A stretch of DNA of 64,000 nt, taken from assembly GCA_963791045.1 (NCBI GenBank), contig CAWBQK010000013.1, positions 224,001 through 288,000 of the forward strand, written 5' to 3'. The position numbers and the translations under genes are program-made. The stretch comes from Candidatus Latescibacterota bacterium. Its GTDB lineage: Bacteria; Krumholzibacteriota; Krumholzibacteriia; WVZY01. Below are positions 1-64,000 of this stretch, piece by piece. The notes under the pieces were generated by a model. It saw nothing but the letters and a program-made list of their open reading frames with translations, did not search any database and was not told the origin of the DNA. The first letter of the stretch is position 1. Each line of letters starts with the position of its first letter.

Positions 1-668
1 ATGCCATCATGGGTCCCAACGGCTCGGGCAAAAGCACGCTCGCACAGGTGATCGCGGGACGCGACACATTCGAAGTGACAAAGGGCGATGTTCTCTTCAA
101 CGGCGAGAGCATCCTGGAGAAGAGCCCCGAGGAACGCGCCTGCAAGGGTATCTTTCTTGCTTTCCAGTATCCCGTCGAGATCCCCGGTGTTCGCAATTCA
201 TACTTTTTGAAATCAGCCCTCAACTCCAAGCGAAAATTCAACGGCGAGGAAGAGATCGACGCGATGGAATTTCTCGCGCTTATCAAAGACAAGATGGAAC
301 TCCTCGACATGAAGAAGAGCTTCATGGAACGTCCCGTCAACGAAGGTTTTTCCGGCGGCGAAAAAAAGAGAAACGAAATCCTCCAGATGGCCATTCTCGA
401 CCCCAAGCTCGCCGTGCTCGATGAAACCGATTCGGGGCTCGACATCGACGCGTTGAAAATTGTCTCGGACGGCGTAAACGCGCTCCGCGCGCCCGACCGC
501 GCAGTCATAGTCGTCACGCATTATCAACGTTTGCTCAACTATATCGTCCCCGATGTCGTTCACGTCCTCGTCGACGGCCGGATCGTAAAGACCGGTGATA
601 GGAGTCTCGCCCTGGAACTCGAGGACAAGGGTTACGCAGACATTCAAAAAGAAGCGGCAAAAAGCTAG
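1..668 (+). CDS. sufC: Fe-S cluster assembly ATPase SufC (5' end truncated by window edge)
   Basis: Walker [19 protein letters not shown], signature FSGGEKKR, Walker [10 protein letters not shown]; reading frame is open from the window start. Confidence 0.95.
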
Positions 669-732
669 AAACACACCACTCCGCCCCAAAGACTCGCAAG
701 ACGAGAGGGCGGGGCGAACAACGAATATACAA

Positions 733-2055
733 ATGGCAACCAAAGACACATATATATCTCAGTACCAGTCGTTCAACGCGACCGTTGTTGAATCATCGCC
801 GGCCTGGCTGAATGATATCCGCGACAAGGCGATCACCCGTTTTTCGGAGATGGGTTTTCCGGGCAACAAGGATGAACAATGGCGTTTTACGCGAATTCGC
901 CCGCTGCTCGGACACGACTTCGATCTCGCCGAAACCCGTCAGCTTGACACAGCCGCGGCCCGCCGGGTCGACGAACTGTGCATCGACGAGACCAAGTGCT
1001 TGCGTCTTACGTTCGTGAACGGTCGTTTCTCGGAATCGTTGTCCAATCTGGACGGACTTCCCGACGGCGTCCGTGTAAACAGCCTGCACAGGGCGCTCGA
1101 GACCGACGCAGAACCGGTTCATCGCTATATCTCGAAATTCGCCAGCACCGATTACAACCCCTTCGTGGCGCTCAACACGGCGCATCTCTACGATGGGGCT
1201 TTCGTTCATATTCCAAAGAATGTAAGACTCGAAAAACCGATCCATTTGCTCTACATAACACACTGCAACGGCGGCGCGATCGTTTCGCACCCGCGAAACC
1301 TTATCATCGCCGAAGAACACTCACGGGCGTCGATTGTGGAAAGTTATGTCGGGGTGCAATCGGACACCTACTTGACGAATCCCGTCACCGAAATCATCGC
1401 AAAAAAACGGGCGGAGATCGATCACTGCAAGCTCCAACGCGAGAGCGGGCGCGCCTATCACATGGCAACCCTCCAGATCCATACCGGCCGTGACAGCCGG
1501 TTCAGAACCGACTTTCTCTCTTTCGGCGGCGCGCTAGTCAGGAACGACGTAAACGTCGTCCTGGCGGATGAAGGGATCGACTGCACGGTAAACGGGCTTT
1601 ATCTCGGCGAGGGAAAACAACACATCGATAACCATACGTTGATCGAACACGCCAAACCACACTGCGCAAGCCATGAGCTCTACAAGGGGATTCTCAACGA
1701 TAAGGCTCGCGCGGTCTTCGACGGCAAGATTCACGTCCATCAGGACGCGCAGAAAACCGACGCCAAACAATCCAACCGCTGCATACTCCTCTCTGACGAT
1801 GCGCAGGTAAATACAAATCCACAGCTCGAAATATATGCCGACGACGTCAAGTGCACGCACGGCGCCGCCGTTGGACAACTCGACGAGGAAGCGGTGTTTT
1901 ATCTTCGCTCCCGCGGAATCGACAAGGATTCCGCGCGCCGGATGCTGATCTTCGCGTTTGCCAACGAGGTGATCGAGGGAATCAAAATAGATCCCGTGCG
2001 CGAGCGGTTGACGACGGACCTCCACAACTGGCTTACCGGAACAAATAAGACCTAA
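733..2055 (+). CDS. sufD: Fe-S cluster assembly protein SufD
   Basis: E.WRFT N-terminal motif, beta-helix repeats, PQLEIYADDVKCTHGAAVGQLDEEAVFYLRSRGI; ATG at 733 chosen because the upstream part of the ORF overlaps sufC. Confidence 0.93.
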   Translation: MATKDTYISQYQSFNATVVESSPAWLNDIRDKAITRFSEMGFPGNKDEQWRFTRIRPLLGHDFDLAETRQLDTAAARRVDELCIDETKCLRLTFVNGRFSESLSNLDGLPDGVRVNSLHRALETDAEPVHRYISKFASTDYNPFVALNTAHLYDGAFVHIPKNVRLEKPIHLLYITHCNGGAIVSHPRNLIIAEEHSRASIVESYVGVQSDTYLTNPVTEIIAKKRAEIDHCKLQRESGRAYHMATLQIHTGRDSRFRTDFLSFGGALVRNDVNVVLADEGIDCTVNGLYLGEGKQHIDNHTLIEHAKPHCASHELYKGILNDKARAVFDGKIHVHQDAQKTDAKQSNRCILLSDDAQVNTNPQLEIYADDVKCTHGAAVGQLDEEAVFYLRSRGIDKDSARRMLIFAFANEVIEGIKIDPVRERLTTDLHNWLTGTNKT

Positions 2056-2068
2056 GGACGGGACACGG

Positions 2069-3313
2069 ATGCAGAACCATGCGGATCACGCCGGGCCACT
2101 CGACGTCGAACAAATCCGGGGAGATTTCCCGATTCTGAACCAGACGATCCATGGCAAACCGCTCGTTTACCTGGACAACGCGGCCACGACACAGAAACCC
2201 CAACCCGTTATCGACGCGCTGACAAACTATTATACAAACGACAATTCAAACGTCCATCGCGGCGTCCATCTCCTCAGTCAGCGGGCCACCCGGGCATTCG
2301 AGAACGCGCGCAAGAAGGTGGCAAAATTCGTCAACGCGGAGGATCCGAGCGAAATCATTTTCGTGCGTGGAACCACGGAGGGGATCAACCTCGTCGCGCA
2401 CTCGTTCGGCCGCTGCTGCGTCGGCTCCGGGGACGAGGTTCTCATCACGGCGATGGAACATCATTCGAACATCGTTCCCTGGCAGATTCTTTGCGAGGAA
2501 ATCGGGGCGACACTGCGGGTGGCGCCAATGAACGAAGCGGGAGAACTCTCCCTGGACGAATTCGACAAGCTCCTCACATCAAAAACAAGGCTCGTTTCCG
2601 TCGTCCACATGTCGAACTCGCTCGGCACGATCAATCCCGTCAAAGAAATCATCGACCGCGCCCATGCCAAGAACGTCCCCGTTCTCGTCGACGGCGCCCA
2701 GGCCGCCCCACACATCGAGATCGACGTCCAGGCGCTCGACTGTGATTTCTATGCAATTTCGAGCCACAAGGTGTACGGGCCGATGGGAATCGGCGCGGTA
2801 TACGGCAAACGTGAAATTCTCGAAACAATGCCGCCTTACCAGGGCGGCGGGGATATGATCGCGAGCGTGACGTTCGAGGAAACGAAGTACAACACCATCC
2901 CGCATTATTTTGAGGCGGGAACGCCAAACGTCGCCGGCGCAATCGGGTTCGGCGCCGCCATCGATTACGTCAGCGCCGCCGGCCTTCCGGCCATTGCGGC
3001 CCATGAAGACATCCTGGTCGCGTACGCCACAGAACAACTCTTGTCGATCCCCGGAATCCGCATAATCGGAACCGCCAAAAGCAAGGCGGGTATCGTCTCG
3101 TTTGTGATGGATGGCGTTCACCCGCATGACATGGGGACGATTCTTGACCGCGAGGGCATCGCGATCCGGACCGGCCATCACTGTACGCAGCCGGTTATGG
3201 ATTTCTTCGGAGTACCGGCGACTTCGCGGGCATCGTTCGGAATGTACAACACACGATCCGAGGTCGACACGTTCGTCGCCGCGATCGAAAAAGTCAAAGA
3301 GGTGTTTGCCTGA
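2069..3313 (+). CDS. sufS: Cysteine desulfurase SufS
   Basis: YLDNAATTQKP, PLP lysine SSHK, catalytic RTGHHC. Confidence 0.96.
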   Translation: MQNHADHAGPLDVEQIRGDFPILNQTIHGKPLVYLDNAATTQKPQPVIDALTNYYTNDNSNVHRGVHLLSQRATRAFENARKKVAKFVNAEDPSEIIFVRGTTEGINLVAHSFGRCCVGSGDEVLITAMEHHSNIVPWQILCEEIGATLRVAPMNEAGELSLDEFDKLLTSKTRLVSVVHMSNSLGTINPVKEIIDRAHAKNVPVLVDGAQAAPHIEIDVQALDCDFYAISSHKVYGPMGIGAVYGKREILETMPPYQGGGDMIASVTFEETKYNTIPHYFEAGTPNVAGAIGFGAAIDYVSAAGLPAIAAHEDILVAYATEQLLSIPGIRIIGTAKSKAGIVSFVMDGVHPHDMGTILDREGIAIRTGHHCTQPVMDFFGVPATSRASFGMYNTRSEVDTFVAAIEKVKEVFA

Positions 3314-3765
3314 TGGACGAACTCCGCGAGCTTTACCAGGAAATGCTCCTCGATCACCACAAGCGACCGAGGAACTTCGGCAAGCTTGAAAACGCCAACC
3401 GCCAGGCGGACGGGTACAACCCGCTTTGTGGCGATCGAGTGACGATCTACCTGGCCCTGAACGGCGACGTAATAGAGGATATCGGTTTCGAGGGGAATGG
3501 GTGCGCGATCTGTACGGCGAGCACTTCGCTCATGACCGAGAGTGTGAAGGGCAAAACGCTCGATGAGGTCGAAATCGTTTTTGGCCGATTTCACGATCTC
3601 GTCACAAGCGACCCCGACTCAGAGATCGACACGGAGAGTCTCGGCAAACTGGCTATTTTTGCCGGGGTGCGCGAGTTTCCGGTTCGAATCAAGTGTGCGA
3701 CACTGGCCTGGCATACGCTGCACGCGGCCCTCAAAGATACTGATGAACCCGCAACCACCGAGTAG
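3313..3765 (+). CDS. sufU: SUF system NifU-family sulfur acceptor SufU
   Basis: LYQEMLLDH, NPLCGD, GCAIC, RIKCATLAWH; TGATG overlap with sufS. Confidence 0.93.
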   Translation: MDELRELYQEMLLDHHKRPRNFGKLENANRQADGYNPLCGDRVTIYLALNGDVIEDIGFEGNGCAICTASTSLMTESVKGKTLDEVEIVFGRFHDLVTSDPDSEIDTESLGKLAIFAGVREFPVRIKCATLAWHTLHAALKDTDEPATTE

Positions 3766-3774
3766 GAGTTTCAT

Positions 3775-4092
3775 ATGGACGCCAACAGAATCGAGGAAGT
3801 CCGTGAACTCGTGGTTGAAACGATAAAAACCGTTTATGACCCTGAAATCCCCGTCAATATATATGAACTCGGACTGATCTATGACATCGATATTTCTCCC
3901 GAAGGAAAAGTCATTGTTACCATGACATTGACTTCGCCCGGTTGCCCGGTCGCCGGAAGTCTTCCAAAGGAAGTCGAACTCAAGATCGGGACCATCGAGG
4001 ACGTTAGCGAAGTTGTCATCGAGCTGGTATGGGATCCGCCGTGGACACCTGAGCGCATGTCCGAAGCGGCTCGCCTCGACCTCAATATGTAA
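3775..4092 (+). CDS. sufT: DUF59/MIP18-family Fe-S assembly protein (SufT-like)
   Basis: VYDPEIPVNIYELGLIY, TLTSPGCP, WDPPW; AGGAG RBS. Confidence 0.88.
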   Translation: MDANRIEEVRELVVETIKTVYDPEIPVNIYELGLIYDIDISPEGKVIVTMTLTSPGCPVAGSLPKEVELKIGTIEDVSEVVIELVWDPPWTPERMSEAARLDLNM

Positions 4093-4134
4093 ACAAAAAC
4101 ACCTGGAGTATTTGGTTTAACGCCAGAAGGAGTT

Positions 4135-4557
4135 ATGGATATGTATCCTGAAGAAATCGTAGCACCATGCCGTAAAGAACTCACCGATATCGGCGTCGAA
4201 GAATTCAAAACCGCCGAAGATGTCGATGTAGCGATGACCGGCCAGAACGGGACCATGCTTATCGTTGTCAATTCGGTGTGCGGTTGCGCCGCCGGGAGCG
4301 CCCGCCCAGCCGTGCGGATGGCCCTCGAGCACTCCACCCTTCCCGACCGCGTCGCAACGGTTTTCGCCGGGGTCGACACGGACGCCACCGCAAAGGTCCG
4401 CTCTTACATGACCGGTTACCAGCCGTCGTCACCGGCGGTCGCCCTCTTCAAGGATGGCGAACTCGTGCATATGCTGGAGCGTCACATGATAGAAGCTCAT
4501 GATCCCAGCGATATCGCCGAAGGGCTCAAATCCGCTTTTGACAAGCACTGCGGCTGA
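4135..4557 (+). CDS. BrxA/BrxB family bacilliredoxin (YphP/YqiW-like)
   Basis: NSVCGCAAGSARP (CGC motif), TVFAGVD, PSSPAVALFKDG, ERH; AAGGAG RBS. Confidence 0.9.
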   Translation: MDMYPEEIVAPCRKELTDIGVEEFKTAEDVDVAMTGQNGTMLIVVNSVCGCAAGSARPAVRMALEHSTLPDRVATVFAGVDTDATAKVRSYMTGYQPSSPAVALFKDGELVHMLERHMIEAHDPSDIAEGLKSAFDKHCG

Positions 4558-4691
4558 CGCGCTTGGGCTGATGACATTTCGGTGCTTTTTGCGCCCCCTC
4601 AGCACCTGTTTTTCTCAAAAACTGTTAGAGGCGGCCTGGCGTTGCGTTTGTTAGAATCATTGTGACCGGGGAAACACCCGGTTCCACGATC

Positions 4692-6269
4692 ATGACAAAC
4701 GCAACGCCAAATCAATCCTCTCAGGATTCCGGCTCCGCGCGAAGGTGGATTTCCTTCATCTTCATAGCGGCCGTTCTCCTCATCATCATCCTGACGCTTT
4801 CCTCGATAATCCTCACCGGACGGCTGTCACACGACGAACATATGTATCTCTCGGCGGCCCATCTTCTCGGGGACTACTCGTTATACAAGGACTTCGCATA
4901 CTTCCAGACACCGTACATGCCGTATGTCTATCACTGGGCCTCCATGCTCCCCGGGACCGATCACGTCCTTACCACCGCGCGCCTTGTCAAAATACTCATC
5001 GTGACGCTGCTGATCCTCGCCGTCTTTTTTACCTGTTCGCGGCTCACGCGCGACCGCTGGTTCGCGCTCGCTTGCGCTCTGCTGCTCGCCAACAACGATA
5101 TCTTCCGCCACTCGATTCCCTACGCGACGAATCTCGATATGGCATCGCTGTTGGTGGTGGCCGCGTTCTTGTTGACGCTTCGGGCTGACTCCAATCGGCG
5201 TCCAAGTGTTTCAACCGTGATCTGCGGCGTTTTCGTGGGGCTCGCGATCGGAACCAAGATGACTTTTGCGCTGGTTCCTCTTTGTTTCCTACTCCCGATT
5301 CCCGCCTTGTATGGACGTTCCGGACGCAGACTCAATTCGCTGTTCCTCTTCACCGCCGGACTCGTCGCAGGCATTGGACCGGCGATTTATATCTGTCTAG
5401 CCGCCGGAGTTGACACCGCCATCTTCAATAATTTCGGATATCACCGTTTGAACGCGTTGTGGCGGGCCGAGTCGGGCTTCGAAATCGCCATGACACTTCC
5501 CGAGAAACTCTATTTTGCCAGACATCAGCTGCTAGAACTTACGAGCGCGCTGTTGTTGATGCTCGCGGCGGGACTCTCGATACTCCGCATTCGCACGGGC
5601 TTTCCCGTATCAATCAAACGCGAAACCGCCGTGTTCGGATTCGCTCTTTTCGTCCCGGTTTGTGTTCTGATGTTCATGATTCCAACACCCATCTGGCGCT
5701 CTTACTTGTCGCCGTTTGTGATTTCGGTGGCCCTTTTCATCGCCGCGCTCTACTCGGAACTCACTCCCGGCGGCAAACGCCCCGCCCGATTGATTGTTTG
5801 GATCGGTGTCGCCGTTCTACTCCTGGCGAACGCGAAGAGCGATGCCGGTCGTCTTGGGGTGTGCTTCAAACCGGACCAATGGATGGGGGAAGAAATCCAC
5901 AAACGCGGACAGATCGTCCGATCCGTCGTCTCTGAAGATCAACGGCACAGACCCGTCGCCACCCTCAGCCTGGTTTACGCTCTCGAAGCGGGGCTACCCA
6001 TCTATCCCGAGCTTGCAACGGGTCAGTTCGCCTACCGAATTGGCGGTTTGTTGTCCGATGTGGAGATCAGCCGGTACCACACCGCATCGGCCGGGACAAT
6101 CGCCGCGCTTCTCGATGAATCACCGCCCTCGGCCGTCTTTGTCGGGTTTGCGACCGATCTTGATTCCACGCTGGCGCGTTACGCCGAAACCCACGGTTAT
6201 CAAAAACACACCGTCGTCACCAAACGTGCGTACGTTTATTCGGAAGACCCGGGCGGCCCCACCGACTGA
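4692..6269 (+). CDS. Multi-pass membrane protein, probable GT-C fold glycosyltransferase (ArnT/PMT-like)
   Basis: TM helix followed by HDEHMY and LYKDFAYFQTP loop, about 10 further hydrophobic helices; alternative GTG start at 4662. Confidence 0.6.
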   Translation: MTNATPNQSSQDSGSARRWISFIFIAAVLLIIILTLSSIILTGRLSHDEHMYLSAAHLLGDYSLYKDFAYFQTPYMPYVYHWASMLPGTDHVLTTARLVKILIVTLLILAVFFTCSRLTRDRWFALACALLLANNDIFRHSIPYATNLDMASLLVVAAFLLTLRADSNRRPSVSTVICGVFVGLAIGTKMTFALVPLCFLLPIPALYGRSGRRLNSLFLFTAGLVAGIGPAIYICLAAGVDTAIFNNFGYHRLNALWRAESGFEIAMTLPEKLYFARHQLLELTSALLLMLAAGLSILRIRTGFPVSIKRETAVFGFALFVPVCVLMFMIPTPIWRSYLSPFVISVALFIAALYSELTPGGKRPARLIVWIGVAVLLLANAKSDAGRLGVCFKPDQWMGEEIHKRGQIVRSVVSEDQRHRPVATLSLVYALEAGLPIYPELATGQFAYRIGGLLSDVEISRYHTASAGTIAALLDESPPSAVFVGFATDLDSTLARYAETHGYQKHTVVTKRAYVYSEDPGGPTD

Positions 6270-6287
6270 CTTTGCTTTTTACAGGGA

Positions 6288-8327
6288 TTAAAGATAACCG
6301 AGGGACTTGAGCCGTTTGATCGTATCCTGGTCGAGTTCGATGCGGCTTGAGTTGTGTGTGTTGTAGAAATCCTTGAGGAGTTCGCAGGCTTCCCTGTGGG
6401 CATCGAGGGCGGCCTTCGCGCGTATAACCCGTCCCGTCTGTTCGGAGGCGGCGTCTTTTGTTTCACCGGGATCACGTTCGAGGTTATAGAGTACCTCTGT
6501 CCCGGTATCGAGTCCGCGAATGTATTTGTAGCCATCGAGCACAACCGATTCGCGCGGTTCGAAATAAAGACAGCCCGTGCCGAAAACCGGCTCGTATTCG
6601 GTTTCTTCCGAGTCCTCGGAATCCTCGACCGGCTCGCTCGGGATCAGAGTCTCCGGCCCGGAGAGGGGCGCGCCGTCGGGGGCAGAGATCCCGCATGCAC
6701 CCAGGATCGTAGCCATAACCCTTTGTGTAGACACGGGTTCCTCGACCACACGTTTTTCCGTCGCGCCGGGAAGTTTGACCATGAGCGGCACACGAAGCAA
6801 TTCATCGTAGAGAGTGTGGCCGTGTTCGATCCCACCGTGTTCGAAGAATTCCTCACCATGATCGCTGACAAGGACGATCAGCGCGTCGTCATAGATCCCT
6901 TCGGCGCGAAGCGCGTCGATGATCCTGCCAACCGCTTCGTCGACGTACCGGACTTCACCTTCATAGAGCTTCCGTATCCACTCTTTTTCAACGGCGGTCG
7001 GATAGAGCATTCCCAACCGGACTTCCTGCACGCTACCGAATCTGCGGCCGATGCGTGCCGACGGCGTTCCTTTGGGCTGAAATCTTTCGGGAGGACCGTA
7101 CGCGATGTGCGGATCGAAAATATGCGTCCACAAAAAGAAGTTCTTTTCGGAATGGCGTTCGATGAACTCGATCGCAGAGTTGGCCGTGATATCGGTGGTC
7201 GCAAGATTCCTGTAACGATTGGGAAACAATCTTTGAAGAATCAATGTGCCCAATGACGTGTCCCGTGTGTTGCGCGGATAGTGGGAAAATTCATCGAACC
7301 CCGCATCCATACCGTGCTTCGCGGATAGATACGGGTTGTTCACCGAAGCGCCGGTTACGTACCCTGCCGCTTTCATGTGTTCGGCAAGCGTGGTCAACCC
7401 ATCCGGGACACGCGAGTTTTTTGCCAGCGCGCCGTGCACCTCGGGCGCGAGTCCGGTCATTATCGAAACCATCGCCGGCATGGTCCACGGCGACGGGGAC
7501 ATTGCGTGAGAAAAACGGACACAATCCGCCGCCAGAGTGTCGATATTGGGCGTTGGAGGCGCTCCCTTGTTCTGGCACCTGATCATGTCGGCACGAAGGG
7601 TGTCGATAACAAGCAGGACAACATGGCGGACGGGACGAAAACCGTCGGAGTTAAATGTCCGGGGTCTCTCGAGCGACAACTTGGCGCCCGCAACGAGCAC
7701 GATGACGAGGAAAAGACCGCCGATAAGACGACCGCCAAAACGGGACAAGAACGCGGCGAGAATCGAGACCGCGACAACCGCAACGAGACCCACCAGGCCA
7801 AACAGGATGCCTCGCGACGAGAGAGCGCCGTCCGCGTTGTAATGGATAAACCAGTGAAAACAAGTGGCGGCAAGAAGACCAAACGGCAGAGCAACAACGA
7901 AGCGAACGGTCCTTTTGACGTGGCCGGGCCGAACCAGAATCATCCACCCCACCGCGGCGGATAACGCCAGAGCAATCAACAGCCGGTATGGGTTCCGGAC
8001 AAATGGGGCGGTGTGTCCGTAATCAAGAACAATGAGAAGCACGACGATAAACGTAGCAACCGCCGGAGAGAGTGTATTCTCCCACCTCGGCGACAACCCG
8101 CGGAGCGGAATTGAAAGGAGCGTCCCCGCGAGGGCGACGGCGAACGCGAAAAGAGCAATCGCCGCGACCGGGGGAAATATATTGAGGAAAGAGGCGAATG
8201 ACGGCGGTCGCCCCACAATGGCGAGCGAGATATCGACCAACCCCACCGTTAAACCGGCGACCAGCCCGAGGGTTACCGGGTTGAGCCGGGCGGTACGAGA
8301 ATAAGATCTGCCGTCACGCGGTTGCAT
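6288..8327 (-). CDS. Membrane-anchored sulfatase/alkaline-phosphatase-superfamily hydrolase
   Basis: N-terminal TM helices; IDTLRAD, SPWTMPA, DPH, SDHGEE, HGHTLYDELLRVPL, LYNL..DPGE, LKSLGYL C-terminus. Confidence 0.85.
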   Translation of the reverse strand: MQPRDGRSYSRTARLNPVTLGLVAGLTVGLVDISLAIVGRPPSFASFLNIFPPVAAIALFAFAVALAGTLLSIPLRGLSPRWENTLSPAVATFIVVLLIVLDYGHTAPFVRNPYRLLIALALSAAVGWMILVRPGHVKRTVRFVVALPFGLLAATCFHWFIHYNADGALSSRGILFGLVGLVAVVAVSILAAFLSRFGGRLIGGLFLVIVLVAGAKLSLERPRTFNSDGFRPVRHVVLLVIDTLRADMIRCQNKGAPPTPNIDTLAADCVRFSHAMSPSPWTMPAMVSIMTGLAPEVHGALAKNSRVPDGLTTLAEHMKAAGYVTGASVNNPYLSAKHGMDAGFDEFSHYPRNTRDTSLGTLILQRLFPNRYRNLATTDITANSAIEFIERHSEKNFFLWTHIFDPHIAYGPPERFQPKGTPSARIGRRFGSVQEVRLGMLYPTAVEKEWIRKLYEGEVRYVDEAVGRIIDALRAEGIYDDALIVLVSDHGEEFFEHGGIEHGHTLYDELLRVPLMVKLPGATEKRVVEEPVSTQRVMATILGACGISAPDGAPLSGPETLIPSEPVEDSEDSEETEYEPVFGTGCLYFEPRESVVLDGYKYIRGLDTGTEVLYNLERDPGETKDAASEQTGRVIRAKAALDAHREACELLKDFYNTHNSSRIELDQDTIKRLKSLGYL

Positions 8328-8491
8328 TGTTCTATATGCGCACGAATGAGGAGTTCTGTCAACCCCTTATCGTTAAATACGTTGACAGGTCACGGTTTGC
8401 CGGCCGGGATATTCTGATATACTCCTCCGGCGCAGCCGGGATTCGTCCACTCCCGACGCTGCCGCATCAACCACCAGCAAGGGGGAATAAA

Positions 8492-8977
8492 ATGAGAAAA
8501 GCGATTTTGCTTTTGTTTGCACTCGCGTTTGTGATGACCGCTCCGGCTACCAACGCCGGAGAGACTCCGTGGTTCGACATGGAGAATTGTGTTTTCTGCC
8601 AGCACCTCGTCAAGGACCCCAAACTTCTCGACAACCTGTCCTGGGAACACCATGACATCAAAAATGGCGCCATGACGATCTCCGTGGTAAAACCCGAATA
8701 CCGCGAATCCTATGAGATGGCACAGAAAGAGATGATGGCGGAAGGTCAGAAACTTCAGTCGGGGGAAGTTGCCTTCACCGATGTCAAGATGTGCGGACAC
8801 TGTCAGGCCTACGGAAAACTCATGATGATTGGGGTCAACATCGAGTACGTGCAGGGTGAAGTCGCCGACGTCGTTCTCATGACATCGGACGATCCCGACA
8901 AAGTCAAAGAAATCAAAATGTACTCTCAGCACAACCGCGATGCGATGGTCAAAATGCACAAAGCGGACAAGATGTAG
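8492..8977 (+). CDS. Secreted hypothetical protein with two CxxC motifs
   Basis: GGGGG RBS, signal peptide MRKAILLLFALAFVMTAPATNA, CVFC and CGHC motifs; followed by a terminator. Confidence 0.75.
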   Translation: MRKAILLLFALAFVMTAPATNAGETPWFDMENCVFCQHLVKDPKLLDNLSWEHHDIKNGAMTISVVKPEYRESYEMAQKEMMAEGQKLQSGEVAFTDVKMCGHCQAYGKLMMIGVNIEYVQGEVADVVLMTSDDPDKVKEIKMYSQHNRDAMVKMHKADKM

Positions 8978-9003
8978 TTACGCATCAGCCTCAAATGCAA
9001 AAG

Positions 9004-9026
9004 AAGGGCCCCGACGGGGGCCCTTT
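9004..9026 (+). terminator. Intrinsic terminator hairpin
   Basis: AAGGGCCCC-GACG-GGGGCCCTT perfect 9-bp stem, short T run, 27 bp after the stop codon. Confidence 0.6.
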
Positions 9027-9050
9027 GAATCTCAATATCAAGGACATGGA

Positions 9051-9746
9051 ATGAACATTCGGCGCAGGGCCCTGGCAGAGCTGCACCTCTGGCGAAAATA
9101 CCGCTACGATCGGCTCCGTTGGCTGTTTCGCGAACGGCACGGTTCACTTGGACGCAAGACGTTTCGCATGGGGGACGTCGAGTATTCCTATTTTGTTCAT
9201 CCGTACAACCACACCTGGGCCAACGAACGCGCCGTGGAGATTCCCGTTGTCCGGCCGCTGATGGAAGCCGCCGAACCGTCTTCAACGCTCGAGATCGGCA
9301 ATGTGACGTCCCACTACATTGATTCAGACCATACGGTGGTGGACAAGTTCGAGAGGTGTTTGTTCCGGCCCGTCATCTCCAAGGACATAATTGATTTCAA
9401 CCCAAAACGGCAATTCGAACTAGTCGTGGCCATTTCCACATTTGAACATGTGGGATGGGACGAAACGCCGAGAGATGAAAACAGAGTACTGGTTGCGCTT
9501 CAAAAACTCAGAACACTTCTCACGCCGGGCGGAAAAGCCATCGTTACCATCCCCGTGGGATATAACCAATTCCTCGATCAGCGGCTACCTGAAATTGCGG
9601 CCGGCGACATGTCGGTTCAATGCCTGAAACGCGTCTCCGAAGACAACCAATGGGTTGAGACCGATCTGGAAGACGCCCTCAAGCACAAGTACGGCGAGCC
9701 GTTTATGTGCGCGAACGCGCTCGCCTTCCTGTATTTGGTTGGCTAG
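9051..9746 (+). CDS. Class I SAM-dependent methyltransferase-like protein
   Basis: LEIGN motif I-like, FELVVAISTFEHVG, LLTPGGKAIVTIP. Confidence 0.7.
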   Translation: MNIRRRALAELHLWRKYRYDRLRWLFRERHGSLGRKTFRMGDVEYSYFVHPYNHTWANERAVEIPVVRPLMEAAEPSSTLEIGNVTSHYIDSDHTVVDKFERCLFRPVISKDIIDFNPKRQFELVVAISTFEHVGWDETPRDENRVLVALQKLRTLLTPGGKAIVTIPVGYNQFLDQRLPEIAAGDMSVQCLKRVSEDNQWVETDLEDALKHKYGEPFMCANALAFLYLVG

Positions 9747-9819
9747 TCACAACTTGAAATTGGACACTCGTCCATGTGATATAATAAGTGCGTTCTCCTC
9801 CTGCTGGAGTCGTTCAAGT

Positions 9820-11049
9820 ATGTGTACTGAAAAACTACCAATTCGTGTCCTGGTCTTAAGCTTGGTCAGCATTATCGCGTTTGGTTGCGGCGGTGATAAT
9901 GATGGTATTGTCGAATCCAATCCACGAGTCCTGATTTCGGACATTCAATTTACGGACCCCCACCTCGCTGATTGTGTCGTCGGACTGGGGGCGAAATACG
10001 CGGACGAAGTGGAGATTCTCGAATGCCATGACGCGGAGGAACTGTCCGGTATCGAAGCCCTTTCGAGTTTGAGAGAATTGAATTTAATGGGTTCGGCCAT
10101 CAGCGACCTCTCCCCTCTGTCGCCGCTCGGCGAGCTTCGGGAGCTGCAACTCGGCGCAAGCCCCGATCTGTCTGATCTCTCCCCTCTTGAATCTCTCGCA
10201 AAGCTCAGAAAACTGGGCATTGGGGGAGCCGGAAATCTTGACGATCTTTCGCCTTTAGCTTCCCTGAAACTCCTCTATTTCCTGGATGTGTGGCAAACAT
10301 TACGATTGGGCGATCTCTCGCCGTTGCACTCGCTCCCGCTTCACTATCTGTGGATTTTCGACACAGAATTCGATCTGAATCAAATATCGCCGATGACGAC
10401 GCTCCGTAATGTCTCGCTGATGGGCAACGGCATTGCGGATCTCCAGCCAATTGCATCACTGACAAACCTCGTAGCACTGGATCTGAGCGATAACAACGTC
10501 GTCAATCTCAGTCCGTTATCATCGCTGACAAATCTTACCTCTCTTTCTCTGGATCTCAATTCAGGCCTTAGTGACTTGAGCCCCTTGGAACCTCTTGCGA
10601 ACCTCACGTCATTGGGTCTGAGCGGCAATGACATGGTCGATCTATCCTCCCTGTCATCGCTATCTCAACTGGAGCGCCTGTGGATAAACAGGAATCGAAT
10701 TAATGATCTTACACCCCTTGCCTCACTCACGAATCTGACGTTGTTGAGCGCGGAGTTCAACGAAATCACGGAGATACCCTTATTGTCCGGATTGACCGAA
10801 TTACGGTCCCTGAATCTTGATTTCAACCACATAGACAATGTGTCGCCACTAGCCTCGATTACATCCCTGTCTGAATTGTCTCTGAAATACAACGGCATTA
10901 CGTCGGGAGTTGCGATGCTCACGTCGCTACCAAATGCAACGAAGATTGATTTGAGAGACAACGATCATATCCCGTGCGCGGATTTGGAAATCCTGGTCAA
11001 CGCCCTGGGGACCGATGTTGTTCTCCGGCCCGACAACTGCGCGCCATAA
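9820..11049 (+). CDS. Internalin-type leucine-rich-repeat lipoprotein
   Basis: Lipobox IAFGC; many ~22-aa repeats of type L..L.L..N.I.DL.PL..L; extended -10 TGATATAAT at 9777-9785. Confidence 0.85.
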   Translation: MCTEKLPIRVLVLSLVSIIAFGCGGDNDGIVESNPRVLISDIQFTDPHLADCVVGLGAKYADEVEILECHDAEELSGIEALSSLRELNLMGSAISDLSPLSPLGELRELQLGASPDLSDLSPLESLAKLRKLGIGGAGNLDDLSPLASLKLLYFLDVWQTLRLGDLSPLHSLPLHYLWIFDTEFDLNQISPMTTLRNVSLMGNGIADLQPIASLTNLVALDLSDNNVVNLSPLSSLTNLTSLSLDLNSGLSDLSPLEPLANLTSLGLSGNDMVDLSSLSSLSQLERLWINRNRINDLTPLASLTNLTLLSAEFNEITEIPLLSGLTELRSLNLDFNHIDNVSPLASITSLSELSLKYNGITSGVAMLTSLPNATKIDLRDNDHIPCADLEILVNALGTDVVLRPDNCAP

Positions 11050-11422
11050 TTCAAACCCCTCGCCACTAGTTAACAAAATAATATTACTCCCGCAGCGGGA
11101 GTTAAAAACCAACGACTTACACCGATTTTTGGAGAAAAGCTCAAAAAGGACATACTCCATCCCCAAACTGGGCGACATCCGGTGGGCTGGCAAATATTGC
11201 TGAATTCGATTTCGGCGTAAATACGTTTGGAGAAGTTTCGCCGCCCAAATGCATGACTTGCGAACCACCTCCCCAAATCGGTTTCGAACTCGCGAAACCG
11301 GACCGGGACCAGACTGACGCTTTGAACGAACTCTCCGAATAACCAAGCGGAACCCCGCACCAACCGGAGGCAGCGCCAAAAACCCCCTTGAATTCAAACG
11401 GTTTATCGGGCATCCTCACTGT

Positions 11423-11971
11423 ATGGTAAACGCAAAGGCGATCAGCGGCCACATACAGAAACGCCTCACTTCGTTAAAACGCGACGGCGCGGCGGCGGGT
11501 GAAGTGACCGAGTGGCTCATCGAAGAAGATCTCCTCAAGGAAGACAAGCAACCGCACACCCGGCTTCTAACACTGCTACGCGAAGGCAAGATCAAAGGCG
11601 CCTACCAGTTCCCCAACAAACGCTGGGTCGTAATTCGAAGTGCTCGGTTCCCCGACGGCTTGCAGCGCGTCATCCCGATAAAAGAAGCCGCAAAATGGCT
11701 CAAGATCTCGGAGAAAGCACTCCGGCAGTTCTTGAAGGACGGCCACATCAAGGCGCTCGACTTCGGACAGACGCCTGCTCTTTTTCACGAAGACGAGCTG
11801 AAACGATTCCAGAGCACTGTCCTCGACCCGTCGTATGAACTCGGCCTGGTCAAAGGCCTTGGGAAGGGACAGACGGATTTCGACAAGCTCAAACGTCAGC
11901 TCTACTATCTGCGGTCGGATATCCGATTGATCGTGGAGAGGATCGAGGAGCTGATTCGACTGCTCGAGTAG
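11423..11971 (+). CDS. Helix-turn-helix (excisionase/MerR-like HTH_17) DNA-binding protein with C-terminal coiled coil
   Basis: IKEAAKWLKISEKALRQFLKDGHIKA; heptad-like C-terminus. Confidence 0.6.
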   Translation: MVNAKAISGHIQKRLTSLKRDGAAAGEVTEWLIEEDLLKEDKQPHTRLLTLLREGKIKGAYQFPNKRWVVIRSARFPDGLQRVIPIKEAAKWLKISEKALRQFLKDGHIKALDFGQTPALFHEDELKRFQSTVLDPSYELGLVKGLGKGQTDFDKLKRQLYYLRSDIRLIVERIEELIRLLE

Positions 11972-11974
11972 CAG

Positions 11975-13042
11975 CTACGCGAATCTTCCAAGGGTATTGA
12001 TCTGATCGAGAAGCGCTTTGAATCTCGCCGCGCTTCTGTGGTCGTACGAGAACTTGAGTCTCGGCTTGTCGAGGAGCTCGGGTTCGTTGGATTCTTCGGG
12101 GAGCGCGTCCGTCTTCTCAATTTTTCCCACGGTAACAAGGTCGGCAAACTCATCGTTCAGGGTCTTGATCGCCGCGGCGGGGAGATCCCGTTCGAGACGG
12201 ATCACCACCTTGTTCCCCACCTGGCGGAACGAATGATACGTCGAGTAGAACTGTTGGATCTCGTCGACGCCTTTCTCCGCTGAATGAACGATCTTGTAGA
12301 GCGACGGATCCTCCGGCGAAATCAATCCCCGCTCCAGAAGCTCACCGCGCACGAATTCGTCCCACTGCTCCCAGTATGACTCGCCAGGAAGCTCCATAAG
12401 AATAAACGGGCGTGGAGTTGCTTTCTCCGTTTGGAGGAGCGTCAAGGTCTCGAACCCCTCGTCGTGCGTGCCGAACCCGCCGGGGAAAAGCGCAATGGCG
12501 TGCGACTCCATCACAAAAACGAGTTTTCGTGTGAAAAAATATTTGAATGTCACGAGCTTGGGATCGTCGATGATGTATTCGTTGGCGCCCTGCTCGAAGG
12601 GCAGCTGGATGTTGACGCCGAAACTCTTCCCCGTCCCCGCCCCTTCGTTTCCCGCCTTCATGATGCCGTCGGCGGCGCCGGTGATCACCATAAAACCCTT
12701 CTGCGAGAGCATGCGGGCGAACTTGACCGCCATCTTGTAATACGGGCTATCTTCGGGGGTTCGCGCCGACCCGAATATCGACACTTTGCGGATATGCCGG
12801 TACGGCTTGAACGCTTTGAAGGCATAGCGCATCTCTCGCAGCGACCGGTTGATGATCTTGAGATCGAGCATGTCGAGATCGTCGCCCTCGAGCGCGAGCG
12901 AGTTCAAAAGAATCTCGCGGCAAAGGATCGTGCGAAGTGACGAATCACCCTCGGTCAGAATCGACCGCATCGAATCCATGATTTTGTCGATCTGCTCGGG
13001 CTTGAGCGTCTTCTTGCGTCTTGGTGACGATTTGTCACTCAT
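11975..13042 (-). CDS. LOG family nucleotide monophosphate phosphoribohydrolase (long form)
   Basis: VSIFGSAR, TGAADGIMKAGN, LPFEQGAN, YFFTRK, PGGFGTHDE. Confidence 0.9.
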   Translation of the reverse strand: MSDKSSPRRKKTLKPEQIDKIMDSMRSILTEGDSSLRTILCREILLNSLALEGDDLDMLDLKIINRSLREMRYAFKAFKPYRHIRKVSIFGSARTPEDSPYYKMAVKFARMLSQKGFMVITGAADGIMKAGNEGAGTGKSFGVNIQLPFEQGANEYIIDDPKLVTFKYFFTRKLVFVMESHAIALFPGGFGTHDEGFETLTLLQTEKATPRPFILMELPGESYWEQWDEFVRGELLERGLISPEDPSLYKIVHSAEKGVDEIQQFYSTYHSFRQVGNKVVIRLERDLPAAAIKTLNDEFADLVTVGKIEKTDALPEESNEPELLDKPRLKFSYDHRSAARFKALLDQINTLGRFA

Positions 13043-13060
13043 ACCGTACTCCCGCCATGG

Positions 13061-13726
13061 TTATTCGAAAATGTCGAGAAGCGGGTGCAAACCTTCCCCA
13101 TTGATCACATAGTCGGCGCCCTCGGCAAGGTTCCTCGACTTGGGTCTGAAGGCGACCAGGTAGCCGACAACCCCGAGAAGTGGAACATCGTTCTCGCCGT
13201 CGCCGACAAACGCCGTTCGTTCAAGGGGAATGTTGTTTCTTCCCGCGATGTCACGGAGCGCGTCGGGCTTCCCGTGCGAATCAAATCGCGTCGCTTCCCA
13301 GGATACCAGTTTTCCCGTGTCGTCGAAGAACACTTTGTTGGTAAAAACTTCATCGAAGGGATGGTCGGGAAAAAGTGTGTCGAGCAGCACGTTCAGCGTG
13401 CCCGATATCACGCTCAGCTTGTACCCGCGATCCTTCAAGGCGTGGACGGTCTCACGCGCTCCGTCAAAGAGACTGAACTCCCGGATGGCGTCGACAATCC
13501 CTTCTCGGGTTGCGCCCCTGTCGATCCAACCCCCGACATCGAGTTGCACCCACCGCTCGTAGGAAAGCTTCCCCTGGCAGTACATTTCATACCTGAGACG
13601 GTTGATCTCGGTGCTGCCGCCAAACTTGAGGTTCAGCACTTCCCAGATCACCATTCCCGTCGGATGGCTGACCAGGGTCCCGTCAACATCGAAACAAATG
13701 AGATCGTATGACTTGTTGTTTTTCAA
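13061..13726 (-). CDS. HAD-superfamily phosphatase (phosphoserine phosphatase-like)
   Basis: FDVDGTL motif I, ISG motif II, K motif III, VGDGEND motif IV; TTG start. Confidence 0.85.
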   Translation of the reverse strand: MKNNKSYDLICFDVDGTLVSHPTGMVIWEVLNLKFGGSTEINRLRYEMYCQGKLSYERWVQLDVGGWIDRGATREGIVDAIREFSLFDGARETVHALKDRGYKLSVISGTLNVLLDTLFPDHPFDEVFTNKVFFDDTGKLVSWEATRFDSHGKPDALRDIAGRNNIPLERTAFVGDGENDVPLLGVVGYLVAFRPKSRNLAEGADYVINGEGLHPLLDIFE

Positions 13727-13891
13727 AGTTCCTCAACCTGCGACTCTCGTTCTTTTTGCGATCCAACCCCAGAGACTACCCAAAAAGCAATAGAGGCGCG
13801 GTTCAATCACCCCGCCTCCATCGCAATAATCCATCAAATGTGCATCTCAGTTACACATGACAACAAACCACCCAACCACACCCGGCCCATT

Positions 13892-15850
13892 CTATTTCTT
13901 AGCCATTGCCGCTTTCCGCGACTTCGCGGCCACACTGAAGAGGTACCAGCCAAGTGCGGCAAAAGCGATTGCCGAAACGACCTGTCCCATCCAGTCCGCC
14001 GGGTAATTGATTTCAAAAAACTTGGGCGCCTTGGACATCACGACGGCAAAGACGGCGATCACGACACCCATTAGCCCCTCACCGGCGATAAACCCGGATC
14101 CAAGCAGAATCCCCTGATCCTTGCCCTTCTCGTCGCCTGCGATCTTGTACCGATTCTCAACAAAGTGCCGGATCAAACCACCGATAAAAACCGGCGTCAT
14201 CGTGTAGAGCGGCAGATACATACCGACGGCGAACGCCAGTGGTGGTATGCGGAAAAACGTGATCACAATGGCGAACACGGCGCCAATCCCGACAAGGTCC
14301 CATCGGAGATCACCCCCAAGAACACCATCGAGAACCGTTTTCATTAGTGTCGCCTGCGGCGCGGGAAGCGCGTCGCTTCCAAACCCGTAGGCCTTTCCAA
14401 GGTAGTAGACGGCAAGACAAACAAAGAAAGCAGATCCGGCCGCGCCAATGATCTCGCTTATCTGCTGTTTTCTCGGCGTCGCTCCAATAATGTAACCGGT
14501 TTTCAAATCCTGTGAAATATCACCGGCGATTGACGCCGCAATACAAACGACCGTTCCGATCGTAAGCGCCGTGACTTTGCCCGTCATATCCGTCCAGCCC
14601 AGCAGCTTGAACACAAGACCGGTACCAAGGATTGTTACGATCGCCATCCCCGATGTCGGGTTTGACGACACGCCGATAAGACCGACAATCCTCGAGGACA
14701 CGGTGACAAAAGCAAAAGCAAAGGTGACAATTGCGAGAGCGCTTATTAACCGCATGGCAAAAAACGTGTGTGTCCCGAGGGCCTGGGGTACGACCGAGAG
14801 AACAAAAACGACCAGCGAAATGCCCAACAACACCCACTTGAGCGAGAGGTCCTGCTCTGTGCGGAGCTTGCCCTCGTCGAGTCCCGTCGCGCTGGAACGG
14901 ATTTCTTTGACACCGATCTTGAGCGATTCGAACATCGTCGGGATCGATCGGGCCACCGTGATAATCCCGGCGGCAGCCACCGCGCCGGCGCCAATAATCC
15001 TGATATACCCCTCCCATATCTCCTTCGCGCTCAACTGGCCAACCAGCGTGATCGACGGATCGAGCCCGCGCGAGCGAAGATACATGAGCGTGTTGTCCCA
15101 GATCAGGGTGTCCCCATACTTGTATGCGATAAACGGGATGATCACGACCCATGAAATCAAACCACCGCCGACCATGATCGCACCGATCCGCCGGCCAAGG
15201 ATATAGCCGACGCCGATAAGCGCGGGCGTCGTGGACACGCCGACGACGGCCTTCTTCAAAAGTGGAAGGTGGATTGCAACTTTGCTCGGCCACAGATAAA
15301 AAAGTGAAAGCAGCGCCTTGTAAACCGCGCCAATTCCCAGCCCGACGAACACGTTAGAGGCGGACGAGCCGCCTTCGGACGCGGCGATCAGCACCTCGGC
15401 GGCCGCCGTTCCTTCGGGGTACGGCAGATTGTCGTGTTCCTTGACGATTAAGAATGCCCGGAGTGGAATCATGAAAAGCACCCCGGTCACACCGCCGCAT
15501 ATCGCCAGCAATGTCATCTGGAGCATCGAAGGGTCGTAACCCCAGATAAAAAGCGCCGGGATGGTAAATATGATTCCCGAGGCGAGAGATGAACTCGCCG
15601 ACCCAGTGGTCTGCGATATGTTGCACTCAAGTATGCTCGATCGGCCAAACACGGGGGTGAGTATCCTCAGAATCGCGACTGACACGACGGCGAGCGGGAT
15701 TGCGGTACTAATCGTCAATCCCACGAGAAGCCCAAGGTACGCGTTCGCGCTTCCAAACACAGCCCCCAGAATGACACCGAGAATGACCGTCTTGAAGTTG
15801 AAGTCCTTCATATCGACGTTCGCAGGGACAAACGGTTTGTGTTCTGCCAT
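13892..15850 (-). CDS. OPT family oligopeptide transporter (paralog 1)
   Basis: ANAYLGL..GLTIS, YPEGTA, GVSSNPTSG, QDLKTG, LPAPQATLM; start MAEHKPFVPA. Confidence 0.92.
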   Translation of the reverse strand: MAEHKPFVPANVDMKDFNFKTVILGVILGAVFGSANAYLGLLVGLTISTAIPLAVVSVAILRILTPVFGRSSILECNISQTTGSASSSLASGIIFTIPALFIWGYDPSMLQMTLLAICGGVTGVLFMIPLRAFLIVKEHDNLPYPEGTAAAEVLIAASEGGSSASNVFVGLGIGAVYKALLSLFYLWPSKVAIHLPLLKKAVVGVSTTPALIGVGYILGRRIGAIMVGGGLISWVVIIPFIAYKYGDTLIWDNTLMYLRSRGLDPSITLVGQLSAKEIWEGYIRIIGAGAVAAAGIITVARSIPTMFESLKIGVKEIRSSATGLDEGKLRTEQDLSLKWVLLGISLVVFVLSVVPQALGTHTFFAMRLISALAIVTFAFAFVTVSSRIVGLIGVSSNPTSGMAIVTILGTGLVFKLLGWTDMTGKVTALTIGTVVCIAASIAGDISQDLKTGYIIGATPRKQQISEIIGAAGSAFFVCLAVYYLGKAYGFGSDALPAPQATLMKTVLDGVLGGDLRWDLVGIGAVFAIVITFFRIPPLAFAVGMYLPLYTMTPVFIGGLIRHFVENRYKIAGDEKGKDQGILLGSGFIAGEGLMGVVIAVFAVVMSKAPKFFEINYPADWMGQVVSAIAFAALGWYLFSVAAKSRKAAMAKK

Positions 15851-16048
15851 GCGGACCGGTCCTTTCAACAGATTGTCATGAAATGGGTTGAACAGCGAGA
15901 ATACACTATCCGCCGCGGCCCCTCCAAGAAAAATCGGCCAAGGTGCTCCCCCGGGGGACCTACCGAACAAACAAACCAGTTTGGACGAACCGATGCGCAT
16001 GGTACAATTCGGCGAAATACAGATACAATTGTTAACCACGGACGATTC

Positions 16049-16639
16049 ATGAGTGACCCACCCAAAAATACAGGCATCGACCCAGCAAGCTGGGTCGACG
16101 AACACGGTGACGTGCTGTACCGTTTTGCCCTCGTAAGGGTCAAGGACGAGCATGTCGCCGAAGATCTCGTTCAGGAGACCTTCATTTCCGCCCTGCAGGG
16201 CCTCGACAAGTTCAAAGGGGGGTCCTCGATCCGCACCTGGCTGGTGGGGATTCTCAAACACAAGATTATCGACCAGTTCCGCAAAGGCTCGCGGGAAATC
16301 GTGTCCGCCGACCTGAGCGCGATCGAAGAGGAAACCGAGGACGAGACTTTCAACCGCTGGGGTCAATGGCGCCAGCCCCCGAGCAAGTGGGGGGAGAGCC
16401 CGGATAACCTATTGGAAGATAAAGAGTTTTGGGGTGTTTTCAAGCGCTGTATGGACGCATTGCCCGAGGGGTTCCGCCGGGCGTTCTCGATGCGTGAGAT
16501 CGATGGCCTCACGACGGACGAAATATGTAAGGTTCTTGATATAACATCGACCAATCTTTGGGTGATGCTTCACCGGGCACGCGGCAAACTCCGGAACTGC
16601 TTGGACAATAACTGGTTCCGAGAAAAAGGCCCGGCTTGA
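16049..16639 (+). CDS. ECF RNA polymerase sigma-70 factor
   Basis: AEDLVQETF, RTWLVGILKHKIID, region 4 EICKVLDITSTNLWVMLHRARGKLR. Confidence 0.92.
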   Translation: MSDPPKNTGIDPASWVDEHGDVLYRFALVRVKDEHVAEDLVQETFISALQGLDKFKGGSSIRTWLVGILKHKIIDQFRKGSREIVSADLSAIEEETEDETFNRWGQWRQPPSKWGESPDNLLEDKEFWGVFKRCMDALPEGFRRAFSMREIDGLTTDEICKVLDITSTNLWVMLHRARGKLRNCLDNNWFREKGPA

Positions 16640-16678
16640 CGAGGCCACCCAGCCAAGGCACCCAAGGAGACACAACTG

Positions 16679-16951
16679 ATGAGATGTAAAGAAATTGCCA
16701 AGCTCCTCTCCGAAGAGAAGGATCATGAGCTCACACTGTCCCAGAAGCTCATGATGAAGTTCCATCTCTCCATTTGCATATTCTGTAGGCGGATGGCCAG
16801 CCAACTCAAATTTATTGAACGAGTTACAGAGAGAATCGGCGGCAACGCCGACGAATCCCCCGTGGCCCACCCGGAGATCTTTTCGGCGTCGCTCTCCCCC
16901 AGCGCCAAAACCCGGATGAAAAATATCCTCGCAGGAAGAAATTTCCAGTAA
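16679..16951 (+). CDS. Zinc-finger (zf-HC2) anti-sigma factor, soluble
   Basis: MRC...HLSICIFC (HxxxCxxC) directly after the ECF sigma; no TM helix; AAGGAG RBS. Confidence 0.85.
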   Translation: MRCKEIAKLLSEEKDHELTLSQKLMMKFHLSICIFCRRMASQLKFIERVTERIGGNADESPVAHPEIFSASLSPSAKTRMKNILAGRNFQ

Positions 16952-17114
16952 GAAAACCTGTAAGGTTTCGGACCCGCCCGCGACAAACCACCAGAACATA
17001 CACTTCTACCTGACAGCATATCGAAAAAGGCGGGGCGCCAATGATTTGACACCGTGCACCCCCCCGACGCTGCACCGGCGTTCCGCCTTTCACTACTTCC
17101 AAGCAGACCGGCCC

Positions 17115-17153
17115 AAAAAAAAGGCGAAACCGCAAACGCGGCTTCGCCTTTTT
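17115..17153. terminator. Bidirectional intrinsic terminator between convergent genes
   Basis: A8-GGCGAAACCGC-AAAC-GCGGCTTCGCC-T5; on the minus strand the stem closes with a G-U pair and is followed by U8. Confidence 0.85.
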
Positions 17154-17174
17154 CGAACAATACAGAACGTGGTC

Positions 17175-18782
17175 TTACAGTTTGAAACTGAAACGGCTCT
17201 TGAAATGCCTCAAGAAGAGGTCGCGGCCGTATTCGACTTCGACGGCTGGGATCCGGTCTTTATTCTCGGCCAGAATCCTCATCGATTCGGCAACCGAGAA
17301 CAGATCCTGGTCTTCGTATGTCAGACGCGGAACCGACGCACGAATGAAGTTCACGCGCGGATCGGGCGGAATTTCCTTCCCGTCTTTGTGCTTTCCGAAC
17401 GCGTAAAGCCCCAACTCGCAGAGACGATGCCCCGCGATGAGCATGAGTCCGGTAAACGCGATACCCTTGAAGTCGTCGTCCTTGGCCCCGGACCCTTCAA
17501 AGAAACGGTCGAGGTCGATGTAGACGGCGTGACCACCAATTGGGCTGACGAGCGGTATTCCGTACTCCTGGAGTTTCTCGCCAAACCGGCCCACCTGCCC
17601 GATCCTGTAATCGAGATATTCTTGTTTGAGAGCGGTGCGAAGCCCCTGGACGAGCGCCTTGAGATCCCGGCCCGCCATGCCCCCGTAAGTGGGGTGGCCT
17701 TCGACTAGAATCTGGCGGTCGATCATTTTCATCCAGATGTCCGGGTATTTTTCAATGAACCGGCCCTTCTTTTTGAAAATCATCCCGCCGCCGATATTGA
17801 CCAGTCCATCTTTTTTGAAACTGATATGAAAACCGTCGACGTACGAAAACATTTCGTGGACGATTTCCGTTATCGGCTTGTCCTGGTACCCAGGCTCTTT
17901 TTTCTGAATGAACCACGCGTTCTCGGCAAACCGGCAGGCGTCGAAGAAAAACGGAAGGTTGTAACGGTCGGTAATGGCGCGAACCTGTTTGATATTTTCC
18001 ATCGACACGGGTTGTCCGCCGCCCGTGTTGTTCGTGATCGTCATGTATACGAGTGGAACCCGGTCTCCCATGGTTTTGATGACCGTCTCGAGCGCGTCGA
18101 GATCCATGTTTCCCCTGAACGGAAAACTTTCGTCACCCGCGAGATGTTGCGGGCTTGGGAGATTCAACGGGATCAACCGGCTGTCTTCGATATTTCCCTG
18201 CGTTGTGTCAAAATGGGAATTGCTCGGGATGATAAAATACGGCTGACGCATGCCCTCGATTCGGCCTTCGATACGCGACTTCAACTCGTCCGGCAGTCCG
18301 GCCACCGAGTCTTCCCTCACTTCGGGAATCATCGGTCTTAATTCATTCGAAAACAGATTAAAAAAATTGTGCTCCGCGGCACGTCCCTGATGAAAGATAA
18401 AAAAGGTTTCCCTGTGGTTTATTTCCTGTTGCCACTCAGGACCAAAGGTCTCGGGGATCTGCGCTTTGAGTTCGAAATAACCCTCGTTCGATCCGTACGA
18501 CTCGTCACCCATGACAAGCGCCGCCCATTGTTCGAGCGTCATCGTCGTGGTACCCGAATCGGTCAACAGATCGCAACCGGGAATCATTCTGGCTGGGAAA
18601 CTAAAGACGTTGAGGCCCGTCTCCTCCGCAATCGCCCTCCGCTGCTCAAAGTCTTCGACCGACGAGGCGCCAAATCGGACAGCCACGTTTCGGTATGGTC
18701 TCGGCTGGAAGTAGCGGAGCGGCGGTGTCTTTTCGGGCAACAATTCTTTGAATTTCGATATGAAAAAAGCAATCGAATCCAA
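17175..18782 (-). CDS. tnaA: Tryptophanase/tyrosine phenol-lyase family PLP beta-eliminating lyase
   Basis: DLLTDSGT, GDESY, HQGRAAE, HFDTT, TNNTGGGQPVS, DACRFAEN, SFKKDG (PLP Lys), TYGGMAGRD, LRHF; TTG start after AGGAG. Confidence 0.8.
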   Translation of the reverse strand: MDSIAFFISKFKELLPEKTPPLRYFQPRPYRNVAVRFGASSVEDFEQRRAIAEETGLNVFSFPARMIPGCDLLTDSGTTTMTLEQWAALVMGDESYGSNEGYFELKAQIPETFGPEWQQEINHRETFFIFHQGRAAEHNFFNLFSNELRPMIPEVREDSVAGLPDELKSRIEGRIEGMRQPYFIIPSNSHFDTTQGNIEDSRLIPLNLPSPQHLAGDESFPFRGNMDLDALETVIKTMGDRVPLVYMTITNNTGGGQPVSMENIKQVRAITDRYNLPFFFDACRFAENAWFIQKKEPGYQDKPITEIVHEMFSYVDGFHISFKKDGLVNIGGGMIFKKKGRFIEKYPDIWMKMIDRQILVEGHPTYGGMAGRDLKALVQGLRTALKQEYLDYRIGQVGRFGEKLQEYGIPLVSPIGGHAVYIDLDRFFEGSGAKDDDFKGIAFTGLMLIAGHRLCELGLYAFGKHKDGKEIPPDPRVNFIRASVPRLTYEDQDLFSVAESMRILAENKDRIPAVEVEYGRDLFLRHFKSRFSFKL

Positions 18783-18851
18783 CTTTACCGCTCCTGTGTT
18801 AATGGGTATAACTTCAATGCTTTCAAGCAAATTTCAGGCCGAATCAGACAG

Positions 18852-18880
18852 AAGATATACTAAGCCCCATGGCATGACAA
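18852..18880 (-). promoter_or_regulatory. Sigma-70-like promoter for the tnaA-like gene
   Basis: TTGTCA-17 nt-TATCTT on the minus strand. Confidence 0.45.
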
Positions 18881-19112
18881 GCAATTATTCTGGGATGGTT
18901 TTTGCATCCTCAAAAGAGCACGCGCGGAACTCTTATCACCCCTTCGGGTACAAGATGGCAACGATATATGTAGAAAACCACAAACGGTTTATGTTAGATT
19001 ATCCGCATATTTAGCCGCGGCGTCGCGGCTTTATACTATTGCGGACAACTGTAAGATTAATCTTACATATCGTGGCCCCCTCTCTTGAGGGGCCCCGCCA
19101 AGGAGCCGATCG

Positions 19113-19703
19113 ATGAATCTCATGAAAGACCTCGCTGGCGGCGTTCTTGTCATTCTTGCCGCCGGTCTGATTGGAATCGCGCAGAATGCGGCGAGAGACG
19201 ACTCAGTTCCCCTGATTCCAAAAAAAGCAAACGCCGCCACCATGGATTCCAGAGACAATGAACTCGTGTCCGAGATGACGGATGCGGGTGAGCAACCCGC
19301 GATGGATGCGACGGACATGGGCTCACCGGTGCCAACCGATTCGGAGATTGCCGGTGGCGAGGTGTCGATGAACCGGCTCGCCACTCTTCTTGAGTCAGGA
19401 CTCATCACCCTGATCGATGCGCGGAGCCACCAGGAATTCGACAACGGCCATATCGCCGGCGCGATCAGCTTCCCGTACGAAGAGCTGCTCGGGCACTACG
19501 ATGAACTCAGAGAATCCATTCCGATAAACACCGATGTCGTAATTTACTGCGAAAGCTTTACCTGCGATCAATCCGAGAATCTTGCCACCGAACTCAAGCT
19601 CATGGGATACGAGCGTGTGACCATCTACAAGGGCGGATGGCAGGAATGGGATGAGGCGGGACTTCCGACCGAGAAATCTGAACTCGAAAAAACCGAGCAT
19701 TAA
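19113..19703 (+). CDS. Membrane-anchored rhodanese-like domain protein
   Basis: N-terminal TM, LIDARSHQEFDNGHIAGA, YCESFTC, YKGGWQEW. Confidence 0.85.
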   Translation: MNLMKDLAGGVLVILAAGLIGIAQNAARDDSVPLIPKKANAATMDSRDNELVSEMTDAGEQPAMDATDMGSPVPTDSEIAGGEVSMNRLATLLESGLITLIDARSHQEFDNGHIAGAISFPYEELLGHYDELRESIPINTDVVIYCESFTCDQSENLATELKLMGYERVTIYKGGWQEWDEAGLPTEKSELEKTEH

Positions 19704-19705
19704 AC

Positions 19706-20215
19706 ATGACCACAGAATCCACAACCACGTCCCAGAGCTCGAATCCGCTGACCGTTCTGCTGACGAACAAGGTATTCATCCTTGTCCTCCGCGTCTTTCT
19801 TGGCATCGTCTTTGTCCTCGCCTCCGCCGATAAGGTTCTCGAACCCGACAAGTTTGCGGTTGCCGTTCGCGGGTATCAACTCTTACCGGTCGAACTGTCG
19901 AATCTATTCGCAATCGTCGTGGCATGGGGCGAGCTCATCGCCGCGATCATGCTTATCTTCGGCGTGTTCACGAGAAAAGCCGCCGGTGCGATTTTCCTGT
20001 TGCTGCTCATGTTCACCGGGGCGATCGTCATAGTGATGATTCGTGGGATCGTCATCGACTGTGGGTGTTTTGCCAACGAGGGTGGGAGCCAAACCGGCGT
20101 GCGCCTGGTCATTCGAAATGTATTTCTCATGGTCACGTCGCTGATGGTCATGCGGTTCGAAAGCGGGTACTTTGGCCTCTCAAAATTCTTTTCGAGGAAG
20201 AAACGCGCGAGTTGA
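19706..20215 (+). CDS. MauE/DoxX family membrane redox protein
   Basis: RVFLG..F..ASADK, GELIAA, IDCGCF, IRN; 4 TM helices. Confidence 0.85.
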   Translation: MTTESTTTSQSSNPLTVLLTNKVFILVLRVFLGIVFVLASADKVLEPDKFAVAVRGYQLLPVELSNLFAIVVAWGELIAAIMLIFGVFTRKAAGAIFLLLLMFTGAIVIVMIRGIVIDCGCFANEGGSQTGVRLVIRNVFLMVTSLMVMRFESGYFGLSKFFSRKKRAS

Positions 20216-20221
20216 GTACTG

Positions 20222-21712
20222 TCAATTGGCGGGACGACCGAGCATCGACCTGATGTCCGAAAAGCTTATGAATCGGAACGCGAAGCTCAATACAAAATAG
20301 ACCGTAAGGAAAGCCGCACCCGACACACAGAGATCAACAAAGCTCTCCGCGGGTCTTATCCGATACGCGAAATACAATCCACAACCCACCGCACCGCCAA
20401 CCAGGAATCTCAGAAACATCCTACCCCAGGGCATAACGTTCCCAAGCGAACAGCCGAGCAGTTTGGCTGATTTCCAGAGAAAAATAGTGTTCTGCAGATA
20501 TACAATGGTAACGGTTGTCGCCGGAACACCCAGCCAGCCAAACTTCTTAAACATGAGAATGCTGAAAAGAACGTGTGCGCCCAAAGCAACGAGATTCACT
20601 TTGAACATAAACGTGTTTCTTTTGAACACCATGAGAACAGTCGTCGTATCAACCGTCGAACGCAAAAAGACAAAAAGGTAGATCATGAAAATCGGTGTCG
20701 CGGCGGCGTATTTCTCGGTAAACAGGACCGTAATAAAAGGACGGGCGGAAACTTCGAGAAAGACGAAAAGCGGCACAAAGAGGACCACCATCTTTAGAGT
20801 TGCACGGCGCCACAAGTCGAGTATTTCACCGAATTCCCCGTTCTTTTGATGCTCCGCCATAAGAGGGAAAACGACGTTCATCACCGAGTTGCGGATGATG
20901 TCCACAAAGGGGAGCTGCGTCACACCAACGGAATACACGGCAAACATTTCCCTGCCGAGGAAGTGGGTGATCACGTACTTATCGGTCTGGCCGAAGACAA
21001 GAAGTACGACCGTCGCAAGCCCGAGCGGCACGGCGTACGATATTTGTTCCTTGAACGACTTGAGCGAACACCCGCGAAGCGAGATCTTGTACGCCGACGA
21101 GCAATACACGAGCGTAAAAAGCGCCTTGGCAAACGCGAAAATCACGAGACCCCAGATAATGAGGTCCACTCTGTGTGTGTACCACGACACACCGATGACC
21201 GTGGCTGCCTGGGCAAAAAATGACAGAGCGAGATAGAGAGATTGTTTCTCAACCTTTTTCTCGGCGACAAACAGCCGCTCCATCACCTTGGATATCATCA
21301 TAAACAGCGTGAACAAGCAAAAAGCCCACATGTATTCCCGCACCGCATCCCCCAGGTCCCCCCGTAGAAAGACGGCCATCGCACCGTAAACAAGCCATGA
21401 AATTCCACCAGTGACGAGGAGGTAAACAAGCGTCTGCGTCAGATACACCGACTTATCGGTCTTGATTTGAGTCCGCGGGAAGTAGTAAAGAAGGCTGGCC
21501 GGAAACCCCAGGATGAGAATAACCGAGACGGTATCGAACAATAGCCAGAATTGACGATATAAACCGTAATCGCTCTGGCTCAGATATCTGGTGTTTATGA
21601 TGGGTACGAAGAAAAGCGCCGCGAATGAAACGAGGCGTCCAAGCGTGAGGATACTGACTTGATAGCTTAAGGTTCGTGCCAAGTCGTTTTCCTGCCGTTT
21701 TTGCAACGACAA
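20222..21712 (-). CDS. Oligosaccharide flippase (Wzx/MOP superfamily)
   Basis: TRYLSQSDYGLY, YAVPLG, QTDKYVI..FLG, about 12-14 TM helices; TTG start. Confidence 0.85.
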   Translation of the reverse strand: MSLQKRQENDLARTLSYQVSILTLGRLVSFAALFFVPIINTRYLSQSDYGLYRQFWLLFDTVSVILILGFPASLLYYFPRTQIKTDKSVYLTQTLVYLLVTGGISWLVYGAMAVFLRGDLGDAVREYMWAFCLFTLFMMISKVMERLFVAEKKVEKQSLYLALSFFAQAATVIGVSWYTHRVDLIIWGLVIFAFAKALFTLVYCSSAYKISLRGCSLKSFKEQISYAVPLGLATVVLLVFGQTDKYVITHFLGREMFAVYSVGVTQLPFVDIIRNSVMNVVFPLMAEHQKNGEFGEILDLWRRATLKMVVLFVPLFVFLEVSARPFITVLFTEKYAAATPIFMIYLFVFLRSTVDTTTVLMVFKRNTFMFKVNLVALGAHVLFSILMFKKFGWLGVPATTVTIVYLQNTIFLWKSAKLLGCSLGNVMPWGRMFLRFLVGGAVGCGLYFAYRIRPAESFVDLCVSGAAFLTVYFVLSFAFRFISFSDIRSMLGRPAN

Positions 21713-21884
21713 GACCGGCGTTCGCGCACCAGTCGGGCTGTTTTGGGTAGCGCCGGTTCTTACGGACGTTCCGAAAACCCGGCCCGTGGACGATATCCCA
21801 TCGCCGACGGTTTTGCAAACACAAAAGGGTCCGCGGCGTGTGCCGCGGACCCATGCCGTTCAAACGATTTCAACCTATACCGTG

Positions 21885-22772
21885 CTAGGCGCTTCCAATC
21901 CGCTTGTCCCACTGGAGGATGGTCTTATACAGCTCCCGGTTTGTTCGCGCGGACGCGAACGCGTCGAGGAACTCCGGCGTCGAACACAGTCTCGCGATTC
22001 TCGCAAGGATCGAGATATGATCCTGCGGTCTGGACTCGTTGCCAATCAGATAGAAAACAGTCTTTATCTTCCCATTTCCCTCCGTTGAGAACGGGACCGA
22101 GCGTTTGAGAGACAGCGCACCGATTATCGGGCGCTCCACGTCGGCGACAAACGCGTGTGGAATTGCAACGCCGCCGCCAACGACCGTTGGAGCCTGTCTT
22201 TCGCGGTGTTCCAGGCGGTCGAGGACAATATCGGTGGTCAACGTCTTGTTCCGTTTGGTCACGAGTTTCGCGATCCGCTGGAACAACCGGCTTTTGTTCT
22301 GGACGATGAGGCCCGTCACGCAAAGCGCAGGGTCGAGAAACTCCGACAAGTCATCGATAACATCTTTTTTCGATTTTTTCTTCTTTTTTGCCGACGCTGG
22401 AAGCGTCGCGCGCCGGACAAATCCCTTTCCCGCCCGGTCTTTGAGAGCCTCTCTCAAATCCGAGAAATCTTCGGGCTCGAGATCACTTTTCATCGCCGTA
22501 ATCATAAATTCGGCGGCTTCGGGTGTTTCCCTCAGGAATTGAATCACGTCCGGGTGAATCTGCTTCGCCGTACCCAACAGATACCCCTCCGAGACGCCCA
22601 GCATCTCGGCGACCTGAACGATTCGAGCTTTGGGAATCTTGTGCTGCCTTCCAGCCTCAATTTGGCTCAGGAACGCGGGCGACACTCCCAATTGTCTCGC
22701 CATCTCCCTCAAACTGATACCCTTCGCCTGTCTGAGAAGTCGAATAGTCGGTCCAAAGGCGATACCTTGCAT
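21885..22772 (-). CDS. XRE-family HTH fused to a PTS EIIA (Ntr/Fru-type) domain
   Basis: SLREMARQLGVSPAFLSQIE HTH; RE..APT..GGGVAIPHA phospho-His motif; HISILARIARL; strong GGGGAGG RBS. Confidence 0.85.
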   Translation of the reverse strand: MQGIAFGPTIRLLRQAKGISLREMARQLGVSPAFLSQIEAGRQHKIPKARIVQVAEMLGVSEGYLLGTAKQIHPDVIQFLRETPEAAEFMITAMKSDLEPEDFSDLREALKDRAGKGFVRRATLPASAKKKKKSKKDVIDDLSEFLDPALCVTGLIVQNKSRLFQRIAKLVTKRNKTLTTDIVLDRLEHRERQAPTVVGGGVAIPHAFVADVERPIIGALSLKRSVPFSTEGNGKIKTVFYLIGNESRPQDHISILARIARLCSTPEFLDAFASARTNRELYKTILQWDKRIGSA

Positions 22773-22807
22773 TTGCCTCCCCTTTCTTGTTAATGTTAGA
22801 CAAACGT

Positions 22808-22836
22808 ACAGTAAACGATTAATAATTTGGTGTCAA
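22808..22836 (-). promoter_or_regulatory. Sigma-70 promoter of the XRE-EIIA gene
   Basis: TTGACA-17 nt-TACTGT; the -35 overlaps the radical SAM stop codon. Confidence 0.6.
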
Positions 22837-24116
22837 GGCAAATCTCCCCGGCGCACGGCTTCTTTAGAGGGATTAAAGTAACCAAATCGCAGATCGGGGA
22901 ATTTTTCCTTTAAGTCTTGGAAGAATTGCCGGAGACCAACTCCCTTCCCGCAATAATCCACGGGAATCGACTGGACGTAAAGCTCCGGATCAATATTCAG
23001 ATTGCGCATTTGTATCAAATCTACACCGCAATCCCCTAAAAATTCCGTTAAAACGCCGATTTCGCCCGGCGTATCCGAAACGCCGGGGAAATAGAGAAAA
23101 TTGAGCGACGTATGTATTTTTCTACGTCTGCAGAGCTTGAGTGTTTCGATTACATCGGCGAATGTGTAACCCCTCGGCCGGTAATACGCCGTGTACAAAT
23201 CCTCCCGCAGCGAGTTGAGACTCACCCGGATGCTGTCGAGACCCGAATCGATCAGTCTATCCACGACGGCGGGCCTGCTCGCATTCGTATTGAGATTTAT
23301 CGTTCCCTTATCCGTTTTCTCCCTGATCAGCCGGATCGCTCTCTCGAGCAAGTCACCATTTACGAGCGGTTCGCCTTCGCAGCCCTGCCCAAAACTGACC
23401 ACGGTGTCATCGACGTTGCCGATATGCCTCAACGCGACCTCTGCGATTTCCTCAGGCGATGGCGGGACTTTCAGCCTGTCGTGCGCCGCTTTGAAAGCTC
23501 CATCCTCCTGCAGTGAAATACATCCGATACATCGGGAATTGCACGCCACACTCGTGGGGAGGGGTGCTTCGTGTCGTTCCAAAAAGAAATTCTGCGCCGC
23601 CCGGCATCCATATACAAGCGCGCATTTCTTGAGCTGGAGAGCCACTCGGTTTTGCCCAAGATCGCCAAGAGCCGACTCGACGGCGACCTCAACCTCTTTC
23701 AGATCAAATCGCCAGGGATCCTGTCTCTCGTCGTCATCCACACGCATCCCCGCCGTCCAGAATCCGTCGTCGGCGAATCCGAGAGCCGAGTACGCAAATA
23801 ACGGAAGCGCCGGGGCGCCGGTTTCAGAGATGTATGCCGCACGGTGGCTTTGCGTATGCGCCGGCGCCATGAATGCCGCCGCCGCATAGACGGGCTTTCC
23901 TTCGAGAGTAGTGAAAACCGCCTGCTCGCCCGTATCCGGGTCAATGCCGATCGGCCGCCTGCCGGGAAGCATCATCATGTCGCTTCCCCGCGGCACCGAA
24001 ATGACGGCGTCCTCCGGCAACAGCTCCGGTTCCGGACCGTCAAACCCGGCGGCGAGAAGACGGGGGTGATCGTACAATCGCCCCTCTGCGTCACTGAATA
24101 CCATTCGTGGCTTCAT
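22833..24116 (-). CDS. Radical SAM protein of unknown function
   Basis: CNSRCIGC (CxxxCxxC), SFGQGCEGEP, NTN, RVSLNS; extra CALVYGC; no SPASM domain; alternative ATG at 24179. Confidence 0.85.
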   Translation of the reverse strand: MKPRMVFSDAEGRLYDHPRLLAAGFDGPEPELLPEDAVISVPRGSDMMMLPGRRPIGIDPDTGEQAVFTTLEGKPVYAAAAFMAPAHTQSHRAAYISETGAPALPLFAYSALGFADDGFWTAGMRVDDDERQDPWRFDLKEVEVAVESALGDLGQNRVALQLKKCALVYGCRAAQNFFLERHEAPLPTSVACNSRCIGCISLQEDGAFKAAHDRLKVPPSPEEIAEVALRHIGNVDDTVVSFGQGCEGEPLVNGDLLERAIRLIREKTDKGTINLNTNASRPAVVDRLIDSGLDSIRVSLNSLREDLYTAYYRPRGYTFADVIETLKLCRRRKIHTSLNFLYFPGVSDTPGEIGVLTEFLGDCGVDLIQMRNLNIDPELYVQSIPVDYCGKGVGLRQFFQDLKEKFPDLRFGYFNPSKEAVRRGDLP

Positions 24117-24213
24117 AGTTCTGAAATGGTGCAGAACGGCGGCCGGTCCCCGCTCTCGGCGGAGGACCGGCAACCGCATGTCACCAATTGATTCGGAAGT
24201 GAAGGACGGGCGC

Positions 24214-25455
24214 CTACCAATCCTGCAGCGCTATATGGGCGAAAACCTTGGCATCCGCGATCGTCGATGAGAGTCTTGAGTGCTCGTTTGGCGTATGGGC
24301 CACCTCATCCTGAGTTGCCCATACCGCGCACGGGAATCCCTTGTCACGGACAAACTTCGCAACGGTGCCGCCGCCGATTCCCATCGGTTTTGGAGTCCGC
24401 TTGCGCAGGTCGGTCATCGCGGCAGCAATCGCCTTGGCCACGGGTGCATCGGGCCGCGTGGGTGGCGCCGCGGTTTGCTGTTGCGGGGACGTCACCTTGA
24501 TTTTGACGCCGTATTTCTTTTCGGTCGCTTTTGCTGCTTTCTTAGCCTCAGCCATCACGTCGGCGAGCTTATAGTTGGGAAGCACACGACAGTCATAGTA
24601 GAGCGTGTCATCGCCCGGGATCGTGTTGACGTTGGGGACATTCGCTTCTTTCTTCGTCGGTTCGAATGTCGACATCGGCGGATCAAAAAGTTTGTCGCGT
24701 TTCTTGAACTTTCTGTTGAGGACGTCGAGTCGCGTCACGAGATCGCATGCCGCACGGTGCGCATTGACGCCCTTGTCCGGTGTCGACCCGTGGGTTTGCT
24801 TGCCCTTCGTCTGGAATTTCAGCCACATGATGCTCTTTTCGGCGACTTCGATCATCGTTCCCTTGGGGTCACCCGCGTCTGGAATGACTATCAAGTCATC
24901 CTTCTTTATGAGGTTCTTATGGTGTTTAAGGAGGTATCCCACACCGTAATCATTTCCCGTCTCCTCGTCGGCGACGAGAATGAGTCCGTACGGAAGATGC
25001 GGTTTGATTCCGTTTTCGGTGAACGCCTTCGCGGTAAGGAGCGATGCCACCATCCCCTGCTGATTGTCTTCACATCCGCGGCCAATGATCTTGTCGCCCT
25101 TGACGACGACCTTCCAGGGGTCGGATTTCCACATGCTCAGATCGCCGGGGGGCACGACATCCATGTGGGTCATAACCCAGACTCGCGGCGAAGCGACTTC
25201 ACCCGGCATCAACGCCACGATGTTGGGGCGGTACCCACAGGGCACGCGCTTGTCGGGAGCATCGTACTGCTTGACGTCTTTGAATCCGATGGTCTTGAGA
25301 TACGCCTTCAAGAACGCGGCCTTCTTGACTTCGCCCTCGCCATCGCTTTCGGGCCCCAGCGCGGGAATTTTGCACAACTCCGTCTGAAGCCGAATCACTT
25401 CTTTTTTGTATCCGTCGATCGTTTTTGTCAGTTTCTTAAGAACCTTGCTATCCAT
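24214..25455 (-). CDS. M20 family metallo-hydrolase (ArgE/DapE-like)
   Basis: HMDVVP, GRGCEDN, DEE, AEK..HGS, GGGT, AH..NE. Confidence 0.9.
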   Translation of the reverse strand: MDSKVLKKLTKTIDGYKKEVIRLQTELCKIPALGPESDGEGEVKKAAFLKAYLKTIGFKDVKQYDAPDKRVPCGYRPNIVALMPGEVASPRVWVMTHMDVVPPGDLSMWKSDPWKVVVKGDKIIGRGCEDNQQGMVASLLTAKAFTENGIKPHLPYGLILVADEETGNDYGVGYLLKHHKNLIKKDDLIVIPDAGDPKGTMIEVAEKSIMWLKFQTKGKQTHGSTPDKGVNAHRAACDLVTRLDVLNRKFKKRDKLFDPPMSTFEPTKKEANVPNVNTIPGDDTLYYDCRVLPNYKLADVMAEAKKAAKATEKKYGVKIKVTSPQQQTAAPPTRPDAPVAKAIAAAMTDLRKRTPKPMGIGGGTVAKFVRDKGFPCAVWATQDEVAHTPNEHSRLSSTIADAKVFAHIALQDW

Positions 25456-25508
25456 GCCATTCTCCTTTTCTCGTTCAAGCCGGGTGTGTGCCCCGGCTCC
25501 ATCCGCGC

Positions 25509-25847
25509 TCAACCCCTCCAGTCGAGGATTCCCGCTTTCTTTGCCTGGTGCAAAAAAAGCCCCAGCCGTTCGTAAACAGGCTCAATCTTATCGCCCAGCT
25601 CGTCCTCGAGCGAGCCACCGATTTCATAAACGGAACGGCGGCCGTCGCACAGACGCCAGACCGCCGTTCCGATTTCGTCGAGGTGCAGAGAGATGGGCGT
25701 ATTCTTGACGAACCGCTTGAATATCCGGCTAAACCAATCGTTTCCGAAACGGGGAACGAGAACATCGACCGTCCCGTCATCCCTGTCGCGGAATTCGCAC
25801 TTCTGCTCCGGAATCATGTCGAGCAGGTTTACTTGCTGTTTAGCCAT
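25509..25847 (-). CDS. PqqD family protein (RRE-like winged helix)
   Basis: LDEIGTAVWRLCDGRRSVYEIG...ERL..FL. Confidence 0.8.
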   Translation of the reverse strand: MAKQQVNLLDMIPEQKCEFRDRDDGTVDVLVPRFGNDWFSRIFKRFVKNTPISLHLDEIGTAVWRLCDGRRSVYEIGGSLEDELGDKIEPVYERLGLFLHQAKKAGILDWRG

Positions 25848-25935
25848 ATCGGTACCGCCGCCGGGCACACCCTCGCGCTCCGACCTCATATAACATTCTC
25901 GATAGGTTCGCGGTTCACACCGCTTCGGCCCCGAA

Positions 25936-27393
25936 CTACTTGGCGTTCTCGAGAACGGCAAGGAGATACGGCCAGAACTTCACCATCGAATCGATGTGGA
26001 GTTTTTCATCCGGCGAATGGACGTCTTCCATCGTCGGCCCCATAGACACCATATCCATCCCCGGGAACTTCGCGCCGATAATACCGCACTCGAGACCCGC
26101 ATGTATGGCTTTAACGTCCGGGTTCTTGCCATAGAGTTTCTTGTACGACGCCTTCGCCGTCTTCAGAATATTCGAATCGAGATTCGGTTTCCAACCAGGA
26201 TAACCGCTGCCCATCTCGATGTCGGCGCCACCGAGTTCGAAGATCGACGCCACGGTCTGGCAGATCTCGATAATCTCGGAGTCCACGGAGCTCCGCTGAC
26301 TCGTTGCGAGCTTAATGACCTTTTTGGACGTCTTGATCACGGCCACGTTTGTCGAAGTCTCGACCAGGCCGGGAATGTCCGCGCTCATCTTTGTCACGCC
26401 GTGCGGGAGAGCGGAAATCGTCCGAATAATTTTCTTCTGGATCGATTTCTTGATGACCTTGCCCTTCTTTACCCGGGGCAGAGTCTCAAGCGTGATCGCG
26501 AGGTCCGGCTCCGCCGTAGCAAGCTCGGCCTTGATCGCTGAATTGAAATCGGCGACCGCCGCGACGGCCTCATCCAATTTCTTTTTCGGAATGAAGATTC
26601 TCGCGTCGGCTTCACGCGGAATCGCGTTGTGCTTGTCGCCCGCGTCGATCTTCGATACTTTCGCGCCGAGTTCGGTCAGGTACATGAGGACTCTGCCGAT
26701 AATCTTGATGGCGTTCCCCCGGCCGGAATGGATTTCCAGACCCGAGTGTCCACCCTTGAGACCCATCACTTTGAGGTCGGCTGCAATCGCGCCGGACGGA
26801 GCGGCGTCCGTTTCGACCTTCCACGTTCCGAGCGTATCCTGCCCGCCGGCACACCCCACGTAGACTGCGCCTTCCTCTTCGGAGTCGACATTCAAAAGGG
26901 TGCGGCTCTGGAGGAAATCGCTCTCGAGGCCGCTGGCTCCATTGAGCCCTGTTTCTTCATCCATGGTGAAGAGAAATTCGAGAGGGCCGTGTTTGAGCGA
27001 TTTGTCTTCCATGATGGCAAGACTCATCGCGATGGCGATCCCGTTGTCCGCGCCAAGCGTCGTTCCGTTCGCCTTGATGAAATTACCATCACGAACGAGT
27101 TCGATCGGGTCCTTGGCAAAATCATGAACCGTGTCCTTGTTCTTCTCGCAAACCATATCGAGGTGGCCCTGCAAACAGATCGATCCGACCTTTTCCTTGC
27201 CCTTCGACGCGGGTTTGCGAACAACGACGTTGCCCAGTTTGTCGGCGTCGGCCTCAAGACCAAGCTTCTTGGCGGTCATAAGAACATACTCGCCCATTTT
27301 TTCTTCATGTTTGGAGCAACGCGGGATCTTTGCGATCTCGGCGAAATACTCCCAAACGCGTTTTGGCTCGAGCCCTTTTATCGCGTTCGACAT
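25936..27393 (-). CDS. pepD: Aminoacyl-histidine dipeptidase PepD (M20C)
   Basis: IPRCSKHE, LQGHLDMVCEK, GTTLGADNGI, DEETGL, GGHSG, IHAGLECG, HSPDE; AGGAG RBS. Confidence 0.93.
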   Translation of the reverse strand: MSNAIKGLEPKRVWEYFAEIAKIPRCSKHEEKMGEYVLMTAKKLGLEADADKLGNVVVRKPASKGKEKVGSICLQGHLDMVCEKNKDTVHDFAKDPIELVRDGNFIKANGTTLGADNGIAIAMSLAIMEDKSLKHGPLEFLFTMDEETGLNGASGLESDFLQSRTLLNVDSEEEGAVYVGCAGGQDTLGTWKVETDAAPSGAIAADLKVMGLKGGHSGLEIHSGRGNAIKIIGRVLMYLTELGAKVSKIDAGDKHNAIPREADARIFIPKKKLDEAVAAVADFNSAIKAELATAEPDLAITLETLPRVKKGKVIKKSIQKKIIRTISALPHGVTKMSADIPGLVETSTNVAVIKTSKKVIKLATSQRSSVDSEIIEICQTVASIFELGGADIEMGSGYPGWKPNLDSNILKTAKASYKKLYGKNPDVKAIHAGLECGIIGAKFPGMDMVSMGPTMEDVHSPDEKLHIDSMVKFWPYLLAVLENAK

Positions 27394-27547
27394 TTCGCTC
27401 TCCTTTCCAAAAAAACAAAACAACAATTTTAAAATTTCTGCCGTACGGGACAGAGTGGGGCTGCCGATTGACGGAAGCCCCACCATGCTGTCCAATGATT
27501 CACGGGGTCCCGGCACAAACGCCGGTCAGACCCTTTTGACCATTTCC

Positions 27548-29563
27548 TTAGTGCGCCGCACTGGGCGGTGCCGGATCATCCGGCGAACCCGCATTGGCGA
27601 GCGGGAACTTCACCAGAATCCATCCAATCAACGCGAAAACGAGCAGGCTGACAACAAACGGAAGCGGGAACGCACCCGATATATTTGGCAACCACTCGTT
27701 GTACCTGATATCGAACATCGCAAGTGCCGCGAACAAGAGGCCAATGAGCGCCTCACCCGCAATAAGCCCAGCGGCAAGAAGCACCCCGACGTTGTCGACT
27801 CGAGCATTCTGCCCCTCGTTGAATTTCCGGGATTCTTTGAATCTGTCGACGATACCCTTGATCACGCCACCGATGAAGATGGCAAATGTCGTCTCGAGCG
27901 GAAGGTACATACCAACGCTCACGATCATCGGGCTTTTTACCTGCATAAGGATGAACCCGAAGCCCATGAGCATACCGACGATAACGAGAGGCCATGCCAT
28001 CTCGCCACCGACGATTCCCCTGGACAGGAGCGCCATAAGACTCGCCTGCGGCGCCGGGAATGCGGAGCCACCAAGACCCTCGCCGCCCATTTTAATATCA
28101 CCCTGATGAAGAATGATAAGCGGGACGAACATGACGAGCGAGGCGACCAGGATACCGATAAGGTCACCTACCTGCATCTTCCACGGTGTACCACCGAGGA
28201 TGTGCCCGACCTTGAGATCCTGTAACATCTCACCTGCAACGGCCGCCGCCACACACACCACCGCGGCAACACCGAGAACCGCGGCAACACCGGCGTCTCC
28301 CTTCATTCCCAGGGCTACCATAAGAATCGCAGCCACAAGGAGTGTTGAGAGCGTGAGACCACTGATCGGGTTGTTACTCGATCCGATAATCCCGACGAGA
28401 TATCCGGAGACCGCGGCAAAGAAAAATCCGGCGATCACCATCACGATCGTCGCGACCAGAGCGGCAAAGAACGACTGGGAGAAGTAAAAATAAATCATGA
28501 AGGTCGCGATGGACGCCAAAGCGATTCCGATCATGATCCACTTGAAGTTAATATCCTGATCCGTGCGAACGGTCGTGTGTTCACTCGTCGCCGCCTTCTT
28601 GACGTCGCTGATCGAACGCTGAAGACCGGTAAAGAGACTCCCTCTCATCCGATAGAGCGTGTAAACGGCGCTGACCAGCATGCCGCCGATCGCGATCGGA
28701 CGAACGATATTAGCCCACACGTTGGTCGCCATATCGATCCACTCGGGATTTGTCGCCGTTTCAGGCATAAGCGTCGGACCGATAAAATACGTAAGAATGG
28801 GCACGAACAATCCCCACGCGAGAAGCCCGCCGCTAAAAGTCAACGAACCAAGCTGGGGGCCGATGATATAGCCGACACCAATGTATGCCGGACTCACACC
28901 GGGCGAGCTCAAGAGCAAACCGCCCTTGCCCGTTGCCGCGGTCGTTGAGTTGAGCGGTATCGCCGTTTTTCCCCATGTAACAAACTTTTGCCATGAGGTG
29001 GCGAACAGACGGAGTTGCGCCAGCGACTGGATTATCGCGCCGACACTCATCGCGCTAAAGAGATACGCGGCGCCGGTTCCACCACCACGTCCCGCCTTGT
29101 GAATCTCGGAAGCGGCGACGGACTCGGGGAACGGAAGCTCGGGATCCTCGACCATTACCCGCCGCAGCAGAGCAACGAACATGATACCGAGGACACCACC
29201 CGCAATCATAATCGCGGAAGACTCGAAATAATGGCCTCTGGTTGCAAACTCAGGCCACAATCCGGCTATAAAAAAAGCAGGAAGCGTAAAGATGGCTCCT
29301 GCTGCGATTGACTCACCGATCGATCCAACCGTTCGGGCAAAGTTTTCTTCGAGAATCGTGCCCTTGAACAACCGGAGAATCGCCATACCGATGACGGCAG
29401 CCGGATATGTTGCTGCGATCGTCATACCGGCTTTTAGCCCGAGGTATGCGTTCGCCGCGCCAAGCACGACACACATGACCAGCCCGATGAGCAACGCTTT
29501 TAGCGTGAACTCTTTCATATCGGAATTCGCCGGCACGTATGGCTTGAACTTTGAATCGGCCAT
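27548..29563 (-). CDS. OPT family oligopeptide transporter (paralog 2)
   Basis: AANAYLGLKAG, FPESVA, GSSNNPISG, LQDLKVG, PAPQA; AAGGAG RBS. Confidence 0.93.
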   Translation of the reverse strand: MADSKFKPYVPANSDMKEFTLKALLIGLVMCVVLGAANAYLGLKAGMTIAATYPAAVIGMAILRLFKGTILEENFARTVGSIGESIAAGAIFTLPAFFIAGLWPEFATRGHYFESSAIMIAGGVLGIMFVALLRRVMVEDPELPFPESVAASEIHKAGRGGGTGAAYLFSAMSVGAIIQSLAQLRLFATSWQKFVTWGKTAIPLNSTTAATGKGGLLLSSPGVSPAYIGVGYIIGPQLGSLTFSGGLLAWGLFVPILTYFIGPTLMPETATNPEWIDMATNVWANIVRPIAIGGMLVSAVYTLYRMRGSLFTGLQRSISDVKKAATSEHTTVRTDQDINFKWIMIGIALASIATFMIYFYFSQSFFAALVATIVMVIAGFFFAAVSGYLVGIIGSSNNPISGLTLSTLLVAAILMVALGMKGDAGVAAVLGVAAVVCVAAAVAGEMLQDLKVGHILGGTPWKMQVGDLIGILVASLVMFVPLIILHQGDIKMGGEGLGGSAFPAPQASLMALLSRGIVGGEMAWPLVIVGMLMGFGFILMQVKSPMIVSVGMYLPLETTFAIFIGGVIKGIVDRFKESRKFNEGQNARVDNVGVLLAAGLIAGEALIGLLFAALAMFDIRYNEWLPNISGAFPLPFVVSLLVFALIGWILVKFPLANAGSPDDPAPPSAAH

Positions 29564-29840
29564 AGTGACTCCTTCTATTGAGGATGAAGTAGGTCGGTTG
29601 TCATCGCGGTTTGATCGGCACAATAACAATCGGCCATGTTCTCTCTGCCCGGACAACCCCGTACTCAGCCAAGGCTACGGGATCAGCACACGGGCTGGGG
29701 CAAACTTCTGCCACCAAAGCGTAACAATACAAACAGGTGACCGGTTGTTCTCGCAAAGCGCGCAACAGCGGACACCATCGGGTTCGGACAAGTGTCCAAC
29801 AAAGGCAGGGGAAATCTTACAACTTGAATAATGTTATTGC

Positions 29841-29869
29841 GTTATATCATTGAGGCGGGACAAAGTCAA
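29841..29869 (-). promoter_or_regulatory. Sigma-70 promoter of the OPT-pepD-pqqD cluster
   Basis: TTGACT-17 nt-TATAAC, about 270 nt upstream of the OPT start. Confidence 0.6.
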
Positions 29870-29907
29870 GCACAACTTCCCAAGAGAACGTCAGTGATGA
29901 CTCGCGG

Positions 29908-30258
29908 TTACTTTGAGAGCAGATGGCTGGGCCCGTGGGTCACTTCGGCGCCGAAATACCCCGCCGCCAGGACCGTGGCGAGAAGCGACAGCCCGGCGGT
30001 GGCGATACCGAAGATCCGGTGGGCGTCGATGGAGAACTTCATTTCTGGCGTAAATGCCCTACCCGAACTCGCCATGAATCCCAAAAGCACCGAGATCACC
30101 GCAAAAACGGCCCCGGTAGTGGGCGCAAAACGCGCCGTCGCGGCAAGTCCGCGTTCCTTTTTGAGCCCGGCAGCCATTTCGGCCGCGGCCGCTATTACTA
30201 TGAGTGCCACGGGAAAATGGACTGCGGCGGGATGAAGATTGCCAAGAAAATCAACCAC
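29908..30258 (-). CDS. DUF2231-like membrane protein (short, possibly internally deleted)
   Basis: LHPAAVHFPVAL, HRIFG, GYFGAEVTHG; GGAGG RBS before GTG at 30258. Confidence 0.6.
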   Translation of the reverse strand: MVDFLGNLHPAAVHFPVALIVIAAAAEMAAGLKKERGLAATARFAPTTGAVFAVISVLLGFMASSGRAFTPEMKFSIDAHRIFGIATAGLSLLATVLAAGYFGAEVTHGPSHLLSK

Positions 30259-30621
30259 AACGGCCGCCTCCGCTTGCCGGACAATCGTGTCGGGTTCGGT
30301 ACAACGGGGAGAGTATAATTCGACCCTGGATCGAAATCGAGAAGGGAAAACGGCCAGACAGCCCACCGCTCTACTTATCGCCCACTCTGCCCATTTCGAG
30401 CGGTGAGCTGCCTGCCTTTTTATCTGGCCGGCCACCCGTGCTGCTCTCTCGAGACCGGGCCGCCGACGAATTCCGGGAGGCCAAATAATCCAACAAATCC
30501 AACGCTATTGATCTGTCGTGGATGTACGAATTTCCTTACGCTTTTTGTCAGATTTGTCCTATTTTGGAGTTGACCTTCCAAGCACAAGGATTCTGAGCGC
30601 ATACGCCATATCTTATTTATT

Positions 30622-32877
30622 ATGATTGAGTTAACAAAGAAATACACCCACTGGCTCCACACGCAATGGCCCGCTGGCCTCGTCGAAAAACTCCCACTGG
30701 CCGGGGATAATGGGGAAACCAATGTTCGTGGAGTCTATGTGGTCGGCGATCTTCGCGGCATCCCTCTCCTCAAGTTTTCGGCGGACAACGGCGCCGCCGC
30801 GGTTCGCCACATCCTGGCCGGCGGCCCAATCGATCGCTCACCCGATGACAGTGGGGTCCTGGACCTCGTGATTGTCGGTGCCGGTGTGTCGGGAATGTCC
30901 GCCGCCCTCGAGGCAAAGAAGGCGGGATTGACGTTCACGATCCTCGAGGCGGCGGAGCCGTTTGCGACGATAGTCAATTTCCCAAAAGGGAAACCAATAT
31001 ACACCTACCCAAAAGACATGACGCCGCGGACGCACCTGCGCGTAACAGCGACCACAAAGGAATCGCTCCTCGAAGAGCTGCGCGAGCAGACGCTCGCTCA
31101 GGGAATCGACCCGGTAATAGCGAACGCCGACCGGGTCGAACAAAAGGGACGGTTCCTCGAGGTCGTCGTTTCGGAAGGTGAAAACCTCATCGCGCGCAGA
31201 GTGATTCTCGCCCTCGGACAAAGCGGCAACTACCGCACTCTCGGAGCCCGGGGCGAAGACCTCGACAAGGTGTACAACCGTCTTCACGACCCAAAGGATT
31301 ACCGTGATAAAAAAGTCATGGTTGTCGGCGGAGGGGATACGGCACTCGAAACCACCGTCGCGCTTGCCGATTGTGGAGCCGAAGTAACGCTGAGTTATCG
31401 TAAAAAAGAATTCTCGAGACCGAAGCCTGAGAATGCGGCGGCTATCGACAAACTCTCCGGCACTTCATTCTCGGGCCTCGGAGAATCGACCACGGGAGAC
31501 ACTCCCGCATCGAGAAAAGTGTCGCTTCTCATGGAATCCCATGTCCGCGAGATTCAAGAAGACGCCGTCGTCATTGACCTTCCGGACGGCCGCTCGGAAA
31601 CCATCAAAAACGACGTCGTGTTCACAATGCTCGGCCGCGAGGCGCCTCTCAACTTCTTCAGGCGTTCACGGATCAGCATTGCGGGCGAGTGGGGTGCGAA
31701 GACATGGATTGCGTTTCTTGGATTTTTCGCGTTTTGTATCGCGCTTTACAATTGGAAATCGGGCGGAGCGCTCGGCGGTTTGTTCTATGCGAGAGGATGG
31801 TTCCCCACCTCGCTTACGACGACATTCGCCGATCTCGCCGCTAATCCGCGGACACTTCTCGGCACGTTGGTCGTATCCGCGGCGGGGCCCGCTTTCTGGT
31901 ACACACTCGCCTACTGCATCATTGTCGTGGGTTTCGGTATTAAACGAATCCGGCGGCGAAAGACGCCGTACGTGACCGTGCAAACCTGGACGCTCATGGT
32001 GATCCAGGTATTCCCGCTATTTCTGCTTCCGGAAATCATTCTGCCGCTTCTGCATCACAACAGTCTCTTGTGGCAGCCGCTCGCGGACGCGCTTTTCCCC
32101 GCGGTGACTTACGGCCACGGCCGCGAATTCTGGCGCGCTTACGGCCTGATCCTCGCCTGGCCGCTGAACGTATACAACGTGTTTACCCACGCACCGATTT
32201 TCTGGTGGCTTGTTATTTCGTTCGTGCAAACGTGTGTCGTGATTCCGGGCCTCATATACTTTTACGGCAAAGGCGCGTACTGCGGTTGGATTTGCTCGTG
32301 CGGCGCTCTTGCCGAAACACTTGGCGATACTCAGCGGCACAAAATGCCACACGGTCCAAAGTGGAATCGTCTCAATATGGTTGGCCAGGGGATACTTCTT
32401 ATTACGGTGCTCATCCTGCTTCTCAGAATTTACGGGTGGATCTTCCCCGTCCAGGGAGTCGAGCGTGTGTTCGAGTTCTCCAAGGACAAATACAAGTGGA
32501 TCGTCGACGTGTTTCTCGCAGGCGCCGTAGGGTACGGGGTCTATTTCTGGTTCAGCGGACGGGTGTGGTGCCGGTTTATGTGCCCGCTGGCCGCTCTGAT
32601 GCACATCTTCACGCGATTCAGCCGCTTCCGAATCCTCGCCGACAAGAAAAAATGCATCTCGTGCAACGTTTGCACTTCCGTTTGCCATCAGGGTATTGAT
32701 ATTATGAACTTTGCCAACAAGGGTCTTCCCATGGAGGATCCAGAATGCGTCCGTTGTTCGGCATGTGTCCAGAGTTGCCCAACCGGGGTATTGACATTCG
32801 GACAGGTTGACAACAACGGTCGCGTGATATCAAAAGACAGGCTCTCTGCCAGCCATGTTCAAATCAAAGAGCATTAG
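30622..32877 (+). CDS. FAD/NAD(P)-dependent oxidoreductase (TrxR/YpdA-like) fused to a multi-TM 4Fe-4S-binding domain
   Basis: GAGVSG (FAD), VGGGDTA..SYR (NADP), CGWICSCG and CRFMCP, ferredoxin motifs CISCNVCTSVC and CVRCSACVQSCP. Confidence 0.85.
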   Translation: MIELTKKYTHWLHTQWPAGLVEKLPLAGDNGETNVRGVYVVGDLRGIPLLKFSADNGAAAVRHILAGGPIDRSPDDSGVLDLVIVGAGVSGMSAALEAKKAGLTFTILEAAEPFATIVNFPKGKPIYTYPKDMTPRTHLRVTATTKESLLEELREQTLAQGIDPVIANADRVEQKGRFLEVVVSEGENLIARRVILALGQSGNYRTLGARGEDLDKVYNRLHDPKDYRDKKVMVVGGGDTALETTVALADCGAEVTLSYRKKEFSRPKPENAAAIDKLSGTSFSGLGESTTGDTPASRKVSLLMESHVREIQEDAVVIDLPDGRSETIKNDVVFTMLGREAPLNFFRRSRISIAGEWGAKTWIAFLGFFAFCIALYNWKSGGALGGLFYARGWFPTSLTTTFADLAANPRTLLGTLVVSAAGPAFWYTLAYCIIVVGFGIKRIRRRKTPYVTVQTWTLMVIQVFPLFLLPEIILPLLHHNSLLWQPLADALFPAVTYGHGREFWRAYGLILAWPLNVYNVFTHAPIFWWLVISFVQTCVVIPGLIYFYGKGAYCGWICSCGALAETLGDTQRHKMPHGPKWNRLNMVGQGILLITVLILLLRIYGWIFPVQGVERVFEFSKDKYKWIVDVFLAGAVGYGVYFWFSGRVWCRFMCPLAALMHIFTRFSRFRILADKKKCISCNVCTSVCHQGIDIMNFANKGLPMEDPECVRCSACVQSCPTGVLTFGQVDNNGRVISKDRLSASHVQIKEH

Positions 32878-32929
32878 TCGATTTGATCATTTTACAAACC
32901 GTAGTCAACTCAAACCAAAGGAGTGCGAA

Positions 32930-33433
32930 ATGCTTTCCAAGAAGATTGAAACAGCTCTCAACAAGCAGATGAATCTCGAGATGTACTCGTCGTATATTTA
33001 TCTTTCTATGGCGGCGTATTTCGACGGATTGAACCTCGAGGGTTTTGCCCACTGGATGAAACTCCAGGCTCAGGAAGAACTCATGCATTCGATCAAAATC
33101 TTCGACCACATTCTCGAGCGTGACGGATCGGTAAAACTCGACGCGATCAAGGCCCCGATCGCCGAGTGGAAATCACCCGTGGCCGCCTGCCAGGCCGCTC
33201 TCAAGCACGAACAGCTCAACACCAAGCAGATTAATGCTCTGATGGACCTCTCCTATGTGGAGAAGGATCACGCGAGCAAGACCTTCTTGCAGTGGTTCGT
33301 CGACGAGCAGGTTGAAGAAGAAGCGAGCGCTTCAGCGCTGGTCGAAAAAGCAAAAATGGTCAAAGATTCGGGCGGCGGTCTCTTCATGCTCGACAAAGCG
33401 CTCGGCGCGCGCCAGCTTACGCCGGAGAAGTAA
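32930..33433 (+). CDS. ftnA: Non-heme ferritin
   Basis: LNKQMNLEMYSSYIYLSMA, QAQEELMH, HE, FLQWFVDEQVEEE ferroxidase residues; AAGGAG RBS. Confidence 0.93.
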   Translation: MLSKKIETALNKQMNLEMYSSYIYLSMAAYFDGLNLEGFAHWMKLQAQEELMHSIKIFDHILERDGSVKLDAIKAPIAEWKSPVAACQAALKHEQLNTKQINALMDLSYVEKDHASKTFLQWFVDEQVEEEASASALVEKAKMVKDSGGGLFMLDKALGARQLTPEK

Positions 33434-33464
33434 CCGTTACGTTTGATACGGGTAATTAGCGAAG

Positions 33465-33503
33465 AACTCCCGCCGTTCGAAAGGACGGCGGGAGTTTTGT
33501 TTT
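33465..33503 (+). terminator. Intrinsic terminator after ferritin
   Basis: AACTCCCGCCGTTC-GAAA-GGACGGCGGGAGTT followed by TTGTTTT. Confidence 0.9.
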
Positions 33504-33533
33504 GCTTTCAAAAAGCACGAGCCGGCGATCGGT

Positions 33534-34778
33534 TTACGGAAGTTCGACTTCCCTCCACTCCCTCTCCACACTGATGTGCAAGAACGAATTCTCGTCACCC
33601 ATCACACCCAACTTGAAATTATGCTCTCCCACGAGATCGGTTCCCCGCTCGAGCATTACCCGGGCGGATGGCGGCGGGCACAGACTGTCGAGTGGACACG
33701 CGAATTTGAACACCAGTTCGTTGTCGATCGCCACCTCGACCCTGTCGATATAAATCGGGTACGGCCCCATCAACATCGGCGGTTCGACCCGGACAAAGTA
33801 CACATAGTCAACCTCCCGAAATGTGGGAGGCGGTGGCGGAATAACGACCATCGTGTCGACACGCGCCCCGTACGGTGACGCCGGCCCAACGGGAATTGGG
33901 CCGAATACGGTCTCATACTGCGGTGGCAGAATCGGCGCGAAAGCAAAATTCGCGTCGAGGAAACTCGAAACCATGCCGTCGGGCCGATCGATCAGCGTGA
34001 CGAGGTAATCGCGTGGATGGACCAGTGTCATCTCCGGGAGCGGGAGAATCGTCACTCGGTAAACCCCCGCGGGAAGACCCTCAAATCCGTATCGGCCTTC
34101 GCGGTTCGTGTCAATCACGCGCGGCCGCGATGGTTCCCCATCCGTCCTTCTGAGCTCAATGGGAACGCCGGGGACACCCGGTTCGCGTCCGGGCTGGTGC
34201 TCACCATCGCGATTGTCATCAACGAAAACCACGCCGCCGATAACTCCTTCGATCGGTTTCTGCCCGACATAGAGCCGGAAGCCGATGGCAAACGGAATCG
34301 GGTGCGGCCAACCGAAACGGACCCTGACGCGTCCGGTGGTCTCGCCCGCCCCGAGCACACCATCATCGCCTATGTCGTCGCTGAAATCAAAAAACGGCAT
34401 CCTGCCATCCGTGAATCCGTCCGGGTTCAGGACGGTGATGGTATTGGGAATCAATTTCGTAATGACAAAATGAATGGGCGGATATACGTCGCGATCGGTC
34501 TTGTTTGCAATGGCGATATCAAACGACACAGAGGAATCCCCTTCGACCGTGAGGTCAAAGACCCACACTTCGAGCGCTCCCCTGAAATCGTGCCCCAGGT
34601 CCACCGTCGACAGGAGAAAGTCGGCGTCTCCCAGCGGATCAATGTCGCCGTTACTGACGAACGCACCGTCATCCCCCGCAGTGTCGGTCGGATCTTCACT
34701 GCACGAAAATAGAATTCCAATTAGAAAAATGGCGAGAATACCGGCGAGCAGATACGCCGAGCGAAAACGGGCTTTCAT
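33534..34778 (-). CDS. Lipoprotein with an SdrD B-like Ig domain
   Basis: Lipobox LFSC; IGGVVFVDDNRDG...EPGVPGV.IEL...T...GRY.F.GL..GVY.V. Confidence 0.75.
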   Translation of the reverse strand: MKARFRSAYLLAGILAIFLIGILFSCSEDPTDTAGDDGAFVSNGDIDPLGDADFLLSTVDLGHDFRGALEVWVFDLTVEGDSSVSFDIAIANKTDRDVYPPIHFVITKLIPNTITVLNPDGFTDGRMPFFDFSDDIGDDGVLGAGETTGRVRVRFGWPHPIPFAIGFRLYVGQKPIEGVIGGVVFVDDNRDGEHQPGREPGVPGVPIELRRTDGEPSRPRVIDTNREGRYGFEGLPAGVYRVTILPLPEMTLVHPRDYLVTLIDRPDGMVSSFLDANFAFAPILPPQYETVFGPIPVGPASPYGARVDTMVVIPPPPPTFREVDYVYFVRVEPPMLMGPYPIYIDRVEVAIDNELVFKFACPLDSLCPPPSARVMLERGTDLVGEHNFKLGVMGDENSFLHISVEREWREVELP

Positions 34779-34822
34779 TGGTGGCACCCCCTGGATTGCG
34801 TTACATGTTGTGAGGTACCTAT

Positions 34823-34851
34823 ATTATACGATCTGGGCGTCCGTATGGCAA
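34823..34851 (-). promoter_or_regulatory. Sigma-70 promoter of the SdrD-B lipoprotein
   Basis: TTGCCA-17 nt-TATAAT; the -35 abuts the tandem repeat. Confidence 0.65.
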
Positions 34852-35048
34852 GCCGAGCGGAGCGAGGTGCGGGGTGTCATGCTCCATGATGTTTCAGTCA
34901 CTTAGATAGTGAGCCGAGCGGAGCGAGGTGCGGGGTGTCATGCTCAGATGTTTCAGTCACTTAGATAGTGAGCCGAGCGGAGCGAGGTGCGGGGTGTCAT
35001 GCTCAGATGTTTCAGTCACTTAGATAGTGAGCCGAGCGGAGCGAGGTG
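34851..35048. repeat. 59-bp direct tandem repeat, about 3.3 copies
   Basis: Unit AGCCGAGCGGAGCGAGGTGCGGGGTGTCATGCTCAGATGTTTCAGTCACTTAGATAGTG starts at 34851 (61-bp variant), 34912, 34971 and partially at 35030. Confidence 0.97.
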
Positions 35049-35358
35049 GTCGTTGGGAACCGTTGTCGCGCTCCAGATCGCCGCGAACAGAAATCGAATC
35101 GATCCAGATCTCGTGACCCGGACTATCACCATTCTGAACTGGTGCAGCTTGCCGACAATACTCGGCAACATTGAACGCGAGAATTTACGCGAGAGCCTTC
35201 GTCTCGACAAGAAAATTAAGAACAGGACAATTCACTTCGTGCTTCCAACCGGGATCGGGGAAGCCGTCGTGGTTGATGATGTATCGGAAGGACAAAACTT
35301 ACGGAGCGGCGCATCCGGGGTTACTGAATCTTTCGAATGTAGTGGGTATAAAACATAA
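35049..35358 (+). pseudogene. aroB: 3'-terminal remnant of 3-dehydroquinate synthase
   Basis: SLGTVVALQIA...LP...LRLDKKIKNRTIHFVLPTGIGEAVVVDDV resembles the AroB C-terminus; the 5' part is absent and replaced by the repeat. Confidence 0.7.
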
Positions 35359-35584
35359 TCGAATCGTTGCTGTCGACACCCTGGGCAACCAATACGATAT
35401 TCTTTGCGGCCTGCGCCCACCCCTGGAAATTCTTTAGCGATCCGTGGTCCGTGGCGTAAACCTTCAGGATTTCCCCGAGGGCCATCTCGGCGATTTCCTC
35501 GCGCGCTTTGACCACAGGCATGGGACATTCCTGCCCTCGAAGGTCTTGGAATCGATCGTATTTGAGGCTGTTCAACTGCTCCAC
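35321..35584 (-). CDS. TusA/SirA family sulfur carrier protein
   Basis: DLRGQECPMPVVKA, GEILKV.ATD.GS..NF..W; GTG start inferred. Confidence 0.75.
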   Translation of the reverse strand: MEQLNSLKYDRFQDLRGQECPMPVVKAREEIAEMALGEILKVYATDHGSLKNFQGWAQAAKNIVLVAQGVDSNDSIMFYTHYIRKIQ

Positions 35585-35842
35585 TTGATAATCCCGATTG
35601 CTGTTTACGTTCAGATGGAGGGGTGGTTCATCCGTCCCGATGAGCCGAAAATCCCATTCCGGATATCCTACCCCAAACGGCCTGGAACAACAAGACCCGT
35701 ATCGCATTGTCATTCCACGGAAAGTCACTATCTGGATCGTCGAGGGTGTCAACCCCGACGATCTTCTATACCCAGCCTCCTGGATGGACTATAATCTAAC
35801 GCTCGATATTAGAACGCGCAATCTGTTTAAGGAGACATTAAC

Positions 35843-36088
35843 ATGAGTGATCGCAAAATCGCCGCCAAAGTTCCCGTTGTTCTAGAGCTCGAACCCGGCA
35901 CCTATTATTGGTGCCGCTGCGGACGCTCCGAAAATCAACCCTATTGTGACGGCGCTCACAAGGGCACAAACCTGACGCCTCTTGAGTTTACCATTGATGA
36001 GAAAAAGAAATACGCGATGTGTCTCTGCAAGCACACGGCGAAGGAACCATTTTGTGACGGCAAGCACAAGATGCTCGACGACGAGTAA
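35843..36088 (+). CDS. CDGSH iron-sulfur domain protein (two motifs, MiNT/CISD3-like)
   Basis: WCRCGRSENQPYCDGAH and CLCKHTAKEPFCDGKH; AAGGAG RBS. Confidence 0.92.
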   Translation: MSDRKIAAKVPVVLELEPGTYYWCRCGRSENQPYCDGAHKGTNLTPLEFTIDEKKKYAMCLCKHTAKEPFCDGKHKMLDDE

Positions 36089-36149
36089 TCCCAGCCCGAA
36101 AACCGCCTGATTCCCGACCGTCAGCGGCGGAACCATGACTCCCAATGAT

Positions 36150-38066
36150 TCATTCGTCGACACATTGACTTTTCGTGGTCACCATGCCGGCCGCCCGATC
36201 GCTCACGTAGAGAAGGGAGCCGTTCGCGGCGACCCCCGTGGCAAACTCGCCGTGCTTCAACGTCCCAACCATGCCGGGATCAAATTCATTGTGGATATCA
36301 ATGACGTGCACCCCCGCATCGTCATCCGCCACGTACGCTATCGATCCAACCACAAAAACAAAATCGGCAAATCCGGGCGTTTCGATCCCGGACACACGAA
36401 CAGGTGCGCCCGGTGTAGATACATCCACGAGGTGAAGACCGGCCGCCCCGGCCGCGACAAGCGCAAGATTCCCGGCGACGGCGATTCCCGCGGCAGTGCC
36501 CGAGAGCGAAAGTGTCGTCACAATTGCGGGATTATCGGGCTCGGCGAGGTCGATGACCATCAACCCGGAAAGACCGTTGGCGACCAGCGCGAACGACCCA
36601 ACCAAAGCCACATCGCGCGCCAAATCTCCAGTCCCCTGGTTTATGACAAACCCCACGGCTCCGCCATCGATCACGCGATAGATGTCGACGCCCGAATAAC
36701 CCTGCACAAGCACAACGAGGCTGTCATTCACGGCGAGTCTGTCCGCCCCGGCATCCAGAAAATCAATAACCTTCGGGTTAAAAGGATCACGCACATTGAT
36801 TCTGCCCACGGCCTGGACCGTTCCCGAGGCCACGTACGCTACTGAGTCATGGACGGCAAGATACCGCGGACTACCGAAGGATGACAGGTTTTCGACGACC
36901 CGCGGTGTCGCCGGGTCGTCGACATTGACAACGTGGATCCCCGCCACTCCATCACACACATATACCGCGTCCCCCACAGGAAACACTCCCATGGCCTCGC
37001 CGGGCGTCGAAAGGACCGAAAGCGTCGGAACCGGATTCGGATTGTTTGCGTCAATAATCAAAAAACCGGCGAGCCCGTTGGCCGCGAAGACATAGCGACC
37101 ACACACGTTGACACCGATCGATTCCCGGGGTGTTTTTACGTTCGTTACTATTTCGGGGCGCAGCGCATTCTGAATTTCAAAAACCAGAATCCCGGCGGCA
37201 CGATCACCGACAAACAAACGATCACCAGACACCTCGACATCCCTCGCTCCACCGGGAGTGACGACGTTTCTCACATGCCTGGGGTCTGTTGGATTGGAAA
37301 CGTCCACAATCTGGATACCCTCCGAGCCGGCGGCGACGTAAATCACCGTTCCCTTCCCCGCTATTCCCTGTGGTTGCCCCGGAATTGGAAATATGGCGAC
37401 GGGATCGTAAATCGACGGAAGGGCAACGGGGATGACGCGAAGACCGAGCGTACCATCGCTGACATATGCGTGGTCGCCCAGCAGCACTACATCATTCGCC
37501 GCACCCGCCGTGTTGTCCCCACCGACAAAGAAAGGATCGCTGGGGTCACTCGTGTTGACCACGCGAAGACCGACATCATCGGTCAAATAGGCAAATGTGT
37601 CGCGGACTGCAACCGACGACGCCTCGCCGGCCGTATCCACGTACCCGACTTCCTCCGGGTGAAGCGGATCCGAAATGTCGACGACACGGAATCCCGCCTC
37701 GCCGGCGGCCACAAAAAGATGGTCGCCGTCAATAACGACATCCAATGCCGACCCGCCCGTTACCACGGTCGTGACGCTTTCGGGGGCCGACGGCTCCGTT
37801 ATGTCGAAAACAAGAACACCGGCGTCGCCATCGGCGACAAAGAGATGAGATCCGGCGCAGGCGGATCGGCGGGTATAACCCGCCGTCTCCGTACCGGACA
37901 CGTGATGGATGTAACCGAAGAAATCAACACACGAGGCGGGCGGTGGTTTCGGCGCCGTCGTGTCGGTTCCGCCGCAGCCATGCAAGAAAACTCCGGGAAT
38001 GGAGCTCAACAAGACGAGCGAGAATATGCGGAGATTTCTGAGAATCAACAGACGCTCACTCGACAA
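36150..38066 (-). CDS. LVIVD-repeat beta-propeller lipoprotein
   Basis: Lipobox-like LHGC; many repeats of type AYVA.G..GL.VID.S.P..P; start codon uncertain. Confidence 0.85.
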   Translation of the reverse strand: MSSERLLILRNLRIFSLVLLSSIPGVFLHGCGGTDTTAPKPPPASCVDFFGYIHHVSGTETAGYTRRSACAGSHLFVADGDAGVLVFDITEPSAPESVTTVVTGGSALDVVIDGDHLFVAAGEAGFRVVDISDPLHPEEVGYVDTAGEASSVAVRDTFAYLTDDVGLRVVNTSDPSDPFFVGGDNTAGAANDVVLLGDHAYVSDGTLGLRVIPVALPSIYDPVAIFPIPGQPQGIAGKGTVIYVAAGSEGIQIVDVSNPTDPRHVRNVVTPGGARDVEVSGDRLFVGDRAAGILVFEIQNALRPEIVTNVKTPRESIGVNVCGRYVFAANGLAGFLIIDANNPNPVPTLSVLSTPGEAMGVFPVGDAVYVCDGVAGIHVVNVDDPATPRVVENLSSFGSPRYLAVHDSVAYVASGTVQAVGRINVRDPFNPKVIDFLDAGADRLAVNDSLVVLVQGYSGVDIYRVIDGGAVGFVINQGTGDLARDVALVGSFALVANGLSGLMVIDLAEPDNPAIVTTLSLSGTAAGIAVAGNLALVAAGAAGLHLVDVSTPGAPVRVSGIETPGFADFVFVVGSIAYVADDDAGVHVIDIHNEFDPGMVGTLKHGEFATGVAANGSLLYVSDRAAGMVTTKSQCVDE

Positions 38067-38136
38067 AGGTGCAAAATCGGTTTCGTCCAGGGAATGATTC
38101 AGGCCCGACTTCGAGTTTTCCGCGATGCGATGGCCG

Positions 38137-38766
38137 CTACGATTTATCCGGCAAGTACGGCTTGACCTTTATGGACAACTTGTCGCCAAGCGTAGTGTAT
38201 TCGCCGCCTGCCAACCGGCCGAGGGGGTTGAGTTTATCGATGTCGATCCGTCCATTGTGATAAAGCTCATCGGCGATGTGAAACAAAACGATTTCACCAA
38301 TAACGAGCGCGCCGCCCCCGGCTCCCGGTTCGCCGATGTGAATGACATCATAGAGTTTGCATTCCATGCTGATGGGGGATTCCCCGACACGAGCTGGTGT
38401 CACAATATCGCTCGCCACCGGTGTCAAGCCGGCGACTTCGAATTCGTCGACCTCCGGCGGAAACTCCGTCGCCGTTTCGTTCATCTGCGAGGCGATATCG
38501 ACGGTAACGATGTTCACGACAAATTCTTTTGTCTCCTCTATGTTCCCAAGCGTATCCTTGCGCTCCCCACCCGGATTCCGCCGTCCCGGGCAAAAACACA
38601 GCGTAGCCGGCTTCGAAGACACGGCGGTGAAGTAGGAAAAAGGCGCCAGGTTTCGTATGCCGGACGGAGACGTGGTGGAGACCAGCGCGATGGGGCGCGG
38701 AACAATACTTCCGACCATTAGCTTGTAGCATTCGCCCGCGGTAGCGTTCTTGGGATCAATAATCAT
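38137..38766 (-). CDS. Flavin reductase-like (DIM6/NTAB) FMN-binding protein
   Basis: IVPRPIALVST, NLAPFSYF, KDT..NIEET.EFVVN, GRLAG. Confidence 0.88.
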   Translation of the reverse strand: MIIDPKNATAGECYKLMVGSIVPRPIALVSTTSPSGIRNLAPFSYFTAVSSKPATLCFCPGRRNPGGERKDTLGNIEETKEFVVNIVTVDIASQMNETATEFPPEVDEFEVAGLTPVASDIVTPARVGESPISMECKLYDVIHIGEPGAGGGALVIGEIVLFHIADELYHNGRIDIDKLNPLGRLAGGEYTTLGDKLSIKVKPYLPDKS

Positions 38767-38772
38767 GGCGTA

Positions 38773-39927
38773 CTATTCCAACCAGCTGTATGGATATTCG
38801 GGGTCGTCCACGGCCAGACTCGCCGCTGCCACGTTGAGCGGGCGGAACGTATCCACCATAACTGCCAATTCATTGGTTTCGGTGGCGCCAAGTGATTTCT
38901 CCATGAGAGCCGGTTGCGGACCATGCGGCAATCCCGCCGGGTGGAACGTGACCGATCCGACCTCGATGCCGCGGCGGCTCATGAATTGACCCTCGGCATA
39001 GTAGAGGATCTCATCGCTGTCCACATTGCTGTGCGCGTACGGGATGGGAATCGCCTTCTCGTGAAAATCGAACGGCCGCGGGACGAACGAACACACGACA
39101 AAACCGGGCGCGTCGAATGTCAAGTGAACCGGCGGCGGCAGGTGAATCTTGCCGACCTTGGGCATGTAGTCGTCTATATTGAATATCCACGGATAGTAGT
39201 AGCCGTCCCATCCGACAAGGTCGAACGGATGGTGCGCCAGATCGTATAGTTGGATTCCTTCCCACAATTTGACTACGATGGGAAACGCGCCCTTTTCATC
39301 GACGGCGTCGACGAATTCCGGCACGCGAAAGTCCCGTTCGCAGTACGGGGCATCTTCGAGAATCTGACCGTGCTTGTTTTTGAATATTTTCGGGACCTGA
39401 ACCGGCCCCCGCGATTCGACCACGAATAGCCGGGTCTCCCCCGCCTCGAACGCGAGCCGATAGGTTACGCCGCGCGGGATGATGATATAGTCGCCCCGGC
39501 AGAACTCGAGACGGCCGTACATGCTTTCCATCACGCCGGCGCCCACATGGACAAAGATCATCTCATCGGCATTGCCGTTCCGGTAAAAAAATTCTCCCCC
39601 ATCGATTGGGCTCGCCGTGTACATCGCCACTTCGTCGTTGAAAACAACGGGTGTTCTTCCGGACACCCAGTTGCCGCGTCCCGGCATATCGAATGTCTTA
39701 AAATGGTGATGCCTGTGGGGCTTATCCCCTGCGGCTTCGATCCGAGCACGTTTGAAGCCGCCCACCTCGCGGATCGCCGTCGGCGGGTGCACATGATAGA
39801 TATTCGAGTAGATATCCGAGAAGCCCTCGCGGCTCACCAGTTCTTCATAGCGTTGGTTTCCCGCCGCGTCCGGGTGCTGTATGTGCCGCTTGGATGGAAT
39901 GTCTCCCCGCTGAACGTAAAAAGGCAT
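38773..39927 (-). CDS. hmgA: Homogentisate 1,2-dioxygenase
   Basis: HPFDLVGWDG, HLPPPVH, PYAHSNVDSDE, HPAGLPHGP, ELAVMVDTF. Confidence 0.93.
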   Translation of the reverse strand: MPFYVQRGDIPSKRHIQHPDAAGNQRYEELVSREGFSDIYSNIYHVHPPTAIREVGGFKRARIEAAGDKPHRHHHFKTFDMPGRGNWVSGRTPVVFNDEVAMYTASPIDGGEFFYRNGNADEMIFVHVGAGVMESMYGRLEFCRGDYIIIPRGVTYRLAFEAGETRLFVVESRGPVQVPKIFKNKHGQILEDAPYCERDFRVPEFVDAVDEKGAFPIVVKLWEGIQLYDLAHHPFDLVGWDGYYYPWIFNIDDYMPKVGKIHLPPPVHLTFDAPGFVVCSFVPRPFDFHEKAIPIPYAHSNVDSDEILYYAEGQFMSRRGIEVGSVTFHPAGLPHGPQPALMEKSLGATETNELAVMVDTFRPLNVAAASLAVDDPEYPYSWLE

Positions 39928-39938
39928 ATCACACTCCT

Positions 39939-41030
39939 CTAAAGATTCCCGCGACGTTCCTGCTCGCGCTCGATCGACTCGAAAAGCGCCTTGAAATTGC
40001 CCTTACCAAAACTCCTCGCGCCCTTTCTCTGTATGACCTCGTAAAACAATGTCGGGCGGTCCTGCACCGGCTTTGTGAAGATCTGGAGGAGATAACCGTC
40101 GTCATCCCTGTCGACAAGAATGCCGAGATCGGCCAGCACGTTGATGTCTTCATCGAATTTTCCAACACGGTCCTCGAGTTCTTCATAGTAGGTGCGGGGT
40201 GTCGGCAGAAATTCGACGCCGCGCTCACGGAGTTCGCTCACCGTCGCGATGATGTCGCCGGTCAGAAGCGCAACGTGCTGAACTCCGGCGCCCGAGTAAT
40301 AGTCGACATACTCCTGGATCTGGGACTTTTTCTTGCCCGGAGCCGGTTCGTTGATCGGCATTTTTATGATTTCACGGTCATCCGCGACCACGATCGAGCG
40401 CAGTGAGGTGTAGTCGGTCTGGATGTCGTCGTCATCAACCGTCCACATCCTCTTGAATCCAAACACGTTCTGATACCAGGTCGCCACCTGTTCCATCTCT
40501 CCGTCCGGTTGATTCCCAACAATGTGATCGATGATTTCCAGTCCGACCGGCTCCACACGCACAAGCGATTCAGCGGGCTCGTAACCGGGAAGAAACACCC
40601 CGCTGTAATTCTTTCGTTCGACGAACGTATGAACCGTGTCGCCGTATGTCTTGATCGACGCGAGCACGACGTCTCCGTTTTCGCCGGAAACCACGTGAGG
40701 TTCGCGAACCGATATGGCGTCTTTGCCCGTTGTGTGTTCCCACGCGGCCCGGGCGTCGGCAACGGTCATCCCGATATCGATCGCTCCGTCGCCATGGAGT
40801 CGGAGCTGCTCGTGAAGCTCCGAATCGGCGACCAACGGCGACGACAACACGAAGAAGCACTTGTTTTGCTTGAGGACATAGCTGGCCATTTCCCTGTCGC
40901 CCGTTTCGAGTCCACGGTAAGCAACGAGTTCAAATCCAAATTGAGATTGGTAATAGTATGCGGCTTGTTTTGCGTTGCCGACCAGGTAGGCGACATGATC
41001 AAAGCCGAGTATCTCGAAAGGGGCGTTCAT
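39939..41030 (-). CDS. hppD: 4-hydroxyphenylpyruvate dioxygenase
   Basis: IDHIVGN, KMPINEP, SQIQEY, GVQHVAL, LLQIFT, FGKGNFKALFESIE. Confidence 0.95.
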   Translation of the reverse strand: MNAPFEILGFDHVAYLVGNAKQAAYYYQSQFGFELVAYRGLETGDREMASYVLKQNKCFFVLSSPLVADSELHEQLRLHGDGAIDIGMTVADARAAWEHTTGKDAISVREPHVVSGENGDVVLASIKTYGDTVHTFVERKNYSGVFLPGYEPAESLVRVEPVGLEIIDHIVGNQPDGEMEQVATWYQNVFGFKRMWTVDDDDIQTDYTSLRSIVVADDREIIKMPINEPAPGKKKSQIQEYVDYYSGAGVQHVALLTGDIIATVSELRERGVEFLPTPRTYYEELEDRVGKFDEDINVLADLGILVDRDDDGYLLQIFTKPVQDRPTLFYEVIQRKGARSFGKGNFKALFESIEREQERRGNL

Positions 41031-41201
41031 AGATACACACACTCCCTCTTATTCAAATTGCTAGAAGTTGATATCCGGCCAAACTGGCTGCGGCGCACGA
41101 GCCGGATTGCGTTGGGCGATGGGCAATGATTTCCTGATTGTACATATAAGCAAAGTGGGACAGAGCTTAGCGGATGATGATCTGGAAATCAACAGTCTTC
41201 G

Positions 41202-42293
41202 CTATCGAAAATCCCGCATCCTGACGGGCATGCGTTTCGCTCCCCAGTCGCCAGGGCGCTCGTCGAACACACCGGGACACCGGGCGCCGCAGTTGGCGCA
41301 AGTTCCCGCGCCGGCCATTTTCCACTCGGTCAGCACGTACCAGTCGCGGCCGATCAGCCGCTCCCCACACTCGTTGCAGTACGTGCTCGCGCCCCGCTCA
41401 TCGTGCACATTCCCCGTAAACACATACCGAATCCCCTGACGAAGAGCGATTTCCCGGGCGCGCGTGAGCGTTGTCGGCTGCGTCGATTGCTTATTCCGCA
41501 TTTTGTAATCGGGATGGAACGCGCTGAAGTGTAGGGGAACGTCCAGACCGAGATTATCCACGATCCATTTTGACAACGCGTTGAGTTCTTCTTCGGAGTC
41601 GTTCTCTCCGGGAATGAGCAGTGTCGTAATCTCAAACCACACGTCCGTCTCGTTCTTGAGGTAAACGAGAGTTTCAAGAACGTTATCCAGGTCGGCGGCG
41701 CAGAGTTCCTTGTAGAAGCGGTTCGTGAACGCCTTGAGATCAATGTTCGCGGCGTCCATGTGACGGAAGAATTCCCGGCGGGGCTTTTCGCATATGTAAC
41801 CCGCAGTGACAGCCACCGTCTTTACGCCTGCGGCCTTGCACGCTTGCGCGACGTCGACGGCATACTCAAGAAATATCACGGGATCGTTGTAGGTGAACGC
41901 AACACTTCGGCATCCCATTGCCGCGGCTGCGCGGGCGATCTGCTCGGGCGTCGCCTGATCGGCGAGAGTGTCGACCTCGCGCGATTTGCTGATATCCCAA
42001 TTCTGACAAAACTTGCACGCGAGATTGCAGCCCGCCGTCCCGAAAGACAACACCGCGGATCCGGGGTGAAAATGATGCAGGGGTTTTTTCTCGATCGGAT
42101 CGACGCAAAAGCCGCTCGAGCGCCCGTAGGTTGTAAGTACGATCGAGTTCCCCTCACAGGCGCGGACAAAACACATCCCCCTCTGGCCGTCACGGAGCTT
42201 GCACTCCCGGGGGCACAGATCGCACTGAACGCGGCCATCTTCGAGATGATGCCAGTATCTGGCCTGAAATGATTGGGTTGTCTCTTTTGTCAT
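41202..42293 (-). CDS. amrS: AmmeMemoRadiSam system radical SAM enzyme
   Basis: C..CPR.C....G.C.VR, DPIEKKPL.HF.PG, CNLACKFCQNW, FTYNDP, LHFSAFHPDYKM, C..C zinc ribbons. Confidence 0.9.
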   Translation of the reverse strand: MTKETTQSFQARYWHHLEDGRVQCDLCPRECKLRDGQRGMCFVRACEGNSIVLTTYGRSSGFCVDPIEKKPLHHFHPGSAVLSFGTAGCNLACKFCQNWDISKSREVDTLADQATPEQIARAAAAMGCRSVAFTYNDPVIFLEYAVDVAQACKAAGVKTVAVTAGYICEKPRREFFRHMDAANIDLKAFTNRFYKELCAADLDNVLETLVYLKNETDVWFEITTLLIPGENDSEEELNALSKWIVDNLGLDVPLHFSAFHPDYKMRNKQSTQPTTLTRAREIALRQGIRYVFTGNVHDERGASTYCNECGERLIGRDWYVLTEWKMAGAGTCANCGARCPGVFDERPGDWGAKRMPVRMRDFR

Positions 42294-42415
42294 TCAAAGC
42301 ACCAGCCGGATGGGGAGTGGAACTGTCACACACATTATAGCTCCAAAATTCGTTGAATTCAATCGGCGAACTCCGTATCTTTCTCGGGACCGGGGAAGGT
42401 TAAACCATAAAGAAA

Positions 42416-43342
42416 ATGAATCGTCCCAGGAGACCAACGTTGCAAATTCTTGACTCGCATGTTCATTTCTTCAGCCGCATTTTCTATGAGTGTCAGGCTG
42501 CCGAAACTCGTCCCGACAACGTCGAAGGATTGATCGATCGGCTGAACGTCAGCGGTGTGGATGTTCCCGAAGCCGACCACATCGCATTGCGCGATCGGTT
42601 GATCCTTGAATTCGACAACAGTGGCGTCGAACACGCGCTCATATTCGCGTCGGTTCCGGAGGAAACGGCGGTTGTCGGCGAAGCGGCGCAGACATCAGAC
42701 GGACGCATGTCCGCGTTTGCGACGGTGAATCCAAAACAACCCGAAACGCTAACCAACCTCGAAGCATTGCACGCCAGGTTCGAGTTCACGGGAGTGATTC
42801 TCTTTCCCGCGATGCACGATTTTGGAATTGGTGATGACGAAGCAACGGCCGCTCTGGACCTCGCGCGAAAACTCGACTTGATCGTATTCGTCCATTGCGG
42901 ATTGCTGCGGGTGCCGGTTCGGGCGGTTCTCGGACTCGAAGCCGATTATCCAATGGACCGCGCCCACCCCGAAAGTCTCATTCCGGTGGCGAAGGCGAGG
43001 CCCGACCAGACGTTTGTCGTCCCCCATTTTGGCGCCGGTTTCTTCGATGAATTCCTCAAGCTTGGGCTCACCTGTCCCAACGTCTACACCGATACCGCCG
43101 GATCGAACACGTGGGGAATGTTCCAGGCGCCGCCGCTGTACCTCGAAGACCTGTTCGCACAAACCGTCGATGTGTTTGGCGCCGAGCGCATCCTCTATGG
43201 TTCGGATACGGCCGGTTTCCCCCGAGGCTACCGGGGAGATGTTCTCACCCAACAGATCAGAGCGATGCACGACGCCGGACTTCGCCCCGAAGACCTCGAG
43301 GCGATTCTCGGCGGCAACCTTTCGCGTCTTCTCGATCTCTAA
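42416..43342 (+). CDS. Amidohydrolase family protein (Amidohydro_2)
   Basis: DSHVH, VHCG, PHFG, LYGSD metal-ligand motifs. Confidence 0.85.
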   Translation: MNRPRRPTLQILDSHVHFFSRIFYECQAAETRPDNVEGLIDRLNVSGVDVPEADHIALRDRLILEFDNSGVEHALIFASVPEETAVVGEAAQTSDGRMSAFATVNPKQPETLTNLEALHARFEFTGVILFPAMHDFGIGDDEATAALDLARKLDLIVFVHCGLLRVPVRAVLGLEADYPMDRAHPESLIPVAKARPDQTFVVPHFGAGFFDEFLKLGLTCPNVYTDTAGSNTWGMFQAPPLYLEDLFAQTVDVFGAERILYGSDTAGFPRGYRGDVLTQQIRAMHDAGLRPEDLEAILGGNLSRLLDL

Positions 43343-43361
43343 ATATCAGAATTGAAATCAT

Positions 43362-43475
43362 TGGCCGGCACGATGGCCGGCGCGGTGGCCGGCACGATGG
43401 CCGGCGCGGTGGCCGGCACGGTGGCCGGCACGGTGGCCGGCACGATGGCCGGCGCGGTGGCCGGCACGGTGGCCG
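43362..43475. repeat. 12-bp GC-rich tandem repeat (VNTR), about 9.5 copies
   Basis: Units TGGCCGGC(A/G)CG(A/G) between two convergent stop codons. Confidence 0.97.
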
Positions 43476-43485
43476 CGCGAGACCA

Positions 43486-45089
43486 TCAGGGCAGGATGAG
43501 GATAATACCCTCGTTGTTCCGTATGGAAACCTCTGTCACGGCCAGATCCCCGACCGTTCCGTCCGCATTTAAAATCCTGTACGGCTGGTCGAGTGTGTGG
43601 ACGGTAATCGATTGCTGATCAACTACCGAGCCATCGGGTAGCATCTTGACAAGGACCATCCCGTTTGTGAAATTCCGCGCCAACACGTGGTATGTCAACG
43701 ACGGATCGTACGGATCGGGTCCCGAAGCAAATTCGAAGTGCTCATTGCTACCGGCGACACCCTCGAAATCGACAAAACCTTCTGGGACGGGAGCCGGGAC
43801 GCCGACGTCGTATTCGACGGCTGGATTCCACTGCCATTCGGAAATAGGTTGCTGAAAGTAGTGGCCGTTGAAACTTTCGTAGAGATAAAAAGTGTTCGCG
43901 TTGTGGACCAGATAGTAGAGAGACAAGGTGTATAGCCTTCCACGATCCGATCCGTTGGGAGCCATCGCCACATCCCTCGCACCCAGCACCCTGCGCCCGC
44001 CCGCGCGTGTTTGGCGGACAATACTTGCCACCGCCGTGGTGTAGTCTCTCTCGTACGTGATAACACGAAGTGATCCACTCGTCGGGTAATGGTACCCGCG
44101 GTACATCACCCAGACTTCCGCCCACGCCCAGTCGAGGATATCGAGAACACCCTGAGAAAGCGGATCGGTGCTGTCGAGAAACAAGGCGTGCCCGAAGTTG
44201 GGCATAATGTCGGCGCCCTGCGAAAACCGATCGTTCAACGCCTCGGAGAGTTCCGCATAGAATTCGAGGAAACCCTGCGCATAGGGATGCGCATAATCGA
44301 GATCAATGCCGTAGTATTCTTTTGTCTTGCCGAGCAGCCCTTCATTGAACTGCGGATAAAAGACGCCGTGGTCGACCATGATTCCATCCACCGGACCGCT
44401 GAAATTGGCCGCGCCGTACAGCGACCCATCCATCAACCGTTCCATCTCGTCGATGAGAAACCGGCGATACCCTTCGTAATTGATATTCGCGAGATTCCAC
44501 GGGTTCTGGACTTTTTGCGGAACACCAAAGACACGCGATTCGTAACGCGAGACCGCCGTCGCCGGAGCCGCATCGGGTTCCGGGTTTGGATTCCATCCCG
44601 GACGAATCCGGCCGGGTACCCGGGCACCAGGACGGTCGACTCGTACCCTGGAACGTTGACATCTTCGAGGTAATGGAGAAGGAAGTCCTCGTAAGTGTAA
44701 CCGTTGAGGGCAGCCCAATCCTCGGCATCATGCGCAAAAAAGTTGTACCGAAATGTCGCGTAATCGAACAGACGGACATTCGGATTCCCCGCCCGAAGCC
44801 GATCGGCGTACGTCGCGGTTCGGCCAATCAACAGATCGTAGTTCTCCGCCCGCCAATCAATCTCTGTAAAATCGGTGTATTCACGAAGAAGCGCCGACGC
44901 CAATTGGATATGCGGATATAACGCGGGGCGAACGGGGACACATCCCGCACCAATACACTCTTCTCCGGATGGACAGTCCCTGTCGCGGCAGTCTCCGGGA
45001 GGCGTATATTGCGCTGTCGGAGCCGTTTCCGTCGGCGAGGAACAAGCCGTCCCGAGAATCAGAAAGACGCTCAACACGCCCAAGACCAT
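43486..45089 (-). pseudogene. Frameshifted lipoprotein, putative glycoside hydrolase (GHL15-like TIM barrel)
   Basis: ORF 44433-45167 (lipobox GTAC) and ORF 43486-44718 (DGIMVD, LARNFTNGMVLV) join as ..GFV-P-GWNP.. if one C is added at about 44600-44601. Confidence 0.7.
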
Positions 45090-45455
45090 ATATTCGAAAC
45101 ACGTTGACCGCAAGATCCCACCTCTTCGATTGGATTTGGATACAGAGAGCAATGACAGTATCAGCATATTTGATGCCCGGGCCTGCTCGAATATGGCGAG
45201 GCCGGGCGCTGACGTCGGTTATGATTGAAGTAGTGGAATCTAAGGCTGCACCGGCTATAATATGAGGCATCCGCCGGAACGAGGCAACAACAAGGCCGCC
45301 ACGGACACGATCGGATTCAACGGGGAACGTTGCGGCGCAGTGCGGAGCCGTCACGCCCCGCCACACCGTCGATAACAAGGGTTTGCCACACACTAAAAGG
45401 GAACCCTATATTCGCATTATAAGACGTCGCCATATCCCGCCGCGAGGAGGCAATC

Positions 45456-46892
45456 TTGACCAAAAGAATAATCATTATCGGAATTTGTGGTTTTCTTTCT
45501 TTCTTCATTATGGCGGGCCCCGCCTTCGCGAACAAGAATTCGAACAGCAAAGACACCAAGCGATTGATCGAACTCAGCAACTCCTTCGAGTCGCTAACGC
45601 AACGAGTCGGTCCCGCCGTGGTACAAATATACTCGGCCGGTTACGGCCCACCCGCCAAACAGGGGTCGCTCGCGAGCGGGCTCATCAGCAAACGGCGGGC
45701 GGTAGGGAGCGGCGTCATACTGGATCCGGATGGATACATCGTGACCAACGCCCACGTCGTTTCGGAAGCGCGACGCGTCCAGGTGGTTTTGCAGTCACCT
45801 GCGAACGGCAAGGAATCCTCGACGTCGGTACTCAAACCGGCCGGCGAAAGGGTCGGAGCGCAAATCATCGGAATCGATCTTGAAACAGATCTCGCTGTAC
45901 TGAAGATACAGAGAAAAGACCTTCCCTTCCTCGAACTCGGTGACTCCGATACCCTAAAGCCCGGTGAAATCGTTCTCGCGTTTGGCAGTCCCCTCGGGCT
46001 CCAGAACTCGGTCTCGATGGGCGTGGTCAGTTCGGTCGCGCGACAGCTGCGACCCGAGGATCCGATGATCTATATCCAAACCGACGCCTCGATAAACCCC
46101 GGCAACAGCGGCGGACCGCTTGTCGATACAGAGGGCAAAGTCATGGGCATCAACACACTTATTTTCTCGCAGTCCGGCGGAAGCGAAGGAATCGGCTTTG
46201 CCGCTCCGAGCAATATTGTCAAGAATGTATTCAACCAGCTTCGCGCCAGCGGCAGAATCCAACGTGGACACATCGGCGTGCACGCACAGACAATTACAGC
46301 GATGATGGCCGCCGGCCTCGGGATGGACACGGATTGGGGCGTCATTCTTGGCGACGTCTATCCGGGCGGCCCCGCGGAACTCGCCGGTCTTCGGATCGGA
46401 GACATCGTGATGTCGCTCGACGGAAAGATGATGGAGAACGGACGTCAATTCGATGTCAATCTCTACCAGCGGCCGATCGGCGACAGAATTACGCTAGAGA
46501 TACGGCGCGGATCCGAGCTATTGACGGCGCGCGTGACCGTCATTGAGCGGGCGGACAAAGGAGCACAGTTCTCCGACCTCGTCAGTCCGGGCAAGAATCT
46601 CGTTCCCGAGCTGGGAATACTTTGTCTCGATATCGACGATAAGATCCGGGGGATGCTCCCCAACCCTCGGCGTGATTTCGGCGTCGTGGTGGCCGCACGC
46701 TCAGCGGACACTCCCTATTTCTCGGATGGTCTTCGGGCGTCCGATATCATTTATACGATGAATCGGACCCGGATCATCGATGTGAAAACACTGCGCGAGG
46801 AAGCCGCCCAACTCCAACCGGGCGATGCTGTCGTGTGCCAGGTGGAACGAAACGGGCAGTTGATGTTCGTCACGTTCGAGATCGATCTGTAG
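45456..46892 (+). CDS. HtrA/DegP-like serine protease with two PDZ domains
   Basis: Signal peptide, TNAHVV, DLAVLKI, INPGNSGGPL; GAGGAGG RBS and TTG start. Confidence 0.93.
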   Translation: MTKRIIIIGICGFLSFFIMAGPAFANKNSNSKDTKRLIELSNSFESLTQRVGPAVVQIYSAGYGPPAKQGSLASGLISKRRAVGSGVILDPDGYIVTNAHVVSEARRVQVVLQSPANGKESSTSVLKPAGERVGAQIIGIDLETDLAVLKIQRKDLPFLELGDSDTLKPGEIVLAFGSPLGLQNSVSMGVVSSVARQLRPEDPMIYIQTDASINPGNSGGPLVDTEGKVMGINTLIFSQSGGSEGIGFAAPSNIVKNVFNQLRASGRIQRGHIGVHAQTITAMMAAGLGMDTDWGVILGDVYPGGPAELAGLRIGDIVMSLDGKMMENGRQFDVNLYQRPIGDRITLEIRRGSELLTARVTVIERADKGAQFSDLVSPGKNLVPELGILCLDIDDKIRGMLPNPRRDFGVVVAARSADTPYFSDGLRASDIIYTMNRTRIIDVKTLREEAAQLQPGDAVVCQVERNGQLMFVTFEIDL

Positions 46893-47036
46893 TCCGGTCT
46901 TCGAAGCATATAGTCCATCGGGGGGCGGGATAAATAGCGTCTGGACTCAACTCGTCCGCAATCGTATCCTGTCTCCAACGCTGTGTGAGTCAAACGGAAC
47001 CAATCTTTGAATCTCCGTCAAAGGCCCGAGAACGAC

Positions 47037-47834
47037 ATGGGAAAAACAAGCACCGGAGCTCTCGATCAGGATGTTCGAATCACCGATCAGTTGAATCCTG
47101 ATATTGATTTCACCCGTCCGCCTGGCGGCGGCAAAGAGCTTTTTGACATCGTCGGCAGCTTATCGGGCAAACGAATCCTCGACGTGGGATGCGGGCTCGG
47201 GCCGTACAGGCAAGAAATCGAAAAACGGGGCGGCAAGTGGATCGGCGTCGATTTAAAGGGACCCGGGTGCAGCGTCATCGCTGATGGCCTTCACCTTCCG
47301 TTTCCCGACGGATCATTTGACGGCGTGCTGTGCGCCGCCGTTCTTGAACATGTTCCCGATCTCGATATTTTCATGATGGAAATCAAGAGGGTCCTCGCCG
47401 CCCACGGCGTACTGTTCGGATATGCGGCGTTTCTCGAACCGTTCCACGGCATGTCCTACTACCACATGACACACCTCGGACTCGAGCACTTGCTCATAAA
47501 ACATGGATTTCGTCCCAATCGTATTTTTGCCGCGCGAAACGGCACCGCGTACCAGATCGAGAGCATGTTTTTTCCACGATACATTCCCGTCGTTCAGCCG
47601 GCGTTCCGCGCCGTCGCCCAATGGTCGATGGCAATCACGATGTGGCTTAATCGAACAGTCCGCTCGATGGTCCGTGCTCTCCGCGGCGGCCAGCGCGATG
47701 ACGGAACGGACGCGATTCGTTACAAACAACTACTCTCTCTCCGGTTTGCCGTCGGGTTCAATTTTGTCGCGCGGCGCTCCGATTCTCCCGGCGTCATTGC
47801 GTCCTACTCCGCTTTTTCGGACCCCAATCGTTAG
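47037..47834 (+). CDS. Class I SAM-dependent methyltransferase
   Basis: ILDVGCGLG, LPFPDGSFD, VLEHV, RVL. Confidence 0.85.
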   Translation: MGKTSTGALDQDVRITDQLNPDIDFTRPPGGGKELFDIVGSLSGKRILDVGCGLGPYRQEIEKRGGKWIGVDLKGPGCSVIADGLHLPFPDGSFDGVLCAAVLEHVPDLDIFMMEIKRVLAAHGVLFGYAAFLEPFHGMSYYHMTHLGLEHLLIKHGFRPNRIFAARNGTAYQIESMFFPRYIPVVQPAFRAVAQWSMAITMWLNRTVRSMVRALRGGQRDDGTDAIRYKQLLSLRFAVGFNFVARRSDSPGVIASYSAFSDPNR

Positions 47835-47939
47835 ATATTGCGATTTTCGCCTCGCGAATTCCTACCGCACAAAGAGGTTAGCGGCGGACGCGCAATTTGC
47901 ACGATTTTTCACCTGACAAACACTTCTACATTATTATAT

Positions 47940-47969
47940 TTGAATGAGTTGGCCGCTTCGTGCTATAAT
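47940..47969 (+). promoter_or_regulatory. Sigma-70 promoter with extended -10
   Basis: TTGAAT-18 nt-TATAAT preceded by TG. Confidence 0.55.
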
Positions 47970-48056
47970 TAATCATTGCCTGTTCTCTGTCCTTGGTGGC
48001 CTATCCGACGAGCAACCCCTAACTAGACTTATGTAAACACCAGGAGCAAACATCCT

Positions 48057-51000
48057 ATGACTACGCTTCTTCGCCTTGGGTTCGCCATTGCCATCATCGT
48101 AACCGTCCTGTCGCCGTACTCGGTGCGCGCCGTCGAACCAGGGACAAATGATCTTGGTTTTCTCGAGGGCATAAGCCTCATCGAACTCGAGACGGACGAC
48201 ATCGCTTCGATGCACGTCGCCCGCCGGTTGATTCAATCTTACGGCGGCACCGTCGCCATCATGTCGCCCCCTTCTCTTCTCGTCGGCGTGATACCGTATG
48301 AGATTCGCGATCAACTCATCGGAAAAACGGGAATCAAGGACATCTATCATACCGAGGTACTTCCCGGCGAAGTCCAGACGAACGATTCGAGATCGGAAGC
48401 GATGGTCGGATTCTTTAACGCCGCCGTCAGAGGCGAACTGGCCGCGGATCGGGACCGGTTTATACAGTCGGTAACGGCGGACGGCCCGCGCGAACAACGC
48501 GAGCCCGACCTTTTTTCGGCTGACGACATCGACCCCCGCGCTTACCTCGATAACCTGCTGGCCAACGGGCTGGACGCTAAAAAACTCGAAGAAGAGGGTC
48601 TTCCCCTCAACCCGACCACGATGGCCACCGCGGGCAACAGCGACTACATGACGGGCACAGTGGCGTTGACGCTTTTCTTCGTGGAAAGCGACGGCACCGG
48701 TTCCGACCCGGATCAGTACACATGGACGCCCGAACACATGCAGAATTATATAAACGGCGTGGGAACCGCGCTCTACTGGTGGTCCAGCCGCGCCGCGCAG
48801 CACGGGGACTGTTGGGTTACCTTCCTCATCAATTATTATTCGGGAGCCGACGAGAGATGTCAGCAGTGGGTCGAACCGATTCTGCATACCACTGAATACG
48901 AGGAAACGTGGATTAACGAAATCATGTCGAACTTCGGTTACACATCGGGAACTCGCTTTTCCCGTGTTAGTGCTTTCAACACCTGGCAGCGATCGTATTA
49001 CAACACCGACCGCTCGTATTCGGCTTTCATCCCTTACAACCCGGCCCCCGCGGCGGCAAGCTTTCCCGGAGGCGGAACGGCATACGCATACTGGTATGGC
49101 CCGCATACGGTTTTGCTCTACCACGTTCAGGGATGGACGACCGCCGAGGTATTCGCTCACGAAACCGGCCATATCTTCGGCGCCTGCGACGAGTATGCGG
49201 GCGGGTGCTCATCGCCCACGTACGTTTGTGCCAACGGCGTAATCAACGGCAATTGCGAAGTCGGCAATCCCGACAGCCGCGACTGCATGATGAAAGAAAA
49301 CTCGTTCTCAGTTTGCACGTACACAGTGAGTCATCTTGGTTGGGAGATTAACAACCCATGTGCACCGGCGGAACCGCCTCTTCTCCCCACGGTGACATTG
49401 TCGACGGTCGATCCTCCGTCCGGATTCCACGGAGTGGACACATCGATCACTCTTTTTGGATCCAATTTCTACCCCGGGATCAGACTGGAAATGGGGGACG
49501 ACATCTTCGTCCACGGGATCGATATTATCAACGACCACACGCTTATCGCCCATACGACGGTTCTCGCATCCGCTCCCCCGGGACTTCGCAACGCCCGGGT
49601 CTTCAACCGTGACGGTCAGTTCGCGACACTCACGGATGTATTCGAAGTTCTCCCCACGACGCGGCACTATTATTCGCCCACGGGCGGGGACGGTCCTCCC
49701 TATCTGTCGCCGGCAAACGCGGCCACGTCGTTTGAAGACGCCATCGCAGCCACCTACGACGGCGATACGCTCTTCGTCGTGACGATGACCTTTGACGACT
49801 TTTCGCTCATCGTCAATCACGGCGTTGTTTTTCACGGCGGATGGAACAACGATTTCAGCGCCCGTGACCTTGAAACCGGCAAGACGCTTGTTAACCTGAA
49901 CGCCATAAACGGCAACATCACTTTTACCGGCGCGTCGCAAAACGCGGGGTTCGATGGATTTACAATCCAGAACGGCACCGGCGTGTATGACTTTTTCCCC
50001 TTCGGCGCCTATTTTGGCGGCGCGGTCCGATTCGTCGGGGGCAGTGCGGTCATCGCCAATTGTGAAATCAGTTCCAGCGCGGCGGGTGGCCCGATGAACT
50101 ACGGTCTTGGAGGAGCGGTCTTCGCCGACGGGTGCCAGGTAGACATTCGTGACAGTTATATCCACGACAACGCGGCGACCCAGGGCGGCGCCCTGTACCT
50201 CCGCGGATGCACAGGGACGGTCTCGGGCAATACAATCTCGGGCAACTCGCTATTCGCATCGCCCGAAACTCTTGTTGGCGGCGGCGTTGCCATCGTCGAC
50301 TCGCCGGAAATGATTTTGACGGATAATGTCTTTTCGTCGAATACCTCCGCTGCGGAGGGCGGCGGGCTTTATGTCGAAAACTGCCCCAACCTGACAATGA
50401 CCGGCGGCTCTCTATCAGCAAACGAGGCATCCTTCGCCGGCGGCGGTGTCAGGCTCAAGAAAACGACCGCCGTAATAGACGGGGTCGAGTTCAACGGCAA
50501 CACCAGCGCCGGCCTCGGCGGCGGACTCGCCGCCATCGACTCGACCAACGCCACACTGTCAACGTCGACTTTTGTGTCCAACTCCGCCGCGGTCGGAGGG
50601 GGCGCTTATGCAACGGCCGGCTCTTTCTTTGTGACCCACAACCTCTTCACCGGCAATGCGTCGGCAAGCACCGGCGGCGCGCTGGTGGTGAGCGTAACAA
50701 ATTCCGGAACCGTAATCGGAAACACGCTCAACGCCAACTCGGCAAGCGGTGTGGGAGGATTGCTGGTCGGCGGAGACGTTGAGATTTTCAATAATATTGT
50801 CACAAACAACACGGGGCTGGGCGTTTCGTCCACCTCGGGACAACCCCCCGTCTTGTCTCACAACCTCACGTGGAACAACTCGGGCGGGGACTATTCGAAT
50901 TGCACGCCGGGCGACGGTTCGATATCCGCCGACCCGATCTTCGTCGATCCCGCGGGCGGCGATTATCACCTGGCGCTTCATTCTCCGGCGATCGACGCGG

Positions 51001-51671
51001 GTATTGTAAACGGTTTGTACACGGACCCAGATGGATCGCGCGGGGATCTGGGAGTCTACGGCTCGCACACATTCCAGATGGAACAGCCTGCCTTCACCAA
51101 CAACCTGGCGGCTGACGTGGAGGGGGCAAACGTGGTTCTCGAATGGGACAAAAATCCCGAGAGCGACATCGCCAATTATGCCGTTTATTGCGACACCATC
51201 GGAGGCTTCACCCCTTCAGAGTTGAATTTTGTCGCGCTCGTCTCGGGATCCGACTCGACAACAACACTCGACCTTCCCGCGGATTCCTCGTACTATGTTG
51301 TCTCCGCCGTCGACACCGGCGGCTACGCGGGCGGTTACTCGGCGGCGGCATCGATTTCGCCTGCCACGGGTATCGGAGATCGTGTCACGCGCTATGAATA
51401 CAAGCTGGGACAGAACGTACCCAACCCGTTCAATCCGGTGACAACCATCGCCTATCAGCTTCCCGCAAGAACCAACGTCGAGTTGAATGTTTACGATGTC
51501 AACGGCCGCCTGGTGCGGCGGTTGGTATCGCAGTCACAGGGAGCGGGATCCTACTCGATCACATGGGCGGGAAAAAACGATTACGGAGAACCCGTGGCTT
51601 CCGGTGTCTATTTTTACCGTCTCAATACGGGCAGCTTTGTCAAAACACGAAAAATGGTTCTTTTGAAATAG
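48057..51671 (+). CDS. Large secreted zinc metalloprotease (metzincin) with Ig, parallel beta-helix, FN3-like and C-terminal FlgD-Ig/sorting domains
   Basis: Signal peptide; HETGHIFGACDE plus CMM Met-turn; GGA(V/L)/FxxN repeats; SPAIDAG; QNVPNPFNP...KMVLLK. Confidence 0.85.
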   Translation: MTTLLRLGFAIAIIVTVLSPYSVRAVEPGTNDLGFLEGISLIELETDDIASMHVARRLIQSYGGTVAIMSPPSLLVGVIPYEIRDQLIGKTGIKDIYHTEVLPGEVQTNDSRSEAMVGFFNAAVRGELAADRDRFIQSVTADGPREQREPDLFSADDIDPRAYLDNLLANGLDAKKLEEEGLPLNPTTMATAGNSDYMTGTVALTLFFVESDGTGSDPDQYTWTPEHMQNYINGVGTALYWWSSRAAQHGDCWVTFLINYYSGADERCQQWVEPILHTTEYEETWINEIMSNFGYTSGTRFSRVSAFNTWQRSYYNTDRSYSAFIPYNPAPAAASFPGGGTAYAYWYGPHTVLLYHVQGWTTAEVFAHETGHIFGACDEYAGGCSSPTYVCANGVINGNCEVGNPDSRDCMMKENSFSVCTYTVSHLGWEINNPCAPAEPPLLPTVTLSTVDPPSGFHGVDTSITLFGSNFYPGIRLEMGDDIFVHGIDIINDHTLIAHTTVLASAPPGLRNARVFNRDGQFATLTDVFEVLPTTRHYYSPTGGDGPPYLSPANAATSFEDAIAATYDGDTLFVVTMTFDDFSLIVNHGVVFHGGWNNDFSARDLETGKTLVNLNAINGNITFTGASQNAGFDGFTIQNGTGVYDFFPFGAYFGGAVRFVGGSAVIANCEISSSAAGGPMNYGLGGAVFADGCQVDIRDSYIHDNAATQGGALYLRGCTGTVSGNTISGNSLFASPETLVGGGVAIVDSPEMILTDNVFSSNTSAAEGGGLYVENCPNLTMTGGSLSANEASFAGGGVRLKKTTAVIDGVEFNGNTSAGLGGGLAAIDSTNATLSTSTFVSNSAAVGGGAYATAGSFFVTHNLFTGNASASTGGALVVSVTNSGTVIGNTLNANSASGVGGLLVGGDVEIFNNIVTNNTGLGVSSTSGQPPVLSHNLTWNNSGGDYSNCTPGDGSISADPIFVDPAGGDYHLALHSPAIDAGIVNGLYTDPDGSRGDLGVYGSHTFQMEQPAFTNNLAADVEGANVVLEWDKNPESDIANYAVYCDTIGGFTPSELNFVALVSGSDSTTTLDLPADSSYYVVSAVDTGGYAGGYSAAASISPATGIGDRVTRYEYKLGQNVPNPFNPVTTIAYQLPARTNVELNVYDVNGRLVRRLVSQSQGAGSYSITWAGKNDYGEPVASGVYFYRLNTGSFVKTRKMVLLK

Positions 51672-51701
51672 CCTTCGGCCTGATCGAACAAGCACGCCCC
51701 A

Positions 51702-52148
51702 ATGGGAGCTTTCGCAATCATGTTGCTTTTGCTTCACACCGCCGCAACGTGGATGATGGTCGGCGTCATCTGGTTTGTCCAAATCATCCATTACCCTCTT
51801 TTCAACAAGATCGGCGAGGGAGCCTTTCCCGAATACCACAAGTTGCACATGAACTTGACCATGCGCGTGATTACCCTACCGTCCGTGGTCGAAGGAATCA
51901 CCGGGGTACTCATTGCCCTGAACCGGCCGGAAGGCGTTACATCAGCGCAGATATGGATGGGTCTGGCGCTGCTCGCCGTCATCTGGACTGCCACTTTTCT
52001 CATGCAGGTCCCAAAACATTTTGCGCTGTCGAAAAAATACGACACGCGGCTCTACCGTTCGCTCGTCGGCTCCAACTGGATAAGAACCGTGGCGTGGAGC
52101 CTGCGCGGCGCGCTCACCTTGTGGATGATTTCGGGAACAATGAATTGA
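51702..52148 (+). CDS. Conserved-looking 4-TM membrane protein
   Basis: GVIWFVQIIHYPLF, QVPKH..L, NWIRT..W. Confidence 0.75.
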   Translation: MGAFAIMLLLLHTAATWMMVGVIWFVQIIHYPLFNKIGEGAFPEYHKLHMNLTMRVITLPSVVEGITGVLIALNRPEGVTSAQIWMGLALLAVIWTATFLMQVPKHFALSKKYDTRLYRSLVGSNWIRTVAWSLRGALTLWMISGTMN

Positions 52149-52160
52149 TGGGAGCGGGGA

Positions 52161-52562
52161 TCAGCCGAGCGAGGCTATGACGTCGCGGAGGTCTCCCTCC
52201 AGGGGAAGCGCCTTGTTCGTCTTCGCATCAACAACAACGAAGGTGACTTCCGCGTCCGCGACGACATCGTCGGTATCGGCAAAATGAATTTCCTGGCGGA
52301 CCGTCGCGCTTTTTTCGCCCAGCCTCGACAGCGCGCATCTCACCTCGAGAAGATCACCGAGCATAGCGGCACGGCGGTAGTTGATCGTTATGTTTACGAT
52401 AGTAAACGCCAGGCCGCGCTCGAGCCACGCACCGATATCGATTTTCTCTTCGATGAGTTCCCACCGCGCGTCCTCAAGAAACTCTAAATACCGCGCATTG
52501 TTGACATGGCCATATACATCGAGATGATAGCCGCGAACCTTTATGCGTGTGTTATATGTCAT
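52161..52562 (-). CDS. Acyl-CoA thioesterase (YbgC/FadM hotdog family)
   Basis: VRGYHLDVYGHVNNARYLEFLEDARW. Confidence 0.9.
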   Translation of the reverse strand: MTYNTRIKVRGYHLDVYGHVNNARYLEFLEDARWELIEEKIDIGAWLERGLAFTIVNITINYRRAAMLGDLLEVRCALSRLGEKSATVRQEIHFADTDDVVADAEVTFVVVDAKTNKALPLEGDLRDVIASLG

Positions 52563-52604
52563 CGATTTTACCCGGCGCAAGAAATGATAAAAGTCTTGTT
52601 CAAA

Positions 52605-52646
52605 TCAAAGACCCGGAAACGGGACCTCGCCGGCCCCGCCCCGGGT
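52605..52646 (-). terminator. Probable terminator of the cit-like operon
   Basis: Minus-strand hairpin ACCCGGGGCGGGGCC-GGCGA-GGTCCCGTTTCCGGGT followed by CTTTGATTT, 35 bp after the citF stop. Confidence 0.6.
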
Positions 52647-52681
52647 ATTTGACTTCATCAGTCGAAGAACATCTCAATCGA

Positions 52682-54247
52682 TTACTCTTCAACCTGCCAC
52701 ACGGTATCGATAACCGTTCCATCAACCCACTTAATGACGGCGATCGGCTTATCGGTTACCGGCGGTTCCTCCGGCTTGCCGCCGATGATTCCTTCGATCT
52801 CGTCTTTGAGATCACGGATACGGCGAATCGGGAGACTCGTGTTCTTAACCGCTTTGAGCAAATCCTTCCGCCGAGGATTGATGGCGATCCCGCGCTCAGT
52901 GATCACGACATCGACGAGTTCGCCGGGGCCGGTCACCGTGGTCACCTTGTCGACGATCACCGGTATCCGGTCGCGGAAAGAAGGAATGGCGAGAATCGTA
53001 CATCCCGAGGCGAGACAGTTTTGCCAGCCGCCGATGCCGTGGAGCAGGTAGCCGTCCGAATGGGTCACGACATTGGCGTTGAAATTAACATCAACCTCGG
53101 TCGCCCCCAGAACCGCCGCGTCGACCAGACTGGCGAAGTTGCCCTTCCCGTGGAAGTTGTACGACGTAAACGGCGTCGTCGCTACGTGCGAAGGGTTTGA
53201 ACCGATCGACTCGACGGCGGCGAGATCAAACGTCTGTCCGTCGAGGATGTAATCGGTGAGCCCCTCGTTCAACATATCGACAAGATACTGTGTCGATCCG
53301 CCGCGGACAAAACGCGCCTTGACGCCGTCTTCGCGCATCATGTTTTTGAGAATCTCGACGAAGGCCAGAGCGATGCCGCCGGCACCCGCCTGGATGGAGA
53401 ACCCATCGCGCATGATCCCCGATTCCCGTATAAAACGGGCCACATATTCAGCGGTGAGAAGCCGGTCGGGACTCTTCGTGATTTGCGTCGTGCCCGATAC
53501 GATCTTCGCCGGATCGCCGATCTTATCTACTTCGACAACAAAATCCACATTGTTGCCTTGCACCTGCCACGGGATGCACGGAAAGGGGACGATGTTGTCG
53601 GTGACGACAATTACACGATCCGCATGAATCGAATCGGCGAGTGCGAAACCGATCGAGCCGCAGGCCGAAGGCCCGTGCGATCCGTCCGAGTTGCCAAACG
53701 GATCCGCCGTCGGCGCCGCGATAACAGCGACATCGACGTGAACCTCGCCGTCCTGGATCGCCTGCCAACGGCCGCCGTGCGATCGCAGCACACCCAGGCC
53801 GCGCATCTTACCGTGCGACGCGTAGCGCCCGAGGGGGCCGTTCATACTTCCCTCGATATGATGGATCACACCGCGATCCATAAGATCTATCATCGGCTCA
53901 TGACACGGAAACGACGCGGTCGGGAACCACATCAAGTCCTTGACCCCGAGTTCGGCTGCGGCGCCGAGCGCCATGTTCGCCACCTTGTCTCCGTTGCGGA
54001 GATGGTGGTGACTCGATATCGTCATCCCGTCCTTGAGTCCGCATTTCTTGAGAGCTGTCTTGAGATCGCGAACGCGCTTGTCCCCGTTTGCCGGATAATC
54101 CCGGCACGAACGAATCGGCGCCCCATACTTGTGACCTTTGGGTTTGTACGCGCCGACTCCCAGATAGGGAACCTGCTCGCGACCGTTAACAATCTTGGGG
54201 ACTTTTCGCCCCACCTTATTCACGACAAAGTCGGATTTACCGCTCAT
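52682..54247 (-). CDS. citF: Citrate lyase alpha subunit / citrate CoA-transferase-like
   Basis: GLKDGMTISSHHHLRNGD, RSHGGR, QAGAGG, DGQTFD, LGATEVDVNFNANV, GIGG, VITERGIAINP. Confidence 0.9.
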   Translation of the reverse strand: MSGKSDFVVNKVGRKVPKIVNGREQVPYLGVGAYKPKGHKYGAPIRSCRDYPANGDKRVRDLKTALKKCGLKDGMTISSHHHLRNGDKVANMALGAAAELGVKDLMWFPTASFPCHEPMIDLMDRGVIHHIEGSMNGPLGRYASHGKMRGLGVLRSHGGRWQAIQDGEVHVDVAVIAAPTADPFGNSDGSHGPSACGSIGFALADSIHADRVIVVTDNIVPFPCIPWQVQGNNVDFVVEVDKIGDPAKIVSGTTQITKSPDRLLTAEYVARFIRESGIMRDGFSIQAGAGGIALAFVEILKNMMREDGVKARFVRGGSTQYLVDMLNEGLTDYILDGQTFDLAAVESIGSNPSHVATTPFTSYNFHGKGNFASLVDAAVLGATEVDVNFNANVVTHSDGYLLHGIGGWQNCLASGCTILAIPSFRDRIPVIVDKVTTVTGPGELVDVVITERGIAINPRRKDLLKAVKNTSLPIRRIRDLKDEIEGIIGGKPEEPPVTDKPIAVIKWVDGTVIDTVWQVEE

Positions 54248-54284
54248 TGTCTGCCTCCACGATCAGTCGTTTTGTTTGCGTATC

Positions 54285-55544
54285 TTACTTTTTTGAAATC
54301 AACCCCGCGCGTTTCGCCGTTTCCACGAGCCGTTGTGCCCGCAGCACGACCGGCGGGTCGACCATCTTCGTCCCCAGGCTGACGACGCTTAAGCCTTTCT
54401 TCTTTGCGGCATCGAAAGCGGCAACGATCTTGAGCGCCTTTTCGATTTCTTCGGGTCCGGGGGCGAACGCCTCGTGAATCACCCGGATCTGACGGGGGTG
54501 AATACACCCCATTCCTTCGAATCCAAGACCGCGGGCGCGAACACCCCACGCTTTGAGACCGTCCGAGTCGCCCACATCCCCGTAGACCGAATCGATCGCC
54601 TGCACGCCGGCGGCACGCGCCGCGTTGGCCAGGCGGACACGCGCGAACTGCGATTCGTCTCCCTCCCTGGTCTTGCGAACGCCCATGTCGGCGGTATAAT
54701 CCTCGAGCCCGATGGTCAGAGCCACCACGGTATCGGCCGCGCCCGCTATCGCAAACGCGTTCTCGACACCAAGCGCTGACTCGATGATCGGCATCAACCA
54801 CACCGGCGATTTGATTTTGTGCTGCCCTTGGATCTTTTTGATCCGCTTGTCGACGTCGGCCACTTGTTCGGCGGTTTCGACCTTCGGGATCAACACCAGG
54901 TCCGGCGACTCCGGAATGATTTCGTCGAGATCATCGAGTCCCATGGGAAGCTGGTTTATCCGGACCATCCGTTCGGCGCCGAGAAAATCGATGCATCGAA
55001 GTCCGTTTCTGACCAGAATCCGGGCCGAGTCTTTCTCGCCGGGATGAACCGAATCCTCGAGATCGAGAATCACGGCGTCGGGTCTATGAATTCCCGCATT
55101 TATCGCGAATTTGGGTTCGTTACCGGGAAGATAGAGCCTCGACCTGCGCAGCCGGTCGCTTGCCGTCGGTCCCGACTGCTTGATCTTCCGCCCGATCGGT
55201 GTGCGTCCCTTGCACCCGGCGCGCCTTAGCGCCGTCTCAACTCTCGCGCCAATAACGAACGGCAGCCCTCCCTTGTCTTCGACTTCAACCCTGGCGTTCT
55301 TGACACCGTAACCGGCGAGAACCTTCTTTACCGTCTCGCGGATCGACTTGCCAAAAAACGCCTCGACCTTCGAACGGAGCTTGAGTTCCACGCCTCCTTT
55401 GTCCGACAATGTCACCGATACAAAGAGATCGGACTTTACATCGTCTCCGCGGCGGCCGGCCTCGCCTTTCTTCGGCGCGGGCCGCTTCGCCCGCGCGCCC
55501 GCGCGTCCCCGTGCTTTCACGGTTTTCTTCTTTGCTTTGGGCAT
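54285..55544 (-). CDS. citE: Fused citrate lyase ACP-like (CitD) and citryl-CoA lyase-like (CitE) protein with a basic N-terminal tail
   Basis: CitD-like SKVEAFFGKSI..DKGGLPFVI.AR.ETA; CitE RRSRLYLPGN, LDLEDSV, VRIN, PK, IES, GLEDY, DSV, IHPRQI, KMVDPP. Confidence 0.88.
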   Translation of the reverse strand: MPKAKKKTVKARGRAGARAKRPAPKKGEAGRRGDDVKSDLFVSVTLSDKGGVELKLRSKVEAFFGKSIRETVKKVLAGYGVKNARVEVEDKGGLPFVIGARVETALRRAGCKGRTPIGRKIKQSGPTASDRLRRSRLYLPGNEPKFAINAGIHRPDAVILDLEDSVHPGEKDSARILVRNGLRCIDFLGAERMVRINQLPMGLDDLDEIIPESPDLVLIPKVETAEQVADVDKRIKKIQGQHKIKSPVWLMPIIESALGVENAFAIAGAADTVVALTIGLEDYTADMGVRKTREGDESQFARVRLANAARAAGVQAIDSVYGDVGDSDGLKAWGVRARGLGFEGMGCIHPRQIRVIHEAFAPGPEEIEKALKIVAAFDAAKKKGLSVVSLGTKMVDPPVVLRAQRLVETAKRAGLISKK

Positions 55545-55569
55545 TTCCCTTCCTCTTTTCCGCGTAAAC

Positions 55570-56751
55570 CTAGAGCTTCGAAATAATCGCGTCGGTCATC
55601 TGTATCGCCGTCGCCGCACCCTTAGAAATAGCGTCGGGCCCACCCGCGAGTTTCATCATATCGTACGGGCGAACCTTGCCTTCCTTGACAACCGCGGCAA
55701 CCGCGTCGCGCATCCGCTTCGCCTTGTCGCCTTCGCCCACATGATCGACGAGCATCGCCGCGCTCAACACCATCGCGATCGGGTTGACGATCGGCGGATC
55801 GAGGTTTTCATATTTTGGCGCCGAGCCGTGCGTGGGCTCGAATACGGCGACTTCGTCGCCTATATTTCCCGAGCAGGCAAACCCGAGACCGCCGACAAGA
55901 CCGGCGAACGCATCGGAAACGATGTCGCCAAAGAGATTGCCCGCGACGACCACGCCGTAGATTTCCGGATTCTTGGTCAGCCACATCATCTGCGCATCAA
56001 TATTGGTCGACCACAGTTCGATATCAGGATACTTCTCCTTCACGCTGGCCGCCACGTCTTCGAGCATTCCCGAAGTCTCACGAAGCACGTTCGGCTTTTC
56101 GCAAACGGTGACCGATGGGTACCCGTGTTTCTTCGCGTAGGCGAAAGCGGCCTCCATGATTCGCGTGCACGCATTGCGCGTAAACATGCGGACAGACACC
56201 GCCAAATCTTCGCCTTTGACATCCGCAAACGGTTTGTATTTTGGATGGGTCCCGAAACCCTTCCGCACCTCTTCGGGCGGATTTGTCCATTCCAGGCCGC
56301 AGTAGAGCCCCTCCGTGTTCTGACGGAAGATCACCGCGTCGACTTTCGGCTCTTCGAAGCCACCGTCGGCGGTCTGGCGGATAAAGTTGAGTGGATTGCC
56401 GGGGAACGACCGGCAGGGACGGATACAAACATCGAGATTGAATTTCTGCCGCATCCCGACGATCGGGCTGAAGTAGACGTATCCCTTGTCACGAAGCTCT
56501 GGGCTGAGCTCTTCGGCGGCCTTGTTTTTCGGCTTCGAAGTGATCGCGCCGAACAACCCCAGCTTGTGTTCTTTCAAGAGCTTGAGGGTTCTGTCGGGGA
56601 GCGGATTTCCCTCTTTGATCCAGAAGTCCCAACCAATATCCGCATGAACGTAATCCGCCTCAAACCCAACCGCCTCCAACACCCGTACGGACTCCGGAAG
56701 AACCACTTTGCCGATACCGTCACCGGGCATCGTTACTACTGTACGCTTCAT
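55570..56751 (-). CDS. Isocitrate/isopropylmalate-family decarboxylating dehydrogenase, homoisocitrate dehydrogenase-like
   Basis: PGDGIG, LFGAITS, YFSPIVGMRQ, RQNTEGLY, KPNV, NLFGDIVSD, FEPTHGSAP. Confidence 0.88.
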   Translation of the reverse strand: MKRTVVTMPGDGIGKVVLPESVRVLEAVGFEADYVHADIGWDFWIKEGNPLPDRTLKLLKEHKLGLFGAITSKPKNKAAEELSPELRDKGYVYFSPIVGMRQKFNLDVCIRPCRSFPGNPLNFIRQTADGGFEEPKVDAVIFRQNTEGLYCGLEWTNPPEEVRKGFGTHPKYKPFADVKGEDLAVSVRMFTRNACTRIMEAAFAYAKKHGYPSVTVCEKPNVLRETSGMLEDVAASVKEKYPDIELWSTNIDAQMMWLTKNPEIYGVVVAGNLFGDIVSDAFAGLVGGLGFACSGNIGDEVAVFEPTHGSAPKYENLDPPIVNPIAMVLSAAMLVDHVGEGDKAKRMRDAVAAVVKEGKVRPYDMMKLAGGPDAISKGAATAIQMTDAIISKL

Positions 56752-56793
56752 AATCGTTACATCCCCCTTCACAAATGTTTGTTTTTGAAATCG

Positions 56794-58743
56794 CTACGAG
56801 AGACCGAGTCGTTTGCGAACGAGATTCTCGATGCCTCCCGCGATCACCAGCGACTGAGGAACCGAACCCAGCGGCGGGAAACCGAACGTTTCGCCTCGGT
56901 GGGTCAATGTTCCGCGTGAAAAATCGATGACCAGCTCGTCGCCGGGAATAATCGTCGGCTTGCCCGATTCGATGTCACTCGCGAGTTCTTCGCGGAGCCG
57001 TTGGACGAGTTCCGGACATTCGATACACACAAATCCGTTGTTGTAAGCGTTTCGCAAATACGTCTGCGAAAAGCTTCCAGCTATAACAAGTGCGATGCCC
57101 TTCGCCTGAAAGGCAGTCGCCGCCTGCTCGCGACTCGATCCCGTTCCGAAATTGTTCCCTCCGACGAGCACATCGCCCTCGAATGTGTTTTTCGAAAACT
57201 CGGGATCGTAGTTCTCCATCAGGACACGCGACATTTCCTCGCGTGTCATTCCCTCTTTGTAGGTATAGTCCTTGCCGTAGATCCCATCGGTGTTGAGATT
57301 GTCCTGCGGGACAAATACGAGACGTCCCTGGATCTTCTCGGGGAACCCCGATTGAATCTCCACGCTCTCACCACCGGCGCCGGGGCCGGATTCGATTACA
57401 GAGAACTGTTTGTCGGGACTGCGCCCGTCGACGACATCGGGGCCGGTGATAAAACCGGCGATGGCCGACGCGGCAACTACTTGTGGACTCGCCAGATACG
57501 CCTGCGCGTCGCGCGACCCCATTCGACCTTTGAAGTTCCTGTTCGTCGCCGAGATCCCTACCTCTCCGGGCTCGAGAAGCCCGGTCCCAAGACCGATGCA
57601 CGGTCCGCATCCGGGGGGAAGCGGACGCGCGCCCGCCTCCAGGAGCGTCCCCCATACACCGCTGGCTTCCGCGGCATCCTGGATTTCCCGGCTGGCTGCG
57701 GCAACGTAGAACTCGACACCGTCCGCGATTTTTTTGTCTTTCAACACGGCCGCGGCGACTTCAAGATCGTTGTACCGGCTGTTCACGCACGAGACAAGGT
57801 ACGCTTTGCGAATCGCAATTTTCTCTTTTTCGATATCGAAAACCGATCGCATCACCTGGACCGAATCGGGCCCCGATACATGCGGACTAACATCTTCCAA
57901 GTTCACTTCAATCCGGGCCGCGTAGTTCGCGTCACCGTCCGGCGACGGCGGGCTGGTCTCCCAGTTTGCAATGTCACCTTCGGTAAACCGCTCAACACCC
58001 TGGGCGCTGAGCACGGCATGCCGTTCTTTGAGATATCGGATCGTAACGTCGTCGACCGGGAACCATCCAACAAGCGCTCCCCACTCGGTCGTCATGTTTG
58101 AAATGGCCATCCGCTCATCCATGCTCAAACCCGCGACGCCGAGCCCCGTGAACTCCACCGCGGCGTTAAGCACCTCGCCCTTGTTGTAAAGACCGCAGAG
58201 CGTGACGATGACATCCTTGCCCGTGACGCCTTCGCGAAGTTTGCCGCTGAAAACAACTTCAATCGTGCGCGGAATCTGCCACCAGAACTCGCCGGTGGCC
58301 CAAATCGCGGCCGCATCGGTCCTGACGACCGGCGTCCCAAGCGCGCCGAGCGCCCCGTACATGTTCGAATGCGAGTCCGACCCCACGACCAGCGAGCCGG
58401 GAACGACATAGCCGTTTGCGACCATGATCTGGTGCCCGATCCCCGTCCCGGCGGGATAGTGATCAACACCCTGCTCGGCGGCAAATTCGGCGATAGCCTT
58501 GTACTTCGCCAGGTTGGCCTCGGATGTATTCTGGATATCGTGATCGAGCGGAAAAACCGGCTGCCGCGGGTCGTGGATTTTCGCGGCGCCGATCGCCTTG
58601 AACTTGTTCATAACCGCCGCGGTGTTATCGTGCGTCATGACGTGCCGCGGACGCAACGACACGACGTCGCCGACACGCACCGGCCGGTCGGGCCCCTCGG
58701 TCATGTGCGCCTGGACAATTTTTTCGACAATGGTCTGCCCCAT
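56794..58743 (-). CDS. lysF: Single-chain homoaconitase (fungal Lys4/LysF-like aconitase family)
   Basis: GQTIVEKIVQ, MTHDN, DHD, GIGHQ, DSHSNMYG, SCVNSR, PGCGPCIG, NLNTDGIY, NFGTGSSREQA. Confidence 0.82.
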   Translation of the reverse strand: MGQTIVEKIVQAHMTEGPDRPVRVGDVVSLRPRHVMTHDNTAAVMNKFKAIGAAKIHDPRQPVFPLDHDIQNTSEANLAKYKAIAEFAAEQGVDHYPAGTGIGHQIMVANGYVVPGSLVVGSDSHSNMYGALGALGTPVVRTDAAAIWATGEFWWQIPRTIEVVFSGKLREGVTGKDVIVTLCGLYNKGEVLNAAVEFTGLGVAGLSMDERMAISNMTTEWGALVGWFPVDDVTIRYLKERHAVLSAQGVERFTEGDIANWETSPPSPDGDANYAARIEVNLEDVSPHVSGPDSVQVMRSVFDIEKEKIAIRKAYLVSCVNSRYNDLEVAAAVLKDKKIADGVEFYVAAASREIQDAAEASGVWGTLLEAGARPLPPGCGPCIGLGTGLLEPGEVGISATNRNFKGRMGSRDAQAYLASPQVVAASAIAGFITGPDVVDGRSPDKQFSVIESGPGAGGESVEIQSGFPEKIQGRLVFVPQDNLNTDGIYGKDYTYKEGMTREEMSRVLMENYDPEFSKNTFEGDVLVGGNNFGTGSSREQAATAFQAKGIALVIAGSFSQTYLRNAYNNGFVCIECPELVQRLREELASDIESGKPTIIPGDELVIDFSRGTLTHRGETFGFPPLGSVPQSLVIAGGIENLVRKRLGLS

Positions 58744-58796
58744 TATCATCCTCCCATGTGTACTCGTGCAGATGGCACAAAATCGTGTACGTCACG

Positions 58797-58892
58797 GCAC
58801 CGAGTGGACAAAGGTTTTTGGTGAATCCGCAGGACGCTAATATTCAAATGCGTCCGAGGACCTGAACAAAAAAACCTTCGTCCACTCGGTGC
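58797..58892. repeat. Long intergenic inverted repeat with nested hairpin
   Basis: 23-bp arms GCACCGAGTGGAC(A/G)AAGGTTTTT at 58797-58819 and 58870-58892; inner GGACGC/GCGTCC stem. Confidence 0.9.
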
Positions 58893-58905
58893 GTATCCTT
58901 CTCCG

Positions 58906-60285
58906 CTAGCGAATATCCGCTTTGCAGAGATCCATCAGTTCGGTGATCGAGCCGATATTTTCGAGGCCCCACACCGCGTCCTTCAACCGTTTCCTCGCGT
59001 CGTCCGACAGGACCGGCCTGGCCAACGCGTCAAACTTGTCTTCGATTTCGGCATCGGTGAGCGGGTTGCGTGGATCGCCTTTTGGATAGTCGAGCTGTTT
59101 TTCGAATTCCTTCCCGTCCGTCGTCGTGACCTTAACCTTCACACGCTGGAGTTCGGGGAAAACAGCTTCGATCTCCGGATCGGCAACCACCACGACCTTG
59201 TTCAGCTGCTCGCGGATCTTGTCATCCATGATCCGCTCCTGCTCGAACTGCGCCGGTGTCACCTGACGGTCGACAATCGCCGCCGCAATCACGTAGGGCA
59301 AACTGTGATCCGCCGTCTCCTTCGAGCGCGGGTCGTACTTGCTTGGGTCCGCGAGAATGTCCGCCGCACGAGCGAGTGAGCGGATGTGGACCTCTTTGAC
59401 CTGGTCGGGCGAAAGATCATTTTCAGTTATAATATCGAGAGTGGCCGATATAGGCGCGTGTGTCAGTGCTTCGGTCGGAAATGCTTTCATCCCGCATTTT
59501 TCAATACGCCACGAATCTCCAAGCCCATCGGTCAAAATATTCAGCTTCCATTCGGGGCCGAAACAATGGGTCAGGCCTTCCTTGCCATCGACGACATGCT
59601 CGGGTCCCGTGTAGCCTTTTTCGGCGAGCAGCGCCGCCATCACGCCACTCTGCGTCGCCATCGGATCGACGGTGTTCTTCATCATCGTAAGCTTCCCAGC
59701 CGTAACCGCACCGAGCGTTGAGTGCCGCGAGGCGGAAATACCGATGGCGTGCTGGATCTTTTCCCAGTCGAGACCCAGCATCCAGCCGGCAACGATCGGA
59801 GAAACAAAAGCGGTCAGTGTCGCGTGGTGCCAACCGCGCTCCCGGATCCCGGGGAACGCCGCTTCGCAGAACCGCATCTCAAACTCATGACCCAAAACGA
59901 TACCTACGATCAAGTCTTTGCCGTTTCCGCCGGCCCTTTCACCGCAGGCGAGCGCCGCTGGAATAATATCCGATGGGTGCGACGGATCCTGCTGCCAGTA
60001 AATGTCGTTGTAATCCATGACACGAACCATCAACGCGTTGGCAAGCGACGCCGTCACCGCGTCGGTTTTCTTTCCCGTACCGAGAATAGTCGCGTTTCCC
60101 TTGCCGCCGATTTCCTCGAGGACATCGAGCGCGATCTCCGCGTCTTCCTGGCGCAGTCCGCCAAACGCACACCCCAGAGAATCAAGTAGATAACGCCGCG
60201 CTTCGTGAACGGCGTTCTCGCCGATGTGTTCGAACTTCAAATCGGCGGCCCAGCGAGCCATTTTGGCTGTAATTGTTTCCGACAT
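58906..60285 (-). CDS. prpD: MmgE/PrpD family dehydratase (2-methylcitrate dehydratase-like)
   Basis: LDSLGC, RVMDYND, SHPSD, GWHH, KAFP, ETADHSLPY, PKGDPRNP. Confidence 0.88.
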   Translation of the reverse strand: MSETITAKMARWAADLKFEHIGENAVHEARRYLLDSLGCAFGGLRQEDAEIALDVLEEIGGKGNATILGTGKKTDAVTASLANALMVRVMDYNDIYWQQDPSHPSDIIPAALACGERAGGNGKDLIVGIVLGHEFEMRFCEAAFPGIRERGWHHATLTAFVSPIVAGWMLGLDWEKIQHAIGISASRHSTLGAVTAGKLTMMKNTVDPMATQSGVMAALLAEKGYTGPEHVVDGKEGLTHCFGPEWKLNILTDGLGDSWRIEKCGMKAFPTEALTHAPISATLDIITENDLSPDQVKEVHIRSLARAADILADPSKYDPRSKETADHSLPYVIAAAIVDRQVTPAQFEQERIMDDKIREQLNKVVVVADPEIEAVFPELQRVKVKVTTTDGKEFEKQLDYPKGDPRNPLTDAEIEDKFDALARPVLSDDARKRLKDAVWGLENIGSITELMDLCKADIR

Positions 60286-60338
60286 CCCTAAATCGCCTCC
60301 GCTTCTTGCAACCGGTTCGTCTTGAGACCGGGCAACTA

Positions 60339-60875
60339 CTAAAGGTTTTTGAATGGTAGGAAGCTCATAAAGTCCGCATGATGAACTATGGTCGCTTCGG
60401 TGGTTCTTTTGACGAGTTCCCCTTCACCTGCATGTGCGGCGATGATGTGACACACATCGTCGGGCACTCCGCATTCCATCGCGAGGGCCACACCGGTAAA
60501 AGGATGTCTGAGAAGTTTTCCCCGCACACTCTGCTTCGCCTCGCCGTCTATTTTCTCGTATTCGAGAAGTTTCCCGACATCGGCGAGAATGGCTCCCGCG
60601 ATTACAGTATCCATGTCAATCGCGAGCGCTTTTCCCAAAAATTCCTTCATCGCTTCCGCTGATTTTCGCGCGATGTGCACAACACATCTTTTGTGTTCCA
60701 TAAAAGTCGATGGGCAATTCGGAACGAGCAGCGTAAAAGGAATTCGTTCCAGATCGTCCGCGGTGAGCGGACTCAATTCCAACGCTTTCATCCACGTCTT
60801 TTCAACACTCTCACGAAGCTCGGCATTCTCAATCCATTCCAACTCCGGCCAGAGTTTCGCCACTGCCTCACGCAT
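60339..60875 (-). CDS. HD/HDIG-superfamily protein with HD changed to AD
   Basis: EH..V, AGAILADVGKLLEY, RHPF.G, IIAAH, IVHHAD; GGAGG RBS. Confidence 0.8.
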   Translation of the reverse strand: MREAVAKLWPELEWIENAELRESVEKTWMKALELSPLTADDLERIPFTLLVPNCPSTFMEHKRCVVHIARKSAEAMKEFLGKALAIDMDTVIAGAILADVGKLLEYEKIDGEAKQSVRGKLLRHPFTGVALAMECGVPDDVCHIIAAHAGEGELVKRTTEATIVHHADFMSFLPFKNL

Positions 60876-60956
60876 CGAAAATTCCTCCTGCGAAGATACC
60901 GTTGTTCCGGCCCGTTCCGGCGGGCCACAGGCCCCATATCCATTACTCAACACAAC

Positions 60957-60985
60957 AGATTACGTGGTCTCAAAGCCAATGTCAA
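60957..60985 (-). promoter_or_regulatory. Sigma-70 promoter heading the HD-prpD-lysF-dehydrogenase-citDE-citF operon
   Basis: TTGACA-17 nt-TAATCT. Confidence 0.65.
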
Positions 60986-61041
60986 TTTGTACCGGCGGAT
61001 TCACAACGGGATTTCACTCGGGCGCCGGGGCGGGCACAATT

Positions 61042-61743
61042 TTACAACGATGCGAAGGAGTCCATCGCCTCAGATATAAACATCTCGACGAGCCGCCGAT
61101 CCTTGCGGCCCGACTCGTCCTCGACACCCGTATGGGAATCAACCCCGGCGGGGCGAACGACACGGATAGCCTCGGAAACGTTACCGGGGGTGAGCCCCCC
61201 GGCGAGGATAACCGGAAGCGGCGAAAGCTCGACGAGCCGCCGACTGACCGACCAGTCGTGGGTCTTGCCCGTCGCCCCCGACCGGCCCGTGGCGGGATCG
61301 AAAGTATCCGTCAGGAAAGCGTCGACAAAGGGGCTCATTTTCTCGACGTCGGCGAGAAGATCGGAGAAACTCTCCCTCCGAACAATGAGCGATTTGATCA
61401 CAAAGAGGTCTCCGGCGCACCTTCCCAGGGCGGCGAGTTCTTCGAGCGCCAGATCGCCTTGCAGCTGGACGGCCGGGGCGTTGACGTCCCGGCACAAAGC
61501 CTGGATCTCCTCGGCGCGGTCGAGATAAGTAATCACGATCCCGTGTAACGGCGGCCGGAGCGAATCGATTATCGCTCGCGCCGCTTTCTCAGAGAGGTCC
61601 TCCCTGCCACCGCCAAGACGAAGCGGAAATCCGAGGGACCCGGCGCCGCATTCGCTTACCATTTTCGCCTCATCGTCATCGATGATTCCGGCAATTTGAA
61701 TCAGCGGCCGGCCGTCCTGGAATATTCGGGGTTTGTTCTTCAT
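61042..61743 (-). CDS. trpF: Phosphoribosylanthranilate isomerase-like (TrpF fold) protein
   Basis: VQLQG, LTDT, GATGKTHDW, ILAGGLTPGNV, GVDSHTGVE, KD; the N-terminal KICG motif reads QIAG. Confidence 0.75.
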   Translation of the reverse strand: MKNKPRIFQDGRPLIQIAGIIDDDEAKMVSECGAGSLGFPLRLGGGREDLSEKAARAIIDSLRPPLHGIVITYLDRAEEIQALCRDVNAPAVQLQGDLALEELAALGRCAGDLFVIKSLIVRRESFSDLLADVEKMSPFVDAFLTDTFDPATGRSGATGKTHDWSVSRRLVELSPLPVILAGGLTPGNVSEAIRVVRPAGVDSHTGVEDESGRKDRRLVEMFISEAMDSFASL

Positions 61744-61870
61744 TCGGGGCACCTTGAAAGCGCGTTGAGTCGGCACGGCCCTGATCATACGGGCTTTACA
61801 TGTGGCGGGCAACCCGCATATTCTTGCACGAAAGTTGCCTTCGACCGACCCTTTCAATTGGAGCGGAGAC

Positions 61871-63427
61871 GTGCACCCGACAAAACCCGACGAGAAGCGC
61901 GCGGCGTTCATGGACATCGGCACCAACTCGGTGCGGATGCTGATCGTCGGCATCACCGGCGACACGTACACGGTGCTCAGCAAGCAAAAAGAAATGGTCC
62001 GTCTTGGAGAGGGCGAATTCGACGACGGGATGCTCAAACCCGAAGCCGTGGAACGCGCTGCGCTGGTCTGCGGCGAATTCGCGGAAATGGCCAGGGGATT
62101 CGAAGTGGACGACATCCTCGCGGTCGCCACGTCGGCGCTCCGTGAAGCCGACAACAGGGCCGAGTTCATCGAGCGCCTGCATGAGGAAGCGGCCCTCGAC
62201 GTTAGAGTCATTTCAGGCCCCGAAGAGGCGCGCCTGATCTACCTGGGAGTATCGAGAAGCATCCATCTCGAAAGCACCCCGGCTCTTTTTATCGATATTG
62301 GCGGCGGGAGCACCGAGCTCATCGTCGGCGACAACGTCGACTACGAATCGCTCGACAGCGTGCAGCTCGGCGCAATCCGGCTCGCAAATCTATTTTTTCT
62401 GAAGGACGAAAATGGGCCGGTGCCACGGAGCCGATACAAATTGATCCGTCAGTATGTTTACAACAGGGCGATCCGCGTCATCCAACGGCTTGCCGGCAAA
62501 AAGTATGCGGCGGTGGTGGGCAGTTCTGGGACCATCGAGAATCTCGCCGACATTGCCGCACGGATGTTCCACGGACGTAAACGCGTTCCGGAAGATCTCT
62601 TGACCCGCGCCCAGCTCAAAACGGTTATTTCACACCTTTGTGAGCTTCCGCTCGAAAAGAGGCGGCAGGTACACGGCATAAATGCGAACAGAGCCGACAT
62701 CATCATCGCGGGTGCCGCTGTTCTCGATGGTCTGATGAAAGCGCTCCATGTCGATGAACTCCGCATAAGCGGACGTGGCGTTCAACACGGCCTCCTCGTC
62801 GATTATCTCGCATCAAATCAGCACGATCTTCACGCGAAACCCTACACGGTCCGCGAGCGTAGTGTTTTAAAACTCGGAAGATCCTGCCGGTTCGACGAAC
62901 AACACGCGCGGCACGTGGCGGATCTCGCCCTCGAACTTTTCGACTCGGGCAAAGAGGCGGGGCTTCACGCGCTGGGCGAATGGGAGAGGGAGCTTCTTGG
63001 CCACGCCGCTCTTCTTCACGACGTCGGGATGTTTGTCGCGTATAACAGCCACGAGGCACACACCTACTATCTCATCCGCCACGCCAACCTTCTTGGTTTC
63101 GATCAGACCGAAACCGCGATCATGGCGTCGACGGCTTTCTTTCACCGCAAACGTTTCCCGCGCAAAAAACACCCCGAGTTTGCCACGCTCGACAAACGAT
63201 CCGGCCAAATCGTGAGGGTTCTCGCGACGTTTCTGCGAATGGCGGAAAGTCTCGACCGAAGTCACACTAACGCTATCGACCATGTACGGCTCCTGTCGGG
63301 AGACGAAGAGATCGTTTTGGAGACCCGATCGGAAAAGGGCACGCAGCTCGAAGAATGGAATATCCCCCAGAGGGCCGAGGAGTTCGAGAGGGTGTTCGAA
63401 AAAACGCTCGTGGTTAAGAAGTTGTAG
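61871..63427 (+). CDS. ppx: Ppx/GppA exopolyphosphatase with C-terminal HD domain
   Basis: DIGTNS, ATSALREA, EEARL, DIGGGSTE, GSSGT, RADII, LLHDVG; GTG start after GGAG. Confidence 0.92.
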   Translation: MHPTKPDEKRAAFMDIGTNSVRMLIVGITGDTYTVLSKQKEMVRLGEGEFDDGMLKPEAVERAALVCGEFAEMARGFEVDDILAVATSALREADNRAEFIERLHEEAALDVRVISGPEEARLIYLGVSRSIHLESTPALFIDIGGGSTELIVGDNVDYESLDSVQLGAIRLANLFFLKDENGPVPRSRYKLIRQYVYNRAIRVIQRLAGKKYAAVVGSSGTIENLADIAARMFHGRKRVPEDLLTRAQLKTVISHLCELPLEKRRQVHGINANRADIIIAGAAVLDGLMKALHVDELRISGRGVQHGLLVDYLASNQHDLHAKPYTVRERSVLKLGRSCRFDEQHARHVADLALELFDSGKEAGLHALGEWERELLGHAALLHDVGMFVAYNSHEAHTYYLIRHANLLGFDQTETAIMASTAFFHRKRFPRKKHPEFATLDKRSGQIVRVLATFLRMAESLDRSHTNAIDHVRLLSGDEEIVLETRSEKGTQLEEWNIPQRAEEFERVFEKTLVVKKL

Positions 63428-63480
63428 CGGAAAGGTTTACCGGCTGCAGCGAAGAAAACATCCAACGAGACGCAAGCCGG

Positions 63481-63957
63481 TCATTTCAATAAAGTGGCAG
63501 GTTGCAACAACCAAACGAGCTCCCCGTGCCGGCTGTCCCGAGAGCAAAGATCCACACGCGCGACACTTCCCTTTTTGCACACCACTATGGCGCCGCCGAT
63601 AAGTTCGCCGATAATCGAACTGCAACTCGGCTCGTGACCAACGAAGGCGATCCGTTCAACGGCGGGGTGCTCCTCAATCAACGATCTCACGTCTGACACA
63701 TCGAACCCGAACCCGAGTCTATCATCAACCACAAGCCGATCTTTGATTTCCAGGACATCGGCGACTATTGTGGCCGTCTGAATCGCGCGGGTTAACGGGC
63801 TCGAGACAATGCGATCCACTTCGAACCCTATCTCCGAGAGCCGCCGCGCTTGTTTTTCCATTCGGTACTTTCCGTCGGATGTCAGCGGCCGTTCAAAATC
63901 TCCGCCGTCCCACGCGCTGCGGTCGGCCCTGCCGTGACGGATAAAATAGAGTTCCAC
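63481..63957 (-). CDS. sixA: Phosphohistidine phosphatase SixA
   Basis: IRHG, RPLT, SSPLTRAIQTA, VGHEP, KKG; GGAGG RBS and GTG start. Confidence 0.88.
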   Translation of the reverse strand: MELYFIRHGRADRSAWDGGDFERPLTSDGKYRMEKQARRLSEIGFEVDRIVSSPLTRAIQTATIVADVLEIKDRLVVDDRLGFGFDVSDVRSLIEEHPAVERIAFVGHEPSCSSIIGELIGGAIVVCKKGSVARVDLCSRDSRHGELVWLLQPATLLK

Positions 63958-64000
63958 TTGTCACGTCCTCCCGGTCAAAGCGGCCAGAAAACAGGGATGA

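Follow-up and report, generated by a model that had tools for sequence, protein, structure and literature searches.

Six co-directional genes on the minus strand (52682-60875) of a 64,000-nucleotide stretch of a Candidatus Latescibacterota genome, here called the window, form one conserved unit and not a chance juxtaposition. They encode an HD-type protein, an MmgE/PrpD-family protein, a fused Lys4-type homoaconitase, an IDH-family dehydrogenase, a CitD-CitE fusion, and CitF. The genes stay together in bacteria from soil and sediment across several phyla, and no account of such an operon was found in the literature searched. The reading preferred here, with a probability of roughly one half, is that the genes encode an undescribed route connecting a homocitrate-type C7 tricarboxylic acid, 2-oxoadipate, and 2-oxoglutarate plus acetate. 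The region probably represents a self-contained, laterally mobile six-gene module for a tricarboxylate pathway.

Organization of the operon

The genes were delimited using the ORF listing and Pfam/NCBIfam scans, which bore out the single co-directional run described in the first-pass annotation. The features, all on the minus strand, are as follows.

52601-52646, minus: terminator-like hairpin and T-rich tail 3' of CitF (read in sequence)
52682-54247, minus: CitF-type acyl-ACP:carboxylate transferase (lyase alpha subunit), 521 aa (PF04223)
54285-55544, minus: CitD (acyl carrier)-CitE (lyase beta subunit) fusion, 419 aa (PF06857 and PF03328)
55570-56772, minus: beta-decarboxylating dehydrogenase, IDH/HICDH family, NADP-type by residue pattern, 400 aa (PF00180)
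56794-58749, minus: fused (large and small domain) homoaconitase, fungal Lys4 type, 651 aa (TIGR00139)
58793-58896, minus: long hairpin in the gap between the MmgE/PrpD-family and homoaconitase genes (RNA folding)
58906-60285, minus: MmgE/PrpD-family enzyme, 459 aa (PF03972 and PF19305)
60339-60875 (ORF to 60953), minus: HD-superfamily protein, 178 aa (PF01966)
60957-60985, minus: promoter-like site TTGACA-17-TAATCT (motif read in sequence)

By our own ORF calls the intergenic gaps, from the end of CitF to HD, are 37, 25, 21, 156, and 53 bp, close to the 25-162 bp given earlier. The start of the HD protein is probably the ATG at 60875 rather than 60953, because a database protein of 178 aa is 100% identical. 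The start of the dehydrogenase may be the ATG at 56751.

The promoter-like site precedes the probable start codon of HD by 82 nt. Its -35 element matches in 6 of 6 positions and its -10 element matches TATAAT in only 3 of 6; the motif is present, but its earlier description as near-consensus was overstated. The site (60985-60957) was not among the hits of a consensus promoter scan. Beyond the CitF stop, a G+C-rich hairpin is followed by CTTTGATTTG at about 52646-52601, in agreement with the terminator proposed earlier, though a terminator pattern scan did not return it.

The hairpin between the MmgE/PrpD-family and homoaconitase genes has an MFE of -69 kcal/mol and a z score of -6.07. It is present in a single copy besides one 41-nt partial match, is found in none of the 80 related loci described below, and is specific to the window's genome. 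An Rfam match of this hairpin to mir-9256 (35 bits, gathering score 80) was taken as chance.

Conservation of the six genes

The first-pass annotation had made its reading depend on gene order being conserved elsewhere. Related loci were collected from Latescibacterota, Gemmatimonadota, Rhodothermales, and Acidobacteriota, and the order and strand of the genes present agree in all 80. The complete set is present in 62 loci, 16 are interrupted by a contig end, and two contain only the HD, MmgE/PrpD-family, and homoaconitase genes. One locus (L091) carries all six genes in a different order. In one family (f6) the genes are scattered as a PrpD-homoaconitase pair and a CitDE-CitF pair; among the genomes tested, CitF occurs in 10 of 11 and the IDH-like gene in all 11, and HD is present in each of 5. 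No flanking gene family is common to more than 10 of the 80 loci, after two families seen in 21 and 25 loci were set aside as antisense ORFs over operon genes by their coordinates.

The set is considered a unit because its order is kept in 80 of 80 loci and its co-occurrence survives both rearrangement and dispersal. The same data contradict the reading that a citrate-fermentation lyase and alpha-aminoadipate or leucine-type enzymes are neighbors by chance. Every protein does come from a well-known family, but citC, citG, citX, and a citrate transporter are not linked to the operon and LysX is over cut-off in none of 8 genomes; this reading is very improbable. The earlier view that these are not two ordinary pathways side by side is upheld by the set in L091 and f6 and by carriers without citG or citX.

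Homoaconitase and dehydrogenase

The aconitase-family protein scores 739.4 bits against the TIGR00139 homoaconitase model (cut-off 529.9). It contains the Fe-S ligand motifs SCVNSR and GCGPCIG. Its small-domain loop has the sequence YTY(R/K), and this last position is basic in all but one of 46 operon homologues caught by motif search, the exception being a garbled frame. The same loop position reads YLRT in M. jannaschii HacB and YLVY in IPM isomerase.

The dehydrogenase belongs to the Iso_dh family (PF00180). Its best NCBIfam matches are the homoisocitrate dehydrogenases AksF2 (259 bits) and AksF (253 bits), both short of the respective cut-offs (540 and 500). In an alignment with E. coli Icd every catalytic residue is kept, as are S113 and the TS motif shared with HICDH, while N115 is replaced by I; E. 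coli LeuB has G-G-G for the TS and S113 residues. Four NADP determinants (K344, Y345, V351, and Y391) are unchanged, and a fifth, R395, is either K or R; at the first four, LeuB has D, I, A, and G. This residue pattern favors an NADP-type enzyme. Known HICDH and IPMDH enzymes use NAD.

The operon substrate is most likely a homocitrate-series tricarboxylate, because the homoaconitase exceeds its cut-off, the specificity loop carries a basic R/K, and the dehydrogenase keeps the Ser/Thr residues that bind the gamma-carboxylate in Icd, with N115 changed to I. Against this, the dehydrogenase is below all HICDH cut-offs and has Val at the position of the specificity residue Arg85 of T. thermophilus HICDH.

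The same architecture could instead serve another substrate series, a doubtful but credible alternative. Examples are the (S)-citramalate/citraconate/3-methylmalate series (pyruvate + acetate <-> 2-oxobutyrate), an isopropylmalate type, 2-oxo-dicarboxylates of greater chain length like those handled by AksF in methanogens, or an as yet undescribed natural tricarboxylate. Besides lacking Arg85, the dehydrogenase carries I-V in place of the L-L of IPMDH, and its best family matches are the chain-length-tolerant AksF enzymes. The CitE part matches the citramalyl-CoA lyase RipC (148 bits), citramalate lyase is a CitDEF-like ACP enzyme, and LeuA, LeuB, and HMG-CoA-lyase-family genes were found in neither G000 nor its relative G001. 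These points are opposed by the homoaconitase equivalog score, by the conserved basic loop residue where IPM and citramalate isomerases are hydrophobic, and by the TS motif and S113.

MmgE/PrpD-family protein

The protein contains the PF03972 and PF19305 domains, and environmental homologues share 81-96% identity with it. Against the PrpD equivalogs (cut-offs 458-950) it reaches 65-93 bits, and it is 23% identical to E. coli PrpD. Among solved structures the nearest is IDS epimerase (143 bits), followed by B. subtilis IRG1 (122 bits) and CAD (about 100 bits), with PrpD at 56-63 bits. The dehydration by PrpD that had been treated as established is not sustained by these scores, and the greater closeness to an epimerase and decarboxylases than to a proven dehydratase also counts against the homocitrate reading.

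Residues aligned with D93, H103, H159, K207, and K272 of CAD are conserved. They would fit an IRG1/CAD-type decarboxylase or epimerase, with the operon making or degrading an itaconate-like unsaturated acid in a branched route, as would the nearer IDS epimerase and IRG1/CAD structures. However, these residues are presumably general to the MmgE/PrpD family, and neither an itaconyl-CoA hydratase nor a family III CoA-transferase is linked to the operon in the 80 loci. A decarboxylase would also leave the dehydrogenase and lyase without a place in one route, though all six genes co-occur. This alternative is improbable.

As a dehydratase or isomerase, the protein is proposed to match the stereochemistry of a si-type lyase to that of the hydratase, in the manner of an adaptor. 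According to PMC3556520, (2S,3S)-methylcitrate requires a syn-eliminating dehydratase, aconitases performing trans-elimination only. The same paper states that fungal homoaconitases interconvert only homoaconitate and homoisocitrate, and that the step from homocitrate to homoaconitate requires a further enzyme in fungi. For this reason a Lys4-type homoaconitase is expected to have a partner enzyme.

CitF and the CitD-CitE fusion

CitF matches PF04223 at 440 bits and TIGR01584 at 490.3, slightly below the cut-off of 501.45, and is 37% identical to E. coli CitF across 481 aa. The fusion protein contains an ACP domain (PF06857, residues 37-109) and an HpcH_HpaI domain (PF03328, residues 134-350). 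Its CitD part exceeds the TIGR01608 citD cut-off (67.1, cut-off 63.5), and its CitE part, 38% identical to E. coli CitE, is below that of TIGR01588 citE (261.5, cut-off 443.4). With CitE and CitF under their equivalog cut-offs, and CitG, CitX, and CitC found in 0 of 11, 0 of 6, and 0 of 1 genomes, this is not an ordinary citrate lyase.

Ser38 of CitD, in an RSD motif, aligns with Ser14 of E. coli CitD and is conserved across 24 aligned operon-type loci with a single exception (L018), whose N-terminus is broken there. No priming enzyme of a known type for this serine was found in the carrier genomes, and the lyase may for this reason work unlike the canonical one.

HD protein

The HD protein matches PF01966 at 33.9 bits. 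The earlier label HD(AD) was apt: the dyad is A98-D99 in 22 of 22 aligned homologues, A-D replacing H-D. Invariant residues include H61, H67, D99, H124, H143, H148, H165, H166, and D168. At least 8000 homologues were found at E<=1e-3, the best 120 of which are 79-100% identical. The predicted model has a pLDDT of 85.6, and a fold search returned generic HD proteins only. The protein is probably an obligatory accessory, with a candidate role in priming or regenerating the CitD thiol without CitG, CitX, or CitC. Alternatively, it may take part in a hydratase or isomerase step alongside the MmgE/PrpD-family enzyme.

Genome content of carriers

CitG was found in 0 of 11 carrier genomes, CitX in 0 of 6, and CitC was absent from the one genome searched, that of the window (3.66 Mb, 80.9% complete). 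A tblastn search of this genome with E. coli PrpB, LeuA, CitC, CitG, and CitX gave no match, and neither PrpC nor PrpB was found. No HMGL-like synthase (LeuA/homocitrate synthase family) was found in the window's genome or its complete relative G001. The absence of citC, citG, citX, prpB, and homocitrate synthase, first noted in the window, thus extends to the genome, and that of citG and citX to the other carriers searched.

Citrate synthase, absent from the window as noted earlier, has one copy in the window's genome, on another contig (C17). It is present in 5 of 5 carriers, and the suggestion that carriers might lack it falls. An AcnA-size aconitase-family gene occurs in 7 of 8 genomes, with G006 having only the operon copy, and carriers hold further IDH genes, including a monomeric IDH in G001. 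The operon is distinct from the housekeeping TCA cycle, because carriers hold citrate synthase, aconitase, and IDH elsewhere.

LysX, which marks the LysW route, exceeds its cut-off in none of 8 genomes, and DapA does so in 5 of them, leaving the lysine-synthesis role without support. LysA is over cut-off in 1 of 5 carriers (G004, full-scoring, operon present). In the 80 loci, the operon is linked neither to an aminotransferase gene nor to one for a later lysine step. A saccharopine dehydrogenase domain scan was strong in G000 and weak in G001. Carriers yielded no candidate source of 2-oxoadipate.

Proposed pathway and direction

In the preferred homocitrate reading, with substrates assigned by family similarity, the route would be 2-oxoadipate <-> homoisocitrate <-> homoaconitate <-> homocitrate <-> 2-oxoglutarate + acetate. 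The ACP-dependent lyase (CitF and CitD-CitE) would interconvert a 2-hydroxy-tricarboxylate, most likely (S)-homocitrate, the si-type enantiomer, with acetate and a 2-oxo acid, 2-oxoglutarate. The MmgE/PrpD-family enzyme and the homoaconitase would shift the hydroxyl via cis-homoaconitate to give homoisocitrate, which the NADP-type dehydrogenase would connect to 2-oxoadipate and CO2. A citrate (pro-3S)-lyase-type enzyme would place the acetate-derived arm beyond the anti-elimination of the aconitase family. The extra PrpD-family enzyme would be needed because aconitase-family enzymes cannot remove water anti from such a product. Of the single linear tricarboxylate route proposed in the first-pass annotation, the conserved unit and the lack of citG, citX, and a LeuA-family synthase stand; its substrates and direction are conjectural.

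Given this pathway, the catabolic direction (2-oxoadipate + CO2 + NADPH -> 2-oxoglutarate + acetate) is slightly favored, because the dehydrogenase has Icd-type NADP determinants and the operon encodes a lyase rather than a thioester-driven synthase. No precedent for reductive carboxylation of 2-oxoadipate was found in the literature searched.

Run synthetically, CitDE and CitF would act as an acetate- or acetyl-ACP-dependent homocitrate synthase, feeding 2-oxoglutarate towards 2-oxoadipate for lysine or another product. The missing HMGL-like synthase and the scarcity of LysA fit this direction, and biosynthetic routes classically combine a Lys4-type homoaconitase and a dehydrogenase (PMC3556520). 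It is nevertheless unlikely, given the LysX and DapA counts, the operon in G004 despite its LysA, the lack of linked lysine genes, and a dehydrogenase of NADP type where known HICDH and IPMDH are NAD-using. A lyase also lacks the thioester-hydrolysis drive of a synthase.

Comparison with known systems

The methylcitrate cycle likewise pairs an MmgE/PrpD-family enzyme with an aconitase-family hydratase, likely for the same reason: PrpD and aconitase there solve the same stereochemical problem, a si-type Claisen product that resists anti dehydration by aconitases (PMC3556520). The operon system differs in lacking PrpC and PrpB, in having a protein that shares just 23% identity with E. coli PrpD and lies nearer IDS epimerase and IRG1, and in going on to an oxidative decarboxylase rather than an iso-acid lyase.

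The first half of the alpha-aminoadipate pathway (fungal Lys20/Aco2/Lys4/Lys12 and Thermus homologues) shares the Lys4-type homoaconitase over the TIGR00139 cut-off, the HICDH-like dehydrogenase, and the need for a second enzyme between homocitrate and homoaconitate (PMC3556520). Unlike that pathway, the operon system has no LeuA-family homocitrate synthase and no LysX-type later steps; its dehydrogenase is of NADP type and a lyase replaces the synthase.

Methanogen 2-oxoacid elongation (AksA, AksD/E, AksF) is similar in its three-step elongation or shortening logic and in the best dehydrogenase matches, AksF2 and AksF. In contrast, the operon occurs in bacteria, its hydratase is a single fused protein, an AksA-type synthase is lacking, and all scores are far below the equivalog cut-offs (259 vs 540).

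Citramalate lyase of glutamate-fermenting clostridia is an ACP-dependent, CitDEF-like enzyme acting on a si-series non-citrate 2-hydroxy acid. The operon lyase would resemble it in this, but the clostridial enzyme is not known to be linked to a PrpD-family enzyme, a homoaconitase, or a dehydrogenase.

The E. coli citCDEFXG citrate lyase shares a CitF-type transferase (37%), a CitE-type Claisen lyase (38%), and the CitD serine aligned to Ser14. In the operon, however, CitD and CitE form one polypeptide, the CitE and CitF scores are below their equivalog cut-offs, carriers are without CitC, CitX, and CitG, no citrate carrier is linked, and the lyase genes are joined with an isomerase pair and a dehydrogenase.

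Gene content and flanking signals

The first-pass annotation had described six co-directional genes set between a near-consensus promoter and a terminator. The ORF listing, with identities taken from Pfam and NCBIfam, confirms six co-directional ORFs on the minus strand that fill window positions 52682-60953. Scores are given against the model cut-offs.

Features of the operon and its surroundings, in operon order
HD-domain protein (HD), minus strand, probable start ATG at 60875; PF01966 at 33.9 against 22
MmgE/PrpD-family protein, 459 aa, minus strand; PF03972 at 243 bits and PF19305 at 159 bits
Fused aconitase-family protein (homoaconitase, HACN), 651 aa, minus strand; TIGR00139 at 739.4 against 529.9
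Dehydrogenase of the Iso_dh family, 400 aa, minus strand; best matches AksF2/AksF, methanogen homoisocitrate dehydrogenases
CitD-CitE fusion (CitDE), 419 aa, minus strand; carrier domain at residues 37-109, lyase domain at 134-350
CitF, 521 aa, minus strand; PF04223 at 440 bits, TIGR01584 at 490.3 against 501.45
58793-58896, near-perfect hairpin of about 100 nt filling the gap between the PrpD-family and HACN genes; MFE -69 kcal/mol, z -6.07
61042-61743, minus strand, TrpF/PRAI-like gene just upstream of the operon; 107.7 against a TrpF equivalog cut-off of 215

The HD gene probably starts at the ATG at 60875 because a 178-aa database protein is 100% identical. The first 30 or so residues of the CitDE ORF (window 55455-55544) are rich in Lys and Arg and are missing from most homologues; the true start of the gene may lie further downstream, or these residues may be a disordered tail. 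The 389-aa call for the TrpF-like ORF is probably too long, and its N-terminal 156 residues, which overlap ppx, look spurious.

A hairpin with a T-rich tail lies downstream of CitF, in agreement with the terminator that had been proposed. The promoter sequence TTGACA-17-TAATCT is also present, but the term near-consensus is too generous for it, as only 3 of 6 positions of its -10 element fit the consensus and it is missing from the output of the scan.

The hairpin between the PrpD-family and HACN genes is unique in the genome except for one 41-nt partial match, and is found at none of the 80 related loci (the best 80 of at least 584). The Rfam search over the operon gave one sub-threshold match, to an miRNA family and located on a hairpin, which is taken as chance. 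The hairpin in the gap may serve as a signal for processing or attenuation within the operon, or may be what is left of an inserted element.

Conservation of the operon

Relatives of the PrpD-family gene were located at no fewer than 584 places in a one-genome-per-species collection, and the best 80 were examined by tblastn with the window's proteins. These best 80 loci come from MAGs labelled Latescibacterota, Gemmatimonadota, Rhodothermales/Bacteroidetes, and Acidobacteriota (Terriglobales, Thermoanaerobaculales). The survey of gene neighbourhoods that had been suggested shows conservation: for the genes found, the order HD-PrpD-HACN-dehydrogenase-CitDE-CitF and the strand are the same in 80 of 80 loci (best 80 of at least 584). 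All six genes are present in 62 of them; a contig end cuts 16, and two (L038 and L053) carry only HD-PrpD-HACN followed by unrelated genes. Median identity to the window's proteins across these best 80 of at least 584 loci is 62-78% (tblastn). It is well established that the six genes form one unit rather than a chance juxtaposition.

All flanking ORFs of the best 80 of at least 584 loci were clustered, and no further flanking family is shared by more than 10 of the 80. Two larger clusters (25 and 21 loci) are taken as antisense ORFs because their coordinates fall on the opposite strand over the HD and dehydrogenase genes.

The operon is not always intact or contiguous. Locus L091 has the rearranged order dehydrogenase-HACN-HD-PrpD-CitDE-CitF. 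In one family of genomes (f6) the genes are dispersed, with PrpD and HACN paired, CitDE and CitF paired, and HD alone. The genes are still retained: 10 of 11 genomes tested have CitF, 11 of 11 have an IDH-like gene (only 48-58% identical in f6), and 5 of 5 have HD.

Of the genomes sampled in the window's phylum, 24 of 121 carry the PrpD-family gene, as do 8 of 8 from the window's own family. Environmental relatives of the PrpD-family protein are very numerous and 81-96% identical, and this query and the HD query each return at least 8000 metagenome candidates at E<=1e-3. The sequence comparison points to lateral transfer, because the window's PrpD-family protein resembles its counterparts in Gemmatimonadota and Rhodothermales (80-84% among the matches listed) more than it does the proteins from its own class (61-77%). 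Carriage on plasmids is not shown, as the plasmid collection contains only distant MmgE/PrpD proteins (31-36% identity).

Several neighbours are specific to lineages. Four Gemmatimonadota loci (L072-L074 and L078) have an ADP-forming acyl-CoA synthetase (ATP-grasp_5, CoA_binding_2, Succ_CoA_lig) directly after CitF. A KAS-III-like protein and a thiolase follow CitF in five other Gemmatimonadota loci (L002, L003, L006, L062, and L067). Either addition may handle acetate or the acetyl unit. The TrpF-like gene and a thioesterase that adjoin the window's operon are held in common with one Latescibacterota relative only (L001).

Two other features were observed around the operon. In 8 loci there is an upstream gene for a sigma-54 activator, and a DinB_2-family gene of about 155 aa lies between the PrpD-family gene and HACN in L020, L022, L023, L030, L037, and L064, which are mostly labelled Acidobacteriaceae.

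Homoaconitase and dehydrogenase

The homoaconitase passes the fungal Lys4-type model TIGR00139 and is a fusion of an Aconitase domain (residues 9-432) and an Aconitase_C domain (462-580). It contains the motifs SCVNSR and GCGPCIG. The small-domain specificity loop reads YTY(R/K), against YLRT in M. jannaschii HacB and YLVY in isopropylmalate/citramalate isomerase. The basic residue in this loop speaks for a substrate that has a third carboxylate.

The dehydrogenase falls below the homoisocitrate dehydrogenase (HICDH) equivalogs (NF040626, 259.3 against 540; NF040619, 253.3 against 500; NF040855, 133.4 against 680) and far under the cut-offs of the IDH equivalogs. Arg85 of the T. thermophilus HICDH recognises the distal carboxylate. 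The aligned position is Val in the dehydrogenase ('SPIVGMR'), and SPIV is conserved in the operon homologues. The catalytic residues R119, R129, R153, Y160, K230, D283, D307, and D311 of E. coli Icd are all conserved. So are S113 and the 'TS' pair, which bind the distal carboxylate in Icd, and N115 is replaced by Ile in 8 of 8 aligned operon-type sequences.

Of the Icd NADP determinants, K344, Y345, V351, and Y391 are unchanged and position 395 has K or R; the LeuB residues are D, I, A, and G. Use of NADP(H) is predicted because these Icd-type determinants are kept. To our knowledge, NADP(H) is not the usual cofactor of homoisocitrate and isopropylmalate dehydrogenases.

Lyase subunits and acyl carrier

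CitF scores clearly over the Pfam CitF model and narrowly below the TIGR01584 equivalog. The two domains of the fusion differ, with CitE below the TIGR01588 equivalog (261.5 against 443.4) and CitD over TIGR01608 (67.1 against 63.5). Ser38, in an 'RSD' motif, aligns with Ser14 of E. coli CitD, the prosthetic-group attachment site, and 23 of 24 operon-type locus rows have it. In many CitD-CitE fusions that are less closely related (34-45% identical), the carrier serine is replaced by C, G, N, D, A, or Q (proteins P0138, P0142, P0144, P0149, P0156, P0162, P0184, P0210, and P0256). As aligned, the CitD domain of these serine-less fusions may carry no prosthetic group.

The priming genes noted as missing from the window are also missing from the genomes searched. 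In canonical citrate lyase (EC 4.1.3.6), CitG and CitX make and attach the prosthetic group and CitC activates the enzyme. CitG was found in 0 of 11 genomes, CitX in 0 of 6, and CitC in 0 of 1 (the window's genome), and the E. coli control was detected each time. Canonical citrate lyase is ruled out with CitG, CitX, and CitC missing from the genomes searched.

PrpD-family protein

The dehydration activity of PrpD had been assigned to the second gene of the operon, and this assignment is not borne out at the level of specific models. The protein scores 65.1 against 458 for TIGR02330, 88.5 against 575 for NF006943, and 92.7 against 950 for NF042438, and is 23% identical to E. coli PrpD. Among solved relatives it scores best with IDS epimerase, at 143 bits, followed by B. 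subtilis IRG1 at 122 and cis-aconitate decarboxylases at about 100; PrpD structures reach 56-63. The positions aligned with CAD D93, H103, H159, K207, and K272 are invariant. NCBIfam holds no specific model for the operon's HD or PrpD-family members.

Paralogues of this protein (52-54% identical) are present at L086:2205-10374 and L088:8842-14352, in genomes of the window's own family. Their conserved context consists of a PD40 beta-propeller, the PrpD-like protein, a B12-binding radical SAM protein, and a PLP-dependent decarboxylase, which is directly next in L088 and follows a TonB-dependent receptor in L086. This neighbourhood is another uncharacterised system.

HD-domain protein

The HD protein is 73-85% identical across phyla and has many invariant His, Arg, and Lys residues. 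Its dyad is A-D instead of H-D in 22 of 22 sequences; the fold nonetheless matches HD proteins (structure model pLDDT 85.6). The gene is directly upstream of the PrpD-family gene in 79 of 80 loci (best 80 of at least 584), and the one exception is a locus that starts 229 bases before the PrpD-family gene. The two genes stay adjacent in L091, L038, and L053, and HD is retained when unlinked.

The fold search gave no functional lead, returning generic HD proteins only (YhaM, Pfu 1xx7, PgpH, PhnZ, and Ddi2), and in the protein atlas the HD protein matches only a cluster of its own kind. Complex prediction for HD with the PrpD-family protein returned 'no answer' at a score of 0.00, which counts neither for nor against an interaction. 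Two candidate roles are the priming or regeneration of the carrier thiol, and a metal-dependent hydratase or isomerase step with the PrpD-family enzyme.

Host metabolism

Central carbon enzymes are present elsewhere in the carriers. Citrate synthase, whose absence had been put forward as a possibility, is present in 5 of 5 genomes. An AcnA-size aconitase is found in 7 of 8 genomes, with genome G006 showing the operon copy only. Other IDH genes exist in carriers, including a monomeric IDH in a complete Latescibacterota relative (G001). The operon dehydrogenase is the only Iso_dh member in G001 and in the window's assembly, which is 80.9% complete. The operon might be read as the cell's own citrate-to-2-oxoglutarate segment. 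This reading is rejected, as the canonical enzymes are elsewhere and citrate needs no second isomerase.

A LysW-type lysine route had also been considered; its ligase LysX does not reach the cut-off in any of 8 carriers (best 98 bits against 275.6). DapA is over cut-off in 5 of 8 genomes, G004 has a full LysA, and no LysA-like gene was found in G001. By these searches, the operon is unlinked to LysW-type lysine synthesis.

The observation that a homocitrate synthase is missing extends from the window to the genome level, with no gene of the LeuA/homocitrate-synthase family (HMGL-like) in the window's genome (G000) or G001. Leucine synthesis and HMG-CoA-lyase-dependent leucine breakdown seem absent from both, because there is no HMGL-like gene and the sole Iso_dh gene is that of the operon. 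No source of 2-oxoadipate was found in the carriers; the saccharopine dehydrogenase domain, taken as a marker for the breakdown of lysine, is too unspecific and is inconsistent between G000 and G001.

Proposed pathway

CitE is named 'citrate (pro-3S)-lyase' in NCBIfam, and the pro-S arm is the one made or broken. If the keto acid is 2-oxoglutarate, this geometry in the CitF/CitDE lyase would give (S) homocitrate, as derived from the priority rules. A hydroxyl shift onto the acetate-derived arm would then be beyond the anti-elimination of the aconitase family. In the same way, (2S,3S)-methylcitrate needs a syn-eliminating dehydratase before aconitase acts, and fungal Lys4-type homoaconitases interconvert only homoaconitate and homoisocitrate (PMC3556520). 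An MmgE/PrpD enzyme would be placed beside a Lys4-type hydratase and the lyase because aconitase-type anti-elimination would be unable to process the lyase product. The PrpD-family enzyme would thus be a dehydratase or an alkene/stereo-isomerase working beside the Lys4-type hydratase.

All five catalytic proteins would fit the sequence 2-oxoglutarate + acetate <-> homocitrate <-> cis-homoaconitate <-> homoisocitrate <-> 2-oxoadipate + CO2. The cleavage direction, in which 2-oxoadipate is shortened to 2-oxoglutarate, is somewhat more likely because the lyase works without thioester hydrolysis and the dehydrogenase is of the NADP type. The substrates, the direction, and the role of the HD protein are inferred. 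In a more far-reaching reading, the operon would encode a widespread, horizontally transferred 'homocitrate lyase' pathway, a reversal of 2-oxoacid elongation. 2-Oxoadipate would be converted to 2-oxoglutarate and acetate via NADPH-dependent reductive carboxylation, and a new route that involves the A-D-type HD protein, and needs neither CitG nor CitX, would prime the carrier. Taken as a whole, this reading is unlikely, with a probability of roughly one in five.

If true, the pathway would be a new link between C6 and C5 2-oxo acids, and so between lysine/aminoadipate-type carbon and the TCA cycle, using an ATP-independent ACP lyase and a CO2-consuming step. It would also mean that CitD-type carriers can function without the only known priming system, give a first function to a highly conserved A-D variant of the HD fold, and place the nearest kin of fungal Lys4 in a bacterial setting. 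The genes belong to abundant, poorly understood soil and sediment phyla. Automatic annotation names them 'citrate lyase', '2-methylcitrate dehydratase', and 'homoaconitase', by which reconstructions of these phyla would be misled.

In the literature searched, most subscription journals being outside it, neither the operon nor a homocitrate lyase was found described, and nothing was found on 2-oxoadipate being reductively carboxylated. The protein families are all known; the novelty lies in how they are combined, in the fusion, in the lack of priming genes, and in the cofactor that is predicted.
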